Positions 1 to 64,000 of a stretch of 64,000 bases of DNA are shown here, piece by piece; position 1 is the first letter of the stretch; each line of letters starts with the position of its first letter. This stretch comes from Chloroflexota bacterium (GTDB taxonomy: Bacteria; Chloroflexota; Anaerolineae; UBA7937; B3-Chlor). Made by a program: the position numbers and the translations under genes. Below the pieces are notes generated by a model, which had not been told where the DNA came from, did not search any database, and worked only from the letters and a program-made list of their open reading frames with translations. The stretch spans positions 2,028 through 66,027 of the forward strand of contig JAUWLF010000010.1 of assembly GCA_030613785.1 (NCBI GenBank), read 5' to 3'.

Positions 1-716
1 TAACTCCGGCCGTCCAACCAGAGCCGCAGTTCGGTATCCACCCCCTGCGGCCTGATGACGTAGTTGCCCCGCTGTAATGCAGCGAACTCTACCACGTAGT
101 CGCCGTATTCGGGCTTGGTGCCGGTGAAGCCGGTGGTGCTCCAGCCCGCCAGCGTGGACACCTCCACCGGCGAGCCTACCTTTCCCACTACCGAGACCCT
201 CAACACGGATCCCCGCAGGTCCATGTTCGTGGTGACGTCTAGGATCTCGGCCTCCCACTCCGTAACAGGCGTGGGTGGCGGAGGCGTCGATGTCGCTTGG
301 CCAGGCACCTGAACGAACTCAACCACGATGATGTTTGTCCCGTCGGCCTCCACAGTCATCGATGCCCCGGTGCCCTGTGGTGTGATGACGTACGACCCCG
401 GCATCAGACCGGCGAACTCAGCGGCGTAGGGACCCAACTCTGGCTTGGAGCCGCTCAGCAGGCTCGTGCTCCACCCCCCGTGAGCGGAGGACACTTCAAT
501 CGGCAACCCTGCGACGCCGATGACGGACACCCGGATGATCGTGCCACCAGGGCTCTGTCCACTGATGTCGCTGATCAGCCTCCCCTCCCACACGAGGGTA
601 GTGGTCCCTTGCGCCCCCACAGGGGTGGCGAGCAGGCCGAGCATCGCCACCACAGCCACTACGGTCACGAAGAGTGTCAGTGCCGATTCTGCCTTCCTCC
701 AACTCAGCAATCGCAT
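1..716 (-). CDS. exported protein with two tandem ~85-aa repeats (C-terminus outside window)
   Basis: Absent from the ORF track because there is no stop in the window. A minus-strand ATG at 716 opens a frame that stays open to position 1. It reads MRLLSWRKAESALTLFVTVVAVVAMLGLLATPVGAQG (signal peptide or anchor), then two repeats sharing RVSVxGxxGxPxEVSxxxGWSTxxxxGxKPExGxYxxEFAxLxxGxYVIxPQG, joined by a Pro/Thr linker. It starts 13 nt after the stop of the upstream rSAM gene. Confidence 0.6.
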   Translation of the reverse strand, partial: MRLLSWRKAESALTLFVTVVAVVAMLGLLATPVGAQGTTTLVWEGRLISDISGQSPGGTIIRVSVIGVAGLPIEVSSAHGGWSTSLLSGSKPELGPYAAEFAGLMPGSYVITPQGTGASMTVEADGTNIIVVEFVQVPGQATSTPPPPTPVTEWEAEILDVTTNMDLRGSVLRVSVVGKVGSPVEVSTLAGWSTTGFTGTKPEYGDYVVEFAALQRGNYVIRPQGVDTELRLWLDGRS

Positions 717-729
717 GGATAACCTCCTC

Positions 730-2157
730 CTACTGCGTCTTGATCCGCATGAACTGTAGCAGAGAGCTGAACCATTCCCTCGCAGTCATCTTGACGGGAT
801 AGATGCGTCTGCTCATCGCATAGCCTTTCCAACCCTTGTACACCAACCAGAACAGCTTGTTGTGTGGCAGCTTGATCAGCCTTGAGACGAGAGATCTGAG
901 GAAGGGGAACTCGACCGCTACGCTCAGCAGCTTATGAAGATTCTCTATCTGTCGCTTCTCCATCTCGCTGCTGAACTTGATAATCGATCCCTCAGCAGCG
1001 GAGCCACTCAAGTCGTCAAAGGTGCCAGTCATCAGCCCCTCGCGCAAGGCCATCTCCGCCAGCTTCGTCTTCGGGTAGGGTTGATACAGGAAGACGTTGA
1101 CGTAGTCAGGTCGGCACTCAATATTCAGATCGAGGGTCTCCAAGTCCGTCTCGAGACCGCCTGTGGGCAATCCTAGCATGTTGCTGGTCATATACTTGAT
1201 GCCATGCTCGCGCAAGATGTGGCCGGCATTGAGGATCTGCTCCTTGGTTATTCGACGATTGAGGACCTCGTCACGTAATCGATCGTTGGCCGTCTCCAAC
1301 CCGAATCTGACGCTGACACAGCCCATGTCCTTCAGCAAAGCTACCTTTTCCTCAGTGACGAGGTTGGGTCTAACCTGGCACCAGAAGGGCAAGCCCACCT
1401 CGGCACTATACAATGCGGCGAATTCCTGCAGCCACCTCTTGTTGATGATGAAGGTGTCATCCCAAAAGAGGACGAAATCCAGTGGATATCGTTCCCGCAC
1501 CTCTGTCAGCTCCTGAATGACGTTCCTTCCACTGCGCCGTCTCGTGCGCCGCCCCTTTCCTTTGTATAGATCGGCATACGCCTCATTGAAGCAGAAAGAG
1601 CAGTTGTACGGGCACCCGCGCCCGGTGATGAGAGGCTTCAACTTCCTAGCACGACTGAAGGAGTGAGCCCGATACAGGAGGTCTCTGTCGGGGAAAGGCA
1701 GCTCGTCCAGGTCTGTGACCAGGGGTCTCAACCCATTGCGGTGGATATGCCCGTCTGATTTGATCCACCAGTTGGGAATGCTCTCCATGGCCTCGCCGTT
1801 CCCCAGGGCGTCCAGCAAATCCACGGTGGCGTACTCCCCCTCCCCGATGCAGATTGCATCCACGCCCTCCTCCTTGATGATGTCGGGGAAGAACGTGGGG
1901 TGAGGCCCGCCCATGATGGAGAAGACGTCCAGTTGAGCCTTGATGCGCCGGTTGACGTCCAGATAGTACCGCTGGGTACCTGTGTAGACGCTGAATCCCA
2001 CCACGTCGGGCTTCAATCGAAAGGCGGCCTCGACCGGGTCCTCCTCCGTGGCCACCACCATGTCGGTCCTGTGTCCCGCCTGCTTCAACGCAGCCGACAG
2101 GCGCAGAATGCCGTGGGGCTCGTTGTCTATCTCTCTGATCACGAAAAGCAGGTGCAC
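730..2157 (-). CDS. B12-binding domain radical SAM protein, paralog 1
   Basis: 475-aa ORF with a GTG start. It has an N-terminal B12-binding-type Rossmann region followed by a GCPYNCSFC (CxxxCxxC) radical SAM cluster motif. It is the same length as the neighbouring paralog, with no indels. Confidence 0.9.
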   Translation of the reverse strand: MHLLFVIREIDNEPHGILRLSAALKQAGHRTDMVVATEEDPVEAAFRLKPDVVGFSVYTGTQRYYLDVNRRIKAQLDVFSIMGGPHPTFFPDIIKEEGVDAICIGEGEYATVDLLDALGNGEAMESIPNWWIKSDGHIHRNGLRPLVTDLDELPFPDRDLLYRAHSFSRARKLKPLITGRGCPYNCSFCFNEAYADLYKGKGRRTRRRSGRNVIQELTEVRERYPLDFVLFWDDTFIINKRWLQEFAALYSAEVGLPFWCQVRPNLVTEEKVALLKDMGCVSVRFGLETANDRLRDEVLNRRITKEQILNAGHILREHGIKYMTSNMLGLPTGGLETDLETLDLNIECRPDYVNVFLYQPYPKTKLAEMALREGLMTGTFDDLSGSAAEGSIIKFSSEMEKRQIENLHKLLSVAVEFPFLRSLVSRLIKLPHNKLFWLVYKGWKGYAMSRRIYPVKMTAREWFSSLLQFMRIKTQ

Positions 2158-2203
2158 TTAGCCTATCTCCAAGAGTGGATATCGCCTATCGGCCGGCCTC
2201 CTC

Positions 2204-3631
2204 CTACTGCGTCTTGATCCGCATGAACTGTAGCAGAGAGCTGAGCCACTCCCTCAGACTCATCTTGACAGGGTAGATGCGTCTGCTGATCGCGTAGCCT
2301 TTCCAGGCCTTGTAGATGAGCCAGTGCAGCTTGTTGGGAGGTAGTTTGATCAGCCGCAAGGTGAGAGGCTTGAGGAAGGGAAACTCGGCGGTCACGCTCA
2401 ACAGCTTCTGTAGATTCTCTATCTGCCGTCTCTCCATCTCGCTGCTGAACTTGATCACCGTGTCCTCGGTCACGGAGCCGCTGAGGTCATCAAAGGTGCC
2501 AGTCATCAACCCTTCGCGCAAGGCCATCTCCCCCAGCTTCGTCTTGGGATAGGGTTGGTACAGGAAGACGTTGACGTAGTCGGCACGGCATTGGATATTC
2601 AGGTCCAGGGTCTCCAAGTCCGTCTCAAGACCACCTGTGGGCAACCCCAGCATGTTGTTCGTCGAATACTTGATGCCATACTGGCGCAGGATACGGCTCG
2701 CCTTGAGGATCTGCTCCTTGGTGATCTGGCGATTAAGGATCTCATACCGCAGGCGATCGTTGGCGGTCTCCACCCCAAAGCTCACGCTGACACAGCCCAT
2801 CTCTTTGAACAAGGCGATCTTCTCCTCGGTGACCAGGTTGGGCCGCACCTGACACCAAAAAGGAAGACCCACCTCCTCCTTGTACCGCACAGCGAGCTCT
2901 TGAAGCCATTTCCTGTTGATGATGAAGGTGTCGTCCAGGAACAGGACGAAGTCGAGGGGATGTCTCTCTCGAACCTCCTTCAGCTCTCGGATGACATTCT
3001 CCACACTGCGCCGCCGCGTTCGTCGCCCCTTTCCTCCGTACAGGTCGGAGTAGGCCTCATTGAAGCAGAACGAGCAGTTGTACGGGCACCCGCGGCCCGT
3101 AATGAACGGCTTCAACTTCCTGCTGCCACTGAGAGGATGGGCCCCATAGAGCAATTCCCTATCCGGGAAGGGCAGTTCGTCCAGGTCTGTGACCAGTGGT
3201 CTCAAAGGATTGCGGTGGATATGCCCGTCGGATTTGATCCACCAGTTGGGAATGCTCTCCACGGGGTCGCCGTTCTCCAGGGCGTTCAGCAAATCCACGG
3301 TGGCGTACTCCCCCTCGCCGATGCAGATTGCATCCACGCCCTCCTCCTCGATCATCTCGGGGAAGAACGTGGGGTGAGGCCCGCCCATGATGGAGAAAGC
3401 GTCCAGTTGGGCCTTGATGCGCCGGCTGACGTCCAGATAGTACCGCTGGGTCCCTGTGTAGACGCTGAATCCCACCACGTTGGGCTTCAATCGAAAGGCG
3501 GCCTCGACCGGGTCCTCCTCCGTGGCCACCACCATGTCGGTCCTGTGTCCCGCCTGCTTCAACGCGGCCGACAGGCGCAGAATGCCATGGGGCTCGTTGT
3601 CTATCTCTCTGATGACGAAAAGCAGATGCAT
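2204..3631 (-). CDS. B12-binding domain radical SAM protein, paralog 2
   Basis: 475-aa ORF with an ATG start preceded by GGAGGAGG. It has the same architecture and CxxxCxxC motif as 730..2157. The first 49 residues are identical to paralog 1. Confidence 0.9.
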   Translation of the reverse strand: MHLLFVIREIDNEPHGILRLSAALKQAGHRTDMVVATEEDPVEAAFRLKPNVVGFSVYTGTQRYYLDVSRRIKAQLDAFSIMGGPHPTFFPEMIEEEGVDAICIGEGEYATVDLLNALENGDPVESIPNWWIKSDGHIHRNPLRPLVTDLDELPFPDRELLYGAHPLSGSRKLKPFITGRGCPYNCSFCFNEAYSDLYGGKGRRTRRRSVENVIRELKEVRERHPLDFVLFLDDTFIINRKWLQELAVRYKEEVGLPFWCQVRPNLVTEEKIALFKEMGCVSVSFGVETANDRLRYEILNRQITKEQILKASRILRQYGIKYSTNNMLGLPTGGLETDLETLDLNIQCRADYVNVFLYQPYPKTKLGEMALREGLMTGTFDDLSGSVTEDTVIKFSSEMERRQIENLQKLLSVTAEFPFLKPLTLRLIKLPPNKLHWLIYKAWKGYAISRRIYPVKMSLREWLSSLLQFMRIKTQ

Positions 3632-3655
3632 TTGGCCTCCTCCAGGACTAAGGAT

Positions 3656-3684
3656 AGTCTATCACAGGGCATCCCTGCTGGCAA
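3656..3684 (-). promoter_or_regulatory. candidate promoter of the rSAM operon (TTGCCA-17-TAGACT with TGn extension)
   Basis: The minus strand reads TTGCCA, a 17-nt spacer ending in TGA, then TAGACT. This lies about 25 nt upstream of the GGAGGAGG RBS and ATG at 3631. Confidence 0.4.
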
Positions 3685-3764
3685 ACCGTCGCAACCAGCT
3701 ACCACCTTCATCACTCACACCGAGGACCCAATCTTGAATCTGCCGCCAACTCCCAAACTGGGTC

Positions 3765-3795
3765 TTGACTCTCCACCGACTGGAGGGTGTATAAT
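3765..3795 (+). promoter_or_regulatory. MerR-type promoter: TTGACT, 19-bp spacer with dyad, TATAAT
   Basis: TTGACT is at 3765-3770 and TATAAT at 3790-3795. The spacer is 19 nt and contains the inverted repeat ACTCTCCA-ccgac-TGGAGGGT (7 of 8 positions symmetric). It lies about 48 nt upstream of the MerR-family gene. Confidence 0.55.
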
Positions 3796-3842
3796 GGCAG
3801 TTGAAGGCCTTCAATCTACGATACGTGCACCGAGTGTGACAA

Positions 3843-4658
3843 ATGTTCAAGATCGGAGACTTTTCTAGACTCAGCCAGGTACCGGTGCAGACATTGCACT
3901 ACTACGACGAGATCGGTCTGCTCAAGCCGGCTGAAGTGGACCGCTTCACCAGGTACCGGTACTACTCGGCCGACCAGTTGCCCCGGCTCAACCGCATTCT
4001 GGCGCTGAAGCACCTGGGGCTTTCCTTCGCCCAGGTTGGCGAACTGCTCGACGGCGACCTGCCAGCGGAGCAGATCCGCGGCATCTTGCGGCTCCAGCAG
4101 GCCGAGGCTCACCAGAAAGTAGAGGACGAGCAGACGCGACTGGCCCGGGTCGAGTGGCGGCTCAGGCAAATAGAACAGGAGGGCGTTATGTCAACTCAAG
4201 AAGTCGTGCTCAAGAAGGTCCCTGCGATGACGGTCGCCTCGGTGCGGGACATCATCCCCACATACAGCGAGATTGGGCAACTATACGGCGAGCTCTTCGC
4301 GTACCTTGGCCGACAGAGGATCAGTCCGGTTGGCCCCCCGCTTGCCATCTACCACGAGCAGGAATACCGCGAGCGGGACGTCGACGCCGAGGCGGCTGTG
4401 CCCATCGCGAAGTCCATGCCCTCAGCGGAGCGAGTCAAGGTCCGCGAGTTGCCGGCCGTCGAGGAGATGGCCTGCATCGTGCACCAGGGCAGATACGACA
4501 CGGTCGGTGAAGCGTACAACCGATTGCTGACCTGGATCGAGGCCCACAGCTACCGCATCCGGGGGCCTAACCGTGAGGTCTATGTCAAGGGGCCGGGCGC
4601 CGGCCATGAGCCGTCCGACTATGTGACCGAGATACAGTTTCCAGTGGAGAAGGCGTAG
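3843..4658 (+). CDS. MerR family transcriptional regulator with C-terminal GyrI-like effector-binding domain (BmrR/TipA-type architecture)
   Basis: N-terminus is FKIGDFSRLSQVPVQTLHYYDEIGLLKP...RYRYYSADQLPRLNRILALKHLGLSFAQV (MerR HTH plus dimerisation helix). The C-terminal ~150 aa have the GyrI-like pattern (VVLKKVPAMTVASV...VRELPAVEEMACIVHQGRYDTVGEAYNRLLTWIEAH). Confidence 0.9.
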   Translation: MFKIGDFSRLSQVPVQTLHYYDEIGLLKPAEVDRFTRYRYYSADQLPRLNRILALKHLGLSFAQVGELLDGDLPAEQIRGILRLQQAEAHQKVEDEQTRLARVEWRLRQIEQEGVMSTQEVVLKKVPAMTVASVRDIIPTYSEIGQLYGELFAYLGRQRISPVGPPLAIYHEQEYRERDVDAEAAVPIAKSMPSAERVKVRELPAVEEMACIVHQGRYDTVGEAYNRLLTWIEAHSYRIRGPNREVYVKGPGAGHEPSDYVTEIQFPVEKA

Positions 4659-4668
4659 TCAATCTATC

Positions 4669-4707
4669 CTCAGGCCCCCGGTTTCAGGACAGAGCCGGGG
4701 GCCTGAG
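4669..4707 (+). terminator. 13-bp GC-rich hairpin after the MerR gene
   Basis: CTCAGGCCCCCGG, a 13-nt loop, then CCGGGGGCCTGAG, 11 nt after the stop. There is no clear T tract. Confidence 0.45.
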
Positions 4708-4858
4708 CCTATGCCCCCTGGCAGTAGGCTACTCATGCGCAAGAGGACGTAGCATCTCATTCAAAACCCAGATACTCTTGACCTCAGAAGTGAGTGAACG
4801 ATAATCGATTGGGAAAGGAGATTACGAAAACGAAGTCCCTCAGATCGGCCACATCCAG

Positions 4859-5050
4859 ATGACCCTGGCAGTCGTCTATGTGCTCGTGAACGTGGTACGT
4901 AATCGGGCGTGGAGGACACTCGCCTTGGGGCTGGCGCTGGGCGTGGCTATCTTGATTCCCCTTGTGGTCGTTCAGACGTGGTGGTTCCAGCCCCATCCCG
5001 AGATGCTGGAGATGCTGTTCAGCGGAGATTGGGGATTTCGTGGCCAGTGA
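4859..5050 (+). CDS. possible small two-TM membrane protein
   Basis: 63-aa ORF with two hydrophobic stretches (LAVVYVLVNVV, LALGLALGVAILIPLVVV). It has no convincing RBS and no recognisable family. Confidence 0.25.
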   Translation: MTLAVVYVLVNVVRNRAWRTLALGLALGVAILIPLVVVQTWWFQPHPEMLEMLFSGDWGFRGQ

Positions 5051-5110
5051 GGAACTGGGGCAGCCTTGCCCGCAGACAAAGAAGTAGTTCTCAAGACCAC
5101 GAGCCTTTCA

Positions 5111-5142
5111 AGCGAAGCCCTTCCCGGTGGAAGGGCTTCGCT
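5111..5142. terminator. bidirectional terminator-like hairpin between convergent genes
   Basis: AGCGAAGCCCTTCC, loop cggt, GGAAGGGCTTCGCT: a perfect 14-bp stem with a tetraloop. It sits 27 nt downstream of the stop of 5169..5687. Confidence 0.5.
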
Positions 5143-5168
5143 TCTAGGTCTGTGGAGGGTCTTCCAGC

Positions 5169-5687
5169 CTACCCCTTCTCGTTTGATCGCGGGCTACTCC
5201 CCTCCGAAAACTCCTTCATCTGCGTGTGATGCTTCTTCTCGTCGTCGGCTTCCGTTTGGAGGATGCGAGCGATGGTTACTTTGTAGCGTCCAGACCGGAT
5301 TCCCCTGTCTTTTTCGAACTCCTCGGCCGGGACGGTCTCCAGGAGGCTAATAAGTTCCCGGTGGGAAGCCTCCACGGAAGCGAGAAGCTCGACGAAATCG
5401 TCCTTCTTGTGCTCTTCGACCAAGCGAGCGTTGTAGGTCTTCCAATCGCGGTCATAGTAGGAGTAGAAAGCTGGCAACTTAGCCTCAAGGAGCTCTCCAA
5501 CAGCCTGGATATTGGTGTAGTCCCATCCTACGAGGTGAGCCAATAGGTCCTTGACGGACCAGACGCCGAGGAAGACCTCATCTTGCTTCTCTTCGGGAAG
5601 CGAATACGCCGCGTCGAGGATCTTCCTTCGCGCCTCGACCAGCTCCGAAATGATCTTGTCCTTCTTTTCCTGGGTACTTTCACCCAT
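5169..5687 (-). CDS. DinB/ClbS-like four-helix-bundle family protein
   Basis: 172 aa with a GGGGAGG RBS. WSVKDLLAHLVGW and the C-terminal DDEKKHHTQM fit the His-bearing DinB-type bundle pattern. The family call is by eye only. Confidence 0.65.
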   Translation of the reverse strand: MGESTQEKKDKIISELVEARRKILDAAYSLPEEKQDEVFLGVWSVKDLLAHLVGWDYTNIQAVGELLEAKLPAFYSYYDRDWKTYNARLVEEHKKDDFVELLASVEASHRELISLLETVPAEEFEKDRGIRSGRYKVTIARILQTEADDEKKHHTQMKEFSEGSSPRSNEKG

Positions 5688-5863
5688 GACCGCCTCCCCA
5701 GCTCATTCAACGATGTCGGCGAGCCGTGGTTGGGCAAAGACTGTCTGTTTCGCGCGCCGACCACAACGCGCTGAAACCGCGCTCGCGATAGCGCGTGTGC
5801 GGCACGGAGCTGTCAGGGATGGTTGCGCTTCGGACACTTTGCCGCCCGGCTTTCTCTTCATCG

Positions 5864-6871
5864 CTATTCGCCCGGAGTTATCGTTTTCTGGAAGCTCGTA
5901 TATCGTCTGCAACGCTCAAATCCCAGGCGTCGATAGACACTCAATGCTTGCAGATTGTTGACATTGACGTCCAGCATCGCATACCTCAATCCCTCTGCCT
6001 TGAACCTCCGCATGGCTTCGCACAGCAAGGCGCTTCCCAAACCACGATTGCGACAAGGAGGCCGAACACCCATCTGGACAATCCAACCTTCGCTGCCGTG
6101 CTTGTCGTCTCCTCCACTCTCAACATAGCAGATGGCGAAGGCAACACCCTCTCTGCCGTCCATGATGAGTAACGAGAGATCGGGACGGAAGCCAGAGTCG
6201 CCAGTCAAATTGTGGCACCAGAAGTCCTCAGTCCAGCCCGGAAAGCCTGGACGGTCCCGAAAGGCGTGGTGATACACACTGAAGAACAGTCCAGCCCGCT
6301 GTGGAGTCCACGAGACGAAGCCCATCCCTTCCGGTAGTGGGGTAGCTGGGATGGGCTGGCTGAGGTCACGACGCATCTCATCCTCGGCAAAGACGAATCG
6401 AAAGCCCTGTTTCTCAAAAAGGGCAATGGCATCGTCACTTCGGTCGTAGAAGTCAATGCGCAGCACAAGTCGGCGATCATCACTCATCGTGGCCAGGATC
6501 TCGCGGGCGCGAGCTTCCATCCACTGAACCACGAAATTTCCCAAGCCTCGGCCGCGGTAGTCTGGATGCACGTTGCCGTCCAAGAAGGCCCGGTATTCGT
6601 GCTTGACGCGGTCGTCGCAAGTCACCCAGGCGGCTGCTGCCAGTTGCCCTGTGGGGTTGACAGCGCACACGGTATCCGTCGAGACGTTCCCAGCGGCATC
6701 GTCAAACCTCTTCTGACGGTCGACGATAGTGCCGAGATTCGTGCTCCCGTCTGCCCGCGCGCAGTCCAGTTCCAGTTGGTGCAGTGCAGGAGCGTCTTCA
6801 CGGTGGAGCGGTCGCCAGGTGTGTCCAGGTAGCTCAAGAAGGATGGGGACCTCAGAAGTCATCTCGAACAC
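5864..6871 (-). CDS. two-domain GNAT N-acetyltransferase (MshD-like architecture)
   Basis: 335 aa with two acetyl-CoA motif regions: HPDYRGRGLGNFVVQW and RPPCRNRGLGSALLCEAMRRFKAEG...LGFE. Confidence 0.85.
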   Translation of the reverse strand: MFEMTSEVPILLELPGHTWRPLHREDAPALHQLELDCARADGSTNLGTIVDRQKRFDDAAGNVSTDTVCAVNPTGQLAAAAWVTCDDRVKHEYRAFLDGNVHPDYRGRGLGNFVVQWMEARAREILATMSDDRRLVLRIDFYDRSDDAIALFEKQGFRFVFAEDEMRRDLSQPIPATPLPEGMGFVSWTPQRAGLFFSVYHHAFRDRPGFPGWTEDFWCHNLTGDSGFRPDLSLLIMDGREGVAFAICYVESGGDDKHGSEGWIVQMGVRPPCRNRGLGSALLCEAMRRFKAEGLRYAMLDVNVNNLQALSVYRRLGFERCRRYTSFQKTITPGE

Positions 6872-6920
6872 ATCCCGTACGCAGATAGCACCGCCGAGAG
6901 CCTGGGCCCTCGGAACCCGA

Positions 6921-7367
6921 TCAGCCTCCGCTGGCCCTGCGCATTCTGCTCAGCATCATCAGCATCGCGCCTATCGTGGTGAAGAAGGCCAGCCCGATCT
7001 TGGTCACATCCACCACAGGTTGAACCTGTACTCCATTTGGTCCGATGTTGATCGTGGCCACTGGCCGGCCCACGGATACGCCACCACCGGCGCCTCCGCC
7101 GCCGAAGCCTGTTCCTTCATCCTCTTCACCCTCGACCGCTGTCTCCTCTTCGAGTGTCTCGCCGCCAGTCCCGCCGCCCACGCCGTAACCGGATCCCGCC
7201 GCCACCAGTATCTCGGAGGCGGTAATGACAGTGTACTCCCCCGAAGCGACGGGTTCGCCGTAGACCGCGCCCGGCTGGGCCACGGCGAATAGCTTTTCCA
7301 TGAGTTCCAAGTTCTGTGCCTGGCTCTTGATCACCGAATCCAAGACCTTGTCGGTTTCATCGCTCAT
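6921..7367 (-). CDS. GerW/YtfJ family protein with Gly/acidic insert and C-terminal TM helix
   Basis: The motifs AVYGEPVASGEYTVITASEI, GSGYGVGGG and GGGGAGGGVSVGRPVATINI match the Spore_YtfJ pattern. The tail IGLAFFTTIGAMLMML is hydrophobic. Confidence 0.7.
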   Translation of the reverse strand: MSDETDKVLDSVIKSQAQNLELMEKLFAVAQPGAVYGEPVASGEYTVITASEILVAAGSGYGVGGGTGGETLEEETAVEGEEDEGTGFGGGGAGGGVSVGRPVATINIGPNGVQVQPVVDVTKIGLAFFTTIGAMLMMLSRMRRASGG

Positions 7368-7368
7368 C

Positions 7369-7653
7369 TCAAGACCTCCTTTTCTTTGCTGACAGCACGA
7401 AGATGACTACAGTGAAAACCACACTGAGGGCAAGTAGCCCCAGTTGGACGATGCGGGTGACGTCAACGATGGGGATGCGCTCCGTTCGTTCCCCACGTTC
7501 AACCAGAATGGCTACCGGTCGGTTCCAAACCAGGCCACCGAAGGGTGCGTGTATGACGAGCGCCTTCGACTGTGGCGTCACGGTGACGTCGCCTACGATT
7601 ACCTCCTCGCCCCAGGTTGTCTGCCACGAGACCATTTCTCTCAGTCGCGTCAT
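7369..7653 (-). CDS. small membrane-anchored protein, co-transcribed with the GerW-like gene
   Basis: The ORF track gives 7369..7677 (GTG start). An ATG at 7653 has GGGAGG 4 nt upstream. It has a C-terminal TM (LGLLALSVVFTVVIFVL), and its stop is 1 nt from the next start. Confidence 0.55.
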   Translation of the reverse strand: MTRLREMVSWQTTWGEEVIVGDVTVTPQSKALVIHAPFGGLVWNRPVAILVERGERTERIPIVDVTRIVQLGLLALSVVFTVVIFVLSAKKRRS

Positions 7654-7792
7654 GAAGCCTCCCATCTTCAACCCCACTTCTCACTGCAAGAAGCATGTCG
7701 GATGCGGAATCTGCCCTTTATGATAGTGCGGAAACACCTGGCCTGTCAACGTTGAGAAGGAGCATAGCTTGAAGCTCGTTTCACCGATTCGG

Positions 7793-8428
7793 TCATGGAC
7801 GCGCTGGGCAGGAGGAAGAAAGACAGCACCCTGAACACAGAGGTCTCTTCTTGCAGGTATCCTTGCAATGGACGACGACGAGGGCGTGGAACTCATTGTA
7901 GAGATCGGAGTCGGATGGCAACTCGTTCATGAAGAACTCCTGGACCTCACTGTAGGGCGCTTTCTCCATCCAGCCATAACCCAGTCTGGTGAAGAGCCGT
8001 CTGGTGTAGGCATCCACCACGAACACCGGCCGCTCGAAGCCGTACAGAAGAATGCTGTCGGCGGTTTCAGGGCCAACGCCCTTCACCTCCAGAAACTCGT
8101 CCCTCAAGTCGGCCACGGGAAGGTGGCGGAACCTCTCCAGATCCATATCATGTCCCACGAGATACTTGAGCACATTCATGAGGCGGTCGTACTTGACGTT
8201 GAAGAAACCAGCCGGAGCTATGAGCCCCTTAACGGTCTCAGGCTCTGCCTCAAGAAGAGCGGTCGCATCGAGGAGCCCCTCTCTCTTGAGGTTGGCTATG
8301 GCCCGAGCGACGTTCTGCCACGCGGTATTCTGAGTCAGTATCGCCCCTACGATGACTTCAAGAGGGCTGTCCCCGGGCCACCAGCCCTGGGGACCGTACG
8401 CTGAATAGAGGAGATCGAAGATCTCCAT
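7793..8428 (-). CDS. HhH-GPD superfamily base-excision glycosylase (endonuclease III-related) with C-terminal Cys cluster
   Basis: Motifs ILTQNTAWQNV, VKGVGPETADSILLY and VVDAYTRR, plus the C-terminal CxxxxxxxxCxxCC..C cluster. The ORF track start at 8461 is GTG. The ATG at 8428 has GAGGA upstream and fits family N-termini better. Confidence 0.85.
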   Translation of the reverse strand: MEIFDLLYSAYGPQGWWPGDSPLEVIVGAILTQNTAWQNVARAIANLKREGLLDATALLEAEPETVKGLIAPAGFFNVKYDRLMNVLKYLVGHDMDLERFRHLPVADLRDEFLEVKGVGPETADSILLYGFERPVFVVDAYTRRLFTRLGYGWMEKAPYSEVQEFFMNELPSDSDLYNEFHALVVVHCKDTCKKRPLCSGCCLSSSCPARP

Positions 8429-8733
8429 GAGAGGTGATTCCTCGGTAGAGGTCACTCTCACACCCCATTTCGCGACTGCTCAACGGTGGCTTCCAACCAT
8501 CTCGTGCCGCCAGACTACCAGATCCTTCCTCAGGCAACATCATAGAGCAAGAATCCCGGCGAGGCAAATCGAGAGCGCCCCACAAGCAGAATCCAGAACT
8601 GTCACCCATGTCTCCGAACACAAGCCAATGGCCGAGTCGATACGCTACCCCAGCGGGCAGCGGCGTTCGGTCGTAGGCTCGAACAGCTTCATCTACAATG
8701 GCGTGACTCTGCATTCTCTTCGTCCCTGACTTC

Positions 8734-8762
8734 TTGAATGCGCCTGATAGCTGTGCTACAAT
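8734..8762 (+). promoter_or_regulatory. candidate promoter TTGAAT-17-TACAAT upstream of the antitoxin gene
   Basis: Hexamers are at 8734-8739 and 8757-8762 with a 17-nt spacer. Confidence 0.4.
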
Positions 8763-8867
8763 GATTGATGCTTTGACTCTTGCCACGCAACTCTGTCCGG
8801 AATGACGCGCGACTGGAGTAAACCATGGCGCTCCACCCTTGGCTCAAGGGAAGAGGGGGAAGGGGAT

Positions 8868-9122
8868 ATGAAAGCAACAAGAAGGGCAATCGAAACAACA
8901 GGTGTGATCGACGCCCGGCGCCAGCTAATTTTGGATGAGCCGCTGCCTGTAGCTGGGCCAACTCCGGTCCGGGTCATTATCCTGCTGGCGGCAGAAGATG
9001 AAATCGAGGAGGCCGAATGGCTGCGAGCGGCAGCTACCAGCCCCGCCTTCCGCTTCTTGAAAGAGCCCGCAGAGGACATCTACAACCTGGAGGACGGGAG
9101 ACCGTTCAATGACCAAGGGTAA
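8868..9122 (+). CDS. antitoxin-like protein of the type that precedes PemK/MazF toxins
   Basis: ATG at 8868 follows GAAGGGGA. The protein is MKATRRAIETTGVIDARRQLILDEPLPV...VRVIILL...EWLRAAATSPAFRFLKEPAEDIYNLEDGRPFNDQG. I recall this sequence pattern from small proteins upstream of MazF-family toxins. Its stop overlaps the start of a MazF-like fragment. Confidence 0.5.
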   Translation: MKATRRAIETTGVIDARRQLILDEPLPVAGPTPVRVIILLAAEDEIEEAEWLRAAATSPAFRFLKEPAEDIYNLEDGRPFNDQG

Positions 9123-9276
9123 GGTCGTCTTGGTGCCTTTTCCTTTCGATGACCTCTCCACCGCCAAGGTGCGACCAGCGGTCTGTATGACAGAGCCAAG
9201 ACTTCAAGCGCCGGTGCATGAGGCTTCGGCGCAGATCCGTTGCGCTTGGAACGTTGGCTACAGTTCAAGCTCGTGA
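9109..9276 (+). pseudogene. truncated PemK/MazF-family toxin remnant (55 codons)
   Basis: Below the ORF-track cutoff. The ATG at 9109 overlaps the antitoxin end. MTKGKVVLVPFPFDDLSTAKVRPAVCMTEP matches the MazF/PemK N-terminal strand motif. Similarity is then lost and a stop follows at 9274-9276, against a normal length of about 110 aa. Confidence 0.55.
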
Positions 9277-9288
9277 GGCCGCATATTC

Positions 9289-10185
9289 ATGAAACCAAGT
9301 ACTAAGAAAGCCCTCATGTTCGTGGTCTTGACCTTCCTCGCTAGCTGGCTGATTGCAGCCCTGTTCTACGCTGCCGGCGGTAGACTGAATAGCCCCGTCG
9401 CCCTTGCAGTACTCCTTCTCTACATGTTCATGCCCATGACCATGGCCATCATCGTGCAGAAGGTGCTCTACAAGGAATCCCTGAAGCAGCCCCTTGGCAT
9501 CTCTTTCAGGCCGAACCGCTGGTTTGTCGTGGCCTGGCTGCTCCCTGCGGTCCTGGCTTTCGCCACCATCGGTGTGAGTCTGCTTTTTCCCGGAGTGGAG
9601 TACTCCCCAGAGATGACCGGGTTCTTTGAGAGGATCGGCTCCGCTCTCACACCGGAGCAACTGGACGAGGCTAAGCGTCAACTGGGCGCTCTTCCCGTCC
9701 ACGTCATCTGGCTGGGCCTGGTCCAGGGCCTCATCGCGGGCATCACCATCAATGCCGTTGCCGCGTTCGGCGAGGAACTGGGATGGAGAGGGCTCCTCCA
9801 GAAGGAACTGGGCTACCTGGGTTTCTGGAAGTCATCGGCTCTCATCGGCCTGATCTGGGGAGTGTGGCACGCCCCTATCATCATCCAGGGACACAACTAC
9901 CCTCAACACCCTGTGGCAGGCGTGGTGATGATGACCGTCTGGACTATGCTGCTCTCACCCATTTTTAGCTACGTCAGGCTGAAGGCGAAATCCGTCATTG
10001 CTGCCGCCATCATCCATGGGTCGCTGAACGCCACGGCCGGACTGTCCCTCATGGTGATAGCGGGAGGAAGCGACTTGACCGTTGGGATCACCGGACTGGC
10101 AGGCTTCATCGTACTTGCGGTGGCCAATGTTGCGATCTTCGTCTACGACCGGTTCTTGGCCAAAGAGCCCTGTACAATCACGTGA
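9289..10185 (+). CDS. CPBP family intramembrane glutamic endopeptidase (CAAX protease-like)
   Basis: Multi-TM protein with the motifs FGEELGWRGLL (EExxxR), WGVWH (FxxxH-type) and IIHGSLNA (HxxxN). Confidence 0.9.
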   Translation: MKPSTKKALMFVVLTFLASWLIAALFYAAGGRLNSPVALAVLLLYMFMPMTMAIIVQKVLYKESLKQPLGISFRPNRWFVVAWLLPAVLAFATIGVSLLFPGVEYSPEMTGFFERIGSALTPEQLDEAKRQLGALPVHVIWLGLVQGLIAGITINAVAAFGEELGWRGLLQKELGYLGFWKSSALIGLIWGVWHAPIIIQGHNYPQHPVAGVVMMTVWTMLLSPIFSYVRLKAKSVIAAAIIHGSLNATAGLSLMVIAGGSDLTVGITGLAGFIVLAVANVAIFVYDRFLAKEPCTIT

Positions 10186-10250
10186 CCAACAGGTGCACTG
10201 TTGCACCTCCAGTCCATGATGCACATCTCTAGTAAAGGAGGAAGAAGCTC

Positions 10251-10427
10251 ATGAAAGAGATACAGCCAATCCTGCAACTGGTCTTCAAGGCCGTTGCGCT
10301 GGGCATGGCTGTGGCGAGCGTGGTACTTAGCATCATGGGCGTGACCACCGCTGAAACGAATGTGATGCTCCTTGGAATCGGCCTCTTTGCCCTGTCCCTC
10401 GCCGCCCTCAACCAGGACCAGGAGTAA
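10251..10427 (+). CDS. small (58 aa) two-TM membrane protein
   Basis: Below the ORF-track cutoff. AAAGGAGG lies 10 nt upstream of the ATG. The protein is MKEIQPILQLVFKAVALGMAVASVVLSIMGVTTAETNVMLLGIGLFALSLAALNQDQE. Confidence 0.5.
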   Translation: MKEIQPILQLVFKAVALGMAVASVVLSIMGVTTAETNVMLLGIGLFALSLAALNQDQE

Positions 10428-10505
10428 CACGGCCCCAGGTCCCTGCGTCATACAATGACCTGGACCGTTTCACGTCATGATCGACAACGAAGGAAGTGAA
10501 AGCAC

Positions 10506-11084
10506 GTGATAGCTACTCTTCAAGGGACGGTCACAGCCAAGGGCGAGGACTTCATGATTGTGGAGACCGGCGGGATTGGCTTCAGGGTCCACGTCCCTAC
10601 TTCACTCTCTGCCCAGTGGGGAACCCTGGGCCGGCAAGTGGAGCTCTTCACCCACCTCCACTTGCGGGAGAACCTCGTGTCTCTGTACGGCTTCGAAACA
10701 CAGGAGGCGCTAGGTTTCTTCGAACTGCTGTTGGGCGTATCGGGCATCGGGCCCAAGGTGGCCTTGGCCATTCTCTCTGCCGGCAGGGTGGATGCCCTGC
10801 GCACGGCCATCGCCAGCGGCGACACCGATTACCTGATCCTGATGCCAGGCATCGGCAAGAAGACGGCACAGCGTATCATCCTCGATTTGAGAGGGAAGAT
10901 CGAAGAGGAGGAACTGGTTCCCGCGCTCCCCCTCAGTCCAGTGGACGAGGATGTGATCGCGGCCCTCACCTCTATGGGGTACAGCCACTCCGAAGCCAGA
11001 GAGGCTCTGGCCTCGCTGCCGGAGGAAGAGATAACCCTGGAGGAGCGGCTAGTGCAGGCTATCCGCTACTTCGGCGGCCACTAA
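10506..11084 (+). CDS. ruvA: Holliday junction branch migration protein RuvA
   Basis: MIATLQGTV...GIGFRVHVP...LYGFETQEALGFFELLLGVSGIGPKVALAILS...LILMPGIGKKTAQRIILDLRGK. The start is GTG. Confidence 0.95.
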   Translation: MIATLQGTVTAKGEDFMIVETGGIGFRVHVPTSLSAQWGTLGRQVELFTHLHLRENLVSLYGFETQEALGFFELLLGVSGIGPKVALAILSAGRVDALRTAIASGDTDYLILMPGIGKKTAQRIILDLRGKIEEEELVPALPLSPVDEDVIAALTSMGYSHSEAREALASLPEEEITLEERLVQAIRYFGGH

Positions 11085-11094
11085 CCCACCCTCT

Positions 11095-11727
11095 TCACTG
11101 CGAGGGGCTCCGTTCCCGCAACTGTTCGATGAAATCCTCCACCTGTGCCCGATCCTCGGCCTCGGGCACCAGCTCCAGGTACATCCCCAGGTCGGCGATG
11201 GCGTCCTCGTACTCGCCCAATCGGTAGTGGATCAAACCCCGATTGAAGTACGCGAGCGCCAGGCTGTCGTCAAGTTCCAGTGCCGTGTCGTAGTCTTGTA
11301 GCGCCCTCTCCTCGTCACCGAGGCTGGCGCGGGCGTTGCCTCGGTTGTTGTAGGCCTTGGCATACTGGGGATCGAGTTCGATGGCTGAAGTGTAGTCGGC
11401 GACTGCCCGTTCCATGTGCTCGACCGCCTCATCGGGCAGCACGGGGGCGTTCTCCGGCCCCACTCCGGTCTCCTCGACGATCACCTGGACCGCGTAGTCG
11501 TAGTGGCTCCTGCCGCGCAGAAAGAAGACCTCAGCGCTCGTGAGGTCCATCTCCATCGCCGCGCTGAAGTGATCAATGGCTTCGAGGTACAAGCCCTCCT
11601 CGCTGAGCGATTTCCCCCGCTCCACATAGGCCTCAGCGTCCTCGAGAGCGGGAAAGGTCTCCGGCACCGGGCTCGCGCAGGCTGCGGCCAACATCGCGAC
11701 GACGATCAAGACTAGAAACCGTCTCAT
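11095..11727 (-). CDS. TPR-repeat lipoprotein
   Basis: Lipobox LAAAC in [20 protein letters not shown], followed by several TPR-like repeats ([51 protein letters not shown]). Confidence 0.85.
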
Positions 11728-12662
11728 CTGGTCTCCTCCTCAAATGCAGGTGCCAGGTACCGGTCGAAGAAGCTGAGAACCCTCTCCCGATACTCCTCGG
11801 GGTAGACCTGATCCACCTCCCTGTGCCCCGCCTCGGGGGCGATCCACAACTCCTTGGGCTGCCCTGCCCTGTCGTATAGACGGCGTACATCCTCGGTGGA
11901 GATGTACCAGTCACGGTCCCCGTGAATCAGCAACAACGCACGGGGCGCTATCTTGTCCACCCAGCGGATGGGATCGCTCTCCTCCAGATCGCATCCTACC
12001 CTTCGTCCGGCCAGCCAAAGGACGAACGGGCCCAGGAGGCGGATGATCCACGTGGGCAATCCCCGCTCCTCTGCACCCCTGGCGAGGGCTTTCCTCAGTT
12101 GTATGAAAGCGCCGTCGGAGATCACGGCTACGATCTCCTCACGCACCGCAGCGGTAGTCATGCCCACCACCGCTCCCAGCGAGAACCCTAACACCCCCAC
12201 GGACGAGATGCCTTTGCTGCGTAGCAAGTCTACCGCTCCCAGCAGATCTTTGCGCTCGTGGAAGCCAAAGGAGGTGTAGTTGCCCTCGCTCCGGCCGTGA
12301 CCACGAAAGTCGAAAAGGAAGCAGCTGTAGCCAGCCTCGCGAAGGAATGGGGTATATCTCAAGTCCGCATCCTTGCTGCCGAACCGCCCGTGGCCGAAGA
12401 CAACCGTCCCTCTGCTGCCCGACGCCCAGTCGTCATCCTCCAGGGAGAACGCCGCAACGCCTCCAGCAGGTATGAACCACCCGTGTAGCGTCAGACCATC
12501 GGTGCTGGGGAAGAGAACCTCGGTGAAGGGAAGGCCATACTCGTCTGGTCTGCTCAGCTCATCGGGCTCAGGCGACTTGATCAACTCCGTGGACCACCGC
12601 CAAGCCACCAGGCCGACAACGACCACTGCAAGCACCATGACAATAGAAACTAAGGCGAACAC
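11724..12662 (-). CDS. alpha/beta hydrolase with N-terminal membrane anchor
   Basis: GFSLGA nucleophile elbow, HGRFGS, and the late HGDRD and GH motifs. An ATGA overlap links it to the downstream TPR gene. Confidence 0.85.
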
Positions 12663-12774
12663 GACGACTCTTATATCCTCCCTACAACGCTAGAGACGGC
12701 ATCCACGGTTCCCGGAAATCACGTTGCCGCAACCGACTGACCAACGCAGACTATTCCAAACACCCCCGAGTCAC

Positions 12775-13431
12775 TCAGTTCGGAAACAGGCGAGGCACCT
12801 TCTGTGCATACTCCTCGTACTCCTCACCGAAATGAGCTGCCAGTTCGCGGTCTTCCAGAATGGCGAGCAACCAGAGCGCAACAGTGAATAACACCCAGTT
12901 AGCGTCGAGGGAGTGATGATAGGCCCCATAGGCCAATGTGGGAAACCCAGCTGGATTGAACAGCCTATTCCCAAAGAACGTCATCCCGATCACGGAAAGG
13001 AACTGCGGGTGGCGCATGATTGCGTAAGGCCCGATGGTAGTCAGAGGGTCATCCGCATGTCGAAACAAGAATGAGCGCCGCAACCCCAGCGTAACCACAG
13101 CCCATATCCCCAGACCAGAAAAGAGGGCTATAGCCAGCCAGCATAACACATCCGTCAAATTGGCCCTCGGCAGCCAGCCTACTGTCACGCCTGGCATGAC
13201 GTAGCCAGGTTCCGGAGCGTAGAGGGCAAACCAACCGATGGCGATGAGCAACATGCCCAGGGGCCGCACCATTGCCGAGAGCAGGTAGAACACCGAACCC
13301 CATCGTTGCCCCAGTTGATGGGTGTAGCGCGTCAGCCACAGACAGATCACTCCACTCAGCCACACCAGCGGTGCGTATGGGTGCAGTGGTGCCAACGCCG
13401 CAATGTAGATCGGAAAGATGGGAGGAAACAT
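12775..13431 (-). CDS. isoprenylcysteine carboxyl / phospholipid methyltransferase family membrane protein
   Basis: Multi-TM protein. GPYAIMRHPQFLS and EDRELAAHFGEEYEEYAQKVPRLFP match the ICMT/PEMT C-terminal signature. Confidence 0.8.
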   Translation of the reverse strand: MFPPIFPIYIAALAPLHPYAPLVWLSGVICLWLTRYTHQLGQRWGSVFYLLSAMVRPLGMLLIAIGWFALYAPEPGYVMPGVTVGWLPRANLTDVLCWLAIALFSGLGIWAVVTLGLRRSFLFRHADDPLTTIGPYAIMRHPQFLSVIGMTFFGNRLFNPAGFPTLAYGAYHHSLDANWVLFTVALWLLAILEDRELAAHFGEEYEEYAQKVPRLFPN

Positions 13432-13659
13432 GGCTTTACACCTCTTTCCGACGAATCGTGTTTCTGTTGATACTTCTCCTCAGCGCCGAGCACGCACAGA
13501 TCGACAAGCTCTCTGGAGACCTCTCTGCGTTCTCAGCGGACTCAGAAGTGCAGGAGTGATCCCACAGGCATTATATCGGATTCGGTGGCCTCTGACAATG
13601 GGGGCTGTCAATTGCAATGCCTCGCAAGGGCGGCTAGAATACCGACCAGGAGGCGACCG

Positions 13660-14388
13660 ATGGTAGACAAGAGACCCTTGATCGGCCTCGATTGCCGGTA
13701 CGAGAGGCATGCCGAGTACGAAGTTCTCGACAAGTTGTACATCCACATGCCCTACCACCACGCCCTCATCGCAGCGGGTGCCCTGCCGCTGATCATCCCC
13801 ATCGTCGATGACCGCGCCCTGCTCTCCCAGTACCTGGATGCCCTCGATGGGTTCTTGTTCACGGGAGGCCTTGACGTACCTACCCACGCCTATGGCCAGC
13901 CGAAGCACTCCGAGACCAAGGAGTGCGATCCCAAGAGGTACGCCTGCGACAAGCTCCTCGCCGAACTGCTCCTCCAAAGGGACATGCCAGTACTCGCCAT
14001 ATGTATGGGCCAGCAACTGATCAACGTGGCCTACGGGGGCACACTGATCCAGCACATCGAGACCGACATACAGCACACACAGGTCGAGCCAGGGCAGGAC
14101 AGCTTCCATCCCATCACCATTGAGGAGGACAGCCTGCTCCACGAGATTTTGGGAACCACAGAACTAGAGGTCAACTCCGCGCATCATCAAGCCGTGGACA
14201 GGCCTGCGCCAGGACTCCGAGTACTAGCCCGTGCACCCGATGGGGTAGTGGAAGCGGTGCAAATGACCGACAGACGGTTCTTCTTGGGCGTCCAGTGGCA
14301 CCCGGAGCGCATAGCAAGCAGGCCCGAGCAACGACAGTTGTTCACCGCCTTCGTCGCCGCCGCTTCGGAACGTCGTGGTTCTATCTAG
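13660..14388 (+). CDS. gamma-glutamyl-gamma-aminobutyrate hydrolase family / peptidase C26 class-I glutamine amidotransferase
   Basis: The motifs LAICMGQQL (nucleophile Cys), NSAHHQAV and GVQWHPE. The ATG at 13660 has AGGAGG 7 nt upstream; the ORF track start at 13585 is less likely. Confidence 0.9.
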   Translation: MVDKRPLIGLDCRYERHAEYEVLDKLYIHMPYHHALIAAGALPLIIPIVDDRALLSQYLDALDGFLFTGGLDVPTHAYGQPKHSETKECDPKRYACDKLLAELLLQRDMPVLAICMGQQLINVAYGGTLIQHIETDIQHTQVEPGQDSFHPITIEEDSLLHEILGTTELEVNSAHHQAVDRPAPGLRVLARAPDGVVEAVQMTDRRFFLGVQWHPERIASRPEQRQLFTAFVAAASERRGSI

Positions 14389-14805
14389 GTCATGACTCTG
14401 TTCAGCACTCCGAGCACTGTCCGATCGCGGGAGTATGCTCAATGTCTCTGTGTGAGAGGGCATCACTGAGCCACCCTGTCTGGCGGGAAGCGCGGTCCGG
14501 CGGTGATCCGGCGGAAACCATCCTTCGATACGTCCTTCGACACGGTGCTTCGCACCTACTCAGGACTACCCAGGATCAACCCCACGGGAGGCAGGGGTGA
14601 AGACGGAGACTGCCAGAGCCCACTCCGAGAATTGAATGGTCATGCCGAACCATATCCTGACGCTGGATAGCCCCGCCCCGAATCGAGAAGTCCCAGAGGG
14701 ACTCGATGTCTTGAGCCACAAGATTCCGTTCCCGGTCCGTTCGGGCGCTCGGTACCTTGCCACGAGTACGAACCGTGCCGGAAGGTCAACCCTCCCTCAA
14801 GCTGG

Positions 14806-15594
14806 ATGCGTGTGGTCACAAAGCGCATGAACGATAAGCCAGAAATCTACGCTTCTGCCCTTTTCCTACCGGTAGCTCTGATACTGGCAGCTTGCCAGCC
14901 CGGGGCGGTCCCCCAGTCCCTCGCCGCGACACCACAGTGGATAGCCTATACCTATCTCGATGGCGAGAACGTCTACGCCCCCCAACGGCTGGCGCAGCCT
15001 CCAACACGGGGTAGCTTTACCGAGACCGAGTTCGAAAGGACTCCGGAGGGCACACGTCTGCGTGCCGTGCTGAGAGACGGCACACTATACGTCTATCTGG
15101 ACATTGATCAGATATGGACTAGCGATCCTTCGTGGGATGTACGGCAGATGCTGGTGGCCGACCTGGATGACGACGGCCAGGACGAGGCCGCCTTCGTTGT
15201 CTGGAAGCCCCTCACCCTGGAGCCCAGCGTCTTCCACGACGTTTTCCGCTTCGAGTCACCTTTTGTGGAAGGCAGTGCGCGGAACCATCTCTTTCTCTAT
15301 GGTTGGCGAGACGGCGAATGGCGCGCCACGTGGTGCAGTTCTCCTATCGCCGATCCCATACACATGATGGCCGCCGGCGACGTTGACGGCGACGGAGCCA
15401 ACGAACTGGTGCTCTTGGAAGTGAGCTACGATGACGACCCCGATGAGGCGGCACGCCACGTGGCAGTCTGGCGCTGGAACGGCTGGGGCTTCACCCTGCA
15501 ATGGCGCAGCAACCCAGGTCGATTCTGCGACCTGATGTTGCAGGACCTCACCGGCGATGAAGTGCCAGAGATACTAGTGCAAGATGGATGCTGA
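14806..15594 (+). CDS. lipoprotein with FG-GAP/VCBS-like repeats
   Basis: Lipobox LILAAC. Ca-binding-like repeats ADLDDDGQDEAAF, AAGDVDGDGANELVL and QDLTGDEVPEILV. Confidence 0.7.
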   Translation: MRVVTKRMNDKPEIYASALFLPVALILAACQPGAVPQSLAATPQWIAYTYLDGENVYAPQRLAQPPTRGSFTETEFERTPEGTRLRAVLRDGTLYVYLDIDQIWTSDPSWDVRQMLVADLDDDGQDEAAFVVWKPLTLEPSVFHDVFRFESPFVEGSARNHLFLYGWRDGEWRATWCSSPIADPIHMMAAGDVDGDGANELVLLEVSYDDDPDEAARHVAVWRWNGWGFTLQWRSNPGRFCDLMLQDLTGDEVPEILVQDGC

Positions 15595-15616
15595 GACGAG
15601 GAAGGAGCTTGCCTTG

Positions 15617-17899
15617 ATGATTGCCACACTCTGCCAACGCCTCTTCTTGAGTGTATCTGTCGTGATCATGGTGCTGGCTGGTTCCCTGAGCGGGTGCGCC
15701 GCCCCCACCCCCGAGCCGCCTCAACCTGCGCCGACAGCGGCCTTGACCACCGCGCCGCAGATCAGCCCCGCCGCCACACCCACCCTCGAAGCGGCACCCA
15801 GCCCTACACCAACCCCCAGTCCTGAACCCACGATTGAGCCCACGCCGACTTCGACGGAAGAGCCCGGTCCCCGGGTCGGTTTCCTGGCCAGCCCCGTTCT
15901 CGCTACCCGGGTGGGCTTCGCCACCTACGGGCCGCTGGAGACAACCGTTCCGCCCAGCCACGCGGGCTACACTCTACCAGTGGACCTCAACAACGTGATT
16001 CTTGACGACGACTTTGAGTTCAGCCAGGGCCAGGAGGGGTTGCTGACTCACAACGGGTTCGTGGTGTCGCCGGCCGAATACCGGGAGTTCTTCCAGTTGT
16101 ACGAGCAGGCCAGGTACGCGGAGTTGCCCATCTTCATCACCACCGACTCCGTGTACCACGTCTACCACTTGCTCTTCGACAAGGTCCTTCGCAACCTGGA
16201 AGATGAACGATTCCAAGCTGACCTGTCCACGTTGAGCGCGGGGATGCTGTGGGCGGCTCAGTCCCAGTATGAGGCCCTGGAGGGGATGAGCCTTGAAGAG
16301 CCTGCGCGCCGCAATTTCGCCTACTTCGCGGTGGCCAACCGACTGCTAGACCCCGACATCGCCATATCCGAGGTGGTGAGAGACGACGTCGAGGCGGAAC
16401 TGGCCCTCATCGAGGCGCATCGGGGCTTCTTCGTCTCTCCAATTCTGGGCTACGAGGAGGACTATAGCCAGTACGTGCCTCGCGGTCACTACGCCAAAAA
16501 CGAGTCCAGGCAGCGGTATTTCAAGGCCATGATGTGGTATGGACGGATCAACTTCCGACTCAAAGAGAGAGGAGAAACCCTCTCCGCGCTGCTCATGGCC
16601 CAGGCTCTGGCCAACACCCAGATCGACGAGCAGCCTGCCTCGCAAATCTGGGAGCGTATCTATGAGCCCACCTCATTCCTTGTCGGCGTCAGCGATGACC
16701 TGGACATCTACGACTATCATCCTCTGATGGAAGAGGTGTACGGCCCAGTCGGCAGCGATCCGACCATCTTCGCCGACGACGAGAAGCTGACCCAGTTTAT
16801 CGACGCGGCAAAGGAGTTGCCGCCACCTCAGATCAACTCCATGTGGGTCTGGGTCTGGGAGGATCGTGAGGAGGCCACCCAGGGCTTCCGATTCATGGGC
16901 CAGCGCTTCGTCATTGACGCCTACATCTTCCAGCAACTGATGTTCCGGAACGTGGGCACGCTGGCGGATCCGCGCATGCTGCCCAAGGGGCTGGACATCT
17001 TCTCCGCCATGGGATCCGAAGAGGCTTATGGCATCCTGTCGGAGATGGACGAGCCCCACTACCTCAACTACGATCGACAGATGAACAAGCTGCGGGGAGA
17101 GATCGCCGCCCTGGAGACGGATAGCTGGACCCAGAACCTGTACTGGGCCTGGCTGTACAGCTTCCATCCCCTCATCGAAGTGAAAGGGAACGGCTACCCG
17201 GCCTTCATGCGCAATCAGGCCTGGACGCGCAAAGACCTCCATACCGCCCTGGGTAGCTGGACCGAACTGAAGCACGACACCATACTCTATGCCAAGCAGG
17301 CCTACGCCGAACTGGGCGGAGGGCCCATGGAGCTGGAGCTGCAAGGGTACGTCGAGCCCAACCCGGAGGCCTTCGCCCGGCTGGCGGCGTTGACCAAGAT
17401 GACCATTGAGGGCCTGGAGGCACGGGATCTGCTGTCCGGGGTGGACAGGGACAACCTGGAGCGCCTGGAGAGGCTCCTTATCTTGCTGAAGGACATCGCG
17501 GAGAAGGAGCTCCAGGGCACCCCTCTCAACGAAGAGGAACAGGACGTGATCCACTTCTACGGAGGGCTGCTGGAAGGGCTGACCCTCGCGGCGGCTGATC
17601 AGGACGAGGGTGAAGGAGGACGCTCCTTCCTCGAGGACGAGGAGGCAGCAGTGATCGCCGACGTAGCGACCGATCCCTTGGGCAGCGTCCTGGAGGAGGG
17701 CGTGGGACGCATCTTCGAGATCTACGTCGTCGTGGGCATGGAGGGAAGACTGTACATGACCAAAGGAGGCGTCTTCTCGTACTACGAATTCCCGTGGCCG
17801 ATGAGTGATCGTCTGACCGACGAGGCCTGGCGCGAGATGCTGGACGCCGGACAGGCACCAGATCGCCCTCATTGGACCGAGAGCTTCGTGGCACAATGA
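15617..17899 (+). CDS. large exported lipoprotein, DUF3160-like (tentative)
   Basis: The ORF track gives 15584..17899. The ATG at 15617 follows AGGAAGGAG. A signal and lipobox (LSGC) are followed by a Pro/Thr-rich linker and a ~650-aa globular part. I recall the FRFMGQRFVIDAYIFQ region from DUF3160 proteins but cannot verify that here. Confidence 0.7.
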   Translation: MIATLCQRLFLSVSVVIMVLAGSLSGCAAPTPEPPQPAPTAALTTAPQISPAATPTLEAAPSPTPTPSPEPTIEPTPTSTEEPGPRVGFLASPVLATRVGFATYGPLETTVPPSHAGYTLPVDLNNVILDDDFEFSQGQEGLLTHNGFVVSPAEYREFFQLYEQARYAELPIFITTDSVYHVYHLLFDKVLRNLEDERFQADLSTLSAGMLWAAQSQYEALEGMSLEEPARRNFAYFAVANRLLDPDIAISEVVRDDVEAELALIEAHRGFFVSPILGYEEDYSQYVPRGHYAKNESRQRYFKAMMWYGRINFRLKERGETLSALLMAQALANTQIDEQPASQIWERIYEPTSFLVGVSDDLDIYDYHPLMEEVYGPVGSDPTIFADDEKLTQFIDAAKELPPPQINSMWVWVWEDREEATQGFRFMGQRFVIDAYIFQQLMFRNVGTLADPRMLPKGLDIFSAMGSEEAYGILSEMDEPHYLNYDRQMNKLRGEIAALETDSWTQNLYWAWLYSFHPLIEVKGNGYPAFMRNQAWTRKDLHTALGSWTELKHDTILYAKQAYAELGGGPMELELQGYVEPNPEAFARLAALTKMTIEGLEARDLLSGVDRDNLERLERLLILLKDIAEKELQGTPLNEEEQDVIHFYGGLLEGLTLAAADQDEGEGGRSFLEDEEAAVIADVATDPLGSVLEEGVGRIFEIYVVVGMEGRLYMTKGGVFSYYEFPWPMSDRLTDEAWREMLDAGQAPDRPHWTESFVAQ

Positions 17900-18210
17900 A
17901 CAAAGCGCGTACGAAGATGGACGCAAGCATCCCCCGCAACATGGCTCCTTTCTTCCAAGAGTACGACCTCGACAAGCTCAATCTCGTGAGGAGCTCACAG
18001 ACGATCATCGAGCGCAGGTTGCAGTACGGCAACCGCGACGAGTTGGCCTGGCTGTTCCAGCAGTATGATCGAGGCCAAGTAGCCGATTGGGTCAGGCGGT
18101 TGGGCGCCCGACGCTTGTTCAGAAGGAACTTCGACTTCTGGCGTCTGATGTTAGACGTGGACGACGCAGAAGATCCATTCAAAGGCGCGGACAGGATATG
18201 GCCCCATTGA
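17896..18210 (+). CDS. small conserved partner protein upstream of AbiEii-type nucleotidyltransferase (possible antitoxin)
   Basis: The ATG at 17896 forms an ATGA overlap with the stop of the preceding gene. FFQEYDLDKLNL...IIERRLQYGNRDELAWLF resembles the ~100-aa proteins that precede short AbiEii-like NTases. I recall these as DUF6922 but cannot check. Confidence 0.6.
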   Translation: MNKARTKMDASIPRNMAPFFQEYDLDKLNLVRSSQTIIERRLQYGNRDELAWLFQQYDRGQVADWVRRLGARRLFRRNFDFWRLMLDVDDAEDPFKGADRIWPH

Positions 18211-18884
18211 ATCCTGCTCATTGGGAGGTCATCATTCCCCAGGTGAGAAGCGTTCTTGGTCTGCTTGCACAGCAAACCTTCATCGGCCGCTTCTACTTGG
18301 CTGGCGGGACAGCGCTGGCATTGCAACTTCGACACCGCCGCTCGTTCGATCTGCACTTCTTCTCAGAGACTGATCATCTTCTGGACAGTTCTCGTCGCGA
18401 GATTGTGACCGCGCTCGCCGGCAAGAAGGGTGCCGTACAAGCCAATACGGACGGAACCTTACTCCTCCAGATAGGAGCTGTGGGCGTTAGCTTCTTCTCC
18501 TATGGCTATCCCCTCGTGCAACCGACTGTGCCAGTGGCGGGGGTCGCGTTGGCATCTGTTCGGGACATCGGTCTCATGAAGGTGGACGCTATCATGGGAC
18601 GCAGTAACAAGAAGGACTTCTGCGATCTCTACTTCGTCTGTCAGGTGGTACCGTTAGGTGACCTCCTGGAGTTGGGTCAGGCAAAGTACGCCTTCTTACG
18701 GGACTTCGGTGTACAGGCGCTCAAGTCCCTCACGGATTTTCGAGAAGCGAAAGCTGACGAAATGCCTGAGATGGTCAAACGTGCCAGTTGGGATGAAGTA
18801 AAGCGCTTCTTCATCGCTCAAGCCAAGACGTTGGGGTGGGAGTGGTTTGGATCATGGCGACAGCGACCTATGGAGGGAACATGA
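18198..18884 (+). CDS. nucleotidyltransferase AbiEii/AbiGii toxin family protein (variant active-site motif)
   Basis: [24 protein letters not shown] matches the GGTAL...HRxSxDLDFF signature of PF08843-type NTases, but with DLH in place of DLD. The ATG at 18198 overlaps the upstream gene by 13 nt. Confidence 0.75.
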
Positions 18885-19591
18885 AGCAAAGAGAGACTGT
18901 GGAATACCAACCCCTGATCAGGGACTTGCCGCAGAGCGAACGCCCTCGCGAGCGACTGCAAAGCTACGGCCCAGGTTCCCTCTCCACGTCGGAGTTGTTG
19001 GCCATCATCCTTCGGACAGGGACCAAATCTGAAAGCGTCATCAACCTCGGCAGCCGGTTGCTAGCCCAGTTCGACGGCCTGGCGGGAATCGCCAGGGCCA
19101 GCTTCTCCGACCTGTGCAATATCCATGGTCTCGGCGTGGCTAAGGCGGCCCAGCTCAAGGCTGCCCTCGAGTTGGGCAAGCGGTTGATGGTCGCCTCACC
19201 CGAAGAGCGACCGCAGGTCAAGTCCCCCACCGACGTGGCCAACCTGCTCATGATGGAGATGGGTTTCCTGGACCAGGAACACCTGCGGGTCGTTCTGCTC
19301 GACACCAAGAACCGCGTGCTGGGCATGCCCACCATTTACATCGGCAGCATCAATACCTCCGTGCTCCGGGTGGGGGAGTTGTTCCGCGAGGCGATCAAGG
19401 CCAACAGCGCTGCCGTCATCGTGGTCCACAACCACCCCTCAGGCGACCCCACCCCCTCGCCTGAGGACGTGAGGATCACGCAACAGCTCGTCGAAGCGGG
19501 GAAGCTGCTCGATGTGGAAGTGGTGGACCACCTGATCATCGGCCAGCAGCGGTACGTCAGCCTAAAGGAGCGAGGATTAGGGTTCTCGTGA
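18881..19591 (+). CDS. radC: RadC family JAB/MPN-domain protein
   Basis: [27 protein letters not shown]...[20 protein letters not shown]...[24 protein letters not shown], and an ATGA overlap with the NTase stop. Confidence 0.9.
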
Positions 19592-19630
19592 GCCTGGATT
19601 GGCGTCAAGATCTATGAGGGAGATTGCAGT

Positions 19631-20521
19631 ATGAAACACTGGGTAGTGCTTGGTGTAGTTCTGATCGTGCTCGGCTCTGTCTTCTTCGCACTCAACCTCA
19701 TGGGTGTAGAAACCCCACTGTTGGAACCGGGACTCCTCTTTCTGGGGGCGATAGCGGGAGGCTGCCTGGCAGCCTATGTCTATACGGGCTGGTACGGCCT
19801 TCTGATCCCTGGCTGCGTCCTCGCCTCTCTGTGGCTAACCACGACCCTCGTCGAGCTGAACCCCACCTGGCCGGGGGATCTCGACGGCGCTATCATATTG
19901 GCCGGTCTGGGAGTCTCCTTCTTCGCCATCTACCTGGTCGATCGCGCTCGCACGGGCCGCAGACTAACATGGCCAGTCTGGGCCGGTGTGGGATTAGTCC
20001 TCTTTTCCGCCCCCGTGGCGCTGAGCGGCTTCCTGCCCGAAGTCCTTATCAGCAGTCTCTTGCTCGCCAGCCCGGGTGTGGTGCTGCTGATCATCTACTT
20101 CTGGCGCCGGATCTACCCCCTCCTGATACCAGCGTGCTACATGATAGCTATCGGTCTGGTGATCCCGGTTCTGGAGAGCATCCCTGAAGGCACCGGAGCG
20201 GAGGTCTTCCAGGTCTTGTCGACGGTCATGGGGGCGATTGGGGTGGCTTCCCTGGCTATCTACATCGTGGACCGGCTGTACACGCAGGCTTCGAACTGGT
20301 GGCCTTTGATCCCCGGGATTGTGGGTCTGGTCGGTGGTGCAGTGCTGGGCTTGGCCGCATGGGGAATGGGCCTGGCAACAGTCCAGTGGCAACTCCTCGC
20401 AAACATCGCCTCCAATCTGTGGCCCGTCGGGCTGATCCTACTCGGTCTTTGGCTCGTCTTCCGCTGGGCTGTGAGGGGAAGAAGGGCTGCTGAGGAGTCC
20501 GCGCCTCCCGAGGAGGGTTAG
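19631..20521 (+). CDS. polytopic membrane protein of unknown function
   Basis: 296 aa with a GAGGGAG RBS and about 8 hydrophobic helices. No recognisable motif. Confidence 0.75.
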   Translation: MKHWVVLGVVLIVLGSVFFALNLMGVETPLLEPGLLFLGAIAGGCLAAYVYTGWYGLLIPGCVLASLWLTTTLVELNPTWPGDLDGAIILAGLGVSFFAIYLVDRARTGRRLTWPVWAGVGLVLFSAPVALSGFLPEVLISSLLLASPGVVLLIIYFWRRIYPLLIPACYMIAIGLVIPVLESIPEGTGAEVFQVLSTVMGAIGVASLAIYIVDRLYTQASNWWPLIPGIVGLVGGAVLGLAAWGMGLATVQWQLLANIASNLWPVGLILLGLWLVFRWAVRGRRAAEESAPPEEG

Positions 20522-20726
20522 AACCCCATCTTGCCCTACCATCAGTTGCAGGCTGCTGCAGCATTCTATGTGTGCTGAGCAGCGCTTTCGAGGCGCTGAG
20601 CGGCCCAGGCCAGCTAACTCAAGCGAACAGTAGTCTCACAAAGGTCACGCCCTTGCCATTGACTACCGGCACAAGAGCCTGTAAACTGATGATGTGCACT
20701 CTTCACACGTGAGAGCGTGACTGGCA

Positions 20727-22187
20727 ATGGAAGGAAGACGCCGAAGACACAAACTCAGCCTGTCTCGCAGGGACTTCCTCAAGCTTTCCGGCCTCCTGGC
20801 TGGCATCCTCGCCTTGAATCCTAACCGGTCCTGGGAGACACGGGCCAGCTCCTCCAAACCCAAAGTCGTCCACACCTACTGTGCTCGCGCCACCAACTGG
20901 GATTTCTCAACCACCTGGTGGGGCAACTACGTCGATCAAGCCGTGGTCGACGAGATGGTGGATCGCGGCGTGACGGAGCTGACGGGCAGAACCACTCGTG
21001 TAGCGGCCTGGCAAGCGTTGATCCCAGACTACGCACCAGGGCAAAGGGTAGCCATCAAGGTCAACCTCAACAATGCCGTCAGCCAGACTGACAGCGACAA
21101 CGAGATTGACGCCCTCATCGAGCCGGTCAACGCCGTAGTCAGGGGACTGAAGGAAATCGGCGTCGCCGAATCGGACATCTGGGTGTACGATGCAATAAAG
21201 CCCATCCCCGACCGTCTTCAAGATCGCTGTGAATTCCCCAGCGTTCAGTTTTGCGGTGGCTGGGGCACCAATCCTCAGGGTTTCAGCTCAACCGAGAGAG
21301 TGACTTTCCAGACTCCGCCGGGGCACCCTTCCCTCGCCGACCAGCGCATCAGCAATGTGCTAGCCAACTCCGACTACCTGGTCAACATGCCGATCATGAA
21401 GAAGCACTGCTGCGCCTGGGTCACTCTCTCCTTCAAGAACCACTTCGGCACCATCGAGCACTGTCGCGCCCTGCATGGTTACACATTCCCCTACGAGACC
21501 GACTACACTCCGAACTACAACCCCATGGTGGACATCTACCAGAACCCGCATTTCGGGGGCAAGACAGTTCTCACCATTGCCGATGGGCTCTACGGCAGCA
21601 AGGGCGACCAATCCAGCGTACCCGCACCCTGGACTACTTTCGATAATCAGGCTCCCAACAGCCTGTTCTTCTCCCAAGACCCGGTGGCCATAGACTGCGT
21701 GATGTACGACTTCCTGAACGCGGAAACATGGGTCCAAGCTGGTGGCGACGACTATCTGGCGCTGGCAGCGCAGGAGGGACTGGGGGTTTTCGAGCATCGA
21801 GCCACGGGAGCCTCCGGACCCGAGGAGTGGTACAGCCAGATAAACTACGTGCACCTGGACCTGGACACATATGTCAGGCTCCAGGGCCGTTGGAGGGACG
21901 GCACGGCGAGTCTCTCCTGGAACAGGCCCTTGCACCCCGGTCTGGCCGGGTACCGCGTCTGCTACTCCAGTGACAGCGGCGGAGACGTGGATCAGGGTTC
22001 CTCACCGATAGATGTGACCGACCCCAACCAGCAAGCCATAGACTTGACGGGTTTGACTACATATTCCCTGTACGACTTCTGGATGGAGCCTTACGACACC
22101 GGCGAGGACCCTCTGAGCGAATCGAACCACGTGCCCCTTCTGCCCACAGACATCCTGTTGCATTTCCCCCTGGCCCTTGCCGGCTGA
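20727..22187 (+). CDS. Tat-exported DUF362-domain protein with C-terminal fibronectin type III-like domain
   Basis: Twin-arginine signal SRRDFLKLSGLLAG. RVAIKVNLNNA and MPIMKKHCCAWVTLSFKNHFGTI fit DUF362. The C-terminal LSWNRPLHPGLAGYRVCYSS is FN3-like. Confidence 0.8.
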   Translation: MEGRRRRHKLSLSRRDFLKLSGLLAGILALNPNRSWETRASSSKPKVVHTYCARATNWDFSTTWWGNYVDQAVVDEMVDRGVTELTGRTTRVAAWQALIPDYAPGQRVAIKVNLNNAVSQTDSDNEIDALIEPVNAVVRGLKEIGVAESDIWVYDAIKPIPDRLQDRCEFPSVQFCGGWGTNPQGFSSTERVTFQTPPGHPSLADQRISNVLANSDYLVNMPIMKKHCCAWVTLSFKNHFGTIEHCRALHGYTFPYETDYTPNYNPMVDIYQNPHFGGKTVLTIADGLYGSKGDQSSVPAPWTTFDNQAPNSLFFSQDPVAIDCVMYDFLNAETWVQAGGDDYLALAAQEGLGVFEHRATGASGPEEWYSQINYVHLDLDTYVRLQGRWRDGTASLSWNRPLHPGLAGYRVCYSSDSGGDVDQGSSPIDVTDPNQQAIDLTGLTTYSLYDFWMEPYDTGEDPLSESNHVPLLPTDILLHFPLALAG

Positions 22188-22504
22188 CCCACGGAGATCC
22201 CGCACGGGGACGCCCGATGACTCTTCATCGCTGGTGGCATCTGCGCAATCCTGTGCCCCATCCTGGACATGAGCTCCTACGCCCTCCATCCTCTGGCTGC
22301 GGGGGAAGCACCATCTCCGGCACTGGGATCCAGGCGTAGATGGCTCGCCTGACCGCTTCGGGCGAGCGTCCCTTGGCAATCGCACCCTTCTCTCGCTGCT
22401 AATCTTGCCCTTGGCTCTGGCCCTCTGCGGTCTGCTGGCGAGGCGCGGTTTGCCATTCTGTGCCAGCCTTGGGAAGCGCTATCGCCGACGCTCCCCAGTC
22501 GGAT

Positions 22505-22533
22505 TTGCTCCTTCAGCGGTTCTGTGATACAAT
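22505..22533 (+). promoter_or_regulatory. candidate promoter TTGCTC-17-TACAAT with TGn extension inside an 835-nt gene-free gap
   Basis: Hexamers are at 22505-22510 and 22528-22533, with TGA immediately before the -10. The nearest downstream start is about 490 nt away. Confidence 0.35.
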
Positions 22534-23022
22534 AATAAGTGAGACAGGCAGAGGAAGACTCCAGTCTGCGCTGAATCCGAGGCAACCCCCTACGTTTTCT
22601 TGCCTCGAACGGTGTCGTGAGTCTGTCAAAGGGTTCCTCGAAGCCCGATGCCCTGGGTGCAGCACAAGCACTTGGCTTGAGAACAACTAGCACAGGAGCC
22701 CGCTTGCTGCAGCCAGAAGGCTTTTTCCCTCGACACAAGGACACACTTCGCCGAGACCACGTGCTGTAGCGCGAGGGTTTCCCTCAGCAAGAAGTCGGGT
22801 TCCCCTGGACCTGAGAGCTGGGCAAGGTCGTACCCAGGTCCACTGTTTCACGTCTTGGCTCTAGCCCCATCCGTGCACAGGCGGAGGTACAAAGGCGAGA
22901 CCTCCTCCCTCTGGCGACGGCCTACCAGTATCCTGAGGCTGTCCACCCAACGCACACAGCGGGTTACCTACCTGGGTTCTGCCTACTTGGGAGAACCTCT
23001 CTCAGCACATGAGGAGATGAAC

Positions 23023-24666
23023 ATGAAAACGGTGGTCGCCGCAGCCCTGGGCGAATGCGTCCACGTGGCCGGGGTGATGAACTTCCTGCGACTGGCCGAG
23101 AGCGCTGGATGGCGAACGGTGTTCCTGGGGCCCGCAGTGCCAGTCGAGGAGGTTCTGGCAGCAGCTCGTCGGCACAAGGCCGACCTGGTGGGCGTGTCCT
23201 ACCGTCTGACGCCAGAAACCGGTGAGCGGCTATTGGGCGAGTTCGCTGAGGAGGCCGATGACCTCCGCGAGGGAGGCGTCCGATTCGCCTTTGGCGGTAC
23301 TCCGCCCGTGGCCGAACGGGCACGCGCCATTGGCTTCTTTGAACGCACCTTCGACGGCAGCGAACCCGTGGAGATGGTGCTGGCCTACATGAAGGGACAA
23401 CTCCACACTGAGATGGTTGAGGAGGACTATCCTCAGACCGCCATCGGCCGCATCAACTGGAAGGCTCCCTTCCCCATTATCCGCCACCACTTTGGCCTGC
23501 CGACCCTGGAGGCCACCCGCAAGGGGATGGCGCAAATCGCTGAAGCACTAGTCCTCGACGTCATCTCTCTGGGCACCGACCAGGATGCACAGGCGAACTT
23601 CTTCCATCCCGAGCGCCAGGACCCGCGCCGCACTGGAGCCGGTGGGGTGCCGGTCCGCAGTGCCGATGACTACCGGGCACTGTATGCCGCCAGTCGCCGC
23701 GGCAACTACCCCCTCCTCCGCACCTACTCGGGCACCGACGACTTCGTACGCCTCGCCGAGTTATACGTCGAGACCATCAACATCGCCTGGTGCGCCATCC
23801 CCATCTTCTGGTTCAACCAGATGGATGGCAGGGGACCGTGGGACCTCGAGGGCTCGATCCGCGAGCATCAGCGCGTGATGGCCTGGTACGGCGAGCAGGG
23901 CATACCGGTGGAGCTGAACGAACCGCACCACTGGGGGATGCGCGACGCGCCTGACGTGATCAGCGTTGTGGCTGCATATCTCTCAGCCTACAACGCCCGT
24001 GCCTTTGGCGTCCAGGATTACATCGCCCAGTTGATGTTCAACAGCCCTCCCGGAGTCTCTGACGCCATGGACCTGGCCAAGATGCTGGCCTGCCTCGACC
24101 TCGTCGAGCCCCTGGCCGGGCCAGACTTCAGTGTCTGGCGGCAAAGCCGGACCGGCCTGCTCAGCTACCCGCTCGACCAGGACGCTGCTCGCGCCCACCT
24201 GTCCGCCAGCGTGTACCTTCAGATGGGGCTGGAGCCTCACATCGTCCACGTGGTCAGCCACACGGAGGCCCACCACGCCGCCACTGCCGATAACGTCATC
24301 GAGGCCTGCAAACTGGCCCGGCGCGCCATCGAGAACGCCATCCGTGGTCAGCCGGACATGACGGCCGACCCCGCCGTGCAACAGCGAAGGGAGGAGTTGG
24401 CCCGAGAGGCACAGGCCACGTTGGAAGCCATCCGCGCCCTCGCCAGCACCGATACGGCGGACGCCCTCACCGATCCGGCCACCTTGACCCGGGCGGTGAC
24501 GACTGGAGTGCTGGATGCTCCCCATCTGCTCAACAACCTCTTTGCACGCGGCGAGATAGTGACTCGCATAGATTCCCGGGGCGCCTGCGTCTCAGTGGAG
24601 CCGTCCACAGGGCACCCTGTGTCCGAAGGGGAGAGAATCGCCAGCTTGGACATACCATCTGGATAA
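23023..24666 (+). CDS. B12-binding-domain protein fused to a large C-terminal (TIM-barrel-like?) domain, function unknown
   Basis: The ATG at 23023 is 6 nt after GAGGAG; the ORF track start at 22855 is unlikely. The N-terminus MKTVVAAALGECVHVAGV...LGPAVPVEEVLAAARRHKADLVGVSYRL...FAFGG has the cobalamin-binding Rossmann pattern. The His is kept, but Asp is not in the DxHxxG register. Confidence 0.8.
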   Translation: MKTVVAAALGECVHVAGVMNFLRLAESAGWRTVFLGPAVPVEEVLAAARRHKADLVGVSYRLTPETGERLLGEFAEEADDLREGGVRFAFGGTPPVAERARAIGFFERTFDGSEPVEMVLAYMKGQLHTEMVEEDYPQTAIGRINWKAPFPIIRHHFGLPTLEATRKGMAQIAEALVLDVISLGTDQDAQANFFHPERQDPRRTGAGGVPVRSADDYRALYAASRRGNYPLLRTYSGTDDFVRLAELYVETINIAWCAIPIFWFNQMDGRGPWDLEGSIREHQRVMAWYGEQGIPVELNEPHHWGMRDAPDVISVVAAYLSAYNARAFGVQDYIAQLMFNSPPGVSDAMDLAKMLACLDLVEPLAGPDFSVWRQSRTGLLSYPLDQDAARAHLSASVYLQMGLEPHIVHVVSHTEAHHAATADNVIEACKLARRAIENAIRGQPDMTADPAVQQRREELAREAQATLEAIRALASTDTADALTDPATLTRAVTTGVLDAPHLLNNLFARGEIVTRIDSRGACVSVEPSTGHPVSEGERIASLDIPSG

Positions 24667-24718
24667 GCAGTTGCCAATGTGAACCCTGCCGATAGACTTG
24701 ACGAAGGAGAGAGGACTT

Positions 24719-25861
24719 ATGAGTAACGATACACGCTACACCGTTATGGGTGGCGGTCACGGAGGCAGAGCGATGGCCGCACACCTGGCCTTGATGGGAT
24801 TTCCTGTCACTCTGTACAACCGCACGCCGCAAAACGTCGCCGCCATCAAGACCCGGGTGGGCATCGAATTGAAGAGCTATGAGGGAGGGCCACACGGCTT
24901 CGGAGAGCTCACATCAGTGACGTCAAACATGGACGAGGCACTGGAACAGGCCGAGATCATCATGATCGTCGTACCGTCCATGGCCCACGCCGACATCGCT
25001 CGGAACGCCGCGCCGCACCTGCGCGACGGGCAGATCGTGGTCCTCAATCCAGGTCGCACCGGCGGGGCCATGGAGTTCACCAAGGTGCTGAGCGACGAGG
25101 AATGTCAGGCTGACGTCATTATCGCAGAAGCTGAGACTTTCATCTACGCCAGTCGTTCCGAGGGACCTGCCGAGTCGCGGATCTTCCGCATGAAAGACGC
25201 GGTACCCTTGGCAGCACTGCCCGCCACACGAACAGAGCGCGTCCTCCAGGCCCTGGAACCGGCCTACCCGCAGTTCATCGATGGCGTAAACGTACTGCAC
25301 ACCGGGCTGAACAATATGGGGGCAGTCTTCCACCCCGCCCTCACCTTGCTCAACGCAGGACGCATCGAATCCACCATGGGCGAGTTCCAATTCTACATTG
25401 ACGGCGTAACGCCAGCTGTCGGTCGAGTGCTGGAAGTGCTGGACCGTGAGCGCGTGACCGTGGCTTCGGCCCTGGGCGTCCGCGCCCGCACTGCGCTGGA
25501 ATGGTTGAAGATGGCCTACGACACCACCGGCGAGAACATTGCAGAAGCGATTCACAACCAGCCTGGATACCGTGGCATCATGGCCCCCCGCACGCTCCGC
25601 CACCGCTACCTCTTCGAAGACGTGCCCATGAGCCTGGTGCCCATGGCTGCCCTCGGGCAGCGCTACGGTGTCTCAGTGCGTGGCATGGATAGCGTCGTCC
25701 GTCTGGCGTGCTTCATCCACCGCACCGACTACTGGCGTCGCGGACGGACCCCCGACAAGCTGGGAATCCAGCAGTGGAGCGTCGGTGAACTGACGCGCTA
25801 CGTCGATGAGGGCGTGGTTCCTCGCGGGACGAGTTGGTCGCCAGCCTGGAAGGTCGCGTGA
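24719..25861 (+). CDS. NAD(P)-dependent octopine/nopaline (opine) dehydrogenase family protein
   Basis: YTVMGGGHGGRAMAAHLALMGFPVTLYNR dinucleotide fold followed by an opine-DH-like C-terminal domain. The ATG at 24719 follows AAGGAGAG. Confidence 0.85.
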   Translation: MSNDTRYTVMGGGHGGRAMAAHLALMGFPVTLYNRTPQNVAAIKTRVGIELKSYEGGPHGFGELTSVTSNMDEALEQAEIIMIVVPSMAHADIARNAAPHLRDGQIVVLNPGRTGGAMEFTKVLSDEECQADVIIAEAETFIYASRSEGPAESRIFRMKDAVPLAALPATRTERVLQALEPAYPQFIDGVNVLHTGLNNMGAVFHPALTLLNAGRIESTMGEFQFYIDGVTPAVGRVLEVLDRERVTVASALGVRARTALEWLKMAYDTTGENIAEAIHNQPGYRGIMAPRTLRHRYLFEDVPMSLVPMAALGQRYGVSVRGMDSVVRLACFIHRTDYWRRGRTPDKLGIQQWSVGELTRYVDEGVVPRGTSWSPAWKVA

Positions 25862-26155
25862 CGGTGCCACAGGCTTGACCCGCTGGAATCTGATCCCTGA
25901 CTGGACACTCCCATCTGTTCTCAATCGGGGCTGCTTCTTTCCTCGATTGACGGTAGGCCCCGTGTGGCATCGGAGAAAGATGGCTCGGGTTTCGCCTCCA
26001 GCCAGGGCTGCGGCCAGCTACACCAGGTTGCGGCCTTGCTTGCGATCTGGCCAGTCACGCCCAAGCATGCCGCCCTTTCGATCCAGACATGAACAACTTA
26101 AAGGAGATGCCCGAATCGCCTTCAGCAGACCTCATACAAGAAACGAGAGGTGAAA

Positions 26156-26923
26156 ATGAAAGCCTTAATAATCGCTGCTGGCCAAGGAAGAAGGCTAAAT
26201 GATCTCACTACCGATCTACCCAAACCACTGATTCAACTCTTGGGTTTGTCCTTGATTGAAAGAGTGATACTAACCGCAAAACGGGCAGGTATTCACGACT
26301 TCGTAATCACAGTCGGCTATCTTGGAGACAAGATAGGAGCAACTCTAGGAGACGGAAGAGGGCTGGGAGTAAGAATAGATTACGTCCAGAACAAAGAATG
26401 GGAGAAGGGAAATGGAGCCTCGGTCCTAAGGGCCACCCCATTGCTGAATGAGAACTTCATCCTATTGATGTCAGACCATATCTTCGATGATCGCATTCTG
26501 AAAGGGCTTGTTGATCATGAATTAGGAAGCTCTGTTGTTTTGGCAGTTGATAGAAGAGCACCGTCGCCGGGGGATACGAAAGTTCTGGAGGCAAGAGGAA
26601 AGATCCTTAGCATAGGCAAAGACATAGAAGAATCAAATTGCATAGATACTGGCATCTTCTTGTGTTCGCCAAGGCTACTTGCGTTTGCCGAGGAAGCGGT
26701 GAAAGAAGGCAAGACTGAACTTGCCGATGTCATTGACAAGGCTGCTGAGAACAGAGATGCCGAAGTGTTTGATATTACTCGAATTGAAAGTTACTCATCA
26801 CGGATGGGAAAAGGGACTACGCCTTGGTGGATAGATATTGATACAAGAGAGGATTTGAGAAAGGCGGAACAGTATTTGATCAAAAAAGAAAACTCATTGA
26901 AAACGCTTTGTCTGCTCCATTGA
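26156..26923 (+). CDS. sugar/alcohol-phosphate nucleotidyl(cytidylyl)transferase (IPCT-like)
   Basis: MKALIIAAGQGRRL...LPKPLIQL is the NTP_transferase signature, and WWIDIDTREDLRKAEQYL is the typical C-terminal motif. GC content is markedly low. Confidence 0.85.
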   Translation: MKALIIAAGQGRRLNDLTTDLPKPLIQLLGLSLIERVILTAKRAGIHDFVITVGYLGDKIGATLGDGRGLGVRIDYVQNKEWEKGNGASVLRATPLLNENFILLMSDHIFDDRILKGLVDHELGSSVVLAVDRRAPSPGDTKVLEARGKILSIGKDIEESNCIDTGIFLCSPRLLAFAEEAVKEGKTELADVIDKAAENRDAEVFDITRIESYSSRMGKGTTPWWIDIDTREDLRKAEQYLIKKENSLKTLCLLH

Positions 26924-26926
26924 AAC

Positions 26927-27595
26927 ATGATCTTCAGGAAGTTTGGAGTAATTGAAGATAGAATAAGAGAAGGTGTTGCAACTCTACTCTTGGAACTTGG
27001 AATACCCATAACTCCAAACCAGATAACGATACTGAGCTTTGTCGTAGGTATCCTGTCCGGTGTGAGTTTTGCCCTATCCCATCTTTTGCTCGGAGGAATC
27101 TTGTACTATCTTTCTGATGTACTTGATGGTGTGGATGGCGTCGTTGCAAGAAGAACAGGTACGGCAACAACATACGGAGCATATCTCGATTCTTGTCTCG
27201 ATAGGTATGTTGATGTATTTGTTGTACTAGGAATATGTGTACATTTTTCTCAGGTTGGATATATCTGGATTATTGGTGTTCTGGCAATAACAGGCAATCT
27301 CATGATCAGCTATGCAACTCATAGAGCAGAGGCGTTAGGCAAGGTAGCCTTAACTTCGCCCATTCGATGGTATAGAAGAAGAAGAATGCATATAGTCGTT
27401 GTTGGGGCATTTCTTAGTTTGTTTTATCCCTCCTCTCTGTTTTATGCACTAGCAACTATGGCGGTTATCAGCAATCTGAAAGTGTTTTGGAGAATGATGC
27501 CATGGATGCTGAAGGATTTCAATTCGCTTGACAAGAACACTAGGAAGCTCCTAGCAAGAACCTCTCTTAGAAGATTTCAGAAGGATGGACCGTAG
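26927..27595 (+). CDS. CDP-alcohol phosphatidyltransferase family membrane protein (DIPPS-like)
   Basis: DVLDGVDGVVARRTGTATTYGAYLDSCLDRYVD matches D(x)2DG(x)2AR(x)8G(x)3D(x)3D. About 6 TM helices. It starts 3 nt after the NTase stop and has low GC. Confidence 0.9.
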   Translation: MIFRKFGVIEDRIREGVATLLLELGIPITPNQITILSFVVGILSGVSFALSHLLLGGILYYLSDVLDGVDGVVARRTGTATTYGAYLDSCLDRYVDVFVVLGICVHFSQVGYIWIIGVLAITGNLMISYATHRAEALGKVALTSPIRWYRRRRMHIVVVGAFLSLFYPSSLFYALATMAVISNLKVFWRMMPWMLKDFNSLDKNTRKLLARTSLRRFQKDGP

Positions 27596-27864
27596 GAATA
27601 TGTGAACAAGAGAACTCGGCCATTCAAAGGGTCTTCGCGAGTCTTGGGATTGCTTGGGCTTATCGACCACGCCCAACAGGGCGCACATGGCTCACTTCGT
27701 TCGCGGATGACGCGGGAAAAGACCGGCGGACACTTAGAGAGAAGCCGGACTGCGCAGAGGAGCTACCCATCACAGCCCGTGCGGCTGAAACCCTACTATA
27801 GCATTCTGGCCTGTGAAGCTATCGTATGCCTTCTGTTGCAGACCGGCCACGGGAGGAACTCAGG

Positions 27865-28638
27865 ATGCAGCTGGGGCAAATGAGCCCTGAGGACCTGATC
27901 CGTCCATCTTGGCTGACGCAGTACGAGAAAGAGATAACAGCCATTTGGTGGAAGCTGGTCCGACTAAGCTCAAACCTGTTCATCCTGAAGAAGATGGACT
28001 GCTTCCCCTTCGATCTGTTCGCACCAATCCCACAACCCTTCTGGATCCTAGTCCGCTACAGTCTGTTTGACACAAGTGCGATGACAATCTGGCAAGTAGC
28101 GTTGGATAGCAGTGCGGACGCCTTGACGCTTTGGAAGCTCCGAAACAGCATTGTGCAAAACCTACGGGAGGAGGAATACCGTTCACGACTCAAAGACGTC
28201 CTACGCAGGATCGACTTCGATGGTACCATATCACATCTTGCACCTCGTATAGCCGACCTAAGGAACAAGATCCTAGCCCACATGGACAGGGATTTGAACC
28301 TAGACGCCACTGCAGAGCAGATCAAGCAGATGCCCGTGCACTTGTCCGACTTGCTGCTCCTGCAAGACAAAGTGAACTCCCTCTTCAGCGCACTATGTTT
28401 CGGGCATCAGAGATCAGTCTACCCCATCCAGTATCACCCAGAGGTTCAACATCCGTCCGGTGTGGACAGCCGCCCGGACATTGACAGATTGCTGGACTGC
28501 GTGGCTAGGGAAAGCGGGCTCCTGAACATGCCTGAGCGACAGCGACAAGTCTGGCCTCATTGGCGCAGCAACCTGTCCCCAGATCAGTTGCACGTACTCA
28601 ACGAATGCCGGGTCAGATTCGGCTTGCCAGAGGTATGA
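27865..28638 (+). CDS. HEPN-domain protein, AbiU2-like (tentative)
   Basis: The ATG at 27865 follows GGGAGGA. The protein is predicted all-helical. ADLRNKILAHMDRD gives an R-x5-H motif in the RNxxxAH context typical of Abi-type HEPN proteins. The coding call is solid; the family call is by eye. Confidence 0.55.
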   Translation: MQLGQMSPEDLIRPSWLTQYEKEITAIWWKLVRLSSNLFILKKMDCFPFDLFAPIPQPFWILVRYSLFDTSAMTIWQVALDSSADALTLWKLRNSIVQNLREEEYRSRLKDVLRRIDFDGTISHLAPRIADLRNKILAHMDRDLNLDATAEQIKQMPVHLSDLLLLQDKVNSLFSALCFGHQRSVYPIQYHPEVQHPSGVDSRPDIDRLLDCVARESGLLNMPERQRQVWPHWRSNLSPDQLHVLNECRVRFGLPEV

Positions 28639-28707
28639 AGTGTAAGCGAGGGCGAGGAAGTGCCACTGTGGGAAGAACCCGCCCAATAGATGGAGCACAT
28701 TGTCGCC

Positions 28708-28725
28708 CCGACGCTGAAGCGTCGG
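28708..28725. terminator. short hairpin between convergent HEPN and peroxiredoxin genes
   Basis: CCGACGC, loop tgaa, GCGTCGG, flanked by a further ATGGAG/CTCCAT pairing. No T tract. Confidence 0.3.
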
Positions 28726-28778
28726 CTCCATACATGCCTGCGCCCGAGCCCTAGCCAAGCCTTCAGGCTCGAGACACC

Positions 28779-29231
28779 TTACAGCGCCGCCAGGGCCCTC
28801 TCCACGCTCTTCTTGGCAGTGACCTTCATCTGAGCATCAGCTATTCGTCCGCCCTCATCGATGATGAAGTGACTCCTGATGATGCCCATGTGGGTTTTGC
28901 CGTACATCTTCTTCTCGCCCCAGACCCCGTACATCTCGGCCACCTCGTGATCCGGGTCCGACAGCAGAGTGAAGGGCAGATCGTTCTTGGCCCTGAACTT
29001 GTGGAGCCTTTCGGCCGGATCCGGGCTTACGCCCACAACCACGGCATTCGCAGCTTCGATCTCTTCGGATCCATCACGGAATCCAACAGCCTGGTCCGTT
29101 CAACCCTTGGTCAGAGCCTTGGGATAGAAGTAGAGGATCACCTTCTTACCCCGGAAGTCCGAGAGCTTTACCGGCTCGCCGGCGTCATTCATCAACTCAA
29201 AGTCAGGCGCTCTCTCCCCAACATCCACCAT
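28779..29231 (-). CDS. bcp: BCP/PrxQ-type peroxiredoxin with in-frame TGA at the peroxidatic Cys position (probable selenocysteine)
   Basis: The ORF track reports only 28779..29042. The same frame extended to the ATG at 29231 (RBS GGGAGGTG) reads MVDVGERAPDFELMNDAGEPVKLSDFRGKKVILYFYPKALTKG[TGA]TDQAVGFRD...VVVGVSPD. That is 150 codons in total, a normal BCP length. The TGA at 29100-29102 aligns with the C of the family motif FYPKxxTxGCT. Confidence 0.7.
29065..29099 (-). promoter_or_regulatory. candidate bacterial SECIS hairpins immediately 3' of the UGA
   Basis: The mRNA after UGA is ACGGACCAGGCUGUUGGAUUCCGUGAUGGAUCCGAA. Hairpin A spans +1..+24 (ACGGA-CCA / UGG-au-UCCGU, loop GGCUGU). Hairpin B spans +14..+35 (UUGGAUUC / GGAUCCGA with two G-U pairs, loop CGUGAU). 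Both were hand-folded only. Confidence 0.4.
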
Positions 29232-29833
29232 TTCTTCACCTCCCTCACTTCATTCGCTCACTCGCTACCTCCCCCGGACGGTGCGGTAAGATTGCCCGAG
29301 TTCGAGCAACCACCACCGTAGCGACCTCGTGGCCCAAAGCCGCCCTGAAGAGACCTAACACCTCGTCGTAGCGGTGAGAAAGTTCAGTCATGGTCATCTC
29401 TCCGCTGCGATCATACGCAGTTGCGACGACTGTGACAATCCCCAGCCGCTACAGCTTGGTCAAACACCACAGGAACCCCCTGGCCTGAGACGAGGGTTCC
29501 ATCCCCACCCGAATCCTCCCTGGATCTCAGAGGTGCTCACCACAAGGCGCATGAGGACTGTGAATCCGGCCCTAGCACGGGTGTGTTGACGGCGCTCAAC
29601 ACTCCACCTGGCGTGCTCGCCGATTGACGAGACCTGTCACCTGCCTTGCTGTCCCAAGCAGGCCCCACAGCCGCTCGGCATGCCCTGCGATTACGCCAAT
29701 CTCACTCTACTTCGCCCACCTCACCATTGATTGCGCCAGGCGGCAAGACCCTCGCCCCTTGGTCATACCACGATCATCCTAACCTATCTGCAGAATCCGG
29801 AGCAGCGTTCTCGAGCAGCCTCTCGAGATTTCG

Positions 29834-29862
29834 CTTGCTAAGAGAAGGCAGCGCGTGTATAA
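29834..29862 (+). promoter_or_regulatory. promoter TTGCTA-17-TATAAT upstream of the DUF1232 gene
   Basis: Hexamers are at 29834-29839 and 29857-29862 with a 17-nt spacer. An AAGGAG RBS follows. Confidence 0.5.
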
Positions 29863-29892
29863 TAGTCTGTACCAAGGAGAAAAGCGACGACA

Positions 29893-30318
29893 ATGTCACA
29901 AAAAAACAGGCTACGTGACCCCGACCAGGCAGCCGGTTTGATCGCCGAGATACTCAAGCAGGGCAGGTTGATCCTGCTCCTGTTGCGCGATGGACGTGTG
30001 CCCATCTGGCCGAAGCTCATCATCCCAGCCATCCTGGCATACATCCTCTGGCCCATAGACCTGCTCCCAGACCCAATCCTGGGGCTAGGACAACTGGACG
30101 ACGTGGCCGTTCTTGTCATCGGGCTGAAGGTGTTCCTTGAGCTGTGCCCCGCACACGTCGTCCGGGAGTACCTGGACGATCTATCGTCCGTCGTAGATGG
30201 ATCCTACCGTGTGGTGAAAGAGGAGAGAGACCAAGAAGCGACTCGTCCACAAGCGCTGACCGAGGCCGATGAGAGGCCCTCCGCCGAAGAGTTGCCCGCT
30301 GGCAGCGTCGAGCGGTAG
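29893..30318 (+). CDS. DUF1232 (YkvA-like) membrane protein
   Basis: YILWPIDLLPDPILGLGQLDDVAVLVIGL matches the PxDxxPDxxPxxGxxDD core of DUF1232. Confidence 0.85.
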   Translation: MSQKNRLRDPDQAAGLIAEILKQGRLILLLLRDGRVPIWPKLIIPAILAYILWPIDLLPDPILGLGQLDDVAVLVIGLKVFLELCPAHVVREYLDDLSSVVDGSYRVVKEERDQEATRPQALTEADERPSAEELPAGSVER

Positions 30319-30380
30319 CAACATGGATCTACGGCGTGGTAGCGCCAGAGTCAATCACTTGGAGGAAGGGTACTACTGAA

Positions 30381-31001
30381 ATGACAGAAGGTGAGTTGAG
30401 ACAGCCTGGAGAGGTAGCACGAGGACTGAACATCTCTACCTCAACCCTGCGTCGTTGGGCCAAGGAATTCTACCCGCACCTGTCCCAGACGGCCAGCAGG
30501 GTGGACGCAGCCGGCGTGGGGACGGGAGCCCACCGCCGTTACACCCGCGAAGACGTTGAGTTCCTGGCTCGGGTAAAGGCCTTGCTCGATCAGGGATTGA
30601 CGTACGGTCAGGTCCTCCAACGCCTGAAACACGAGTCTCCTGCCGCGAGAGAAGAGCGGCGACACGAAGAGGACGCATATCCCATGGTGGCGGCGGAGGC
30701 AGAGATGGAAGCGCCTGCCGTTGGCGCCAGCCTGGTGGTGGTCGCCGACGCTTTACGCAACATCGGTGACAACCAGCAGGCGCTCCAGAATAGCTTGCAG
30801 GTCAACCGCAATCTTCTGGGGGTCCTCATCCAGGACAACTTCAACTTGAAGGAAGAAAACGCCAAGCTGAGGGATCGGGTGCTGAAACTGGAGCAATCTA
30901 TGAATCAGCTGAGGCAGGAGAAGGAAACGTCTTCGCTGAGCCAGGAGAAACAGAGGGAACTGGAAAGCAGAAGAGGCTGCCTCAGTTCACCGTCGAGATA
31001 G
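30381..31001 (+). CDS. MerR-type HTH DNA-binding protein with C-terminal coiled coil
   Basis: GEVARGLNISTSTLRRWAKEF...HRRYTREDVEFLARVKALLDQGLTYGQV, followed by a heptad-like C-terminus (LKEENAKLRDRVLKLEQSMNQLRQEKE). The ATG at 30381 follows GGAGGA. Confidence 0.75.
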   Translation: MTEGELRQPGEVARGLNISTSTLRRWAKEFYPHLSQTASRVDAAGVGTGAHRRYTREDVEFLARVKALLDQGLTYGQVLQRLKHESPAAREERRHEEDAYPMVAAEAEMEAPAVGASLVVVADALRNIGDNQQALQNSLQVNRNLLGVLIQDNFNLKEENAKLRDRVLKLEQSMNQLRQEKETSSLSQEKQRELESRRGCLSSPSR

Positions 31002-31100
31002 GTTCTGGGCTTGACCTCCCCTCAGTGTCATAGCCAGACCCTCAAATGCTGTGACGCCTGGTCCAGTTGCCAAGCTCAGCTTGCGCTCTGGTAGGGAGCG

Positions 31101-32111
31101 ATGGTCAGACGGTTTAATCTAGCCGATATCCTTCTGGTGAAGAGGTTACAGGGGCAAGGCGCCTGTCTCGACTTAGAGACGACTCTCCTCGGATCGCCGA
31201 CGCCCCTGACTATGGCCCTCTTGGAGTACGTGTCCCCTAGCGCGGCGCACATCTCCACCTTCGTCGAGAACGACCAGTCGATGGATGGCCGCCGCCAGGG
31301 ATTCCTGCAAACGTGGGATCGCCCCGATGGACAGGGCTGCGATGTAGTATCCATCGCCCCCGCGCTGACGGAATCCCCGGTGATCTCCCAACTCTGGTGC
31401 GACCTGCTGGAGCACGCAATCCGCGTCAAGGGCGAACGAGGGATGCACCGCATCTTTGCCAAGCTCGCCCAGGATGAACCGGGCGTTGATGTCTTCCGCC
31501 AGATCGGTTTCAGCACCTACACGCGTCGAGACACCTTCCGCCTAGACAAGATCCCGCCCAGCCTGGAGCCCACGCGGGACAGATCCCTACGCTCGCTGGA
31601 GAAGGGAGACGACTGGAAGCTACTGCGCCTGCGAAGTTCCCTGACCCCACGCCTCGTGCAAATGGCCGAGGGCGGAATCATAGGGGAGCGAGATCTCCTC
31701 GGTCCCCTGCCCTGGTGGAGAGCTCGGCAGGTGAAGGAGTATGTCTTCGCCGATGACGGTAACTTTCATGCCTACCTGTGCGTCGTCCTGGGGCAAGAGG
31801 GTCACTGGCTAAGAATCATGGTTCAACCCGAATCCCCTATGAATGTCGACAGGCTCCTATCCGAGTCTCTCAGCATGCTGTCGACTTATTCGCCACGGCC
31901 CGTCTATTGCAGTCTGCGGGAGTACCAAGCTGGCGTGCGCGGGGGTCTGGAGGAGCTTGGATTTCAACCTCTGGCCTCCGAACTGCTCATGGTCAAGCAA
32001 ACCACCGTTCGGCTGAGCGTCCCGGTGGACCAGCTCAGGCCTGCTCTGGAGAAAGGGGTGGAGACGGCCGCTCCGATTTCCACAAGCAATAGCTGTGAAG
32101 AGATCTTGTAG
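31101..32111 (+). CDS. hypothetical protein, possibly GNAT-fold
   Basis: 336-aa ORF with coding-like composition. GMHRIFAKLAQDEPGVDVFRQIGF is weakly GNAT-like. No firm family. Confidence 0.6.
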   Translation: MVRRFNLADILLVKRLQGQGACLDLETTLLGSPTPLTMALLEYVSPSAAHISTFVENDQSMDGRRQGFLQTWDRPDGQGCDVVSIAPALTESPVISQLWCDLLEHAIRVKGERGMHRIFAKLAQDEPGVDVFRQIGFSTYTRRDTFRLDKIPPSLEPTRDRSLRSLEKGDDWKLLRLRSSLTPRLVQMAEGGIIGERDLLGPLPWWRARQVKEYVFADDGNFHAYLCVVLGQEGHWLRIMVQPESPMNVDRLLSESLSMLSTYSPRPVYCSLREYQAGVRGGLEELGFQPLASELLMVKQTTVRLSVPVDQLRPALEKGVETAAPISTSNSCEEIL

Positions 32112-32172
32112 ACGTTGACAAACTCGGTGGTGCTCTTCGGGTGCACCGAGTCCTGTGAGGTAAGCTGCATAC

Positions 32173-33684
32173 ATGCAACAGGAGATAACCGACGACCTTG
32201 ATGCCCTTATGGAGGTTCTGCCTCCTCCTCTCCAGAAGAACTTGCAGGAGCTGAACGATGAGGACGAGCTTCTGGAGGTGGTCCTGGATCTGGGACGCCT
32301 ACCGGAGGCCCGTTTCATAGATCGCGAGGTTGTCCTGAGTTCCTCCGACGTGACTGAGGACGACATCGAATACATCGCCTCGCGGATCGGTCGCTTCGGC
32401 GACGACAACCGGGCGGGGATCCAGCGCACCTTGCACCGCATCTCTGCCATCCGCAACCGCGAGGACAAGATTGTGGGCCTGACCTGCCGCGTCGGGAGGG
32501 CGGTCTACGGTACCATCGAGGCAATACGGGACATAGTGGAGTCAGGCAACAGCATGCTCTTGCTCGGGCGGCCCGGCGTGGGTAAGACCACTATGTTGCG
32601 AGAAGTGGCCCGTGTACTGGCCGAGAAGAGAAGAGTAGTCATCGTGGACACCAGTAACGAGATAGCAGGCGATGGCGACATCCCTCACCCAGCCATCGGC
32701 AAAGCACGCCGCATGCAAGTCAAGACGCCGTCTATGCAGCACGCAGTGATGATCGAGGCGGTGGAAAACCACATGCCCGAGGTGATTATCATCGACGAGA
32801 TAGGCACCGAACTCGAGGCGGCCGCTGCGCGCACTATTGCCGAGCGAGGCGTGCAGTTGGTCGCCACGGCCCATGGCAATAGCTTGGACAACCTGATGAT
32901 GAATCCCACACTGGCTGATCTGGTCGGGGGCATCCAGTCAGTCACGCTCAGCGACGAAGAAGCTCGGCGGAGGAGAACTCGCAAGTCCGTATTGGAACGG
33001 AAGGCCCCACCGACCTTCGATGTGATCGTCGAGATCCAAGACTGGGAACGTCTAGTGGTACGCCATGACGTGGCTGACGCGGTTGATGCTATCCTGGAGG
33101 GACGGTTCATACCGCCTCAGATACGGTACCGAGACGAGCAGGGAGAGATACACATCGAGGAGATGGCTTTCCCCGCCGCAGAAGAAGCGCCCCATCTTTC
33201 CCCGCGAGAGACTGTGCGGCGCCGACACCCCCTGGCGATTTACCCCTACGGCATAAGCCAACATCGTCTACAGCAGGTGGCCAAGGGAATGAAGGTCTCC
33301 GTCACCATGGTAGACGACCTGGCCGATGCCGAGGCGGTGTTCACACTCAAGCACCACTATCGCAAGCGCCCGCACGATATCAGTGAAGCCGAGAGAAAAG
33401 GCATTCCTGTCTATGTGCTGCGCAGCAATACCACCACCCAGATGGAAAGCTGCTTGGCTGACATCTTCGGTGTGCGGGTGGATCTTGACCCTCTAGCCCA
33501 CGCAGCGGAGGAGACTCAGAGGGCGATAGAGAAGATCCTGGGCGGGGCGCGTTCCGTGGAGTTGTCCTCGCAGAATTCGTATATCCGTCGCTACCAGCAT
33601 GAGATGGCCCGTCAGGCCAATCTTCACTCGCGCAGCCGAGGCAAGGAGCCTCGCCGAAGAGTGAGGATCTACCCGAAGAACTGA
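32173..33684 (+). CDS. AAA-type ATPase with C-terminal R3H domain (SpoIIIAA/Ycf45-like)
   Basis: Walker A LLGRPGVGKTT, Walker B IIIDEIGT, and the conserved LVATAHG. The C-terminal IRRYQHEMA...SRSRGKEPRRRVRI is an R3H motif. Confidence 0.85.
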   Translation: MQQEITDDLDALMEVLPPPLQKNLQELNDEDELLEVVLDLGRLPEARFIDREVVLSSSDVTEDDIEYIASRIGRFGDDNRAGIQRTLHRISAIRNREDKIVGLTCRVGRAVYGTIEAIRDIVESGNSMLLLGRPGVGKTTMLREVARVLAEKRRVVIVDTSNEIAGDGDIPHPAIGKARRMQVKTPSMQHAVMIEAVENHMPEVIIIDEIGTELEAAAARTIAERGVQLVATAHGNSLDNLMMNPTLADLVGGIQSVTLSDEEARRRRTRKSVLERKAPPTFDVIVEIQDWERLVVRHDVADAVDAILEGRFIPPQIRYRDEQGEIHIEEMAFPAAEEAPHLSPRETVRRRHPLAIYPYGISQHRLQQVAKGMKVSVTMVDDLADAEAVFTLKHHYRKRPHDISEAERKGIPVYVLRSNTTTQMESCLADIFGVRVDLDPLAHAAEETQRAIEKILGGARSVELSSQNSYIRRYQHEMARQANLHSRSRGKEPRRRVRIYPKN

Positions 33685-33701
33685 CTGGGGAATAGAGTGC
33701 A

Positions 33702-34370
33702 TTGTTCATAACCTTCGAGGGGTCAGAAGGCAGCGGAAAGACGACCCAGGCTCGGCTGCTCTACGAGTATCTGCTCGGGCAGGAGTACCCTGTGGTGTTG
33801 ACCCGCGAGCCGGGCGGCACGCGGATCAGCGACAAGGTGCGGGAGATCTTGCTGGACCCAAGCAATACCGAGATACTCCCACGTACGGAGATCTTGCTCT
33901 TCTCGGCGTCACGCGCCCAGTTGAGCGACCGGTTCATTCGCCCCCATCTCCAGCAGAATCACATCGTTATCTGCGACCGATATGCCGATTCCACCATGGC
34001 GTACCAGGGATTCGGGCGCGTCCTTGACTTGCAGACTCTGCGCATCATTACCGACTTCGCCACGGGCGGACTGCGGCCCGATCTGACCATTTATCTGGAT
34101 CTACCTGTGGAGGCTGGCTTGCAACGCAGACGGGGTCTGTCGGCCGGTGGCGCCACAGGGAGATATGGGGGTCAGCTTCCCCTCTTCGATAAGTGGGATC
34201 GGCTGGACGCACAGGAGTTGGACTTCCACCGCCGCGTGCAACGGGGATATGAGGAGTTGATGAAGGTCGAACCAGAGAGATGGCACAAGGTTGACGCCGG
34301 CAGGTCCATAGAGCAGGTTCAGGACGACATCCGGTCCAAGGTATTGCCGCTGTTGGAGGATAGACCATGA
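33702..34370 (+). CDS. tmk: dTMP (thymidylate) kinase
   Basis: FITFEGSEGSGKTTQ, LTREPGGT and DRYADSTMAYQG. The start is TTG. Confidence 0.95.
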   Translation: MFITFEGSEGSGKTTQARLLYEYLLGQEYPVVLTREPGGTRISDKVREILLDPSNTEILPRTEILLFSASRAQLSDRFIRPHLQQNHIVICDRYADSTMAYQGFGRVLDLQTLRIITDFATGGLRPDLTIYLDLPVEAGLQRRRGLSAGGATGRYGGQLPLFDKWDRLDAQELDFHRRVQRGYEELMKVEPERWHKVDAGRSIEQVQDDIRSKVLPLLEDRP

Positions 34371-35443
34371 GAGTGATGTGCACAGGTTCTTCAGGGTCCG
34401 ACCGAATCGGGTACCTTCGAGGCGTGAAAGAACTCGCTGACAAGGCCGACGTGGATCTGGAAGTCTGCAACGTAGGCGACATGATGCTCCAGAGAGCCGG
34501 TGAGATGGGCAGTCCTGTGAGCAGAGAGAAGATCCTGGATCTCCCCCCATCGACCCTGGGATGGTTGCGCGGTACGGTCTTCGAGGAGATAGTCCGTAAG
34601 ACTGACCGGCATGAGAATATGATAATAGCAACCCACACCTGCTTTCGCTGGAAGAAGTTCCTCTCCCCTGCTTTCGACACCTATTATTTGAGGCAACTTG
34701 ACCCCGACTTCTACGTCACGATCACGGATGACTACGATGCCATCAGGCGTCGTCTGGAGGAGACAGACCAGTGGAGAGGCAGGTTGCAACTGTGGGAGAT
34801 CCTGGCATGGCGAGACGAGGAATCCCTCATCACCAAGATACTGGCTCAGAACTTCAGAAAGCCCTACTACCTCATCGCCAGAGAGGAGCCGCCGGACATT
34901 CTCTTCGACCTCATGTTCAGGCCAGCACGCAAGAAAGCCTATCTCAGCTACCCCATCACGGCCATTGAGAAAGACCAGCCTGAGGGACTCGAGGAAGTGC
35001 AAGAGTTCCTGGAGAAACTGAGGAAGTATCTTACCGTCTTCGATCCCTTGGCCATGAAGGAGCTCGAATATGCTAGAAGGCTGTATGAGCAGCAGGACGA
35101 CGAGATAACGCCCGACATCATGAGGACGCTTGAGGATCACACCGTCGCCCGGGACTATCAGTTCATTGATCAGAGCGACATGGTGATAGTCTACTACCCG
35201 GTGAAAGAGCCCTCGCCCGGCGTGCTGTCTGAACTGATCTATGGCTTCAGTCACGACAAAGAGGTGTACATGGTCTTCCCTTACGACATCAGCCCTTTCC
35301 TACAGTTCTATTGCACCAAGATATTCGGGACGGGAGAAGAACTGATCGACTATTTGCAGGAGAGCGGCATCATTGGCTCCGAGGACACTGGAGCATCTGC
35401 ACCACCGTCTGCACGGTCAGAGGTGGAAGGGGAGGGCTGCTGA
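34367..35443 (+). CDS. conserved hypothetical two-domain protein (C-terminal nucleoside 2-deoxyribosyltransferase-like fold?)
   Basis: 358 aa, with an ATGA overlap with tmk, ending 1 nt before darA. No intact Walker A at the N-terminus (CTGSSGSDRIG). The C-terminal IDQSDMVIVYYP...SPGVLSELIYGFSHDKEVYMVFP resembles the NDT-like Rossmann pattern. Confidence 0.7.
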   Translation: MRVMCTGSSGSDRIGYLRGVKELADKADVDLEVCNVGDMMLQRAGEMGSPVSREKILDLPPSTLGWLRGTVFEEIVRKTDRHENMIIATHTCFRWKKFLSPAFDTYYLRQLDPDFYVTITDDYDAIRRRLEETDQWRGRLQLWEILAWRDEESLITKILAQNFRKPYYLIAREEPPDILFDLMFRPARKKAYLSYPITAIEKDQPEGLEEVQEFLEKLRKYLTVFDPLAMKELEYARRLYEQQDDEITPDIMRTLEDHTVARDYQFIDQSDMVIVYYPVKEPSPGVLSELIYGFSHDKEVYMVFPYDISPFLQFYCTKIFGTGEELIDYLQESGIIGSEDTGASAPPSARSEVEGEGC

Positions 35444-35444
35444 C

Positions 35445-35774
35445 ATGAAACTGGTCATCAGTATCGTGCATAGAGAAGACGCCGACGGACTGTTGAAAGC
35501 ACTGACTGATGCGGGGCACAAAGCGACCCTTGTCAGCACGACCGGTGGGTTCCTCAGAGAAGGCAACGCCACCCTCTTCATCGGCACCGACAAGGAGAAA
35601 CTGGAAGAGGTCTTGGGGCTAGTCAGGGACAACTGCCACACCCGGAAACGGTACGTCTCCCCTCTGGTTCCCGTAACCGAGCCATCCGAGTTCTACATAC
35701 CGGAGCCGGTGGAAGTGGAGGTCGGAGGGGCAACGGTCTTCGTCCTTGATGTGGAAAGACACGAGAAGTTCTAG
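35445..35774 (+). CDS. darA: PII-like cyclic-di-AMP receptor DarA/PstA (YaaQ family)
   Basis: MKLVISIVHREDADGLLKALTDAGHKATLVSTTGGFLREGNATLFIG...VFVLDVE. It sits in the tmk neighbourhood, as in Bacillus. The ORF track start at 35373 overlaps the previous gene and is unlikely. Confidence 0.85.
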   Translation: MKLVISIVHREDADGLLKALTDAGHKATLVSTTGGFLREGNATLFIGTDKEKLEEVLGLVRDNCHTRKRYVSPLVPVTEPSEFYIPEPVEVEVGGATVFVLDVERHEKF

Positions 35775-35814
35775 GTGTTGTACCTTGACAACGGCCCAAC
35801 TCCGCACCATCGGC

Positions 35815-36195
35815 CTACAAGTCGTAGTCGTCAAGGCCCTGGTCGCCGAGATCACCCAGAGAGCGTTCTATCTCCTCTGGGTCCTCTCCCGCCTCGAGAC
35901 GACCGACCATCTCATCGAACTCGGGACCCAGGTCCTCGCCTGTCTCTTGGCTCATTGTCCTCATCCAGCGTGCGATACTGCGGGGGTCGTCTTCGTCCAG
36001 ACCCGCCAAGCTGCTGGGATCAGCTAGGCTCTCCAAGCGGCTCTCCTCAGATCTCACCACGGATACCAAAGAGACTAATCGGACCAGGTCTTCGCTCTCG
36101 CACTCAGGGCAGCGGGAGGTGCGAGAGTCGGAGAACCCACGCAAGAGGGTCACCCGGCGTTGACAAGCATTGCAGCGATACTCATAAAGAGGCAT
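35815..36195 (-). CDS. FmdB-family zinc-ribbon protein with acidic tail
   Basis: MPLYEYRCNACQ...RCPECES has the two CxxC pairs in FmdB spacing. Confidence 0.85.
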   Translation of the reverse strand: MPLYEYRCNACQRRVTLLRGFSDSRTSRCPECESEDLVRLVSLVSVVRSEESRLESLADPSSLAGLDEDDPRSIARWMRTMSQETGEDLGPEFDEMVGRLEAGEDPEEIERSLGDLGDQGLDDYDL

Positions 36196-36351
36196 TCAGT
36201 TCACCCTATCTATTATTATATCCTGGACTCTCTCACAAATCAAACTCTCGCGTTCGGTATCTCGTTTCTCAGGAGATGCGGACCGGTGTCCACACCTCCT
36301 TCTCTAGTAGGACTCGGGCCTATGGTGCAAGCCTGAAGGAGATGAACTGCT

Positions 36352-36609
36352 ATGGATCCAGTGCATGTTGGTTTCGGAGGCATAGTCGCTGCCAATCGCA
36401 TCCTAGCCATCCTAGATCCCAATTCACAGCCTGTGAGACGAATAGTGCGCAAGGCGAAGACGGAAGGTATGGCCATCGATATGACATACGGGCGCAAGAC
36501 CAGGACGGTGATCATCCTGGACACAGGCCATATCATCACCGCGGCCGTCCAACCGGAGACCATAGTGGGCAGGCTACAGCAGCCCTTCAAGGGTGCTGAG
36601 GCAGAGTAG
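36352..36609 (+). CDS. remA: RemA/DUF370 family regulator
   Basis: VGFGGIVAANRILAILDPNSQPVRRIVRKAKTEGMAIDMTYGRKTRTVIILDTGHIITAAVQPETI closely parallels Bacillus RemA. It lies directly upstream of gmk, as in Firmicutes. Confidence 0.9.
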   Translation: MDPVHVGFGGIVAANRILAILDPNSQPVRRIVRKAKTEGMAIDMTYGRKTRTVIILDTGHIITAAVQPETIVGRLQQPFKGAEAE

Positions 36610-36661
36610 AAATGGCGACGTTCACCCCTACCCGTCGTGTGTTGGAAGAAGCGTAGCATCT

Positions 36662-37312
36662 GTGAGAGGCCAAAAGAAGATCGATCGGGAACTGGATGCC
36701 AAACTGGAGCCCTACCTGCAAGGCAGACCACTGGTGGTCGTGATCTCGGGTCTCTCTGGAGTGGGCAAGGACGCCGTCCTTGACGGGATCGAGGAACGCA
36801 GGCATCCCTTCCACCGCGTGGTCACAGTCACCACACGCGCCCCACGAGCCGATGAGCAAGACGGCGTGCACTACCATTTCGTCTCCGAGGATGAGTACAG
36901 GCGGATGCTCGAGAGAGGAGAGCTTCTCGAGAACGCCGAGGTGTACGGCAGACTTTATGGTGTCCCAGAACAAGAAATAAGGGAGCCCCTGTCTAGGGGT
37001 CAGGATGTCTTCCTGCGCACAGATGTCCAGGGAGCGGAGGCCATCAAAGAGAAGATGCCACAGGTGGTGCTGATCTTCCTCATCGCGGCCTCGATGGAAG
37101 AACTCAGGAAACGGTTGATCAACCGTGGTAAGGACTCGCCGCAGGAGATCGAGAAACGGCTGAGAGATGTGCCGGCGGAGATCGCACGCCTGCCCAGATT
37201 CGACTATGTGGTGGTGAATCGCGATAGCCGGCTAGATGAAACGGTGGAACAGGTCATAGACATCATCAGCGCCGAGAAGCGTCGCACCACTAGGCTACGC
37301 AACCGCATCTGA
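36662..37312 (+). CDS. gmk: guanylate kinase
   Basis: VVISGLSGVGKDAV, TTRAPRADEQDGVHYHFVS and YGRLYGVP. The ORF track start at 36593 (GTG) overlaps remA. The GTG at 36662 gives a typical ~216-aa product. The start remains uncertain. Confidence 0.9.
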   Translation: MRGQKKIDRELDAKLEPYLQGRPLVVVISGLSGVGKDAVLDGIEERRHPFHRVVTVTTRAPRADEQDGVHYHFVSEDEYRRMLERGELLENAEVYGRLYGVPEQEIREPLSRGQDVFLRTDVQGAEAIKEKMPQVVLIFLIAASMEELRKRLINRGKDSPQEIEKRLRDVPAEIARLPRFDYVVVNRDSRLDETVEQVIDIISAEKRRTTRLRNRI

Positions 37313-37472
37313 GACACCCACGGAGAGTGCGTGCGGACTTGGGCTGCAGCATGTTGCCCTCGCCATCGCACAAGAGGCGCCATGGCCTCGCTACCATCGA
37401 GTGGCAGGCAGCACATCACACCAGGCGACATCCTGGCGCAACCGCTTGATGTGGGGCCAAGGGGAGGAAACC

Positions 37473-38315
37473 ATGAAAGACGTTGATCCTAGCGAGATCA
37501 GGAGATCCGTGATCGCCGGGTCGTGGTATCCCGGCTCGGCCTCGGCACTGGCCAGCAAGATTGATGAGTTTATGGCCGCAGTCGATGAAGGCCCTCTGAA
37601 GGGCGAGTTGAAGGGACTGATCTCCCCTCATGCCGGATACTCTTACTCCGGGGGCGTGGCAGCCTACGCCTACAAGCAACTGGACGGCAAGAGCTACCCC
37701 ACGGTGGCAGTCGTCAGCCCCGTCCACCAGTACTACGGCGGCCGGTACCTCGTCACCAGCAACAGGTATTACGAGACCCCCTTCGGCCTGGTGGAGGTAG
37801 ATACCGACCTAGTGAGGAAGCTGGATGGCGAAGTTGGGCTGACCTTCTTGGAACAGGATGCGGAGCACTCATTGGAGATCCAGCTCCCGTTCCTACAGCG
37901 CACGCTGGGCGACTTCAAGGTGCTGCCAGTGATGATGGGCGAACAGAGTCTCGGGGCCTGCAAGCAGTTGAGCGCAGCTCTGACAAAGGTGTTGGGAGGG
38001 AAGGAAGCACTGCTTGTGGCCAGTTCCGATCTGGCCCACCTCCACGACTATCACGAGGTGGTCCATCACGACCGCCACGTGCAGAGGTTCGTCAACGACT
38101 TCGATCCCGAGGGCCTGGCGGCGAGTCTGGCGAAGAATGAGGCCCAGGCCTGCGGCGGCGGCCCCATCGTCACCGTCATGCTGACCGCCAAAGACCGGGG
38201 GGCGAACAGGGCCAAGGTCCTCAAATACACCAACTCGGGCGAAGTAACGGGGGATAAGATGCCCGGGAAATACACCGTCGGCTATCTCGCCGGGACGATC
38301 TACAAGGCGGCATAG
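37473..38315 (+). CDS. AmmeMemoRadiSam system protein B (MEMO1 family)
   Basis: IRRSVIAGSWYPG...LISPHAGYSYSGGVAAYAY...SSDLAH. The ATG at 37473 follows GGGGAGGA. Confidence 0.9.
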   Translation: MKDVDPSEIRRSVIAGSWYPGSASALASKIDEFMAAVDEGPLKGELKGLISPHAGYSYSGGVAAYAYKQLDGKSYPTVAVVSPVHQYYGGRYLVTSNRYYETPFGLVEVDTDLVRKLDGEVGLTFLEQDAEHSLEIQLPFLQRTLGDFKVLPVMMGEQSLGACKQLSAALTKVLGGKEALLVASSDLAHLHDYHEVVHHDRHVQRFVNDFDPEGLAASLAKNEAQACGGGPIVTVMLTAKDRGANRAKVLKYTNSGEVTGDKMPGKYTVGYLAGTIYKAA

Positions 38316-38470
38316 CAGGCGTCTCTCTTTAGAGCACCGGAGCTCAAGACGAGATCCCCACCTTTCTATCGCAGCAGCTGAACCTGGCCCCTGGCGTAGC
38401 CTGGAACCTCGATAGGCGGTGGACCGGTCTTCAAGGCGGTATGATCTTCGTTCTTGGGACGGACCGGGGC

Positions 38471-39628
38471 TCAAACAGTGGGGCCGATAGTGTGGATAGC
38501 GAACTCGCAGTGGCCCAGAACCTCCGCCTTGGTCAACCTCCCCGATGCCACCTCAATGATTTCGTTGAATATGCGCTCACCCATGCTTTCCAGAGATTCT
38601 TCGCCGTCCAGAATCGCTCCCGCGTTCAGGTCTATGTTGTCCTGCCACCGATGACAAATGGAACTGTTCGACGACACTTTGATCACGGGGGCGATGGGTG
38701 AACCAACTGGTGTTCCTAGACCGGTGGTGAACACGACTACCTGAGCCCCAGCCGCTATCATTCCTGTGACACTCACCACATCGTGGGCTGGTCCATCCAT
38801 AATCACCAGTCCCTTTTGCGACGGTCTTTCAGCGTAGTCAACCACCTGCACAATATCGGAAGTGCCACCCTTGCGAATGGCACCCAGTGATTTCTCCGCG
38901 AGAGTGGTTAGCCCACCCTCGATGTTCCCTGGGCCTGGCTCAGCCTCACGAATATCCAGACCCATCGCCTTCACCCTAGACTCGGTCTCCGAGGTTATCC
39001 CCCAAATGCGCTCTCTCACCTCATCATTGGCAGCCCTTCGCACCAGCACATGCTCAGCCCCCAGCATCTCTGGAGTCTCTGTGAAGATCGCGGTCCCACC
39101 TTCCGTCACCAGCAGATCGCAGGCGACTCCCGTGGCAGGGTTGGCCGTGAGCCCCGACAGTGTGTCCGACGCGCCACATTTGACGCCTACCATTAGTTCA
39201 GAGACATCAGCCATCTCGCGTTGAGCACCTTCCGCCTCCTTCAACAGCTTCTCGGCCAAGTGCTTTCCCTTGGCCACAGCATCCGCCGTGCCCTCCATGG
39301 CCTGCATGGTGATGGTCTCCACCCTCTGTCCGGCTTCACGCAGCTTCTCACCAAGCAATGCCGGGGTCAGCATCTCACAGCCCAGCCCTACCAACAGGAC
39401 ACCAGCCACATTGGGGTTGCCGCAAAAACCAGTCATGGCTCGAATCATGTGCTCCTTCTCATCGCCAAGGTGACCGCAACCGTGCTGGTGAGTGACATAA
39501 ATGGTGCCTGGCATCTCGTTGTTTATCACTCGAGCCACAGCGGACGCACAAATCACCGTAGGGAAAACCAGGACATGATTTCGCACGCCAACACTGCCGT
39601 TGCTCCTACGATACCCCCAAAACTTCAC
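38471..39628 (-). CDS. UxaA-family (altronate/galactarate) dehydratase, large catalytic subunit
   Basis: FWGYRRSNGSVGVRNHVLVFPTVICAS...HQHGCG...LLVGLGCE is typical of the UxaA/GarD C-terminal domain. Confidence 0.9.
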   Translation of the reverse strand: MKFWGYRRSNGSVGVRNHVLVFPTVICASAVARVINNEMPGTIYVTHQHGCGHLGDEKEHMIRAMTGFCGNPNVAGVLLVGLGCEMLTPALLGEKLREAGQRVETITMQAMEGTADAVAKGKHLAEKLLKEAEGAQREMADVSELMVGVKCGASDTLSGLTANPATGVACDLLVTEGGTAIFTETPEMLGAEHVLVRRAANDEVRERIWGITSETESRVKAMGLDIREAEPGPGNIEGGLTTLAEKSLGAIRKGGTSDIVQVVDYAERPSQKGLVIMDGPAHDVVSVTGMIAAGAQVVVFTTGLGTPVGSPIAPVIKVSSNSSICHRWQDNIDLNAGAILDGEESLESMGERIFNEIIEVASGRLTKAEVLGHCEFAIHTIGPTV

Positions 39629-39915
39629 TCCTTGTCCCCCCTGTCTTTCGGCCCCTCGACGTTGTGGACGTGAGTATGCTCGCCCTTCAGGATCTTCTTT
39701 GTCGCTAGGCCCATGATCTCACCGTACTTCACAATCGGCTCGCTCGGCTGCACATCCGAGAGCGCAAATTTGTGACCGAAGGGAATAGTCTGTAACAGCG
39801 TCACTTCAACTGCGTCATCGCCAATCTCAACTCGGATGGAACGCCCCTCTTCAAGCTGCCGCAACGCTGTGGCTACATTGTCCTTCTTGTCGATCACAAT
39901 GGCACTTTGCGACAT
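39625..39915 (-). CDS. UxaA-family dehydratase, small SAF-domain subunit
   Basis: VIDKKDNVATAL...IPFGHKFALSDV...IVKYGEIMGLATKKILKGEHTHVHN. It overlaps the large subunit by 4 nt. Confidence 0.85.
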   Translation of the reverse strand: MSQSAIVIDKKDNVATALRQLEEGRSIRVEIGDDAVEVTLLQTIPFGHKFALSDVQPSEPIVKYGEIMGLATKKILKGEHTHVHNVEGPKDRGDKE

Positions 39916-40000
39916 GAGCTACTGCTCCTTCCTAACCATACCACAGACTCGCACGGGTAGCTGCAACCCCGTCGGCCCTCGAACAGCCACCCCGGGTGGT

Positions 40001-40156
40001 CTAGTCCGGGTCCTTTCCTCTCTTCACAGAACTCCGGGGACCATGCGTGCCGTGTCGCATACCCCGGATTAGTCTGGGAACCCTCCCCAGGCCAAAGATC
40101 AGCAGCACGATCGCCAAGATGACGAGCAACTCTGGCACACTGATAATGGGACACAT
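40001..40156 (-). CDS. tatA: twin-arginine translocase TatA/E family protein
   Basis: The ATG at 40156 follows GGGGGAG. MCPIISVPELLVILAIVLLIFGLGRVPRLIRGM has the TatA TM-FG-amphipathic helix layout. The ORF track start at 40192 is less likely. Confidence 0.6.
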   Translation of the reverse strand: MCPIISVPELLVILAIVLLIFGLGRVPRLIRGMRHGTHGPRSSVKRGKDPD

Positions 40157-40225
40157 ATGGTTTCTCCCCCTACGTGCCCGCGTGGTAGCCAAGTGGTGCG
40201 TGCCTTACCGGCTGACATCTTCGTT

Positions 40226-40606
40226 TCACCCTCGCGTCCTCATCCTAGGATCAAGCGCGTCACGCAAGCCGTCACCCAGGAAATTGATGCTCAGAACCGT
40301 TGTGATGATGGTCATGGCCGGAACAACGACCAGCCACCACGCATCCCTGATGTAGCCCCTGGCGTCGCTGAGATCGCGACCCCAACTGGGCATCGGTGGC
40401 GGAACTCCCAATCCAAGAAAGCTGAGAGTTGCCTCTGCGATGATGGCAGACGAGAAGCCAATAGTGACCTGGACAACGATGACCCCAATCATGTTGGGAA
40501 GGATGTGGCGAAAGATGATCTTGGCATCACTGGCTCCATAGCTGTGCGCCGCCATGACGAACACTTCTTCTCTTAGCGACAGGGTGCTTCCTCTGACTAA
40601 GGGATC
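40226..40606 (-). pseudogene. 5'-truncated ABC (Opp/Dpp-type) permease remnant
   Basis: Only the last ~125 residues of a ~300-aa OppC/DppC-like permease are present: DPLVRGSTLSLREEVFVMAAHSYGASDAKIIFRHILPN...FLGLG...INFLGDGLRDALDPR. The frame is closed by a stop at 40622-40624 and the similarity runs into the 3' end of the upstream gene. Confidence 0.7.
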
Positions 40607-41559
40607 TCGCCCAGAAGAATCTCAATCAGCTTCCCTGTGTCGATATTCCCTCCTGAAACTACACACACCACTTTGCCATCGCCAGCCTTGCCAGCGAGGG
40701 CAGCAGCCACCGGTGCCGCCCCTGCACCCTCGGCCAGCACCCTGTTCCGCTCAAGCAGCACTCTGATCGCGTCTGCAATGTCCTCCAAGCTCACGACCAA
40801 TGAGCCGTCAAGCAATTGACTGACCAGCGGCCACATCTCTGGGATGAGGAATGGAGCGCCCATGCCGTCCACGAAACTGGCGTGGTACTCCACCTCTACC
40901 GGCTGACCAGCAGCCAGAGAGGGAGCCAGGGGTGCGGCTGTGTCTACCTCAACGGCGTACACCTTCACCTCGGATTTCAAGGGACGCAATGCTGAAGCGA
41001 TTCCGCAACTCAACCCGCCTCCACCGTATGGGACAACCACCACGTCCACATCTGGCAACTGCTCGAAGATCTCCAAGCCGATTGTCCCGTGGCCGGCGAT
41101 CACGGCCCTGTTGGTCACAGGATGGATGAAGAACCCCTCCATGCCCTCGTAGCCATAGTCACGTAGAATCTGGAACCAGTCGGCCACGGGCACCTTGACA
41201 ATCTTGCCCCCCAGTCGCCTGATGGCGGCCAGTTTCGTTTCTGGAGCGTGATCGGGCGCCACGATGGTGCACTCCAGTCCCATCTCACGAGCGTACCACG
41301 CAACACCTTGCGCCATATTGCCAGCGCTGGCAGTCCACACACCCTGCTCAAGTTCTCTACTGTCGGCAAGTTGCAGGACATTGCCGGCTCCACGCAGTTT
41401 GAAGGAGCCGATGGGCTGAAGGTTCTCCAATTTCAAGTAGATCTCCGCCGGCGCGTGATCAACGTTGAGACGGAGAAGCGGGCTATGAGTGCCGACTCCA
41501 GCCAGCCGCTCATGGGCGGCGCGAATCTCATCCAGTGGTATCGGTTTGAGCTGTTGCAT
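40597..41559 (-). CDS. PLP-dependent threonine/serine dehydratase-like enzyme (tryptophan synthase beta fold)
   Basis: LKLENLQPIGSFKLRGAGN carries the PLP-Lys motif, and GGGGLSCG is the phosphate loop. The ATG at 41559 follows GGAGGTG; the ORF track start at 41658 is unlikely. Confidence 0.85.
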   Translation of the reverse strand: MQQLKPIPLDEIRAAHERLAGVGTHSPLLRLNVDHAPAEIYLKLENLQPIGSFKLRGAGNVLQLADSRELEQGVWTASAGNMAQGVAWYAREMGLECTIVAPDHAPETKLAAIRRLGGKIVKVPVADWFQILRDYGYEGMEGFFIHPVTNRAVIAGHGTIGLEIFEQLPDVDVVVVPYGGGGLSCGIASALRPLKSEVKVYAVEVDTAAPLAPSLAAGQPVEVEYHASFVDGMGAPFLIPEMWPLVSQLLDGSLVVSLEDIADAIRVLLERNRVLAEGAGAAPVAAALAGKAGDGKVVCVVSGGNIDTGKLIEILLGEIP

Positions 41560-41769
41560 AGCAAGCACCTCCGGGATCAGTCGAGTCAACCACGTGCACT
41601 CAGGCAATGAATCCGCAGTACAGGTCCTGCACTTCCTCCTGTCTGCCAGTCTTGCCATCTCTCATGCACAACAACCCTCGCTCTGGCACAATCCTAGTCA
41701 CCGAACACGGTGGAGCACGCGTCACCCCTCAGATCCAACCCATTGGCTCCACACCGTCAAGCTGAGGCG

Positions 41770-42756
41770 TCAGAACTGGAATTCGACGCCCAGCCCCATT
41801 TCCTGGGCCGTCCGATAGGTGTGCAATGCCGCCACGGCATCTTGGAATGCCAGACCAACGCTCTTGAACAGAGTTATCTGATCGTCGCTTTCACGGCCAG
41901 GCAACTTGCCGCTGATCACATCTGCCAGCCCGCCGTAGATGTCTGACTCCTTCAGAGCGCCTTCTTCCATTGGAATAAGGAGATCTCCCGCTTCAACCAG
42001 GCACGCTTCCACGGAATCGCAGACTATTCTCGATCGTACCATCGTCCTTGTGTCCATCTCTCTCACTGCCGGGGCGTGACTGCCAACATTGTTGATGTGA
42101 GTGCCGGGGCTTAGATCGTCTCCATCGAAGATTGGGCTAGGCGAAGTCGTAGCCGTCACCACGATGTCCGCTCCCACGAGAGCATCCTTGGCCGAATCTA
42201 CGACGAAGATGTTGTCCGGTATCGAGCCACGACCAGCCATTTCGCTGGCAAACGTCCCCGCTCGATCCCGGTCGAGGTCAAACACCCTGACCTCGTCGAT
42301 CTTCCTGACTGCGCACATCGCTTCCAGTTGCGTCCCGCCTTGGACTCCCGCTCCGAAGATCGCCACGACGTGAGCATCATCCCTGGCCAGGCATTTTGTG
42401 GCCACGCCGGAAGCAGCCCCGGTGCGGACGGCGGTCAGGTAGCCGGCATCCATGATTGACAGAGGGGCGCCCGTCTCTTGATCCAGCAGCGTGACCGTGC
42501 CAAGAATGGTGGGCAGGCCCTTCTTGGGGTTGTCCTTGAATGCCGTAACCGTCTTGATCGCGAGAGCTCCCATTCCGCCAACAAGGGCAGGCATGAAGCC
42601 GGCAAAGCCGCTATGCTCCGGAACAAGAATCACTGGTCTCTGGGGCATGTCCACGCGTCCCTCACCGAACTCGACAAAGCCTTGCTCCACGAGTCCGATC
42701 GCGTCTTCCATACTCAATGCCCGCTGTACATCCGCACCACTCAGTAATAGTGTCAT
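41770..42756 (-). CDS. ornithine cyclodeaminase / mu-crystallin family protein
   Basis: LLSGADVQRALSMEDAI...GRVDMPQRP...YLTAVRTGAASGVATKCLAR...IFGAGVQG. Confidence 0.9.
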   Translation of the reverse strand: MTLLLSGADVQRALSMEDAIGLVEQGFVEFGEGRVDMPQRPVILVPEHSGFAGFMPALVGGMGALAIKTVTAFKDNPKKGLPTILGTVTLLDQETGAPLSIMDAGYLTAVRTGAASGVATKCLARDDAHVVAIFGAGVQGGTQLEAMCAVRKIDEVRVFDLDRDRAGTFASEMAGRGSIPDNIFVVDSAKDALVGADIVVTATTSPSPIFDGDDLSPGTHINNVGSHAPAVREMDTRTMVRSRIVCDSVEACLVEAGDLLIPMEEGALKESDIYGGLADVISGKLPGRESDDQITLFKSVGLAFQDAVAALHTYRTAQEMGLGVEFQF

Positions 42757-42967
42757 CAGATCTCCTTCCAGATCTCTCGTGCGTGTCTACAACACCCGTA
42801 ACTTCGGGTCGAGAAGTTCCCGCAACCCACTCTCCACGGATGTCAGACCATCAGTTCTCCGCTGTTGATGTCTATCGTAGCTCCTGTGCGCGCATCGAGG
42901 ATGCAATACAAGCGCCTGGCTTGGGTTCCATGCACCAAGCACATGTTAGCATAGCATTCCCGGACGG

Positions 42968-43429
42968 TCAATCCCTCACCTTGACCATCATTTCGATCTC
43001 GATGCACGTGTTCATCGGTAGTTCGCTCACGCCAACGACTGACCGGGCGTGCCGGCCTCGCTCCCCTAAGACCTCCCCCAGTAGCTCCGACGCGCCGTTC
43101 AGCACCTGTGGCTGGCTGCTGAAGCCAGGTGCGCTGGCGATGAAGCCCACGACCTTCACTACGCGCTCAATCCTGTCCAGGTCCCCGATGTGCTGCTTGA
43201 TCACACTCAGCAGATTCAGCATAGTGCATCTGGCTGCTTCTTGGCCTTCTTCGACGGTAAGGTCGCCCCCCAGCTTCCCTACGTATTTGAGTTCTCCACC
43301 CACGAAGCAGCTCGAGCCCGATGTGTGGAGCATGCCGTCCACTTCCACCGCGGTCACGTACATACCCTTCGGAGTTGGTGGCTCAGGCAAAATGTAGCCT
43401 AGCTCGCGCAGTTTCTCTTCTACTAGCAT
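42968..43429 (-). CDS. RidA/YjgF-family reactive-intermediate deaminase-like protein
   Basis: LRELGYILPEPPTPKGMYV...LHTSG...ARSVVGVSELPMNTCIEIEMMVKV. The ATG at 43429 follows AGGGGG; the ORF track start is 43501. Confidence 0.85.
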   Translation of the reverse strand: MLVEEKLRELGYILPEPPTPKGMYVTAVEVDGMLHTSGSSCFVGGELKYVGKLGGDLTVEEGQEAARCTMLNLLSVIKQHIGDLDRIERVVKVVGFIASAPGFSSQPQVLNGASELLGEVLGERGRHARSVVGVSELPMNTCIEIEMMVKVRD

Positions 43430-43507
43430 CTCAAACCCCCTGTGTTTCTTCATAGCCCGCAGACCTATGCCGCGATCACTCATTCTTGGACTTCGCATCA
43501 CCTCAGT

Positions 43508-44641
43508 CTACTGCCTTCCAAGTACCGACTCCAGCACCGAAAGGAGATAGTCGATCTCCTCCTCTGTATTGAAGAAGTGTGGCGAGAATCGAAGTTCGTT
43601 CCCCGGGTTGATCGAGGCAACGATGCCGTGGTCGTTCAGAACCTGCTCTACCTTCTCCTCGTCATCAACCGCACAGCTCACGATTCCACTCCGTGGCCCA
43701 GCGGGGGTGAGCATCCTGAAACCTAGGTCGTTCAATCCTCTCCAGGTCTTCGCACTAAGCCGCAGCACCTGTTCTTCTATCCTGTCCATCCCAATGCTAT
43801 TGATGTACCCCAAAGCAGCCCTCAACTCGTATGAGCCCTGGAAGTGAACAGTCGCGGTTTCGAACTTCCTGGCACTCCTGTGGAACTCCCGCGGATAGAG
43901 ATGTGCGTCGTCCGCCCACGTCGTCACCTGGAGGAATCCCCCAAAGAGCGGGTCAAGTTGAGGCAGCAGTTCTTCCTTGACATAGAAGAAGGCCAACCCC
44001 ATGGGACCAAGCAGCCACTTGTAGGTACCAGAGGCGAGGAAATCAATTCCGTGTCTCTTGACATCCACTTGAATGGCCCCCACAGCCTGGATGCCATCCA
44101 CGTGCAGATAGGCACCGTGGGCATGGGCGAGGTCAGCCAAACCCTTGACGTCGTACACGTAACCGTTGCGGTGGGAGACGTAGCTTATGCTGATGACCTT
44201 GGTCCTGCTATCCACAGCTCGCTCGAAATCGGCAAGCGTGACCGCGCCATCCGTGTTCTTCACAACTCGGTTCTCGACGCCTCTGCTCCTCTCCAGGTTG
44301 AGCCACACCACCGCATTTGACGGGAAGCTCAAATCATCCCACACCACGTTATCCCCTGGCTCCAGGTCAAGCGAGGTGGCGACGATGTTAGTCCCTTCGG
44401 TCGTGTTGCTGGTGATGGCAATCTCGCTGGGCTTGGCATTTATGAGTTCTGCAATTGTCGCCCGCACCTCATCGAGCACTTCTAGCCAGTCCCTCACACG
44501 CCCTGCGACACCTCGACTGCGCCTCTCGAGGAAATCCTTACCCGCCTCCACCACAGGTAGCGGATATGGACCATCGTAGGCGGTGTCCAGGTAGGTTAGT
44601 TCGCTCGTCACTGGGAAATTGGAACGTACCGTCGAATTCAC
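43508..44641 (-). CDS. class V aminotransferase / cysteine desulfurase-like PLP enzyme
   Basis: TYLDTAY...ISYVSHRNG...LHVDGIQAVG...ASGTYKWLLGPMG (PLP-Lys). The GTG at 44641 follows AGGAGG; the ORF track start is 44689. Confidence 0.85.
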   Translation of the reverse strand: MNSTVRSNFPVTSELTYLDTAYDGPYPLPVVEAGKDFLERRSRGVAGRVRDWLEVLDEVRATIAELINAKPSEIAITSNTTEGTNIVATSLDLEPGDNVVWDDLSFPSNAVVWLNLERSRGVENRVVKNTDGAVTLADFERAVDSRTKVISISYVSHRNGYVYDVKGLADLAHAHGAYLHVDGIQAVGAIQVDVKRHGIDFLASGTYKWLLGPMGLAFFYVKEELLPQLDPLFGGFLQVTTWADDAHLYPREFHRSARKFETATVHFQGSYELRAALGYINSIGMDRIEEQVLRLSAKTWRGLNDLGFRMLTPAGPRSGIVSCAVDDEEKVEQVLNDHGIVASINPGNELRFSPHFFNTEEEIDYLLSVLESVLGRQ

Positions 44642-44879
44642 AAGGCCTCCTGACTGATTCTCCCAAATTGCATCAGTGTCGCACCCCATTCACGGCTCTC
44701 GCCACAGCCTAACAGTCTAGCACCTGTCCAATATTGTGTCAACCCATGCTTGCCAATGTGCCTGGTGAGGATATGCAAGAAAGCCAGCAGCGACACTGCA
44801 AATCCCACCCTCCGCTGGATCTGTAATCCAGTGGCAGCCCAGCCTCCAGAAGCGTTTTTCAACACCCTCCCCGTGCGCT

Positions 44880-44908
44880 TTGACTTCTGGGCCGAGCTGT
44901 GCTAGAAT
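44880..44908 (+). promoter_or_regulatory. promoter TTGACT-17-TAGAAT upstream of the ECF operon leader
   Basis: Hexamers are at 44880-44885 and 44903-44908 with a 17-nt spacer. Confidence 0.5.
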
Positions 44909-44914
44909 ACAATG

Positions 44915-45076
44915 GCTGGGGACCGCAATGTCGGCCCTGAGCTCAGTTCATTTACATCCAATGCTCGCAGTCGCTTGGATCTTCAGGACCGAGACGGCAT
45001 TTGAGCCAAGAAGACGACTAGACACAGGTCGTTTTGGACGTCGAAGCCTCTCTGGTTGCTCCTGAGAGGCTTTTTG
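44915..45076 (+). promoter_or_regulatory. structured ~160-nt leader ending in an intrinsic terminator (riboswitch/attenuator or sRNA candidate)
   Basis: Hand-folded hairpins are GGGaCCG-caatgt-CGGCCC, ATCCAA-13 nt-TTGGAT, ACGAC-9 nt-GTCGT, and then the terminator. I found no match to the TPP, FMN, cobalamin, THF or preQ1 cores. Confidence 0.4.
45044..45076 (+). terminator. intrinsic terminator in the 5' leader, 32 nt upstream of ecfA1
   Basis: AAGCCTCTC, an 11-nt loop, GAGAGGCTT running into TTTTTGTATT. Confidence 0.6.
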
Positions 45077-45107
45077 TATTGCTCGCAACTGTCGGACACA
45101 ACATGTC

Positions 45108-45959
45108 GTGATGATCAGAATAGAGAACCTGCACCACGCCTATGACATTGGCCAGCCCAACGCGGTGGTGGCCCTACGGGGCATTGACCTGCTGATCAGA
45201 GAAGGCGAATACGTCGTCATCATCGGCCGAAACGGCTCAGGGAAGTCCACCCTGGCCAGGCACCTCAACGCCCTGCTGTTGCCCACCGAGGGCGATGTGT
45301 GGATCAACGACATCAACACGAAGGATGCCCGACACCTGAGAGAGATTCGCCACACAGTGGGCATGGTCTTTCAGGTGCCCGACAACCAATTGGTCGCTAC
45401 GGTGGTTGAGGAGGACGTTGCCTTCGGGCCGGAGAACATGGGGCTGCCCCACGCAGAGTTGAGGGAGCGAGTGGACGAGGCGTTGCGCCTGGTGGGTATG
45501 ACCCCTTATCGTACGAGGCCCCCACACATGCTGTCCGCAGGCCAGAAGCAGCGGGTAGCCATTGCAGGTATCATGGCTATGCAACCCAGGTGTCTGGTCC
45601 TCGACGAGGCTACGGCCATGTTGGACCCTCGGGGACGACGGGAGGTGCTGGATACCGTACGAGAACTTCATGGAAACGGCATCACCGTTCTGACCATCAC
45701 CCACTTCATGTCTGAAGCAGTGGAGGGCAATAGGGTCATCGTCATGGATCAGGGACGCATCGCCATGGATGGCCCTCCCCGGGAGATTTTCAGCCAGACA
45801 GAGAAGCTGCGAGACCTCGGATTAGACGTCCCCCCTCTGACTCAACTGGCCCAGCGACTGCACCGGCGCCACGCAGCCTTCTCAGGCTCCTTGCTCACCG
45901 TGGACGAGATAGTGGAGGAGCTGTGTCGCCTTCCCCAACCGGTCGAGGTAGTCGCATGA
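45108..45959 (+). CDS. ecfA1: energy-coupling factor transporter ATPase EcfA1
   Basis: GRNGSGKST, LSAGQKQRVAIAG, LVLDEAT, and the ECF-type C-terminal region. Confidence 0.9.
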   Translation: MMIRIENLHHAYDIGQPNAVVALRGIDLLIREGEYVVIIGRNGSGKSTLARHLNALLLPTEGDVWINDINTKDARHLREIRHTVGMVFQVPDNQLVATVVEEDVAFGPENMGLPHAELRERVDEALRLVGMTPYRTRPPHMLSAGQKQRVAIAGIMAMQPRCLVLDEATAMLDPRGRREVLDTVRELHGNGITVLTITHFMSEAVEGNRVIVMDQGRIAMDGPPREIFSQTEKLRDLGLDVPPLTQLAQRLHRRHAAFSGSLLTVDEIVEELCRLPQPVEVVA

Positions 45960-46840
45960 GAACCATAGTGAAGGTGCAAGACCTCCACCATACCTACCTC
46001 CCAGGCACCCCCTTCGAAGCGATTTCCCTGCGAGGAGTGGACGTGGATGTTGTCGAGGGCCAGATTGTGGCCCTCATCGGCCCCACGGGCTCGGGCAAGT
46101 CCACATTGATTCAGCATTTCAACGCCTTGATAAGGCCGCAAAGGGGCAAGGTCATCATTGACGGCCACGATCTGAGCAACGGAAATCTGGACGTGAAAGC
46201 CCTCCGCCGCGACGTGGGTATGGTGTTCCAGACCCCCGAGCAGCAGTTGTTCGAGCAGTACGTGGGCGACGACATCGCCTTTGGCCCCCGCAACTTCGGG
46301 TTTGACGGCACGGAGGTGCGGCGGCGGGTCAGAAAGGCCATGGAAATGGTAGGCTTGGGCTTCGAGGAGTTCAAGGATCGCCTCACCTTCTCCCTCAGCG
46401 GGGGCGAGATGCGCAAGGTGGCTATCGCGGGAGTGCTGGCCCTGGAACCAAAGATCCTGATCTTCGACGAGCCAACCTGTGGATTGGACCCGGGCACTTC
46501 CAGAGAGTTCCTCTGCAGGATAAGGGAACTTCACGACAACCAGGGAGTCACCATCATCCTCGTCTCTCACAACATGGAAGACGTGGCCCAACTGGCGGAC
46601 AGGATCTACGTGCTCGTGGACGGAGAGACCGTGCTGGACGGAACTCCCCGGCAGATATTCTCCCAGCCCCAATCGCTGAGAGGCTATGACCTGGATGTCC
46701 CTCAAGCAACCCAGGTGATGCACGGCCTGCGCAGCCGCGGGAGGGAAGTGAGGAGCGACATATTGACCGTATGCGAAGCCGAGGAGGAGATCTGTCGGTG
46801 TTTCGGCTTCGCTGAGGGAGGAGGCACAGGGGTGACATGA
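45956..46840 (+). CDS. ecfA2: energy-coupling factor transporter ATPase EcfA2
   Basis: GPTGSGKST, LSGGEMRKVAIAG and LIFDEPT. ATGA overlap with ecfA1. Confidence 0.9.
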   Translation: MRTIVKVQDLHHTYLPGTPFEAISLRGVDVDVVEGQIVALIGPTGSGKSTLIQHFNALIRPQRGKVIIDGHDLSNGNLDVKALRRDVGMVFQTPEQQLFEQYVGDDIAFGPRNFGFDGTEVRRRVRKAMEMVGLGFEEFKDRLTFSLSGGEMRKVAIAGVLALEPKILIFDEPTCGLDPGTSREFLCRIRELHDNQGVTIILVSHNMEDVAQLADRIYVLVDGETVLDGTPRQIFSQPQSLRGYDLDVPQATQVMHGLRSRGREVRSDILTVCEAEEEICRCFGFAEGGGTGVT

Positions 46841-47748
46841 GCGAGATCAGCGCTTTCCGTCACGTCACCATCGGCCAGTACTTGCCTTACGGTTCTCTGG
46901 TCCACCGCTTCGACCCACGCGCCAAGCTCGTCATGTTTACCCTGCTGGTCGCCACGGTGACCTTTGCCGACTCCTACACCGCGAGCCTTCTCTTACTCGC
47001 AGTCCTCTTGGGCATCACCCATCTGTCTCGCGTGCCACTGCGATATGCGTTGCAAGGGCTGCGCCCCGCACTGCCCTGGATCGCCATCTTCGCCACGTTG
47101 CAGCTCCTCTTCTACAAAGGCCAGGCTGGAGGACAGGAGTGTCAGATCCTCTGGAGTTGGGGGTTCATAGACATCACCACTTGCAGCGTGAGGCTGGTAG
47201 CCTTGATGGTTCCTCGCTTGTTGGAGTTCATGATCCTCATCAGCCTCCTGACCTTGACCACCAGCACCACCGAGCTGACTCACGGCCTCGAGAGGCTGCT
47301 GAGCCCCCTCAAGCGGCTGAGATTCCCTGCCCACGAGCTGGCACTGGTGTTCACCATCGCCCTGCGCTTTGCGCCAACCTTCGCCCAAGAACTGGAGAAG
47401 ATCATGAAGGCTCAGGCTTCACGAGGGGCGGACTTCGGCGAGCAGGGTAGGCTGGGCTTTGTGCGGAGAACGCGCAACACGTTGCCTCTGATGGTGCCGC
47501 TATTTATCAGCGCCTTGCGACGGGCCGAGGACTTGAGCCTGGCCATGGAGGCTCGAGGCTACATGGGCGGCAGCGGACGGACGAGTTTCGTTCAGTTGAA
47601 GGCCGCTCCTCAGGACTACGTAGCCGTCGTCTTGGTCTGTTGCTTCTGCGCCTTCATTCTGCTCTACAATTTCGCAACCTTTGATGAACTAGTTATGGGC
47701 ACCCTCGGCAATCTCACGAGGGTCGCCTTTTCTTCTGTCGGACACTAA
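46837..47748 (+). CDS. ecfT: energy-coupling factor transporter transmembrane component EcfT
   Basis: Polytopic protein. LVHRFDPRAKL and the conserved ARG-containing coupling helices (MKAQASRGADF, AMEARGY). ATGA overlap with ecfA2. Confidence 0.9.
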   Translation: MSEISAFRHVTIGQYLPYGSLVHRFDPRAKLVMFTLLVATVTFADSYTASLLLLAVLLGITHLSRVPLRYALQGLRPALPWIAIFATLQLLFYKGQAGGQECQILWSWGFIDITTCSVRLVALMVPRLLEFMILISLLTLTTSTTELTHGLERLLSPLKRLRFPAHELALVFTIALRFAPTFAQELEKIMKAQASRGADFGEQGRLGFVRRTRNTLPLMVPLFISALRRAEDLSLAMEARGYMGGSGRTSFVQLKAAPQDYVAVVLVCCFCAFILLYNFATFDELVMGTLGNLTRVAFSSVGH

Positions 47749-47780
47749 TCACGAGGACGTTTTCAAGAAAGGAGAATCAA

Positions 47781-48509
47781 GTGGAAAGTAGTGGGACGCG
47801 CAGCGTGGTGCGCAAAATCGTCGTCGCCGGCGTGCTGGGAGCGATCATCGCTCTGCTCGGGTATCTCGGGCCTGCTGGTCCGGGGTTCATTCCCGTGCCT
47901 ACACCAGCGCAGCATGCCACCACCCTCCACGTGCCGGTCATCATCGGGGCCATCTTGGAGGGTCCCATTGTGGGGCTGGTGCTGGGACTGATGTTCGGCA
48001 TCTTTAGCTGGATTCAGGCCGGCATGCTCGGGGTCGTGATGTTCCAGGACCCCCTGGTCGCCATCCTGCCTCGCCTCTTCATAGGCGTCACCGCCTGGGC
48101 CGCGTACGCGGCCTTCAAGAGGACCGGCAAAAACGCAGCCTTGGCCCTGGCTGGATGCCTGGTGGTGATTTGCGGCGTCTTCGTCTACTGGGTGATCGGT
48201 GTCAACATGCTCCTGGGAGGGGTGATCGGGGTGGCACTGCTGGGTCTCATCGCCGGGTTCGTCTACCTGGCGCTCAAGGAGAACACGGAATTGCAGGCAC
48301 TGATACTCGCGGCGGCAGTGGGCACACTGACCAACACCATCTTGGTGCTGACCATGCTGGTGGTACGCGGCTATCTGCCACCCGAGGCTGCCCTGATCGC
48401 CGGCGTCACCAACGGTATCCCAGAGGTAATCGTGGCCTGCATCATCGTGGTGGCGGTAGTGGGCGCCTGGAAGGGAGTCGAAACCAGCAGAGCCGGGTCC
48501 ACTGTCTGA
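47781..48509 (+). CDS. ECF transporter S (substrate-capture) component, substrate unknown
   Basis: The GTG start is 6 nt after AAAGGAG. It has 6 or more TM helices and lies immediately after ecfT. Confidence 0.75.
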   Translation: MESSGTRSVVRKIVVAGVLGAIIALLGYLGPAGPGFIPVPTPAQHATTLHVPVIIGAILEGPIVGLVLGLMFGIFSWIQAGMLGVVMFQDPLVAILPRLFIGVTAWAAYAAFKRTGKNAALALAGCLVVICGVFVYWVIGVNMLLGGVIGVALLGLIAGFVYLALKENTELQALILAAAVGTLTNTILVLTMLVVRGYLPPEAALIAGVTNGIPEVIVACIIVVAVVGAWKGVETSRAGSTV

Positions 48510-48531
48510 CAAGCGGGAGCCTACACCGCCC

Positions 48532-49428
48532 TCACAAAACCAGCTTGAGGAACACAAAAGCCAGCAGCGGCAGAGCCATAATCCCGGCCAGTTGTAGGAG
48601 CGTAATGACGTGGTCGCGGGAAATCCTTAGACCACACCGCGGCATCCCGCTCAGGGGGGCGAAGAAGCAAGCCAGAGTGGCCGCCACGTAGATTGCTATC
48701 TTCACATAGTAGTCGGGTGTGATGGCGCCCGCACGCTGGGGCAGCTCTATGCCCTCTACGCTCAAGCGTAGCCCAATGAGCGCCAGCAGGAAGGCGCACT
48801 TCAGCCCGTAGCGTGACACTGCCTCAAGGGCCGCTGCGGTCGAGGGCCTTCCCAACAACTGCCTCCACTCGAGGGTCGCGATGGCCTGCCTCCAGGCCAT
48901 CATGCTCATCATGTAGAAGGCGACTGCCAAGCTCGCCTCCCGACCAGCGATAGTCAACCAGTTCTGGACCATCCACCATGAGCCATAGCTGGCGACCATC
49001 TTGGGCACATCGAAGAGGAGCACCGCCAGAGCAAAGAGCAGAGATACACACGTCCAGATGCGCTGGCGATATCCCGCTCCCACCTCACAGGATCGATCCC
49101 CGGAGAGGATAGCTGCGTAGACCCCAGCTACAGCACCAGGCTGCCATAGGTAGAAAGCGCAGACCGCGGGGAACACCAGAAGCAGCAGTAACTGAGCGTG
49201 CCAGTCGTCCAGGCTTCCCAGGTATCCTCCGCTGCTCCGTAGGCCGCTGAAGAGGGCGGGCAAGACGACAATGTAGATCAGGCCCCAAGACAAGGCCGCG
49301 AAGGCCACGGTGTGCCCTCTCAGGCCCAAGGTCTCGATCAAGAATCGGGCCAAAGGATCGGCCTGATAGACCATTCTGGCCCGAAATTGGCACAGCTCAG
49401 CTCCCTCTCCCTTGCCCTCTTTGCTCAT
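48532..49428 (-). CDS. polytopic membrane protein of unknown function
   Basis: The ATG at 49428 avoids overlap with zupT; the ORF track start is 49539. About 8 hydrophobic helices and no motif. Confidence 0.65.
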   Translation of the reverse strand: MSKEGKGEGAELCQFRARMVYQADPLARFLIETLGLRGHTVAFAALSWGLIYIVVLPALFSGLRSSGGYLGSLDDWHAQLLLLLVFPAVCAFYLWQPGAVAGVYAAILSGDRSCEVGAGYRQRIWTCVSLLFALAVLLFDVPKMVASYGSWWMVQNWLTIAGREASLAVAFYMMSMMAWRQAIATLEWRQLLGRPSTAAALEAVSRYGLKCAFLLALIGLRLSVEGIELPQRAGAITPDYYVKIAIYVAATLACFFAPLSGMPRCGLRISRDHVITLLQLAGIMALPLLAFVFLKLVL

Positions 49429-49459
49429 TGGCGATGCCGAGTTCTCACAGACGCTTGGT

Positions 49460-50221
49460 CTACTGCAACAGCCACAGGCTGGCGGCCATGACTGCCATGC
49501 CCACAACGACTCCGAGTATGGAGAGGTGTTCCTGACCAAAGGATCGGGCCACCGGGACCAACTCGTCCAAGGCGATGAAGACCATGATGCCAGCCACGAC
49601 TGACAGCATCAACCCCAAGACCGTGGGGTTCAAGAAAGGCAGTAGAAAGAGGGCGGCGACGACCGCACCTACGGGCTCGGCCACGCCTGAGAGGAAGGAC
49701 CACAGGAAGGCCTTACTCCGGCTGCCGGTGGCGGCATAGACCGGAGCAGATACCGCCAGACCCTCCGGTATGTTATGGATGGCGATGGCCACGGCAATGG
49801 CGACGCCCAAGCGGACATCCTGCAAGGTGCCTGCAAAGGTGGCCATGCCCTCGGGGAAATTGTGAATACCTATCCCCAGAGCCACGAGAAGGCCGGTCTT
49901 GAGGAGGGCATCCTGCTCACGCCCTTCAGCGCGGTGGTGTTCAGCCAAGTACTCGTGAGGGATCATGAAGTCTATCAGGAACATGGCGAGCATTCCCCCG
50001 AAGAAGCCGATGTGCGCCAGACCGAACCCCACCGCTTCGATGCCGCCTGCCAGCAGTTCCACGAAAGATACCAGTATCATCACCCCGCCGGAGAAGCCCA
50101 AGGTCAACGCCATGAAGCGTCGCCCGGGCTCCTTCACAAAGATGCCCATCAGACTCCCAATGGTGGTGGACAGCCCGGCTAATGTGGTGAGCACCAGTGC
50201 AATGGCCACGTCTCCCGGCAC
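49460..50221 (-). CDS. zupT: ZIP-family zinc transporter ZupT
   Basis: GIGIHNFPEGMATF and IAIHNIPEGLAVS are the paired ZIP metal-site motifs. The GTG start is 6 nt after AGGAGG. Confidence 0.9.
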   Translation of the reverse strand: MPGDVAIALVLTTLAGLSTTIGSLMGIFVKEPGRRFMALTLGFSGGVMILVSFVELLAGGIEAVGFGLAHIGFFGGMLAMFLIDFMIPHEYLAEHHRAEGREQDALLKTGLLVALGIGIHNFPEGMATFAGTLQDVRLGVAIAVAIAIHNIPEGLAVSAPVYAATGSRSKAFLWSFLSGVAEPVGAVVAALFLLPFLNPTVLGLMLSVVAGIMVFIALDELVPVARSFGQEHLSILGVVVGMAVMAASLWLLQ

Positions 50222-50429
50222 GAGTTACCTCCTGAGTCACTTGAGGTAGAACCATTCCGCAGAAGTCATTAATACACAAACCTACCGTCTGTCAGACGAA
50301 GGGCTCCACGCACGAAGTACGCGCTCCTGTTCACAAACCAGCACAGCGATTGGCAACACGAGTCTACGCCATTTCACATCTGTGTGCCACTGCTGTGCAA
50401 CGTTTCCCAATGCGTCCATGCTCCTGAAC

Positions 50430-50458
50430 TTGACAGATTCCCGGAGTTCTTGTATAAT
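50430..50458 (+). promoter_or_regulatory. consensus sigma-70-type promoter TTGACA-17-TATAAT
   Basis: Both hexamers are perfect (50430-50435 and 50453-50458) with a 17-nt spacer. It points toward the Dps-like gene about 360 nt away. Confidence 0.55.
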
Positions 50459-50473
50459 GAGTAATGATTACTA
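50459..50473. promoter_or_regulatory. Fur-family (Zur-like) 7-1-7 operator candidate
   Basis: GAGTAAT-G-ATTACTA has a perfect palindromic core GTAAT-n-ATTAC (50461-50471). It abuts the -10 hexamer and lies between zupT and the Dps-like ferritin gene. Confidence 0.45.
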
Positions 50474-50818
50474 CTTACGAATTGTTTGTCCTTCATGGAG
50501 ACAGAGGACGATTCTGAGTGTTGCTGGAGAACTGGCCGACTGGGAACGGAAGAAGCCGGTGTTGGCGAGAGGGGACTAGCCACACTGTACGTCGGTCATT
50601 TATGACCGGACCGCTCGAGAGTACAAGACGCCTGAGATGGGCCGAGCAGCTACTGAGCGGACGCCCCATTGAGGCTCAAGCCGAAGGCTTTGTGACGAAG
50701 CCCTTGGTAAGGTCTGACGTTCCAGGCTGAAGGGGGGTGATGCCCAGGGAATGATCTAGAGAGCACCAAGAGTGTGACATGACAATACAGAAACAAACAA
50801 AAGAGAGGAGATTGTAAC

Positions 50819-51370
50819 ATGGCGAAAGTTGCTCGAGAAATGGTAGAAAACGCAGGCGTTGACGTAGACCAATTGCTGGAGCTATTGGTCAATAACGCGT
50901 CCGCAGAACTGACTACCTACTATTACTATACGATCCTGCGCGTGAACCTGATCGGGCTCGAGGGAGAAGGGATCAAAGAGATCGCAGAGGCCGCCCGTAT
51001 AGAAGACCGCAATCACTTTGAGGCACTGATTCCTCGAATCTACGAGCTGGGCGGCGAACTGCCGCAAGACATGAAAGCCTTGCATGACATGTCCGCGTGC
51101 CCTCCCGCTGAGCTGCCGAAGGACCCCACGGACATCAAAGCGATGTTGACGGTGCTGGTGGAAGCCGAGAGGTGCGCGGTGCGGGGATACACCCAAGTCT
51201 GCAACATGACCGCCGGGAAGGATCACCGCACCTACGATCTGGCTTTGGCGATCCTCAACGAGGAAATCCAGCACGAGTCGTGGTTCTCCGAATTCCTAGG
51301 CGAGGGCCCATCTGGCCACTTCCTCCGTCGTGGCCAGATGTCCCCGTTCGTGTCCAAGTTCCTACAATAG
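50819..51370 (+). CDS. Dps-like (DpsL) ferritin-superfamily protein
   Basis: 183 aa with a GAGAGGAG RBS. Four-helix-bundle di-iron pattern: ELTTYYYY...EDRNHFEAL...EAERCAVRGY...NEEIQHESWF. Confidence 0.85.
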   Translation: MAKVAREMVENAGVDVDQLLELLVNNASAELTTYYYYTILRVNLIGLEGEGIKEIAEAARIEDRNHFEALIPRIYELGGELPQDMKALHDMSACPPAELPKDPTDIKAMLTVLVEAERCAVRGYTQVCNMTAGKDHRTYDLALAILNEEIQHESWFSEFLGEGPSGHFLRRGQMSPFVSKFLQ

Positions 51371-51455
51371 GTTCGCAGCCGCCGAGGGGGAGGCCTCGGC
51401 TTGCCCTGGTCACCCCCTTCGCCTGTTGCCAGCAATTTGACTGACATTCACTGCG

Positions 51456-51692
51456 ATGAGGGAATTCACCCGGAAGGAACTTGCGGACTGCGACGGCAAA
51501 GACGGAGCGCGAGCTCTCATAGCCTGGAACGGGAGGGTCTACGACGTCTCCGCCAGCTACCATTGGCGGAGTGGGAAACACCACGCCTTGCACCGTGCTG
51601 GCGCGGATTTGACCGATGCCCTTGAGCAGGCGCCACACGGTGTCGATCTCCTTGAACGGGTCCCCATGGTAGGAACGCTACAAGAGGACTAA
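51456..51692 (+). CDS. cytochrome b5-like heme/steroid-binding domain protein
   Basis: FTRKELADCDGKDGARALIAWNGRVYDVSASYHWRSGKHHALHRAGADLTDAL...HG. Confidence 0.8.
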   Translation: MREFTRKELADCDGKDGARALIAWNGRVYDVSASYHWRSGKHHALHRAGADLTDALEQAPHGVDLLERVPMVGTLQED

Positions 51693-51929
51693 CCAGAACG
51701 CCGTCGCCCTCTCTTCCTTGCTCCTAGGCGATACCAGGCTGTGATGAAGACGTAGCCTACCACAGCAAGCCAGCGCAACGGTGTTGAGGGGAACCCCTGG
51801 CTTCCCCAGGCTAGAGTGTGGCTCGGCCGCAGCACCTGTTAGAGCGCCCTTTGTGTCGCGCCCCTGCCGACTCTTGCGTCCAACACGCGACTATCATATA
51901 CTGCGCTTGGAGCGTACCCAGAAGCAGCC

Positions 51930-53870
51930 ATGAAGGACATGTACGACGTAATAGTGGTAGGTGCGGGACATGCGGGATGCGAGGCCGCACTGGCATCTGC
52001 GCGCATAGGGTGTCGCACACTTCTCTTGACCATCAGCCTCGACCACATCGCCGAGATGCCCTGCAATCCCAGCGTTGGAGGCCCTGCCAAAGGCCACCTT
52101 ACCCGCGAGATCGGAGCGTTGGGTGGGGAGCAGCCACGCAACATCGACCGCACCTTCATTCAGATAAGGCTCCTGAATCAGAGCAAGGGGCCCGCCGTCC
52201 AGGCACTGCGCGCCCAAGCGGACAAGCGTCTCTATTCCCTCACCATGAGGCGCACTCTGGAAAGCATCCCCACACTCGATCTGCGAGAGGCTGAGGTGGT
52301 GAAGCTCCTGGTGAAAGGTGACACAATCCGAGGAGTGGAGACCAGTGATGGGCTGCGGTATCCAGGCCAGACGGTGGTCCTGACCACAGGCACCTTCCTG
52401 AACGGCCGTCTTACACGGGGACCTCGTAGGTGGCCGGGGGGACGCGTCGACGAGGCCCCTGCGGTGGCCCTTTCGCAGTCCCTCGCGGACTTGGGGCTCA
52501 GGGTAGAACGGCTCAAGACCGATACGCCACCTCGAGTGGACGCCCGTACCATAGACTTCTCGCAAACCAAGGTGCAGATGGGCAGCGAGGAGCCACTACA
52601 CTTCAGCTTCTCCTATCCCGAGTCCAGCACAGAGGCCCCCGCCTTCCTCTTGCAAGGTCAAGCGCCCAACCCTGCTTATCCCCTGCCCTCGCAGACCGAA
52701 TGGCGTCCTCAGCTACCCTGTTACCTGGTCTACACCAACCAGGAGACCCACAGGGTCATACTGGACAGCCTCCACCGGGCACCGCTCTACGACGGAACCA
52801 TCAAGGCCGAGGGCCCACGCTACTGTCCCAGCATTGAGATCAAGGTGCCCAGCTTCCCAGACAAGGAATCCCACCAACTGTTCCTGGAACCGGAAGGATG
52901 GCACACCAACCAGGTGTACGTACAGGGAGCTTATACCAGTCTTCCCGAAGACGTGCAGTTAGCGATGCTGCGCACCATCCCTGCCCTGCGAAACGTGGAG
53001 GTCATCCGTTACGGATATGCAGTAGAGTACGACTACGTACCGTCCTCACAGATCAGCGCCTCTCTGGAGACGAAGCTGATCGAAGGACTCTTCCACGCCG
53101 GACAGATCAACGGCACCTCAGGCTATGAGGAGGCGGCGGCACAAGGCATAGTGGCAGGCCTCAACGCCGCGCGCAAGGCACAGCGTGAGCCACCCATTAT
53201 CCTGCGCCGTGACCAAGCATACATCGGCGTTCTCATAGATGATCTCATCACCAAGGAGATCGACGAACCATATCGTATCATGACCTCCAGGGCCGAATAC
53301 CGGCTACTGCTCCGACAGGACAATGCCGACCTGCGCCTCTCGCCCTTAGGCTACCAGGTAGGCCTACTGGATCGACCTCGATACGAGGGGGTAGAGAGAA
53401 AGCGGAAGGCGATTGAGGAAGAGCTGGCCCGTCTCAGCAAGACCTGGCTGCGCCCCACGGCGGAAACCAATGAGTGTCTTGCAGACTGGGGTCTGCCCCC
53501 CCTGAACGACGGTGTGAACACGCTTCAATTCCTGCGTCGCCCCGAGGTGACCTACGCCATGCTGGAAGTCCTATGTCCTAACTCGCAGCGCTTGGCGCCC
53601 GATGCCGCCCACCAGGTGGCCACGGAAGCCAAGTATGCAGGCTACATCGAGAAGCAGCGACGGGAGGTGGAGCGGCTGCGCCGTCTGGAGGAGCGTCATA
53701 TCCCCGTGTCCTTTGAGTACGATACCATTGCGGGCATGCGCAAGGAGGCGCAGGAGAAGCTGAAGCGCATCCGGCCTGCGACCGTGGGACAGGCCTCCCG
53801 GATCAGCGGCGTGAACCCTGCCGACCTCTCCGTCCTGCTGGTTTACCTGGAAAGGGCGAGGAAAAGGTAG
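51930..53870 (+). CDS. mnmG: tRNA uridine-5-carboxymethylaminomethyl modification enzyme MnmG (GidA)
   Basis: [21 protein letters not shown]...[21 protein letters not shown]-type motifs, and [19 protein letters not shown]. Confidence 0.95.
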   Translation: [646 protein letters not shown]

Positions 53871-53884
53871 CAAGTTCGTAGTGA

Positions 53885-53915
53885 GGGCTTCAGCCCTTGA
53901 GATGCGCTGAAGCCC
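53885..53915. terminator. bidirectional terminator-like hairpin between mnmG and the PIN toxin gene
   Basis: GGGCTTCAG, a 13-nt loop, CTGAAGCCC: a perfect 9-bp stem followed by TTCGAT. Confidence 0.45.
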
Positions 53916-53965
53916 TTCGATACGGCCAGCGGCCCACTCAGGACAAGCCCACTCCAAGAACGGCC

Positions 53966-54400
53966 TTAGTCGCTGACGCCCAAAAGAAGCTCTGTGAGGA
54001 AATCCCTCGCAGTGGTCAGCCTGATCTCCGCGAACGTGACAAGCTCCAAGAGATCCTGGTCGCCGCTGACAACGAATTGTGCACCCCCTACAAGCGCGCA
54101 CGAAAGGAACTTGTCATCCGTTGGGTCTCGGGACACCCTACTGACTTGCGGAAGCGCAGGCACAACAGTGCCTTGGCTCCCCAAGAGGGTGAGGTATGCG
54201 TAGATGTCATCGTCGCCTAGCTCATACTTGCGCTGAATACGAGTGTAGTGCAGAACCCGGTCAAGCTCATGCAAAAGGGGCAAGCTCGTCACCAACTCGA
54301 ACTTGCCCTCCTGCCAGGCCCGAAGAATCTGTCGTGGCGCCCCGTGTCTGTTAATCAGGGCACTGACCAAGATGTTCGTGTCCAGTACAACACGAATCAC
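53966..54400 (-). CDS. PIN-domain toxin (TIGR00305-like putative toxin component)
   Basis: VVLDTNILVSAL, RDPTDDKFLSCAL and VVSGDQDLL supply the acidic PIN residues. Confidence 0.85.
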   Translation of the reverse strand: MIRVVLDTNILVSALINRHGAPRQILRAWQEGKFELVTSLPLLHELDRVLHYTRIQRKYELGDDDIYAYLTLLGSQGTVVPALPQVSRVSRDPTDDKFLSCALVGGAQFVVSGDQDLLELVTFAEIRLTTARDFLTELLLGVSD

Positions 54401-54702
54401 TCATCACTCCGTCGCACGGCCTCAACTGCTTCAGCAATATCGCGCTCGATTTCCTCCGGATCGAAGTCGTATCGCGAAGCAACCTCCGCAACCTTCTCAA
54501 ACAGAGCTTCAGTTGCCTTCTTGCCTGTACTCCTTGAGGCCAAGAACAGAGCAACATTGCTTTTCGGTATGCGATATTGCCGGCCGACCCGAGCCGCGAT
54601 GAGCTCCCCGCTTCGAATGAAGCGATAGACGGTCTTGCGGCTCACGGACAACAACTCCGCGACTTGTTCAGGTGTCAGAACCTCGATCACTGACACAGAC
54701 AT
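54397..54702 (-). CDS. excisionase-family HTH antitoxin
   Basis: LTPEQVAELLSVSRKTVYRFIRSGELIAARVGRQYRIPKSNV. ATGA overlap with the PIN gene. Confidence 0.8.
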   Translation of the reverse strand: MSVSVIEVLTPEQVAELLSVSRKTVYRFIRSGELIAARVGRQYRIPKSNVALFLASRSTGKKATEALFEKVAEVASRYDFDPEEIERDIAEAVEAVRRSDE

Positions 54703-54995
54703 CGCATTGTCCTCCTTCGTCCTCTCGTGTCTGCTTGTGTCCTCTCCCTTCCTCTATTATATCAAGTATCTGGAAGAAAAGCAATGGCGCTGAACAGACG
54801 CAGTAGAATTCCCCCGCTCAAGCCAATGAGTCCCTCCGGGACTTCTCGTGTTGAGCCAGGAAACTCATCTCCTCGCGATCCTCAAGCTCCCTCCGCCCCG
54901 CCTCCAGACCCGTCGCCAACTCCATCGGCCGCCGCGCCGCATCGAACACTACCCGGCCCCTCCCGGCAGAGCGTCCGTTTCGCATGTCTGCCTCT

Positions 54996-55024
54996 GTAGG
55001 ATCGAGCTTCCAACCCGACCCTAC
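54996..55024. repeat. degenerate REP-like palindrome
   Basis: GTAGG-atcgagcttccaacccgac-CCTAC, next to a perfect hairpin of related sequence. Confidence 0.3.
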
Positions 55025-55056
55025 CTCGAGGCATCCCCAACCCATAGTGGGCACAC

Positions 55057-55087
55057 CGTAGGGGCGGGTTTGAAACCCGCCCCTACG
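55057..55087. repeat. REP-like perfect GC-rich palindrome
   Basis: CGTAGGGGCGGG-TTTgAAA-CCCGCCCCTACG forms a 12-bp GC stem. There is one copy in this window. From recall, the sequence type recurs as intergenic hairpins in several GC-rich phyla. Confidence 0.5.
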
Positions 55088-55357
55088 CCGATCTCTGGGG
55101 AACTCTACGCATAATGGCTGCCAGAGACCGCCTTCCGCTCAGGGTCCCGCCCCCCCCAAAAAAAACCCTCCGCGGCAGCCAGAGCGCCACGCCCAGCAGA
55201 TGCCCCCGGCCCTTGCTTAGCGTGAGCCGGGGAGTGAATCTCTTGGCGGCGCCGTCAGGACTAGCGGATCGAGCGAAGGTCCAAGGTGGAGGAACCTGCA
55301 CACTGAGATTGAGGCAGCCATAGAGAGAGGCCGATGCGAAACGTTCAAGACAACAAA

Positions 55358-55389
55358 GAGGGTGAGGGCACTCTGGTGTCCTCACCCTC
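55358..55389 (-). terminator. intrinsic terminator of the bactofilin-like gene
   Basis: GAGGGTGAGG, a 12-nt loop, CCTCACCCTC. On the minus strand it is followed by UUUGUUGUCUU, 41 nt after the stop. Confidence 0.55.
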
Positions 55390-55429
55390 ACAGTCTGCTC
55401 GCACTAGACGATGCATCGCTGTAGCACCG

Positions 55430-56806
55430 TTAGGCTTCAGCCGGAGCTTCCTCCTTGCCCTTCCTAATGCGTACCCACGCCAGGAGCCAGATGGCCCCCA
55501 GCCCAAACACGGTCACCACAAAGCTGAAGAGACTACCCAGGACGGGGATGCTCCTCAGCAGCACGAAGATAGCCAATCCTATCAACAAGGGTATGATGCC
55601 CATCGCCTTGTCCACCCACGCCGAAGCGGTACGCTTCAAGATCAGCCACCCGACTAGATAGGCGAAGGCCACCTTGGTGATGTAGATGGCGATGATCGAG
55701 AACCCCACAACCAGAGCGCCCTCCGCCACCATGAAGATGCCGGTTATTGGGAATACCAAGCCGCCCAAGGTCAGCAGTCCAAGGATGACGTCTAGAATGA
55801 TCATCACCAGAAACAGCAATGGCACGGCGACGAAGAAGGCCAGAAGCACCGCCACGCCCCAGCCCAGGCTGTGCACTGGCTTCTCCTTCCAGTGACGAAC
55901 TACTTCCTTCAACCACTTGGGTACCAGCCAGAGGAGCAACACGCCGATGATGAGCAGGGTTACGAAGGTCCGCACTGCGCCGACGACCCAGCTAACGAAC
56001 CAGGTCACGATAGCGGCGAGGGTGAGTGCACCGGTGGGAATCGGGGGCACTTCCACCTCTGGCGCCTCCACCTCCTCCGGAACCGGCGTCTGGTAGACGA
56101 TGGCTCCACCCACCACATCGCCAGGGATCTGCGCCGTGACGGAGCTCGTATAGGCCAACTCACCGTCTATCTGGGCCCCCTCCTTGATGCTCAGCCCCGG
56201 ACCCATCATCCCAGCCGGCATGTACGGGTTCCACATGGTCATGAAGAAGCTCCACTGTTCGAACTCTGGATCCGCTTCCCCGACCTCGGCCTGGACATCA
56301 CCCACAATGTGCCCGGAGATCTCGAGTCCGGCAACGCCCGCCTGAACGTTTCCAGCAATGTCTCCACCAAGCCGAGCCTGATACCCTACGACGTACACAT
56401 CACCCGCTATTCTACTTTCTGGCTCTGCGGAGAAGCCGAAGCCAGCAGCGAACAGATCATCGCCCACCTGGGCGCCTGACCCCAAACGGAGATCGCTACC
56501 AGCGAAGCGCACGTCATCGGCCACCGTGCCGTTGATGTGAACTCTGCCTCCAGCAGCCCACAAGTCTCCCTCCACAAGACCGTTGACGGTGATCTCGCCC
56601 CCCAAGGCGATCAGATCGCCATGGATTGTGGAGTTGACGGTGATTGAACCTCCCATGAGGTACAGGTCATCGTCCACATCCTGGTCAATAACTATCACAT
56701 CCTTGGTCCTGATGTCACCGGCCAGCACAGGCGCCGACACCAGCAAGGAGATCAGAACCACCAGTCCGATGGCGACCAGCGATCTCTTAACGTAACGTTT
56801 CCTCAT
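55430..56806 (-). CDS. membrane protein with N-terminal bactofilin-like (polymer-forming, beta-helical) repeats and C-terminal TM bundle
   Basis: Signal or anchor, then repeated DLxxxGGxIxVNGxVxGDL units (GDLIALGGEITVNGLVEGDLWAAGGRVHINGTV), followed by about 6 TM helices. Confidence 0.8.
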   Translation of the reverse strand: MRKRYVKRSLVAIGLVVLISLLVSAPVLAGDIRTKDVIVIDQDVDDDLYLMGGSITVNSTIHGDLIALGGEITVNGLVEGDLWAAGGRVHINGTVADDVRFAGSDLRLGSGAQVGDDLFAAGFGFSAEPESRIAGDVYVVGYQARLGGDIAGNVQAGVAGLEISGHIVGDVQAEVGEADPEFEQWSFFMTMWNPYMPAGMMGPGLSIKEGAQIDGELAYTSSVTAQIPGDVVGGAIVYQTPVPEEVEAPEVEVPPIPTGALTLAAIVTWFVSWVVGAVRTFVTLLIIGVLLLWLVPKWLKEVVRHWKEKPVHSLGWGVAVLLAFFVAVPLLFLVMIILDVILGLLTLGGLVFPITGIFMVAEGALVVGFSIIAIYITKVAFAYLVGWLILKRTASAWVDKAMGIIPLLIGLAIFVLLRSIPVLGSLFSFVVTVFGLGAIWLLAWVRIRKGKEEAPAEA

Positions 56807-57019
56807 TTGTCTCCTCCTTCGATACTGTCTCTGTCCTCTTCAGTACTCGTCTCTTCTTACGCCCCAGATCTCACCATCTGCTCACTACCACACTGGCCAA
56901 ACCAGCGATGAAGTGGCGGCTGGAATTCCGTCGTCAACGGTCGCTCCAGTGTATCATCAGCGTGCGGCTTGTGCAAGAGCACGCAGGGATGGACAGAACG
57001 GCGAAGGCCCGAACAGGCG

Positions 57020-59572
57020 CTACGGAGCAATCACACCGACTGTCCCTAGAGGGAAGCTCTCCTCCCATTCGCCAAGTGAGGACCAGAAAGGCACAGTCTC
57101 CCTCAGTCCCGTCGGTAGGATCCTCTGCAGGGTCAGGGTGAGTTCGTAGCTGCCCGGCGCTGCATCAGGCGGAATCTGAAGACGGTACACGTCTCGCACC
57201 AACTCCTCCCTTCCCCATAGAGTGCTAGGGTAGCTGAGGTCGAGACAGCCGCCCCGCTCTGTGGCCTGCACCCTACCCTCCTCGTCCCTCAATTCCACGA
57301 CCGCCTCCACCAGAGGCAGGGGTACATCCCAGGCTCGCCACAGAATCTCCACCCCGATCTCATCTCCCAATTCTGACTCCGACGCGTCCAGTTCATACCC
57401 CACCAACTGCAACGCGTCGCCGAAGTTCGCCCACGGCTCGTGGGCCATCCGCGGCGGACGTGGCGGAACAAGAGCCCTATCCACCACCGTCGTGCCTATG
57501 GTCCCCTCGCCATCCTGGCCAGCCATGCCCTCCCCTGAGTCACTGTCCCGCATCTCTATGACCAGATCGTAGGCCAGTGGTGGCGTGCCTACCGGAATCT
57601 CCGTGCTAAGAGTCTGAGACACGATCTCCCCCACATACCATTCCGTGGTCCGTGGCGAGGGTGGCGCAATGACGTGGGCGAAACCCGTCCCATCGCTGGT
57701 CCTCAGACGCAGGTGGGTCTCATACTCTCTCTCCATCTCCCGCTCGGCCTGCCAGAACAGAGTCAAGGCCAGATCATCCCCCGAGCGCACACCCTCGGGG
57801 CCTTCGTAGCCCAACAAGGTGATCTGTCCCCCAAAGGTGAGGTCCACGGGATGGTATGACGGCTCAGATCCATATTCCGGCCCGGGGTCTGTCGCATAGC
57901 ACTGGACCCGCATGTAGCTCTCCCCGGCGAACTCCACGTCGCCAATCATGCGTCCATGCTCGTCCAGCCAATCGCGGATGAAGCCTTGAGGGTCGGCCAC
58001 CGTGTCATAGATGCGGTACACCCATACCCGTGGATGGTGAGCAAAGACCCGCTCCAAAGCCTGCACCGTCTCCTCCTGGGTGGTGGCGTAGAAATCGGAG
58101 GCGGGATCCCCCCAACCCAAGCCTTTGTCCCCGCCGATGACCCCTGTCTGCAACAAGACGATCCCCTCCGGGACTTCGCGCCCGGGCTCGTAATCCACTA
58201 GACGTCCACGCCACGCGATGTCCGCTCCGTAGTAGTAGAGAAAGGGCGGATAAGCATACCCGGCGTTGATGAGGACAGCGTCGCCGGGACCGATCCGCTC
58301 TTCGGCATAACTTACTGCGCCTCTGTGATCGTCAGAGGCATGTGCAGGAGTGAAATGGAAGTTGTAGATCGAGTATCCACAGGCGACGGTCAGAATAGAG
58401 AGAGCGATGGGCAGGGAAAAGCGCCACCTGGCCCTCAGGCTGACGAGACCCAGCGCCAGGACCAAGTAGAAAGGCGGCGAATAGGCGAACACGTATCGCG
58501 CATGGAAGAGTGGGGTTCCCAACGAAAGGAGATACATCATCAACAGAGGCACGAAGGTGTATCCGCCGAGCAGGGCGGTGCCCACCCTACCTCGACCCCC
58601 TCCTGACGGGCTCAGCAAGCCCAAGAGGTAGATGGCGAACAAGAAAGACAGGAGAGGCCAGACCAGCACACTCCAGGGGTCCACTGACTGCCCCAGCGCC
58701 AGCGCCGTCCACGACTCCACCAGCACCGTCCCCAGCCCGACCAAGCCCCGCCAGGGCGGAACCGGCGGGTCCAGCATCTGACGGAGTGCTATCGGCAGCC
58801 AGGGCAGGCACAGCGCCAACACGGCAGCCTGGGCCAGGAGCCAGCGGGCCAGAGACAAGGGCGCGTTCCTGTTGCTGACGTTGTTACACAGCCACCATCC
58901 GACAACAAAGAAGTTCTCGAAAAGCAGCAGAAAGGCGAAATAGTACAACGTATGCAGGCCTGCGGCCGCAGACAAGATGTAGCCTATCCAGAATCCCAAC
59001 CGTGCCTGGTCTCTATCAGAAGAGGTCTCAACCTGTCCCAGCGGTCGTGAAGACGTGAGCCTGGTCATACCAGCCAGCCGCACCAGGCAATAGAGGGAGA
59101 TCAGGCCCAGGAAGGCTCCCAGGGTGTACATACGTATCTCCTGGGAATACCACAGGTTAAAGGGCGAGATGGCGATCAGGAATGCTGTCAGCAGACCAAT
59201 CTGCCTATCGTACAGGTCGCTCGCCAAGCGATAGGCAAGAGCGACAATGAGCACGCCGAAGAACAGCGACAGGAACGTCGAGGAGAACTCGCTGGCACCC
59301 GCGGCAGCGGTCCAGAAATGCAGCACGTAGTAGTACAGGGGGGGATGGATGTCGCCCGCGGTGTGGAGGGTAAGGCCCCTCAGGTCCTTCGTCGCCAGGT
59401 GGATGCTCACCGCCTCATCGTACCAGATGCTCCGGTATCCCAGGCGATAGAGGCGCAGACCAAATGACAGGAGGATCACAAGCACCAGCAGGGCTCTCAC
59501 TCCATTGGGAGAACTCCACCAAGCCAGCCTACCGCTTATCCTTGCCAATCTGGTGTCTCCTCCGGTGAGCAT
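57020..59572 (-). CDS. GT-C glycosyltransferase family 39 / ArnT-like protein with large C-terminal extracytoplasmic domain
   Basis: RLGYRSIWYDEAVSIHLA...GDIHPPLYYYVLHFW is typical of the PMT_2/ArnT N-terminus. About 11 or more TM helices are followed by a ~400-aa soluble domain. Confidence 0.85.
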   Translation of the reverse strand: MLTGGDTRLARISGRLAWWSSPNGVRALLVLVILLSFGLRLYRLGYRSIWYDEAVSIHLATKDLRGLTLHTAGDIHPPLYYYVLHFWTAAAGASEFSSTFLSLFFGVLIVALAYRLASDLYDRQIGLLTAFLIAISPFNLWYSQEIRMYTLGAFLGLISLYCLVRLAGMTRLTSSRPLGQVETSSDRDQARLGFWIGYILSAAAGLHTLYYFAFLLLFENFFVVGWWLCNNVSNRNAPLSLARWLLAQAAVLALCLPWLPIALRQMLDPPVPPWRGLVGLGTVLVESWTALALGQSVDPWSVLVWPLLSFLFAIYLLGLLSPSGGGRGRVGTALLGGYTFVPLLMMYLLSLGTPLFHARYVFAYSPPFYLVLALGLVSLRARWRFSLPIALSILTVACGYSIYNFHFTPAHASDDHRGAVSYAEERIGPGDAVLINAGYAYPPFLYYYGADIAWRGRLVDYEPGREVPEGIVLLQTGVIGGDKGLGWGDPASDFYATTQEETVQALERVFAHHPRVWVYRIYDTVADPQGFIRDWLDEHGRMIGDVEFAGESYMRVQCYATDPGPEYGSEPSYHPVDLTFGGQITLLGYEGPEGVRSGDDLALTLFWQAEREMEREYETHLRLRTSDGTGFAHVIAPPSPRTTEWYVGEIVSQTLSTEIPVGTPPLAYDLVIEMRDSDSGEGMAGQDGEGTIGTTVVDRALVPPRPPRMAHEPWANFGDALQLVGYELDASESELGDEIGVEILWRAWDVPLPLVEAVVELRDEEGRVQATERGGCLDLSYPSTLWGREELVRDVYRLQIPPDAAPGSYELTLTLQRILPTGLRETVPFWSSLGEWEESFPLGTVGVIAP

Positions 59573-59713
59573 ATCCTCCAGCGAGCGTCGCTGCCCATCA
59601 CCTTTCGTATCTTAGCATAGCTCCAATTGCACCACCACCTTTCGATCGTCACACCACGTGTGGTATAATGCCCATTGAGGGGACAGCCATCTCCCAAATG
59701 ACTCGGGGAAAGC

Positions 59714-60577
59714 ATGAGAACACCCTTCTTCATGGCTTCGGTGGTCATCTTGTTTCTGGCCGGACTGATGGCCTGGCTCTATCGAGGCCTGCTCATGAGC
59801 CTCATGGTCAGAATCCTGGCCTCTTCCGTGCCCAATGCCGCCAAACGCCATGGGCTGAGGATCCACTTCGGTGCCCATCAGGGAGGCTGGACCAAGTTCG
59901 CGCTTCAAGCCAATCTGGGCAAGGTCCTCTCTCAGGTCTTGGATCGCCCGGTGGAAGCGACCGCCTACTCCCGCTTCGGAGGCTTCAACCTCAACCACGT
60001 GTACTCCGACTTCATGAACCCGGACTCCCCCTACTACCAGGCCTGGCTGGGAGCCTACGTGGTATTCGATGACGAGCAGAGGCGGGCTTTTGCTTTCGAC
60101 CAAGCCGGAGGGTTTGTCCCTTGGGAGGTCACAGCCGTCCTCGAGGCCGACCAGCGGCTGGTGTTTGCCAGCACTGGTTGCCCTCACAGGTTTCCCGACG
60201 GCAACGCAGTCAGGCTTAGAGGAGAGCTCGCAGCAGATCAGAGAGAGCAGCACGGATTGACGTGGTGGAGAATCACGGGCGAGGCTGATACCTGGTCCGC
60301 CTACCACCACGGCACCAACCCAAGGGGCAGCCGTGTCCGTAGCAGGGTTTATGGCGTCGTTCCCGCCTCAGCCACGCACGATGTGGATGACTTTCATCCC
60401 CTGCGGTATAAGGGGGAATTCTGGATGCGGTACTTCCCCGAATACGAGGCGACCTGCGCCAAGTTCTACATCTGTCCGTACTACAGTAGCAGAAACGGCA
60501 CGGAGGTAACCAAGGGCGAGCGCATCGTCGCCGAATGTCGCCAGCTCTTGGAGAGTATCACCTTTGATGCCAAGTGA
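59714..60577 (+). CDS. membrane-anchored hypothetical protein
   Basis: 287 aa with an N-terminal TM (FFMASVVILFLAGLMAWLY). No family recognised. It ends 5 nt before, or overlaps, cobO. Confidence 0.7.
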   Translation: MRTPFFMASVVILFLAGLMAWLYRGLLMSLMVRILASSVPNAAKRHGLRIHFGAHQGGWTKFALQANLGKVLSQVLDRPVEATAYSRFGGFNLNHVYSDFMNPDSPYYQAWLGAYVVFDDEQRRAFAFDQAGGFVPWEVTAVLEADQRLVFASTGCPHRFPDGNAVRLRGELAADQREQHGLTWWRITGEADTWSAYHHGTNPRGSRVRSRVYGVVPASATHDVDDFHPLRYKGEFWMRYFPEYEATCAKFYICPYYSSRNGTEVTKGERIVAECRQLLESITFDAK

Positions 60578-60582
60578 GAACG

Positions 60583-61110
60583 ATGCCCCCAGCCAAAGGT
60601 CTGATACAGGTCTATACGGGCAGTGGGAAAGGCAAGACGACGGCAGCCTTGGGCCAGGCCATGCGTGCCGCAGGTCAGGGGTTGATGGTCTACATCGTGC
60701 AGTTCATGAAAGGCTGGCCCTACTACGGCGAGCTTGACACGGTGGGCCAGCACCCCAACATCACCCTCAAGCAGTTCGGTCGCCCTGACTTTGTAAGTAA
60801 GGCCAACCCCGAGCCTGTGGACGTCCGCAAGGCTGAGGAGGCACTGGACCATGCCCGGGAGATAGTGATGAGCGGAGAGTACGACCTAGTTATCCTGGAC
60901 GAGGTGAACGTAGCCCTGGAGTGGAAGTTGATCGCACTGGGCGACGTGCTGTCCCTCATGGCTGGGAAGCCCCCACAGGTAGAATTGATACTGACAGGCC
61001 GATATGCAGATCCTGAGGTCATCGCTGGGGCCGACCTGGTCACAGAGATGCGGGAGATAAAGCATCCCTACCAAAAAGGCCTCCTCAGCCGCAGGGGAAT
61101 AGACTACTGA
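60583..61110 (+). CDS. cobO: cob(I)yrinic acid a,c-diamide / cob(I)alamin adenosyltransferase (CobO/BtuR type)
   Basis: GLIQVYTGSGKGKTTAALGQAMRAAGQG...VQFMKG...LVILDE...LTGR. Confidence 0.9.
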   Translation: MPPAKGLIQVYTGSGKGKTTAALGQAMRAAGQGLMVYIVQFMKGWPYYGELDTVGQHPNITLKQFGRPDFVSKANPEPVDVRKAEEALDHAREIVMSGEYDLVILDEVNVALEWKLIALGDVLSLMAGKPPQVELILTGRYADPEVIAGADLVTEMREIKHPYQKGLLSRRGIDY

Positions 61111-61122
61111 GGGGAGAGACGG

Positions 61123-62802
61123 ATGTTCGACAAAGAGAAGCTCGAAGGAATCCGTGACAGCTTTAACCGGTGGGAGGAAACCACCCTACAGCAACACCTG
61201 GCCCGGCGCCCCGAAAGGAATGACCAGTTCGTGACCTTGTCTGGCGAGGAGATGAAGCGCCTGTACACTCCCTTGGACATCGCAGATTTGGACTATGAGA
61301 GAGATTTGGGCATGCCCGGCGAATACCCCTTCACCAGAGGTGTTCATCCCACCATGTACAGGGGGCGGCCGTGGACCGTGCGCATGTTCGCCGGCTACGG
61401 TACCGCTGAGGAGACCAACGCTCGCTTCAAGTACCTCTTGGACCACGGAGAGACCGGCCTCTCGGTGGCCTTCGATTACCCCACGCTCTACGGCTACGAT
61501 TCCGATGCTCCGGAGGCCATTGGCGAATTCGGCAAATGTGGTGTGGCCATCTCCTCGGTCAAGGACATGGAGATCCTCTTCGACGGCATTCCTATGGACA
61601 AGGTCACCACCTCCATGACCATCAACGGGCCAGCGGCGATCGTCTGGGCCATGTACATCGGCGCGGCGGAGAAGCAGGGTGTCTCCCAGGAAAAGCTGGG
61701 AGGAACGATACAAAACGACATCCTGAAGGAATACATCGCCCAGAAGTCCTACATCTTCCCACCGGAACCGTCTTTGCGTCTTATCGTCGACACCTTCGAG
61801 TACGGCTCCCAGTACCTACCGCGCTGGAACACCATCTCCATCAGTGGCTACCACATCCGGGAGGCGGGTTCCACGGCTGTTCAGGAGCTGGCCTTTACCC
61901 TGGCCGACGGCTTGGCCTACGTGAAGGCGGCCGTGGAGCGCGGATTGGATGTGGATGAGTTCGCCCCTCGCCTCTCCTTCTTCTTCAACGCCCACAACGA
62001 CTTCTTTGAGGAGATCGCCAAGTACCGCGCGGCCCGCCGCGTATGGGCGCGGGAGATGCGCGAGCGGTTCAAGGCCAAGAATCCCCGTTCCTGGTGGATG
62101 CGCTTTCATACTCAGACGGCGGGTGTCAGTCTCACCGCCCAGCAGCCGCAGAACAACGTGGCTCGGGTGGCTATCCAGGCTCTGGCTGCGGTGCTGGGAG
62201 GCACTCAATCCTTGCACACCAACTCCATGGACGAGGCCCTGGCCCTACCCAGTGCGTTGTCGGCACGAGTCGCTCTGCGAACCCAGCAGATCATCGATCA
62301 TGAAAGCGGGGTCACCAATTCCGTGGACCCATTGGCCGGCAGTTTCCTGGTGGAGAGCCTCACCAACCGCATGGAGGAGGAGACCTACGAGATCTTCGCC
62401 AAGATCGCCGAACTCGGCGGGGTAATACCAGCCATCCAAGCAGGGTATTTCCAGCAGGAGATCGCTCAGAGCGCCTATCAGTACCAGCGGGAGATCGACG
62501 CTGGACAACGGACTATCGTGGGAGTCAACGCGTACCGATTGGATGAGCCCTTGGCCATTCCTCTGCTGAGGATGGACCCTGAGGGACGCGAACGGCAGCT
62601 AAGTCGTCTCAATGGGTTGAGACGCGAGCGGGACCACGAGGAGCTGACAAGGCGGTTGGAGGCCCTGCGCCAGGCAGCAGAAGGCAGTGAGAACCTCATG
62701 CCCTACATCCTGGACGCGGTCCGAGCCTACGGTACCCTGGGCGAGATCTGCGGCGTCCTGAGGGAGGTATTCGGCGAGTACCGCGAAGCGGCGATCATCT
62801 GA
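61123..62802 (+). CDS. acyl-CoA (methylmalonyl-CoA-type) mutase, large catalytic subunit without B12-binding domain
   Basis: [62 protein letters not shown]. Its 559 aa end before where a fused B12-binding domain would begin. Confidence 0.9.
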
Positions 62803-63010
62803 TAAGACGTGCTCGCGAACACAAGTATTCGGTGCGTTCGGCACTAGCGCCCTCTGTCAAGTGGAGCTCCCCGCTTGTGCTTCTCAGAGGTTGGTGTCGG
62901 GATGTGACGGGCCACGGTCAGCAGTGGCTTGAGCCACACCTCGCCTCAGTTGACTGCCCACAACTACCCCTCAGCGTTCTCAACCTGACTAACTCGGCGT
63001 GCGCGGTGAA

Positions 63011-63039
63011 TTGCCAAACCCTATCAGGTGCGCTATGAT
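63011..63039 (+). promoter_or_regulatory. candidate promoter TTGCCA-17-TATGAT
   Basis: Hexamers are at 63011-63016 and 63034-63039. It lies about 160 nt upstream of the 5'-nucleotidase start. Confidence 0.4.
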
Positions 63040-63197
63040 AGTCACCGTCTGTCCGATGGGCTGTCCCAAAGGACGGGCGCAAGGCGTGCCCACACTCATC
63101 ACGTACGCCTGGTGCAGTCAGGCGTACGTCTTCCCTCGGTGCCGTCAGCCAAGCTTGACAGTAGCTATTGTTATCTCGACAGAAGGGAGCAAACATC

Positions 63198-64000
63198 ATG
63201 AACACCAAGAAGTTCACAATCTTGCATTCCAATGACATGCACGGGGATTTCCTGGCAGAAGTCCAGGGCGCTGAAGGCAAGCTCATCGGCGGGCTCGCAC
63301 TCCTCTCGGGCTATGTCAACCGGGTTCGCAGAGAGGAGGAGAACGTCCTGTACGTCATCTCCGGGGACATGGTGCAAGGGTCCCTGATCGATTCAGAATT
63401 CAAGGGTATCTCCACTATCGAAATCATGAACTTCATTGCGCCCGACGTCGTCACCCTGGGGAACCATGAGATTGACTATGGTCTGCCTCACCTGCTATTC
63501 CTCGAGAAGATGGCCAACTTCCCCATCGTGAATGCCAACATGTACATCGCGAAGTACAACAAACGGTTGATGCGGCCGTACCTCATCATCAACGTGGCGG
63601 GCTTTGACATCATGTTCATCGGCATCCTAACCGAAGCCGTCTTGCAGTCGTTGAAGATGGACAGGCTAATTGGCACCTTCATCTCGCTGGAGGAGGCCAG
63701 TCACGAGGTGGGCAAGATCTGCAACGCCTACAAAGACGAAGACATCGATCTCACAATCCTTCTTACGCACATCGGCTTTGAATCCGACAAGGAATTGGCG
63801 GAGCTGCTCAACCCGGAATGGGGCGTGGATATGATCATTGGAGGGCACTCCCACACCATTCTAGAGCAACCGGCTATCGTCAAGGACATACTCATCACCC
63901 AAGCGGGTGTAGGCACGGACCAGATTGGACGCTTCGACATCGTGGTAGACGACGACACCAACAGCATCGTGGAATGGAAGTGGCAACTCCTGCCCGTAGA
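63198..64000 (+). CDS. bifunctional metallophosphatase / 5'-nucleotidase (UshA-like), C-terminus outside window
   Basis: Absent from the ORF track because there is no stop in the window. The ATG at 63198 follows GAAGGGAG. Motifs ILHSNDMHG, SGDMVQG, LGNHEIDYG and GGHSH are calcineurin-like phosphoesterase motifs. Confidence 0.85.
   Translation, partial: MNTKKFTILHSNDMHGDFLAEVQGAEGKLIGGLALLSGYVNRVRREEENVLYVISGDMVQGSLIDSEFKGISTIEIMNFIAPDVVTLGNHEIDYGLPHLLFLEKMANFPIVNANMYIAKYNKRLMRPYLIINVAGFDIMFIGILTEAVLQSLKMDRLIGTFISLEEASHEVGKICNAYKDEDIDLTILLTHIGFESDKELAELLNPEWGVDMIIGGHSHTILEQPAIVKDILITQAGVGTDQIGRFDIVVDDDTNSIVEWKWQLLPV

Follow-up and report, generated by a model that had tools for sequence, protein, structure and literature searches.

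Di-myo-inositol phosphate has traditionally been taken as a sign of life at temperatures above ~55 °C. The described systems closest to the locus considered here are the bifunctional IPCT/DIPPS enzymes of A. fulgidus (4MND; IPCT, 2XME) and of the Thermococcales (NF041135), the PIP and AIP synthases (M. tuberculosis PgsA1, 6H53; R. salmoninarum, 5D92; models NF045883 and NF040950) and the MIPS-IPCT-BEPIS operon of R. marinus. Canonical IPCT/DIPPS genes have also been reported from non-thermophilic microbes of cold sediments, namely deep-sea Thaumarchaeota (PMC8397731) and Atribacteria (bioRxiv 10.1101/536078). A six-transmembrane (TM) architecture is associated with soluble acceptors, whereas enzymes known to use lipid acceptors possess another three or four TM helices beyond these six (Clarke et al. 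2015, PMC4634129). We focus here on two adjacent low-GC genes in a 64,000-nt stretch of a Chloroflexota genome (the window), which are predicted to encode a cytidylyltransferase and a CDP-alcohol phosphotransferase (Table 1). Our main explanation, to which we assign a probability of roughly one half, is that they form a foreign cassette whose enzyme pair makes CDP-inositol and then DIPP, leading to di-myo-inositol phosphate or a close inositol phosphodiester.

Table 1. Features of the cassette and its insertion site, in window coordinates
Feature	Position	Strand	Remarks
Native left flank, opine-dehydrogenase-like gene	24698..25861	+	Orthologues 81-86% identical in 12/20 relatives searched
Foreign low-GC cassette: leader, ribosome-binding site, two coding regions	26105..27600	+	Limits from composition and homology span of copies
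Shine-Dalgarno-like GAGAGGTGA	26143..26151	+	5 nt upstream of ATG 26156; kept in L057 (sequence and alignment)
Gene 1, predicted IPCT-type cytidylyltransferase, 255 aa from ATG 26156	26156..26923	+	Alternative GTG start at 26150 (ORF list)
In-frame TGA dividing the ORFs	26921..26923	+	The 481-aa fused homologue P0174/L075 has CGA (Arg) here (codon comparison)
Gene 2 (222 aa), predicted CDP-alcohol phosphotransferase with six TM helices, from the small A1 clade	26927..27595	+	Pfam CDP-OH_P_transf, 53 bits
Gene 2 catalytic signature, D67xxD70G71xxA74R75x8G84xxxD88xxxD92	27125..27202	+	Regular-expression match at residue 67
HEPN/AbiU2-like ORF filling the remainder of the variable site	27826..28638	+	Specific to the host genome (G000); native GC3, 0.66
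Native right flank, BCP-type peroxiredoxin gene	28779..29231	-	In-frame stop interrupts the ORF; conserved beside the variable site in relatives

The composition of the cassette sets it apart from the genome in which it resides. GC is 0.434 at positions 26150-27595, compared with 0.588 for the genome (sd 0.022 in 1450-nt windows; z = -7.07), the lowest value among 16,187 windows of the 4.29-Mb genome. At third codon positions (GC3), it is 0.43 in gene 1 (z = -3.9) and 0.37 in gene 2 (z = -4.8), relative to a mean of 0.69 +/- 0.066 for the genome's long ORFs. An origin of the low GC in amino-acid composition is ruled out, the third position being the lowest of the codon positions in gene 2 and GC3 lying far under the genome mean in both genes. 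The intergenic DNA on the two sides has native GC (0.58 and 0.56) and the change-points are at ~26080-26120 and 27590-27640, and thus the dip coincides with the two genes. A sequence-only reading of this DNA had described just such an abrupt drop, matching exactly two genes 3 nt apart, from 60-nt counts that we reproduce exactly (28/60 at 26161-26220 and 23/60 at 26941-27000, against 41/60 at 25801-25860); in the windowed calculation that it had named as a check, the dip is highly significant.

At least three further genomes of high GC that seem to be related carry copies of the cassette at 81-91% nucleotide identity, and the copies at L057, L039 and L075/L076 are low-GC islands too, within flanks of 0.58-0.66 GC. 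The copies at L057, L039 and L075 align to window positions 26113/26119 to 27586-27590, and outside this span their DNA is unalignable or much less similar. Between the host and L075, dS is 0.22 for the cassette and 0.68-1.13 for flanking orthologues, the cassette being the less diverged. The insertion site belongs to a gene row conserved in the family, DUF362-B12 fusion, OcDH, a variable site, Bcp, DUF1232 and MerR, in which the variable site of relatives holds other native-GC genes or, in G011, only 45 bp (an empty site). The HEPN-like ORF was considered as a member of the island and rejected on its GC3. No integrase, transposase or other mobility gene is present at the cassette site and no tRNA gene within the window, while direct and inverted repeats around the cassette are at chance level only and the promoter and terminator search at the cassette returned none exceeding shuffled controls.

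None of 40 relatives, 15 of them from the same family, has a close homologue of the cassette, and the best match among them (39%) is of the native PIPS type. Substitutions on the host branch comprise 103 AT>GC and 19 GC>AT, an excess that indicates drift of the cassette towards host composition. From its composition, its absence in relatives, the empty syntenic site and this amelioration, we conclude that the cassette was horizontally acquired, as the sequence-only reading had proposed; nesting in a vertically inherited lineage clade, the outcome it had set against acquisition, is seen for neither gene. The nearest complete MIPS-IPCT-transferase operons lie on archaeal-looking contigs, the named carriers are mostly archaea (Hydrothermarchaeota, Methanofastidiosia and Aenigmatarchaeota), and cassette identity between archaea and bacteria is 65-77%. 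In the mechanism that we propose, the 1.5-kb cassette of a low-GC donor would have inserted between the opine-dehydrogenase-like and peroxiredoxin genes of an Anaerolineae-type bacterium.

Gene 1 matches Pfam NTP_transferase (PF00483; 64 bits, residues 4-243) and carries GQGRRL and PKPL, in line with its earlier description as an NTP-transferase with the GxGxRL...PKPL signature, and it is IPCT-like. The NCBIfam IPCT/DIPPS model NF041135 matches it at 116.6 bits with its N-terminal half (residues 3-246); because this model is built for fused Thermococcales proteins, a split gene 1 is unable to reach the cut-off of 580 bits. The A. fulgidus IPCT structures 2XME and 4MND match over the full length at 83-84 bits (2XME, 84 bits over residues 3-241), and gene 1 shares with 2XME the motifs EKGNG, M(S/G)DH, IGKD..E..C(I/V)DTG(I/F)F and W(I/M)D(I/V)DT. 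MurU scores slightly higher than IPCT in the PDB (91 bits), but over residues 3-198 only. Furthermore, gene 1 is 65-70% identical to the N-terminal domains of fusions with end-to-end NF041135 matches. Gene 1 should be an IPCT-type cytidylyltransferase, predicted to convert CTP and inositol-1-phosphate into CDP-inositol.

Gene 2 is, as judged by motifs and family matches, a CDP-alcohol phosphotransferase of the inositol-phosphate subgroup. It keeps 43 of 43 family-invariant columns, and its AlphaFold2 model (pLDDT 89.9) has a juxtamembrane helix and six TM helices, which, together with the motif match, confirms the six-TM protein with a perfect D(x)2DG(x)2AR(x)8G(x)3D(x)3D signature that had been noted from the sequence. 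Its top NCBIfam match is AIPS, at 118 bits against a cut-off of 180, with PIPS at 76 against 170 and the DIPPS half at 106, again under the cut-off. A Foldseek structure search, tried as a way to separate DIPPS from PIPS, was not discriminating, AF2299, the M. tuberculosis PIP synthase (MtPIPS) and A. fulgidus DIPPS being equal (TMq 0.67-0.71). In the tree, gene 2 falls in a clade of its own, A1, with support of 100/100 and a long stem (1.23 substitutions per site); the best tree joins A1 weakly to PIPS/AIPS (31/0), and a topology in which it is sister to DIPPS is not rejected (p-AU 0.50) but gains no support. A profile search of 1.84 billion representatives places five clusters in the clade at 241-393 bits, the next match being at 142 bits, and the C-domains of fused IPCT/DIPPS-type proteins are just 29-40% identical to gene 2. 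By these sequence comparisons, gene 2 is neither a canonical DIPPS nor a canonical PIPS/AIPS. The earlier description of the pair as a split IPCT/DIPPS thus survives in part: gene 1 is IPCT-like and fused pairs exist elsewhere, but gene 2, with its own clade and low identity, does not correspond to the DIPPS domain found in the known fusion enzyme.

The residues likely to handle the substrates can be compared with those of better-studied relatives. S128, R153 and R189 of gene 2 align with the inositol-phosphate-binding S132, R155 and R195 of MtPIPS; across A1, S128 and R153 do not vary, and 20 of 21 members have Arg or Lys at position 189. In sequence alignment, the invariant R151 of A1 appears opposite P153 of MtPIPS, which contacts the acyl chain, and A. 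fulgidus DIPPS has Asp there. The residue following the second DG is Val or Ile in A1 (DGV/DGI), as in PIPS/AIPS, and acidic (DGE/DGD) in A. fulgidus DIPPS, AF2299 and L006/L007/L009/L012; the acidic residue is an empirical trait of the DIPPS-clade sequences examined and no published criterion. A1 also has a conserved basic amphipathic C-terminal tail (MPWMLKDFNS...TSLRKFQ). The six TM helices, the conserved Arg pair and Ser, R151 in place of Pro, and the canonical PIPS or AIPS that is already present argue for soluble substrates.

Both ORFs lie in a common frame, with only TGA-AAC between them. P0174, the homologue encoded at L075, is a gap-free fusion that is 89% identical to the read-through translation of both host ORFs. 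An NTP-transferase gene is adjacent, fused or present as a remnant in ~10 of 12 contexts, and a cytidylyltransferase adjoins the A1 gene in L031, L032, L034, L035, L036-38, L039 and L057. A1-linked cytidylyltransferases are diverse (40-79% identity). Neighbouring positions in most contexts, and a genuine fusion in a close relative, point to two activities that are physically and genetically coupled. Selenocysteine insertion or read-through at the TGA was considered and rejected: there is no SECIS-like fold downstream, the RNA folds worse than its shuffles (z = +1.39) and the same sequence follows CGA in L075. An ATG begins 3 nt past the TGA, and more distant homologues are naturally split, overlapping genes; by analogy with these, each half is probably translated on its own, ribosomes re-initiating at this ATG, although gene 2 may be expressed less, or not at all, because of the TGA. 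The cassette is under purifying selection, with dN/dS of 0.19-0.31 and synonymous changes in excess (p = 1.3e-10).

An inositol-1-phosphate synthase had been reported as lacking beside the pair, and the window indeed contains no MIPS gene; the genome's sole ino1 is on contig C103, within a PI/PIM-like cluster that also holds a canonical PIPS (NF045883/NF040950 scores of 123 and 171 bits). In the cassette relatives L036-L038 and L031, MIPS lies directly upstream as the first gene of the operon, and it is the sole other biosynthetic gene in the cassette-type operons seen. Given the host ino1 on C103 and the MIPS genes in relatives' operons, the absence of ino1 at the locus is no obstacle. The host genome also contains two IMPase-family genes, and the archaeal cassette carriers, like the host, already encode canonical PIPS or AIPS. 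We infer the substrates and product of the pair to be as follows. The host inositol-phosphate synthase would provide L-myo-inositol-1-phosphate, which the cytosolic product of gene 1 would combine with CTP to give CDP-inositol. Having bound this CDP-alcohol at its D-x2-DG-x2-AR...G-x3-D-x3-D/Mg2+ site, gene 2 would donate the phospho-alcohol to an acceptor that is soluble and phosphorylated and is positioned by S128, R153 and R189. The acceptor would most likely be a second inositol-1-phosphate, yielding DIPP, which would then be dephosphorylated by an IMPase-family phosphatase, with the anionic compatible solute di-myo-inositol phosphate or a close inositol phosphodiester as the end product.

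Other A1 contexts bear on what gene 2 does. At L053, an A1 gene has a canonical fused IPCT/DIPPS immediately upstream, an arrangement which argues that the function of A1 differs from DIPP synthesis. The Hydrothermarchaeales genome G042 encodes a fused IPCT-CDP-AP protein in addition to an A1 operon; as an argument this second co-occurrence is weakened, since this fusion belongs to the divergent P0079 type, whose motif is altered, and only L053 is clean. At L030, an A1 gene without an adjacent cytidylyltransferase is followed by a gene of the PAP2 lipid-phosphatase type. The contexts of L053 and L030 and the Val/Ile after DG count against the di-myo-inositol phosphate explanation, as do the position of gene 2 outside the DIPPS clade, to which the characterised A. 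fulgidus enzyme belongs, the similar scores, both under cut-off, that it receives from the AIPS and DIPPS models, the TGA with its possible effect on gene 2 expression, and the negative promoter and terminator search.

Gene 2 could instead serve an extra inositol-phospholipid route as a head-group enzyme, either (a) as a variant PIP/AIP synthase that joins CDP-diacylglycerol or CDP-archaeol with inositol-1-phosphate, or (b) as a BEPIS- or Kennedy-type enzyme that transfers phosphoinositol from CDP-inositol to diacyl- or dialkyl-glycerol. The rank of AIPS as the top NCBIfam match, the PIPS/AIPS-like residue after DG, the weak grouping in the best tree and the arrangement at L030 all lean this way, and the MIPS-IPCT-transferase layout resembles that described for the R. 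marinus BEPIS pathway (PMC4587543) and for an unconfirmed B. vulgatus cluster (PMC9246714); on the model, the basic tail could rest on the membrane surface. We nevertheless consider a lipid product rather unlikely, as the scores fall under both the AIPS and PIPS cut-offs, an invariant Arg occupies the acyl-contacting Pro position, the additional helices of known lipid-acceptor enzymes are missing, the cassette is common to archaea and bacteria despite their different core lipids, and host and carriers already possess a canonical PIPS/AIPS; version (a), furthermore, would have no need of tight fusion or adjacency to IPCT. Another candidate product is a different soluble inositol phosphodiester, such as glycero-phospho-inositol or an isomer or derivative of di-myo-inositol phosphate, made from CDP-inositol or CDP-glycerol with an acceptor unlike that of canonical DIPPS. 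The separate, long-stemmed clade, the neighbouring canonical fusion at L053, the retention of phosphate-binding residues alongside donor-side residues unlike those of the DIPPS clade, and the diversity of the linked cytidylyltransferases are consistent with such a product. It seems improbable given the high identity of gene 1 to the IPCT domains of DIPPS-type fusions, the lack of any biosynthetic partner other than MIPS in the operons seen and of any linked glycerol-phosphate-related gene, and paralogue redundancy could account for L053.

The cassette might also be a decaying passenger, a once-functional fused gene in which the TGA is a recent inactivating mutation and whose parts are now unused in this genome. 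The CGA of the 89%-identical relative at the position of the TGA would fit this, as would a promoter-like site not having been found, and constraint on the gene 2 half is marginal in single changes relative to L075 (11 synonymous, 17 non-synonymous, p = 0.045). We hold decay to be very improbable, since both ORFs are otherwise intact with all family-invariant residues kept, derived changes are not in excess in the host relative to L075 (5 vs 7 in gene 2; 8 vs 4 in gene 1), and the ATG 3 nt after the stop recalls the more distant homologues that function as two separate overlapping genes. The synthesis of di-myo-inositol phosphate or a close phosphodiester by a foreign pair thus remains the explanation that we favour. 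Beyond it, we put forward tentatively, as possible though somewhat doubtful, that A1 is a third functional class beside DIPPS and PIPS/AIPS, which together with IPCT would make an undescribed inositol phosphodiester (solute or head group), and that a 1.5-kb cassette of archaeal origin is spreading among sediment Anaerolineae, with ongoing fusion and fission showing as the CGA/TGA difference.

No major concept is changed by this locus, mobile IPCT/DIPPS-like genes outside thermophiles being an already known theme. What the cassette offers is a compositionally dated case of the entry and circulation of such genes among mesophile-looking Anaerolineae, with an identifiable donor-type operon. A1, furthermore, is a sharply bounded clade of IPCT partners and a target for learning which inositol phosphodiesters sediment microbes make, and the natural split and fused pair, one nucleotide apart, is useful for asking whether fusion matters to the channelling of CDP-inositol.

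Compared with the bifunctional IPCT/DIPPS enzymes, the cassette has the same combination of an NTP-transferase-fold IPCT and a six-TM CDP-alcohol phosphotransferase, and a fused version exists in its close relative (P0174). Residues 10-191 of gene 2 align with the A. fulgidus DIPPS domain with a fold TM-score of 0.70; gene 2, on the other hand, is only ~28-30% identical to it, lies outside its clade, lacks the acidic residue after DG and has a conserved basic C-terminal tail that is not seen there, and the host appears to be a sediment Anaerolineae, no demonstrated thermophile. With the PIP/AIP synthases, gene 2 shares the six-TM fold (TM-score 0.67-0.71), the catalytic signature and the Ser and Arg that bind the phosphate of inositol-1-phosphate, but it differs in scoring under their cut-offs, in its separate clade, in the Arg that replaces the acyl-contact Pro and in its coupling to a cytidylyltransferase. 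The R. marinus MIPS-IPCT-BEPIS operon (Jorge, Borges and Santos 2015, as cited in PMC4587543 and PMC9246714) follows the operon logic of L036 and L031, and the unconfirmed 'alternative' inositol-lipid cluster of Bacteroides vulgatus (PMC9246714) combines MIPS, IPCT and a CDP-alcohol transferase as the cassette relatives do. Unlike these two clusters, the present locus carries no HAD hydrolase or other lipid gene, and gene 2 differs from the BEPIS system in its six-TM soluble-acceptor architecture and phosphate-binding arginines. Finally, the IPCT/DIPPS genes of sediment Thaumarchaeota and Atribacteria likewise occur outside thermophiles, and some cassette relatives are labelled 'marine sediment metagenome'; those genes are canonical and fused, whereas here a split, recently fused pair with a transferase of another clade sits in a compositionally foreign island.

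Base composition sets the two genes of the cassette sharply apart from their surroundings. In the composition profile of the window, GC drops from ~0.60–0.65 to 0.39–0.47 at roughly 26100–27620 and then recovers, with all 1-kb bins outside the island at 0.537 or above. Taking the whole 4.29-Mb assembly as reference (184 contigs, 94.99% complete, 6.63% contamination), the 1446 nt from 26150 to 27595 have a GC of 0.434 against 0.588 for the genome, a deviation of z = −7.07 (sd = 0.022 for genome windows of this size), and none of the 16,187 genome-wide windows is equally low. This confirms the abrupt low-GC island proposed in the sequence-only reading, whose three 60-nt GC counts are reproduced exactly and which was also exactly right on the 3-nt gap between the genes and on both protein motifs. 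GC3 is 0.43 in gene 1 and 0.37 in gene 2, against a mean of 0.69 ± 0.066 for the long ORFs of the genome (n = 2,293), and the spacers on either side of the pair are at native GC (0.58 and 0.56).

No close homologue of the cassette was found in 40 relatives, of which 15 share the host's family, 11 its order and 14 its class; the best match there, at 39%, is of the native PIPS type, and a few genomes of the host class carry unrelated canonical DIPPS-type genes, fused or stand-alone. The row that flanks the cassette runs DUF362, a B12-domain fusion, an opine-dehydrogenase-like gene, a variable slot, Bcp, DUF1232, MerR and an ORF; five genomes of the same family conserve it, with 49–85% identity between the flanking genes (81–84% for the opine-dehydrogenase-like gene). 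An orthologue from a same-family genome clusters with a protein labelled Anaerolineae bacterium, so that the host is probably a member of this class of Chloroflexota. In other genomes of the family the slot is filled differently: some genera have native-GC genes there, for a 262-aa protein and a Tag-like 3-methyladenine glycosylase, the relative G010 has a shorter gap, and in G011 the slot is empty, with just 45 bp. At the place of the HEPN/AbiU2-like ORF that lies next to the cassette in the host, the related contig L039 has a different gene of 154 aa. A search for tRNA genes, flanking repeats and mobility genes at the cassette found none.

Coordinates of the cassette, its insertion site and related loci (positions without a locus name are those of the window)
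Feature	Position	Remarks
Gene 1	26156–26923	likely start ATG 26156, GAGAGGTGA ahead of ATG
Gene 2	26927–27595	CDP-alcohol phosphotransferase
Variable slot, opine-dehydrogenase-like gene to bcp	25862–28778; loci L025–L029	family hotspot
HEPN/AbiU2-like ORF next to cassette	27826–28638	absent elsewhere in family; native GC3 (0.66), hence outside the low-GC DNA
Remnants just upstream of cassette copies	L057:1–860; L075:6875–7710	
Restriction-enzyme-like protein beside cassette copy	L039:2157–3161	
Native PI/PIM-type cluster	host contig C103, L004:3062–11339	PHP-family phosphatase is candidate PIP phosphatase
Canonical fused IPCT/DIPPS and A1 gene	L053:6508–8912	
A1 gene without adjacent cytidylyltransferase, then PAP2-family phosphatase gene	L030:1873–3318	MAG labelled Planctomycetia, GC 0.35, 1.1 Mb

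The product of gene 1 has the NTP-transferase fold. Among curated models it fits best the N-half of the one for Thermococcales IPCT/DIPPS (116.6 bits, residues 3–246). The A. fulgidus IPCT structures 2XME/4MND align with it over its full length and have motifs in common with it, and the N-terminal domains of many fused 430–450-aa proteins are 65–70% identical to it; the IPCT/DIPPS model covers these proteins from end to end, at 280–311 bits. The C-domains of these fused proteins, on the other hand, are just 29–40% identical to gene 2, and the two genes therefore have different histories. Two models score gene 2 about equally, that of archaetidylinositol-phosphate synthase at 118 bits and the DIPPS half of the bifunctional one at 106 bits, and neither value reaches the respective cut-off. 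An AlphaFold2 model built with 21 homologues predicts with high confidence (pLDDT 89.9, pTM 0.84) six TM helices together with a juxtamembrane helix and, at the C-terminus, two short ones; Foldseek matches it equally well to AF2299, the PIPS of M. tuberculosis and M. kansasii and A. fulgidus DIPPS, all at TMq 0.67–0.71, and clearly less well to PgsA (0.49), PSS (0.43) and choline phosphotransferase (0.55).

Of 35 proteins matched to gene 2 in a word-based search of 5.8 billion, 26 form a tight family, A1 (41–77% identity). Its hallmarks are a basic C-terminal tail and 43 invariant residues, and gene 2 retains every one of the latter. Against 1.84 billion 50%-identity representatives, the A1 profile finds five clusters at 241–393 bits, the next scoring 142 bits. 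In a maximum-likelihood tree of 58 sequences, three groups separate: PIPS/AIPS, where the host's native paralogue falls together with the two PIPS of known crystal structure; DIPPS, with A. fulgidus DIPPS, AF2299, the fused C-domains and genes, fused or stand-alone, from the host's own class; and A1, supported at 100/100, whose stem measures 1.23 substitutions per site. The best tree joins A1 to PIPS/AIPS with weak support, and joining it to DIPPS comes at no likelihood cost (p-AU 0.50). Our search of the accessible literature found no report of this clade. The earlier proposal of a horizontally acquired IPCT and CDP-alcohol transferase for a polar phosphodiester is right in outline and calls for refinement on one important point: judged by its sequence, gene 2 is no canonical DIPPS and is instead a member of a small, sharply delimited and uncharacterised clade.

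Named carriers of A1 are archaea (two Hydrothermarchaeota, one each of Methanofastidiosia and Aenigmatarchaeota, and one unclassified) and a single MAG with the label Planctomycetia; three of the A1-bearing archaea also have a separate AIPS-like gene. An NTP-transferase gene adjoins A1 in most contexts. On the metagenome contigs L036–L038 (73% and 70% identity), the inositol-phosphate synthase gene (MIPS), the NTP-transferase gene and A1 form an operon with 4-nt overlaps, followed by a small membrane-protein gene, among neighbour families that we take to be archaeal (DUF447, CitG, Sua5), and the order MIPS, NTP-transferase, A1 recurs in a Hydrothermarchaeales MAG. In the Methanofastidiosia MAG the NTP-transferase is reduced to a remnant (L033). 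On L053 its first 50 codons are left, fused to A1, directly downstream of a canonical fused IPCT/DIPPS; since the A1 ORF opens with these 50 codons, the remainder of the IPCT gene from which they come has been deleted. Neither MIPS nor IPCT was found in the L030 assembly, which is small and probably incomplete. The long-branch fused IPCT-CDP-AP proteins P0079, P0091, P0116 and P0120 (L060, G042:C10), from a Hydrothermarchaeales MAG and, by source label, a Marinimicrobia MAG, have IPCT domains 59–67% identical to gene 1 and an altered signature (DGxxSR, last two Asp positions shifted); this group may have a different activity, possibly of the BEPIS type.

Closer copies of the cassette occur on L057 and L039 (81–82% DNA identity) and L075/L076 (91%), and these too are low-GC islands, at 0.39–0.43 in flanks of 0.58–0.66. 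The genes flanking the copies on L075 and L039 have orthologues in the host genome at 63–86% protein identity; these contigs come from apparently related bacteria. Between the host genome and L075, dS is 0.22 for the cassette against 0.68–1.13 for four flanking orthologues; the cassette therefore postdates the divergence of the genomes and so has spread laterally among them. With base changes polarised against L057 and L036, AT>GC changes exceed GC>AT changes by 103 to 19 on the host branch and by 86 to 21 on the L075 branch, an excess that is amelioration towards the host. Of the gene in third place in the L036-type operon, L057 retains ~80 nt, a remnant that points to the donor layout. L057 and L075 also carry truncated remnants of the B12-fusion gene and the 3′ end of the opine-dehydrogenase gene, 71–77% identical in DNA, which suggests that flanking DNA was transferred along with the cassette or that an ancestral locus common to these genomes has decayed. 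The L039 protein with a restriction-enzyme-like N-terminal domain has three copies in the host genome (83–86% identical, on contigs C119, C122 and C163), which makes it a possible restriction-modification gene of a multicopy or mobile kind.

Pairwise dN/dS of the cassette against the nearer copies is 0.19–0.31, compared with 0.08–0.11 for the flanking opine-dehydrogenase gene; the synonymous excess relative to L075 is significant overall (p = 1.3e-10) and marginal for gene 2 alone (p = 0.045), and derived amino-acid changes are evenly spread over the host and L075, at 5 versus 7 in gene 2 and 8 versus 4 in gene 1. The two ORFs share one frame in the host, and on L075 and L076 they are represented by a single 481-aa protein, P0174, with 89% gap-free identity to the host read-through translation. 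The host TGA at 26921–26923 is CGA on L075, and the ATG of gene 2 is the Met two codons past it in both. In the more distant L057, L039 and L036 there are two overlapping genes in different frames, which a 1-nt deletion common to the host and L075 merged. The likely order is thus split, fused and then re-split by a C>T change in the host, the reverse order of the last step being possible. No SECIS-like structure was found after the TGA.

What the pair makes can be approached through the residues of gene 2. The PIPS of M. tuberculosis holds the inositol-1-phosphate phosphate group through S132, R155 and R195, with P153 stacking against one acyl chain of CDP-DAG (Clarke et al. 2015, PMC4634129). 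In HMMER alignments these phosphate-binding residues correspond to S128, R153 and R189 of gene 2, the first two invariant in A1 and position 189 Arg or Lys in all members but one, and the acyl-contact proline corresponds to the invariant R151, a position that is Asp in A. fulgidus DIPPS and Pro, Ala, Leu or Lys in PIPS/AIPS. This pattern speaks for an acceptor that is soluble and phosphorylated and for a polar donor. Family members with six TM helices are described as using soluble acceptors, with extra helices in lipid-acceptor enzymes (PMC4634129). After the second DG, gene 2 has Val/Ile as in PIPS/AIPS, where the DIPPS-clade sequences inspected have Glu/Asp, which counts against a simple DIPPS assignment. 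Overall, we consider it most likely, at about even odds (0.5), that CDP-inositol would be formed first and its phospho-inositol then transferred to inositol-1-phosphate, giving di-myo-inositol phosphate (DIP) or a close relative. A role in making a lipid head group and a different soluble product are both live alternatives.

The 64-kb window contains no MIPS gene. Besides gene 2, the host genome has just one other CDP-alcohol transferase, on contig C103, in the row ThrRS, PIPS, GT4 (PimA-like), PHP phosphatase, two PIM-type acyltransferases and inositol-3-phosphate synthase; this is a vertically inherited PI/PIM-type cluster, which would provide the inositol phosphate. Two IMPase-family genes are also present in the genome. 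The C103 cluster in itself suggests phosphatidylinositol mannoside-like lipids in this Anaerolineae lineage.

Among known systems, the DIPPS domain studied by Rodrigues et al. reportedly accepts L-myo-inositol-1-phosphate only and uses CDP-glycerol as well as CDP-inositol as donor, and the same authors are said to have described IPCT and DIPPS as separate genes in Thermotoga and some Crenarchaeota. As far as PMC8397731 summarises the work of Rodrigues 2007 and Goncalves 2012, IPCT/DIPPS yields di-myo-inositol phosphate in (hyper)thermophiles, and its genes have moved between archaea and bacteria. For canonical fused genes there are furthermore reports from deep-sediment Thaumarchaeota that are not thermophilic (PMC8397731) and from Atribacteria (bioRxiv 10.1101/536078). 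In Rhodothermus marinus, according to the account of Jorge 2015 in PMC4587543, CDP-inositol is the head-group donor for ether inositol lipids via a MIPS-IPCT-BEPIS operon, BEPIS being the CDP-inositol:lipid transferase, and in Bacteroides/Prevotella an untested cluster of NTP-transferase, CDP-alcohol transferase and HAD genes has been proposed to serve inositol lipids (PMC9246714).

Follow-up and report, generated by a model that had tools for sequence, protein, structure and literature searches.

The pan motif, described by Weinberg et al. (2010, Genome Biol 11:R31, PMC2864571), is a stem broken by two conserved bulged adenosines, and it occurs mostly in tandem. In Chloroflexi, Firmicutes and delta-proteobacteria, it was located ahead of operons for panB, panC or aspartate decarboxylase, and its discoverers favoured a dimeric protein as the partner of the RNA, with no binding claimed (Weinberg et al. 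2010, PMC2864571). A literature search found no paper naming the effector of the motif, no later work on its function and no validated riboswitch or RNA regulator for vitamin B5 or CoA. A pan RNA is also present in B. subtilis. Two other types of small-hairpin regulator offer a comparison. In the RAT hairpins of the CAT-domain antiterminators (LicT, SacY, BglG), bulged or internal-loop adenosines are read by a protein dimer, and this reading decides between terminator and read-through. The RAT overlaps its own terminator, and protein binding prevents termination. Guanidine-II (mini-ykkC) RNA consists of two very small tandem hairpins, so simple that the sensing of a metabolite seemed unlikely, yet it turned out to be a riboswitch, with recognition via conserved tetraloops.

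Comparison with Rfam shows that the leader RNA of an ECF transporter operon in the window (the whole 64-kb stretch of DNA that was analyzed) is a slightly divergent copy of the catalogued pan motif joined to a transcription terminator (Table 1). The Rfam pan model RF01749 matches 44914–45001 over all 92 model positions with a score of 30.2 bits (E = 0.0028), and every modelled pair in this match is canonical. The match was obtained in E-value mode on 551 nt and lies below the gathering cut-off of 36.2 bits, which sets the window leader apart from the copies accepted by Rfam. Because the window copy scores just under this cut-off, a scan of the whole 64-kb window at gathering thresholds matched no Rfam family. 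Weak matches to mir-67 and snoR118 in the same 551-nt search belong to eukaryotic families and were rejected as chance matches. Hairpin 2 (CGCUUGGAUC...GACCGAGACGG) resembles both the Rfam consensus and a GACCGAGA-type row of the original alignment, and, as in the described motif, two tandem hairpins with bulged adenosines are located in the 5' leader of pantothenate-related genes. In structure and context, the element agrees with the definition of the pan motif; it falls short in the numerical cut-off alone. Unlike the motif as described in 2010, which was reported from panB, panC and aspartate decarboxylase operons only, the window leader precedes an ECF uptake operon. It therefore adds a new copy to a known motif that is still an orphan, and its uptake context is absent from the 2010 description.

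Table 1 Features of the pan leader, its operon and the divergent neighbor (window coordinates).
Feature	Position	Strand	Basis or remark
Class-V aminotransferase, divergent upstream neighbor	43508–44689	−	
Sigma-70-type promoter	44880–44908	+	10/12 consensus positions; conserved in same-family leaders
Pan hairpin 1	44914–44943	+	RF01749 alignment; seven compensatory pairs across 26 relatives
Pan hairpin 2	44963–45006 (core 44970–44998)	+	RF01749 alignment; core almost invariant in 26 sequences
Strand B, 3' arm of pan hairpin 2, GACCGAGACGGC	44987–44998	+	Pairs with the 5' arm of hairpin 2 or the 5' arm of the terminator
Third hairpin (P3)	45011–45035	+	−8.8 kcal/mol (predicted); sits between pan motif and terminator
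Strand C, terminator 5' arm	45045–45055 (pairing region to 45057)	+	
Intrinsic terminator	45046–45077	+	Stem 45046–45070, loop 45056–45060, U-tract 45071–45077
ecfA1, ECF transporter ATPase	45111–45959	+	TIGR04520, 365.4 bits (cut-off 315)
ecfA2, second ECF ATPase	45923–46840	+	TIGR04521, 341.8 bits (cut-off 330)
ecfT, transmembrane coupling component	46837–47748	+	PF02361 (CbiQ), 139.2 bits
ECF S component, probably PanT	47781–48509	+	PF12822, 89.1 bits

The two pan hairpins stand in tandem (44914–44943 and 44970–44998) and are separated by a variable linker. Hairpin 1 is built from an outer 3-bp stem, a bulged adenosine on the 3' side (A44940), a 5-bp box, a bulged adenosine on the 5' side (A44922) and 2–3 apical base pairs capped by a variable loop. 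In hairpin 2, the bulged residues are A44979 and A44994, and a central wobble is formed by U44976 and G44991. All four adenosines coincide with bulges of the model, and 26 relatives conserve them. The 5-bp box of both hairpins is closed by C-G and G-C pairs (alignment pairs 6–32, 10–28, 100–138 and 104–134). As a result, each box strand reads C-N-N-N-G followed by the bulged A, and the boxes acquire a two-fold pseudo-symmetry. Relative to the pan motif as catalogued, the window's family has two additions: hairpin 2 is lengthened by 5 bp, and one more hairpin stands ahead of the terminator. The extension, in which GCUCG (44963–44967) pairs with UGAGC (45002–45006), is invariant in 11 same-family leaders. 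The extra hairpin, P3, is variable in sequence among relatives, with conservation limited to its flanks, CCAAGAAGA and GGUCCUUUUGGAC.

An alignment of 26 related leaders was made, and a covariance model was built from it. The sequence-only reading had proposed a test for covariation among orthologous leaders, and the alignment shows it for hairpin 1, which covaries freely: seven of its pairs are changed on both sides (e.g., GGGG/CCCC versus ACCG/CGGU). Almost no variation is seen in the core of hairpin 2 (CGCUUGG-A-UC ... GA-CCGAG-A-CGG), and covariation in this hairpin is limited to the apical stem. A core that does not vary says nothing for or against its structure.

Downstream of the leader, the ecfA1-ecfA2-ecfT-S operon proposed from the sequence is recovered gene by gene with models TIGR04520, TIGR04521, PF02361 and PF12822, and two ATPases, a T component and an S component are encoded together in the manner of a group-I-style ECF transporter. 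The start of ecfA1 is the conserved ATG at 45111 (ATGATC aligns in all orthologues); the listed open reading frame begins at GTG 45108. The tail of the terminator thus ends 30–33 nt 5' of the gene, in agreement with the 32 nt given originally. The TIGR04521 match starts at residue 16 of the ecfA2 product, and the true start of ecfA2 may be slightly downstream of 45923.

The S component bears on what the operon transports. With a profile of seven sequences, its only significant PDB matches are 4rfs_S (E = 6.4e-8) and 6zg3_C (E = 5.9e-7), which we take to be the PanT chains of two Lactobacillus ECF-PanT structures, their deposited molecule names being without PanT. A comparison with the NCBIfam models gave no match for this protein. 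Based on the weak similarity (E ~1e-7) and the genomic context, the S component is probably PanT and specific for pantothenate. The four-part EcfA-EcfA'-EcfT-S architecture is shared with the Lactobacillus ECF-PanT transporters (PDB IDs: 4RFS and 6ZG3), from which the window's system differs in its low similarity (E = 6e-8 with the profile), in an insertion of ~54 residues in the S component and in the placement of all four genes in one dedicated operon. S components encoded directly after the pan motif in other genomes are 35–40% identical to that of the window. The sequence-only reading had regarded the substrate as unknown. Its specificity is indeed still tentative, but the structural matches are to PanT only, and relatives carry the same RNA in front of panB, panD and coaX.

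The ~54-residue insertion of the S component is hydrophobic (48144–48306) and long enough for two extra membrane helices. The ~197-residue PanT-like S components encoded immediately after the pan motif at three loci of other Anaerolineae lack it, and it is common to three close relatives.

The window comes from an uncultured member of Chloroflexota, class Anaerolineae, to judge from proteins closely related to its S component. Neither panB, panC nor panD was found in the window's genome (a 95% complete assembly). The gene for the type III pantothenate kinase, coaX, is present and is split over two contig ends (C33:2–391 and C29:8137–8496). In its simplest reading, this gene content suggests that the organism is a vitamin B5 auxotroph that imports pantothenate via the ecfA1-ecfA2-ecfT-S operon. 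Six genomes of the same family carry the pan RNA before ecfA and panB elsewhere, with no pan match at panB and a single match per genome (RF01749 at E ≤ 1; for one of them, G002, our own model at E ≤ 0.01). In the window's family, the pan RNA thus seems to control uptake and not synthesis. Since panB is retained in these motif-bearing relatives, the link between the RNA and auxotrophy is not strict, and a rule by which the RNA stands before ECF genes only where panB is absent does not hold strictly, given the six genomes that have both.

The distribution of the motif across the class gives the same context on a larger scale. The 26-sequence covariance model has no second match in the 64-kb window. 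Of 151 genomes sampled across the class, 79 have a match, in nearly every case a single one, and seven further MAGs have one at the equivalent site 5' of the orthologous operon. When 87 non-redundant leaders were classified by their first downstream genes, ECF operons were the commonest target (48 leaders; ecfA is the first gene in 42 and the S component in 6), followed by panB (16, one of them behind a DUF2520 gene), an SBP_bac_5 binding protein (11), a PhnD-like binding protein (5), panD with a DUF2520 (PanG-like) reductase (4), coaX (2) and an S58 peptidase (1). DUF2520 is the PanG ketopantoate reductase family. All 87 leaders are located directly upstream of, and on the same strand as, one of these gene types, and none precedes any other gene. 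The motif is therefore found where the pan motif is expected, in the 5' leader of pantothenate-related operons: a PanT-like operon here, and panB, panD, PanG-like and coaX genes in relatives. Judged by gene order, the pan leaders mark a coherent pantothenate/CoA regulon in Anaerolineae. In this class, the element appears tied mainly to pantothenate uptake (ECF-PanT) rather than to synthesis, including in a seemingly auxotrophic genome.

The regulon also gives functional leads. The SBP_bac_5 and PhnD-like proteins and the S58 (DmpA/BapA-type) peptidase are candidates for unrecognised systems that take up or release pantothenate or one of its precursors (beta-alanine, for example), and so candidate genes for the acquisition of vitamin B5 or its precursors.

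At the 5' end of the leader, the −35 box TTGACT (44880–44885) and the −10 box TAGAAT (44903–44908) are separated by a 17-nt spacer, with a TG at 44900–44901. The predicted transcription start, at ~44911–44915, falls at the foot of hairpin 1. In a consensus scan of 44000–46000, two promoter-like sites were found in 2 kb versus 0.8 expected, which is weak evidence alone; 44880–44908 is the sole plus-strand site. The conserved placement of TTGAC.-17-TA.AAT, 6–7 nt 5' of hairpin 1 in the aligned same-family leaders whose contig reaches there, is stronger evidence for a promoter than the scan. Between this promoter and ecfA1 lies a structured leader of ~165 nt. In computed folding, a 170-nt leader reaches −61.8 kcal/mol (z = −2.36; 3 of 200 shuffles fold equally well) and contains four predicted hairpins (44914–44943, 44963–45006, 45011–45035 and 45046–45070).

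The last of these hairpins, with the stem GCCUCUC.GG / CC.GAGAGGC (−16.4 kcal/mol, predicted) followed by UUUUUGU, combines the G+C-rich hairpin and U-tract of an intrinsic terminator. The consensus terminator scan did not list the 45046–45077 hairpin, probably because a U-U mismatch pushes the loop of the perfect stem beyond 8 nt. A scan permitting one mismatch recovers it, and folding agrees. The terminator with its U-tract is conserved in most orthologous leaders, its basal 7 bp are invariant in 11 same-family leaders, and an intrinsic terminator is found 3' of the pan motif in nearly all of 48 leaders examined. The near-consensus promoter, the hairpin-rich leader and the rho-independent terminator, all first noticed from the sequence, are each upheld by these results. 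So is the remark that no upstream plus-strand gene needs a terminator here, since the upstream neighbor is a class-V aminotransferase gene on the minus strand.

The pan RNA and this terminator probably constitute a transcription attenuator for a dedicated ECF pantothenate importer, which would work as an antiterminator-based off-switch. An alternative antiterminator pairing with 45044–45052 had been suggested as something to look for, and one was found: strand B, the 3' arm of pan hairpin 2 (44987–44998), is complementary to the 5' arm of the terminator (45045–45057, strand C), with a predicted duplex energy of −12.9 to −13.6 kcal/mol. For pairing with strand B, this terminator arm ranks third among 162 terminator-like hairpins of the genome (mean −6.1, sd 2.3). 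When the transcript is cut before 45061, the predicted antiterminator fold is favored over the hairpin 2 fold (−50.1 versus −45.8 kcal/mol), with a pair probability of 0.98. In the full leader, hairpin 2 together with the terminator is predicted at −61.3 kcal/mol versus −55.6 kcal/mol for the alternative.

In the mechanism proposed from these folds, strand B would, without effector, capture strand C before the polymerase has completed the terminator. Once this B:C antiterminator has formed, the polymerase would read through into the operon. An effector that reports vitamin B5 or CoA sufficiency would clamp the pan hairpins. Strand C would then be left free, the terminator would form and uptake would be shut off. 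From this layout, we infer a kinetically controlled off-switch. The two alternative pairing partners of hairpin 2 would also explain why its core is invariant while hairpin 1 covaries. Conserved complementarity links hairpin 2 to the terminator; the off-switch model built on it is concrete and offers a practical assay for finding the effector.

Evidence from other leaders is in partial agreement with this model. Across operon contexts, the 5' arms of the terminators recur as GCC-Y-CUCGG-like sequences, a near complement of the hairpin 2 arm CCGAGA-C-GGC. For 31 leaders outside the window's family, the median B:C pairing is −9.6 kcal/mol versus a background of −5.8 kcal/mol (Mann-Whitney p = 2e-11, a value that overstates the support because related sequences are not independent), and the excess complementarity could stem partly from common descent. 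In the alignment, 95% of the cells of the B:C pairing are paired and no pair is changed on both sides; both strands are invariant, which accounts for the lack of covariation. When truncated transcripts of 48 leaders were folded, the antiterminator was obtained in ~40%, and hairpin 2 was kept in about half. Folding thus supports the antiterminator model, though not uniformly across leaders.

The opposite polarity, an ON switch in which effector binding at the hairpins would block termination (a protein activating uptake under B5/CoA starvation is one example), is an unlikely reading of the same folds. The complete leader is predicted to favor the terminator by default (−61.3 kcal/mol), so that a default-off state with induced antitermination is conceivable, and in three leaders of one family of the class (L016, L036 and L040) a U-tailed hairpin directly overlaps the 3' arm of hairpin 2. 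In the window, however, hairpin 2 and the terminator are 47 nt apart and do not overlap, and a stabilized hairpin 2 is predicted to free the 5' arm of the terminator. Moreover, the sharing of one element by biosynthesis, kinase and uptake genes fits end-product repression, as the off-switch would provide.

Whether the promoter-to-terminator unit belongs to the operon at all was also considered. The sequence-only reading had allowed either a premature-termination element or a separate sRNA. The first part stands, as a cis-acting premature-termination element for the ECF operon, with both the terminator and the competing pairing present; the second is disfavored. An independent, trans-acting sRNA of ~165 nt, with the operon transcribed from its own promoter, would suit the discrete transcript that promoter and terminator bound, and terminated riboswitch leaders can build up, at times with a function in trans. 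Nevertheless, this reading is very improbable: only 30–33 nt separate the U-tract from the start codon, a scan found no promoter-like site there, and the leaders, 87 of 87, lie on the same strand as, and directly upstream of, a small set of functionally linked genes.

The suggestion that the leader might belong to an unrecognised ligand class was not borne out. A new riboswitch class unrelated to catalogued motifs would agree with the lack of any Rfam family reaching its gathering score in the window and with an effector that is not known, but we regard it as extremely improbable. The sub-threshold RF01749 match (30.2 bits) runs end to end with both bulged adenosines of both hairpins present, the neighboring genes repeat the pantothenate context described in 2010, and there are homologues above the threshold. 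RF01749 matches were obtained at E ≤ 1 in 25 of 41 related genomes, mostly once per genome; in two of the 41, the match is above the cut-off (39.9 and 37.1 bits). These two copies are also scored by the 26-sequence covariance model, which gives the window 78.9 bits. The Rfam cut-off thus misses most pan copies in Anaerolineae. A match to a known Rfam class had been named beforehand as the outcome that would argue against novelty, and the RF01749 match is, in essence, that outcome. Finally, a leader-peptide (ribosome-mediated) attenuator has a negligible chance of being correct: a 61-codon open frame with a TTG start (44880–45065) overlaps the leader, but it begins inside the promoter, upstream of the predicted transcription start, orthologous leaders have indels that are not multiples of three, conservation tracks RNA pairing and not codons, and no conserved short ORF with a ribosome-binding site was seen across orthologues.

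For the effector, a dimeric RNA-binding protein is the candidate that we favor, with modest confidence. A small molecule of the CoA pathway is possible on a more tentative footing, and an effector of some other kind is unlikely. Like RAT, the pan hairpins are short and contain bulged adenosines; in both pan hairpins, the box is two-fold pseudo-symmetric. Unlike RAT, the pan hairpin stands apart from the terminator, and binding is predicted to promote termination. We know of no CAT-like partner for the pan motif. The two-fold pseudo-symmetry of the boxes suits a homodimer and is also compatible with a small ligand. The pan motif shares with guanidine-II two very small tandem hairpins; in the latter the loops are recognized, whereas in pan it is the bulged adenosines and the stem sequence that are conserved, and the loops are variable. 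By analogy, the guanidine-II precedent would leave room for a small-molecule reading of pan.

In a more specific form of this small-molecule reading, which we hold to be rather doubtful, the pan RNA would be a metabolite-sensing riboswitch whose pseudo-symmetric bulged-A boxes read an intermediate of the CoA pathway, e.g., 4'-phosphopantothenate, 4'-phosphopantetheine or dephospho-CoA. The presence of coaX in the regulon of relatives would make a signal downstream of pantothenate kinase likelier than pantothenate itself. If the riboswitch reading were true, vitamin B5 or coenzyme A would have its first riboswitch in this RNA, and the ligand could be identified with the Anaerolineae leaders, which offer a clean terminator/antiterminator platform and belong to a regulon that includes coaX.

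Two minor observations concern related ECF genes. A second PF12822 S-component gene is present in the window's genome (C108:9467–9829; locus L069, ORF 1270–2070), with no pan match and no other Rfam match near it. If this S component relies on the ECF module of the operon described here, uptake of its substrate would also be under pan control. At L016, L036 and L040, the two ECF ATPases are apparently fused into a single frame (at least 524 codons, with EcfA1 matched twice), and a second strong terminator comes after the U-tailed hairpin, which overlaps pan hairpin 2 in its 3' arm. Regulation at these three loci may follow another logic than in the window.
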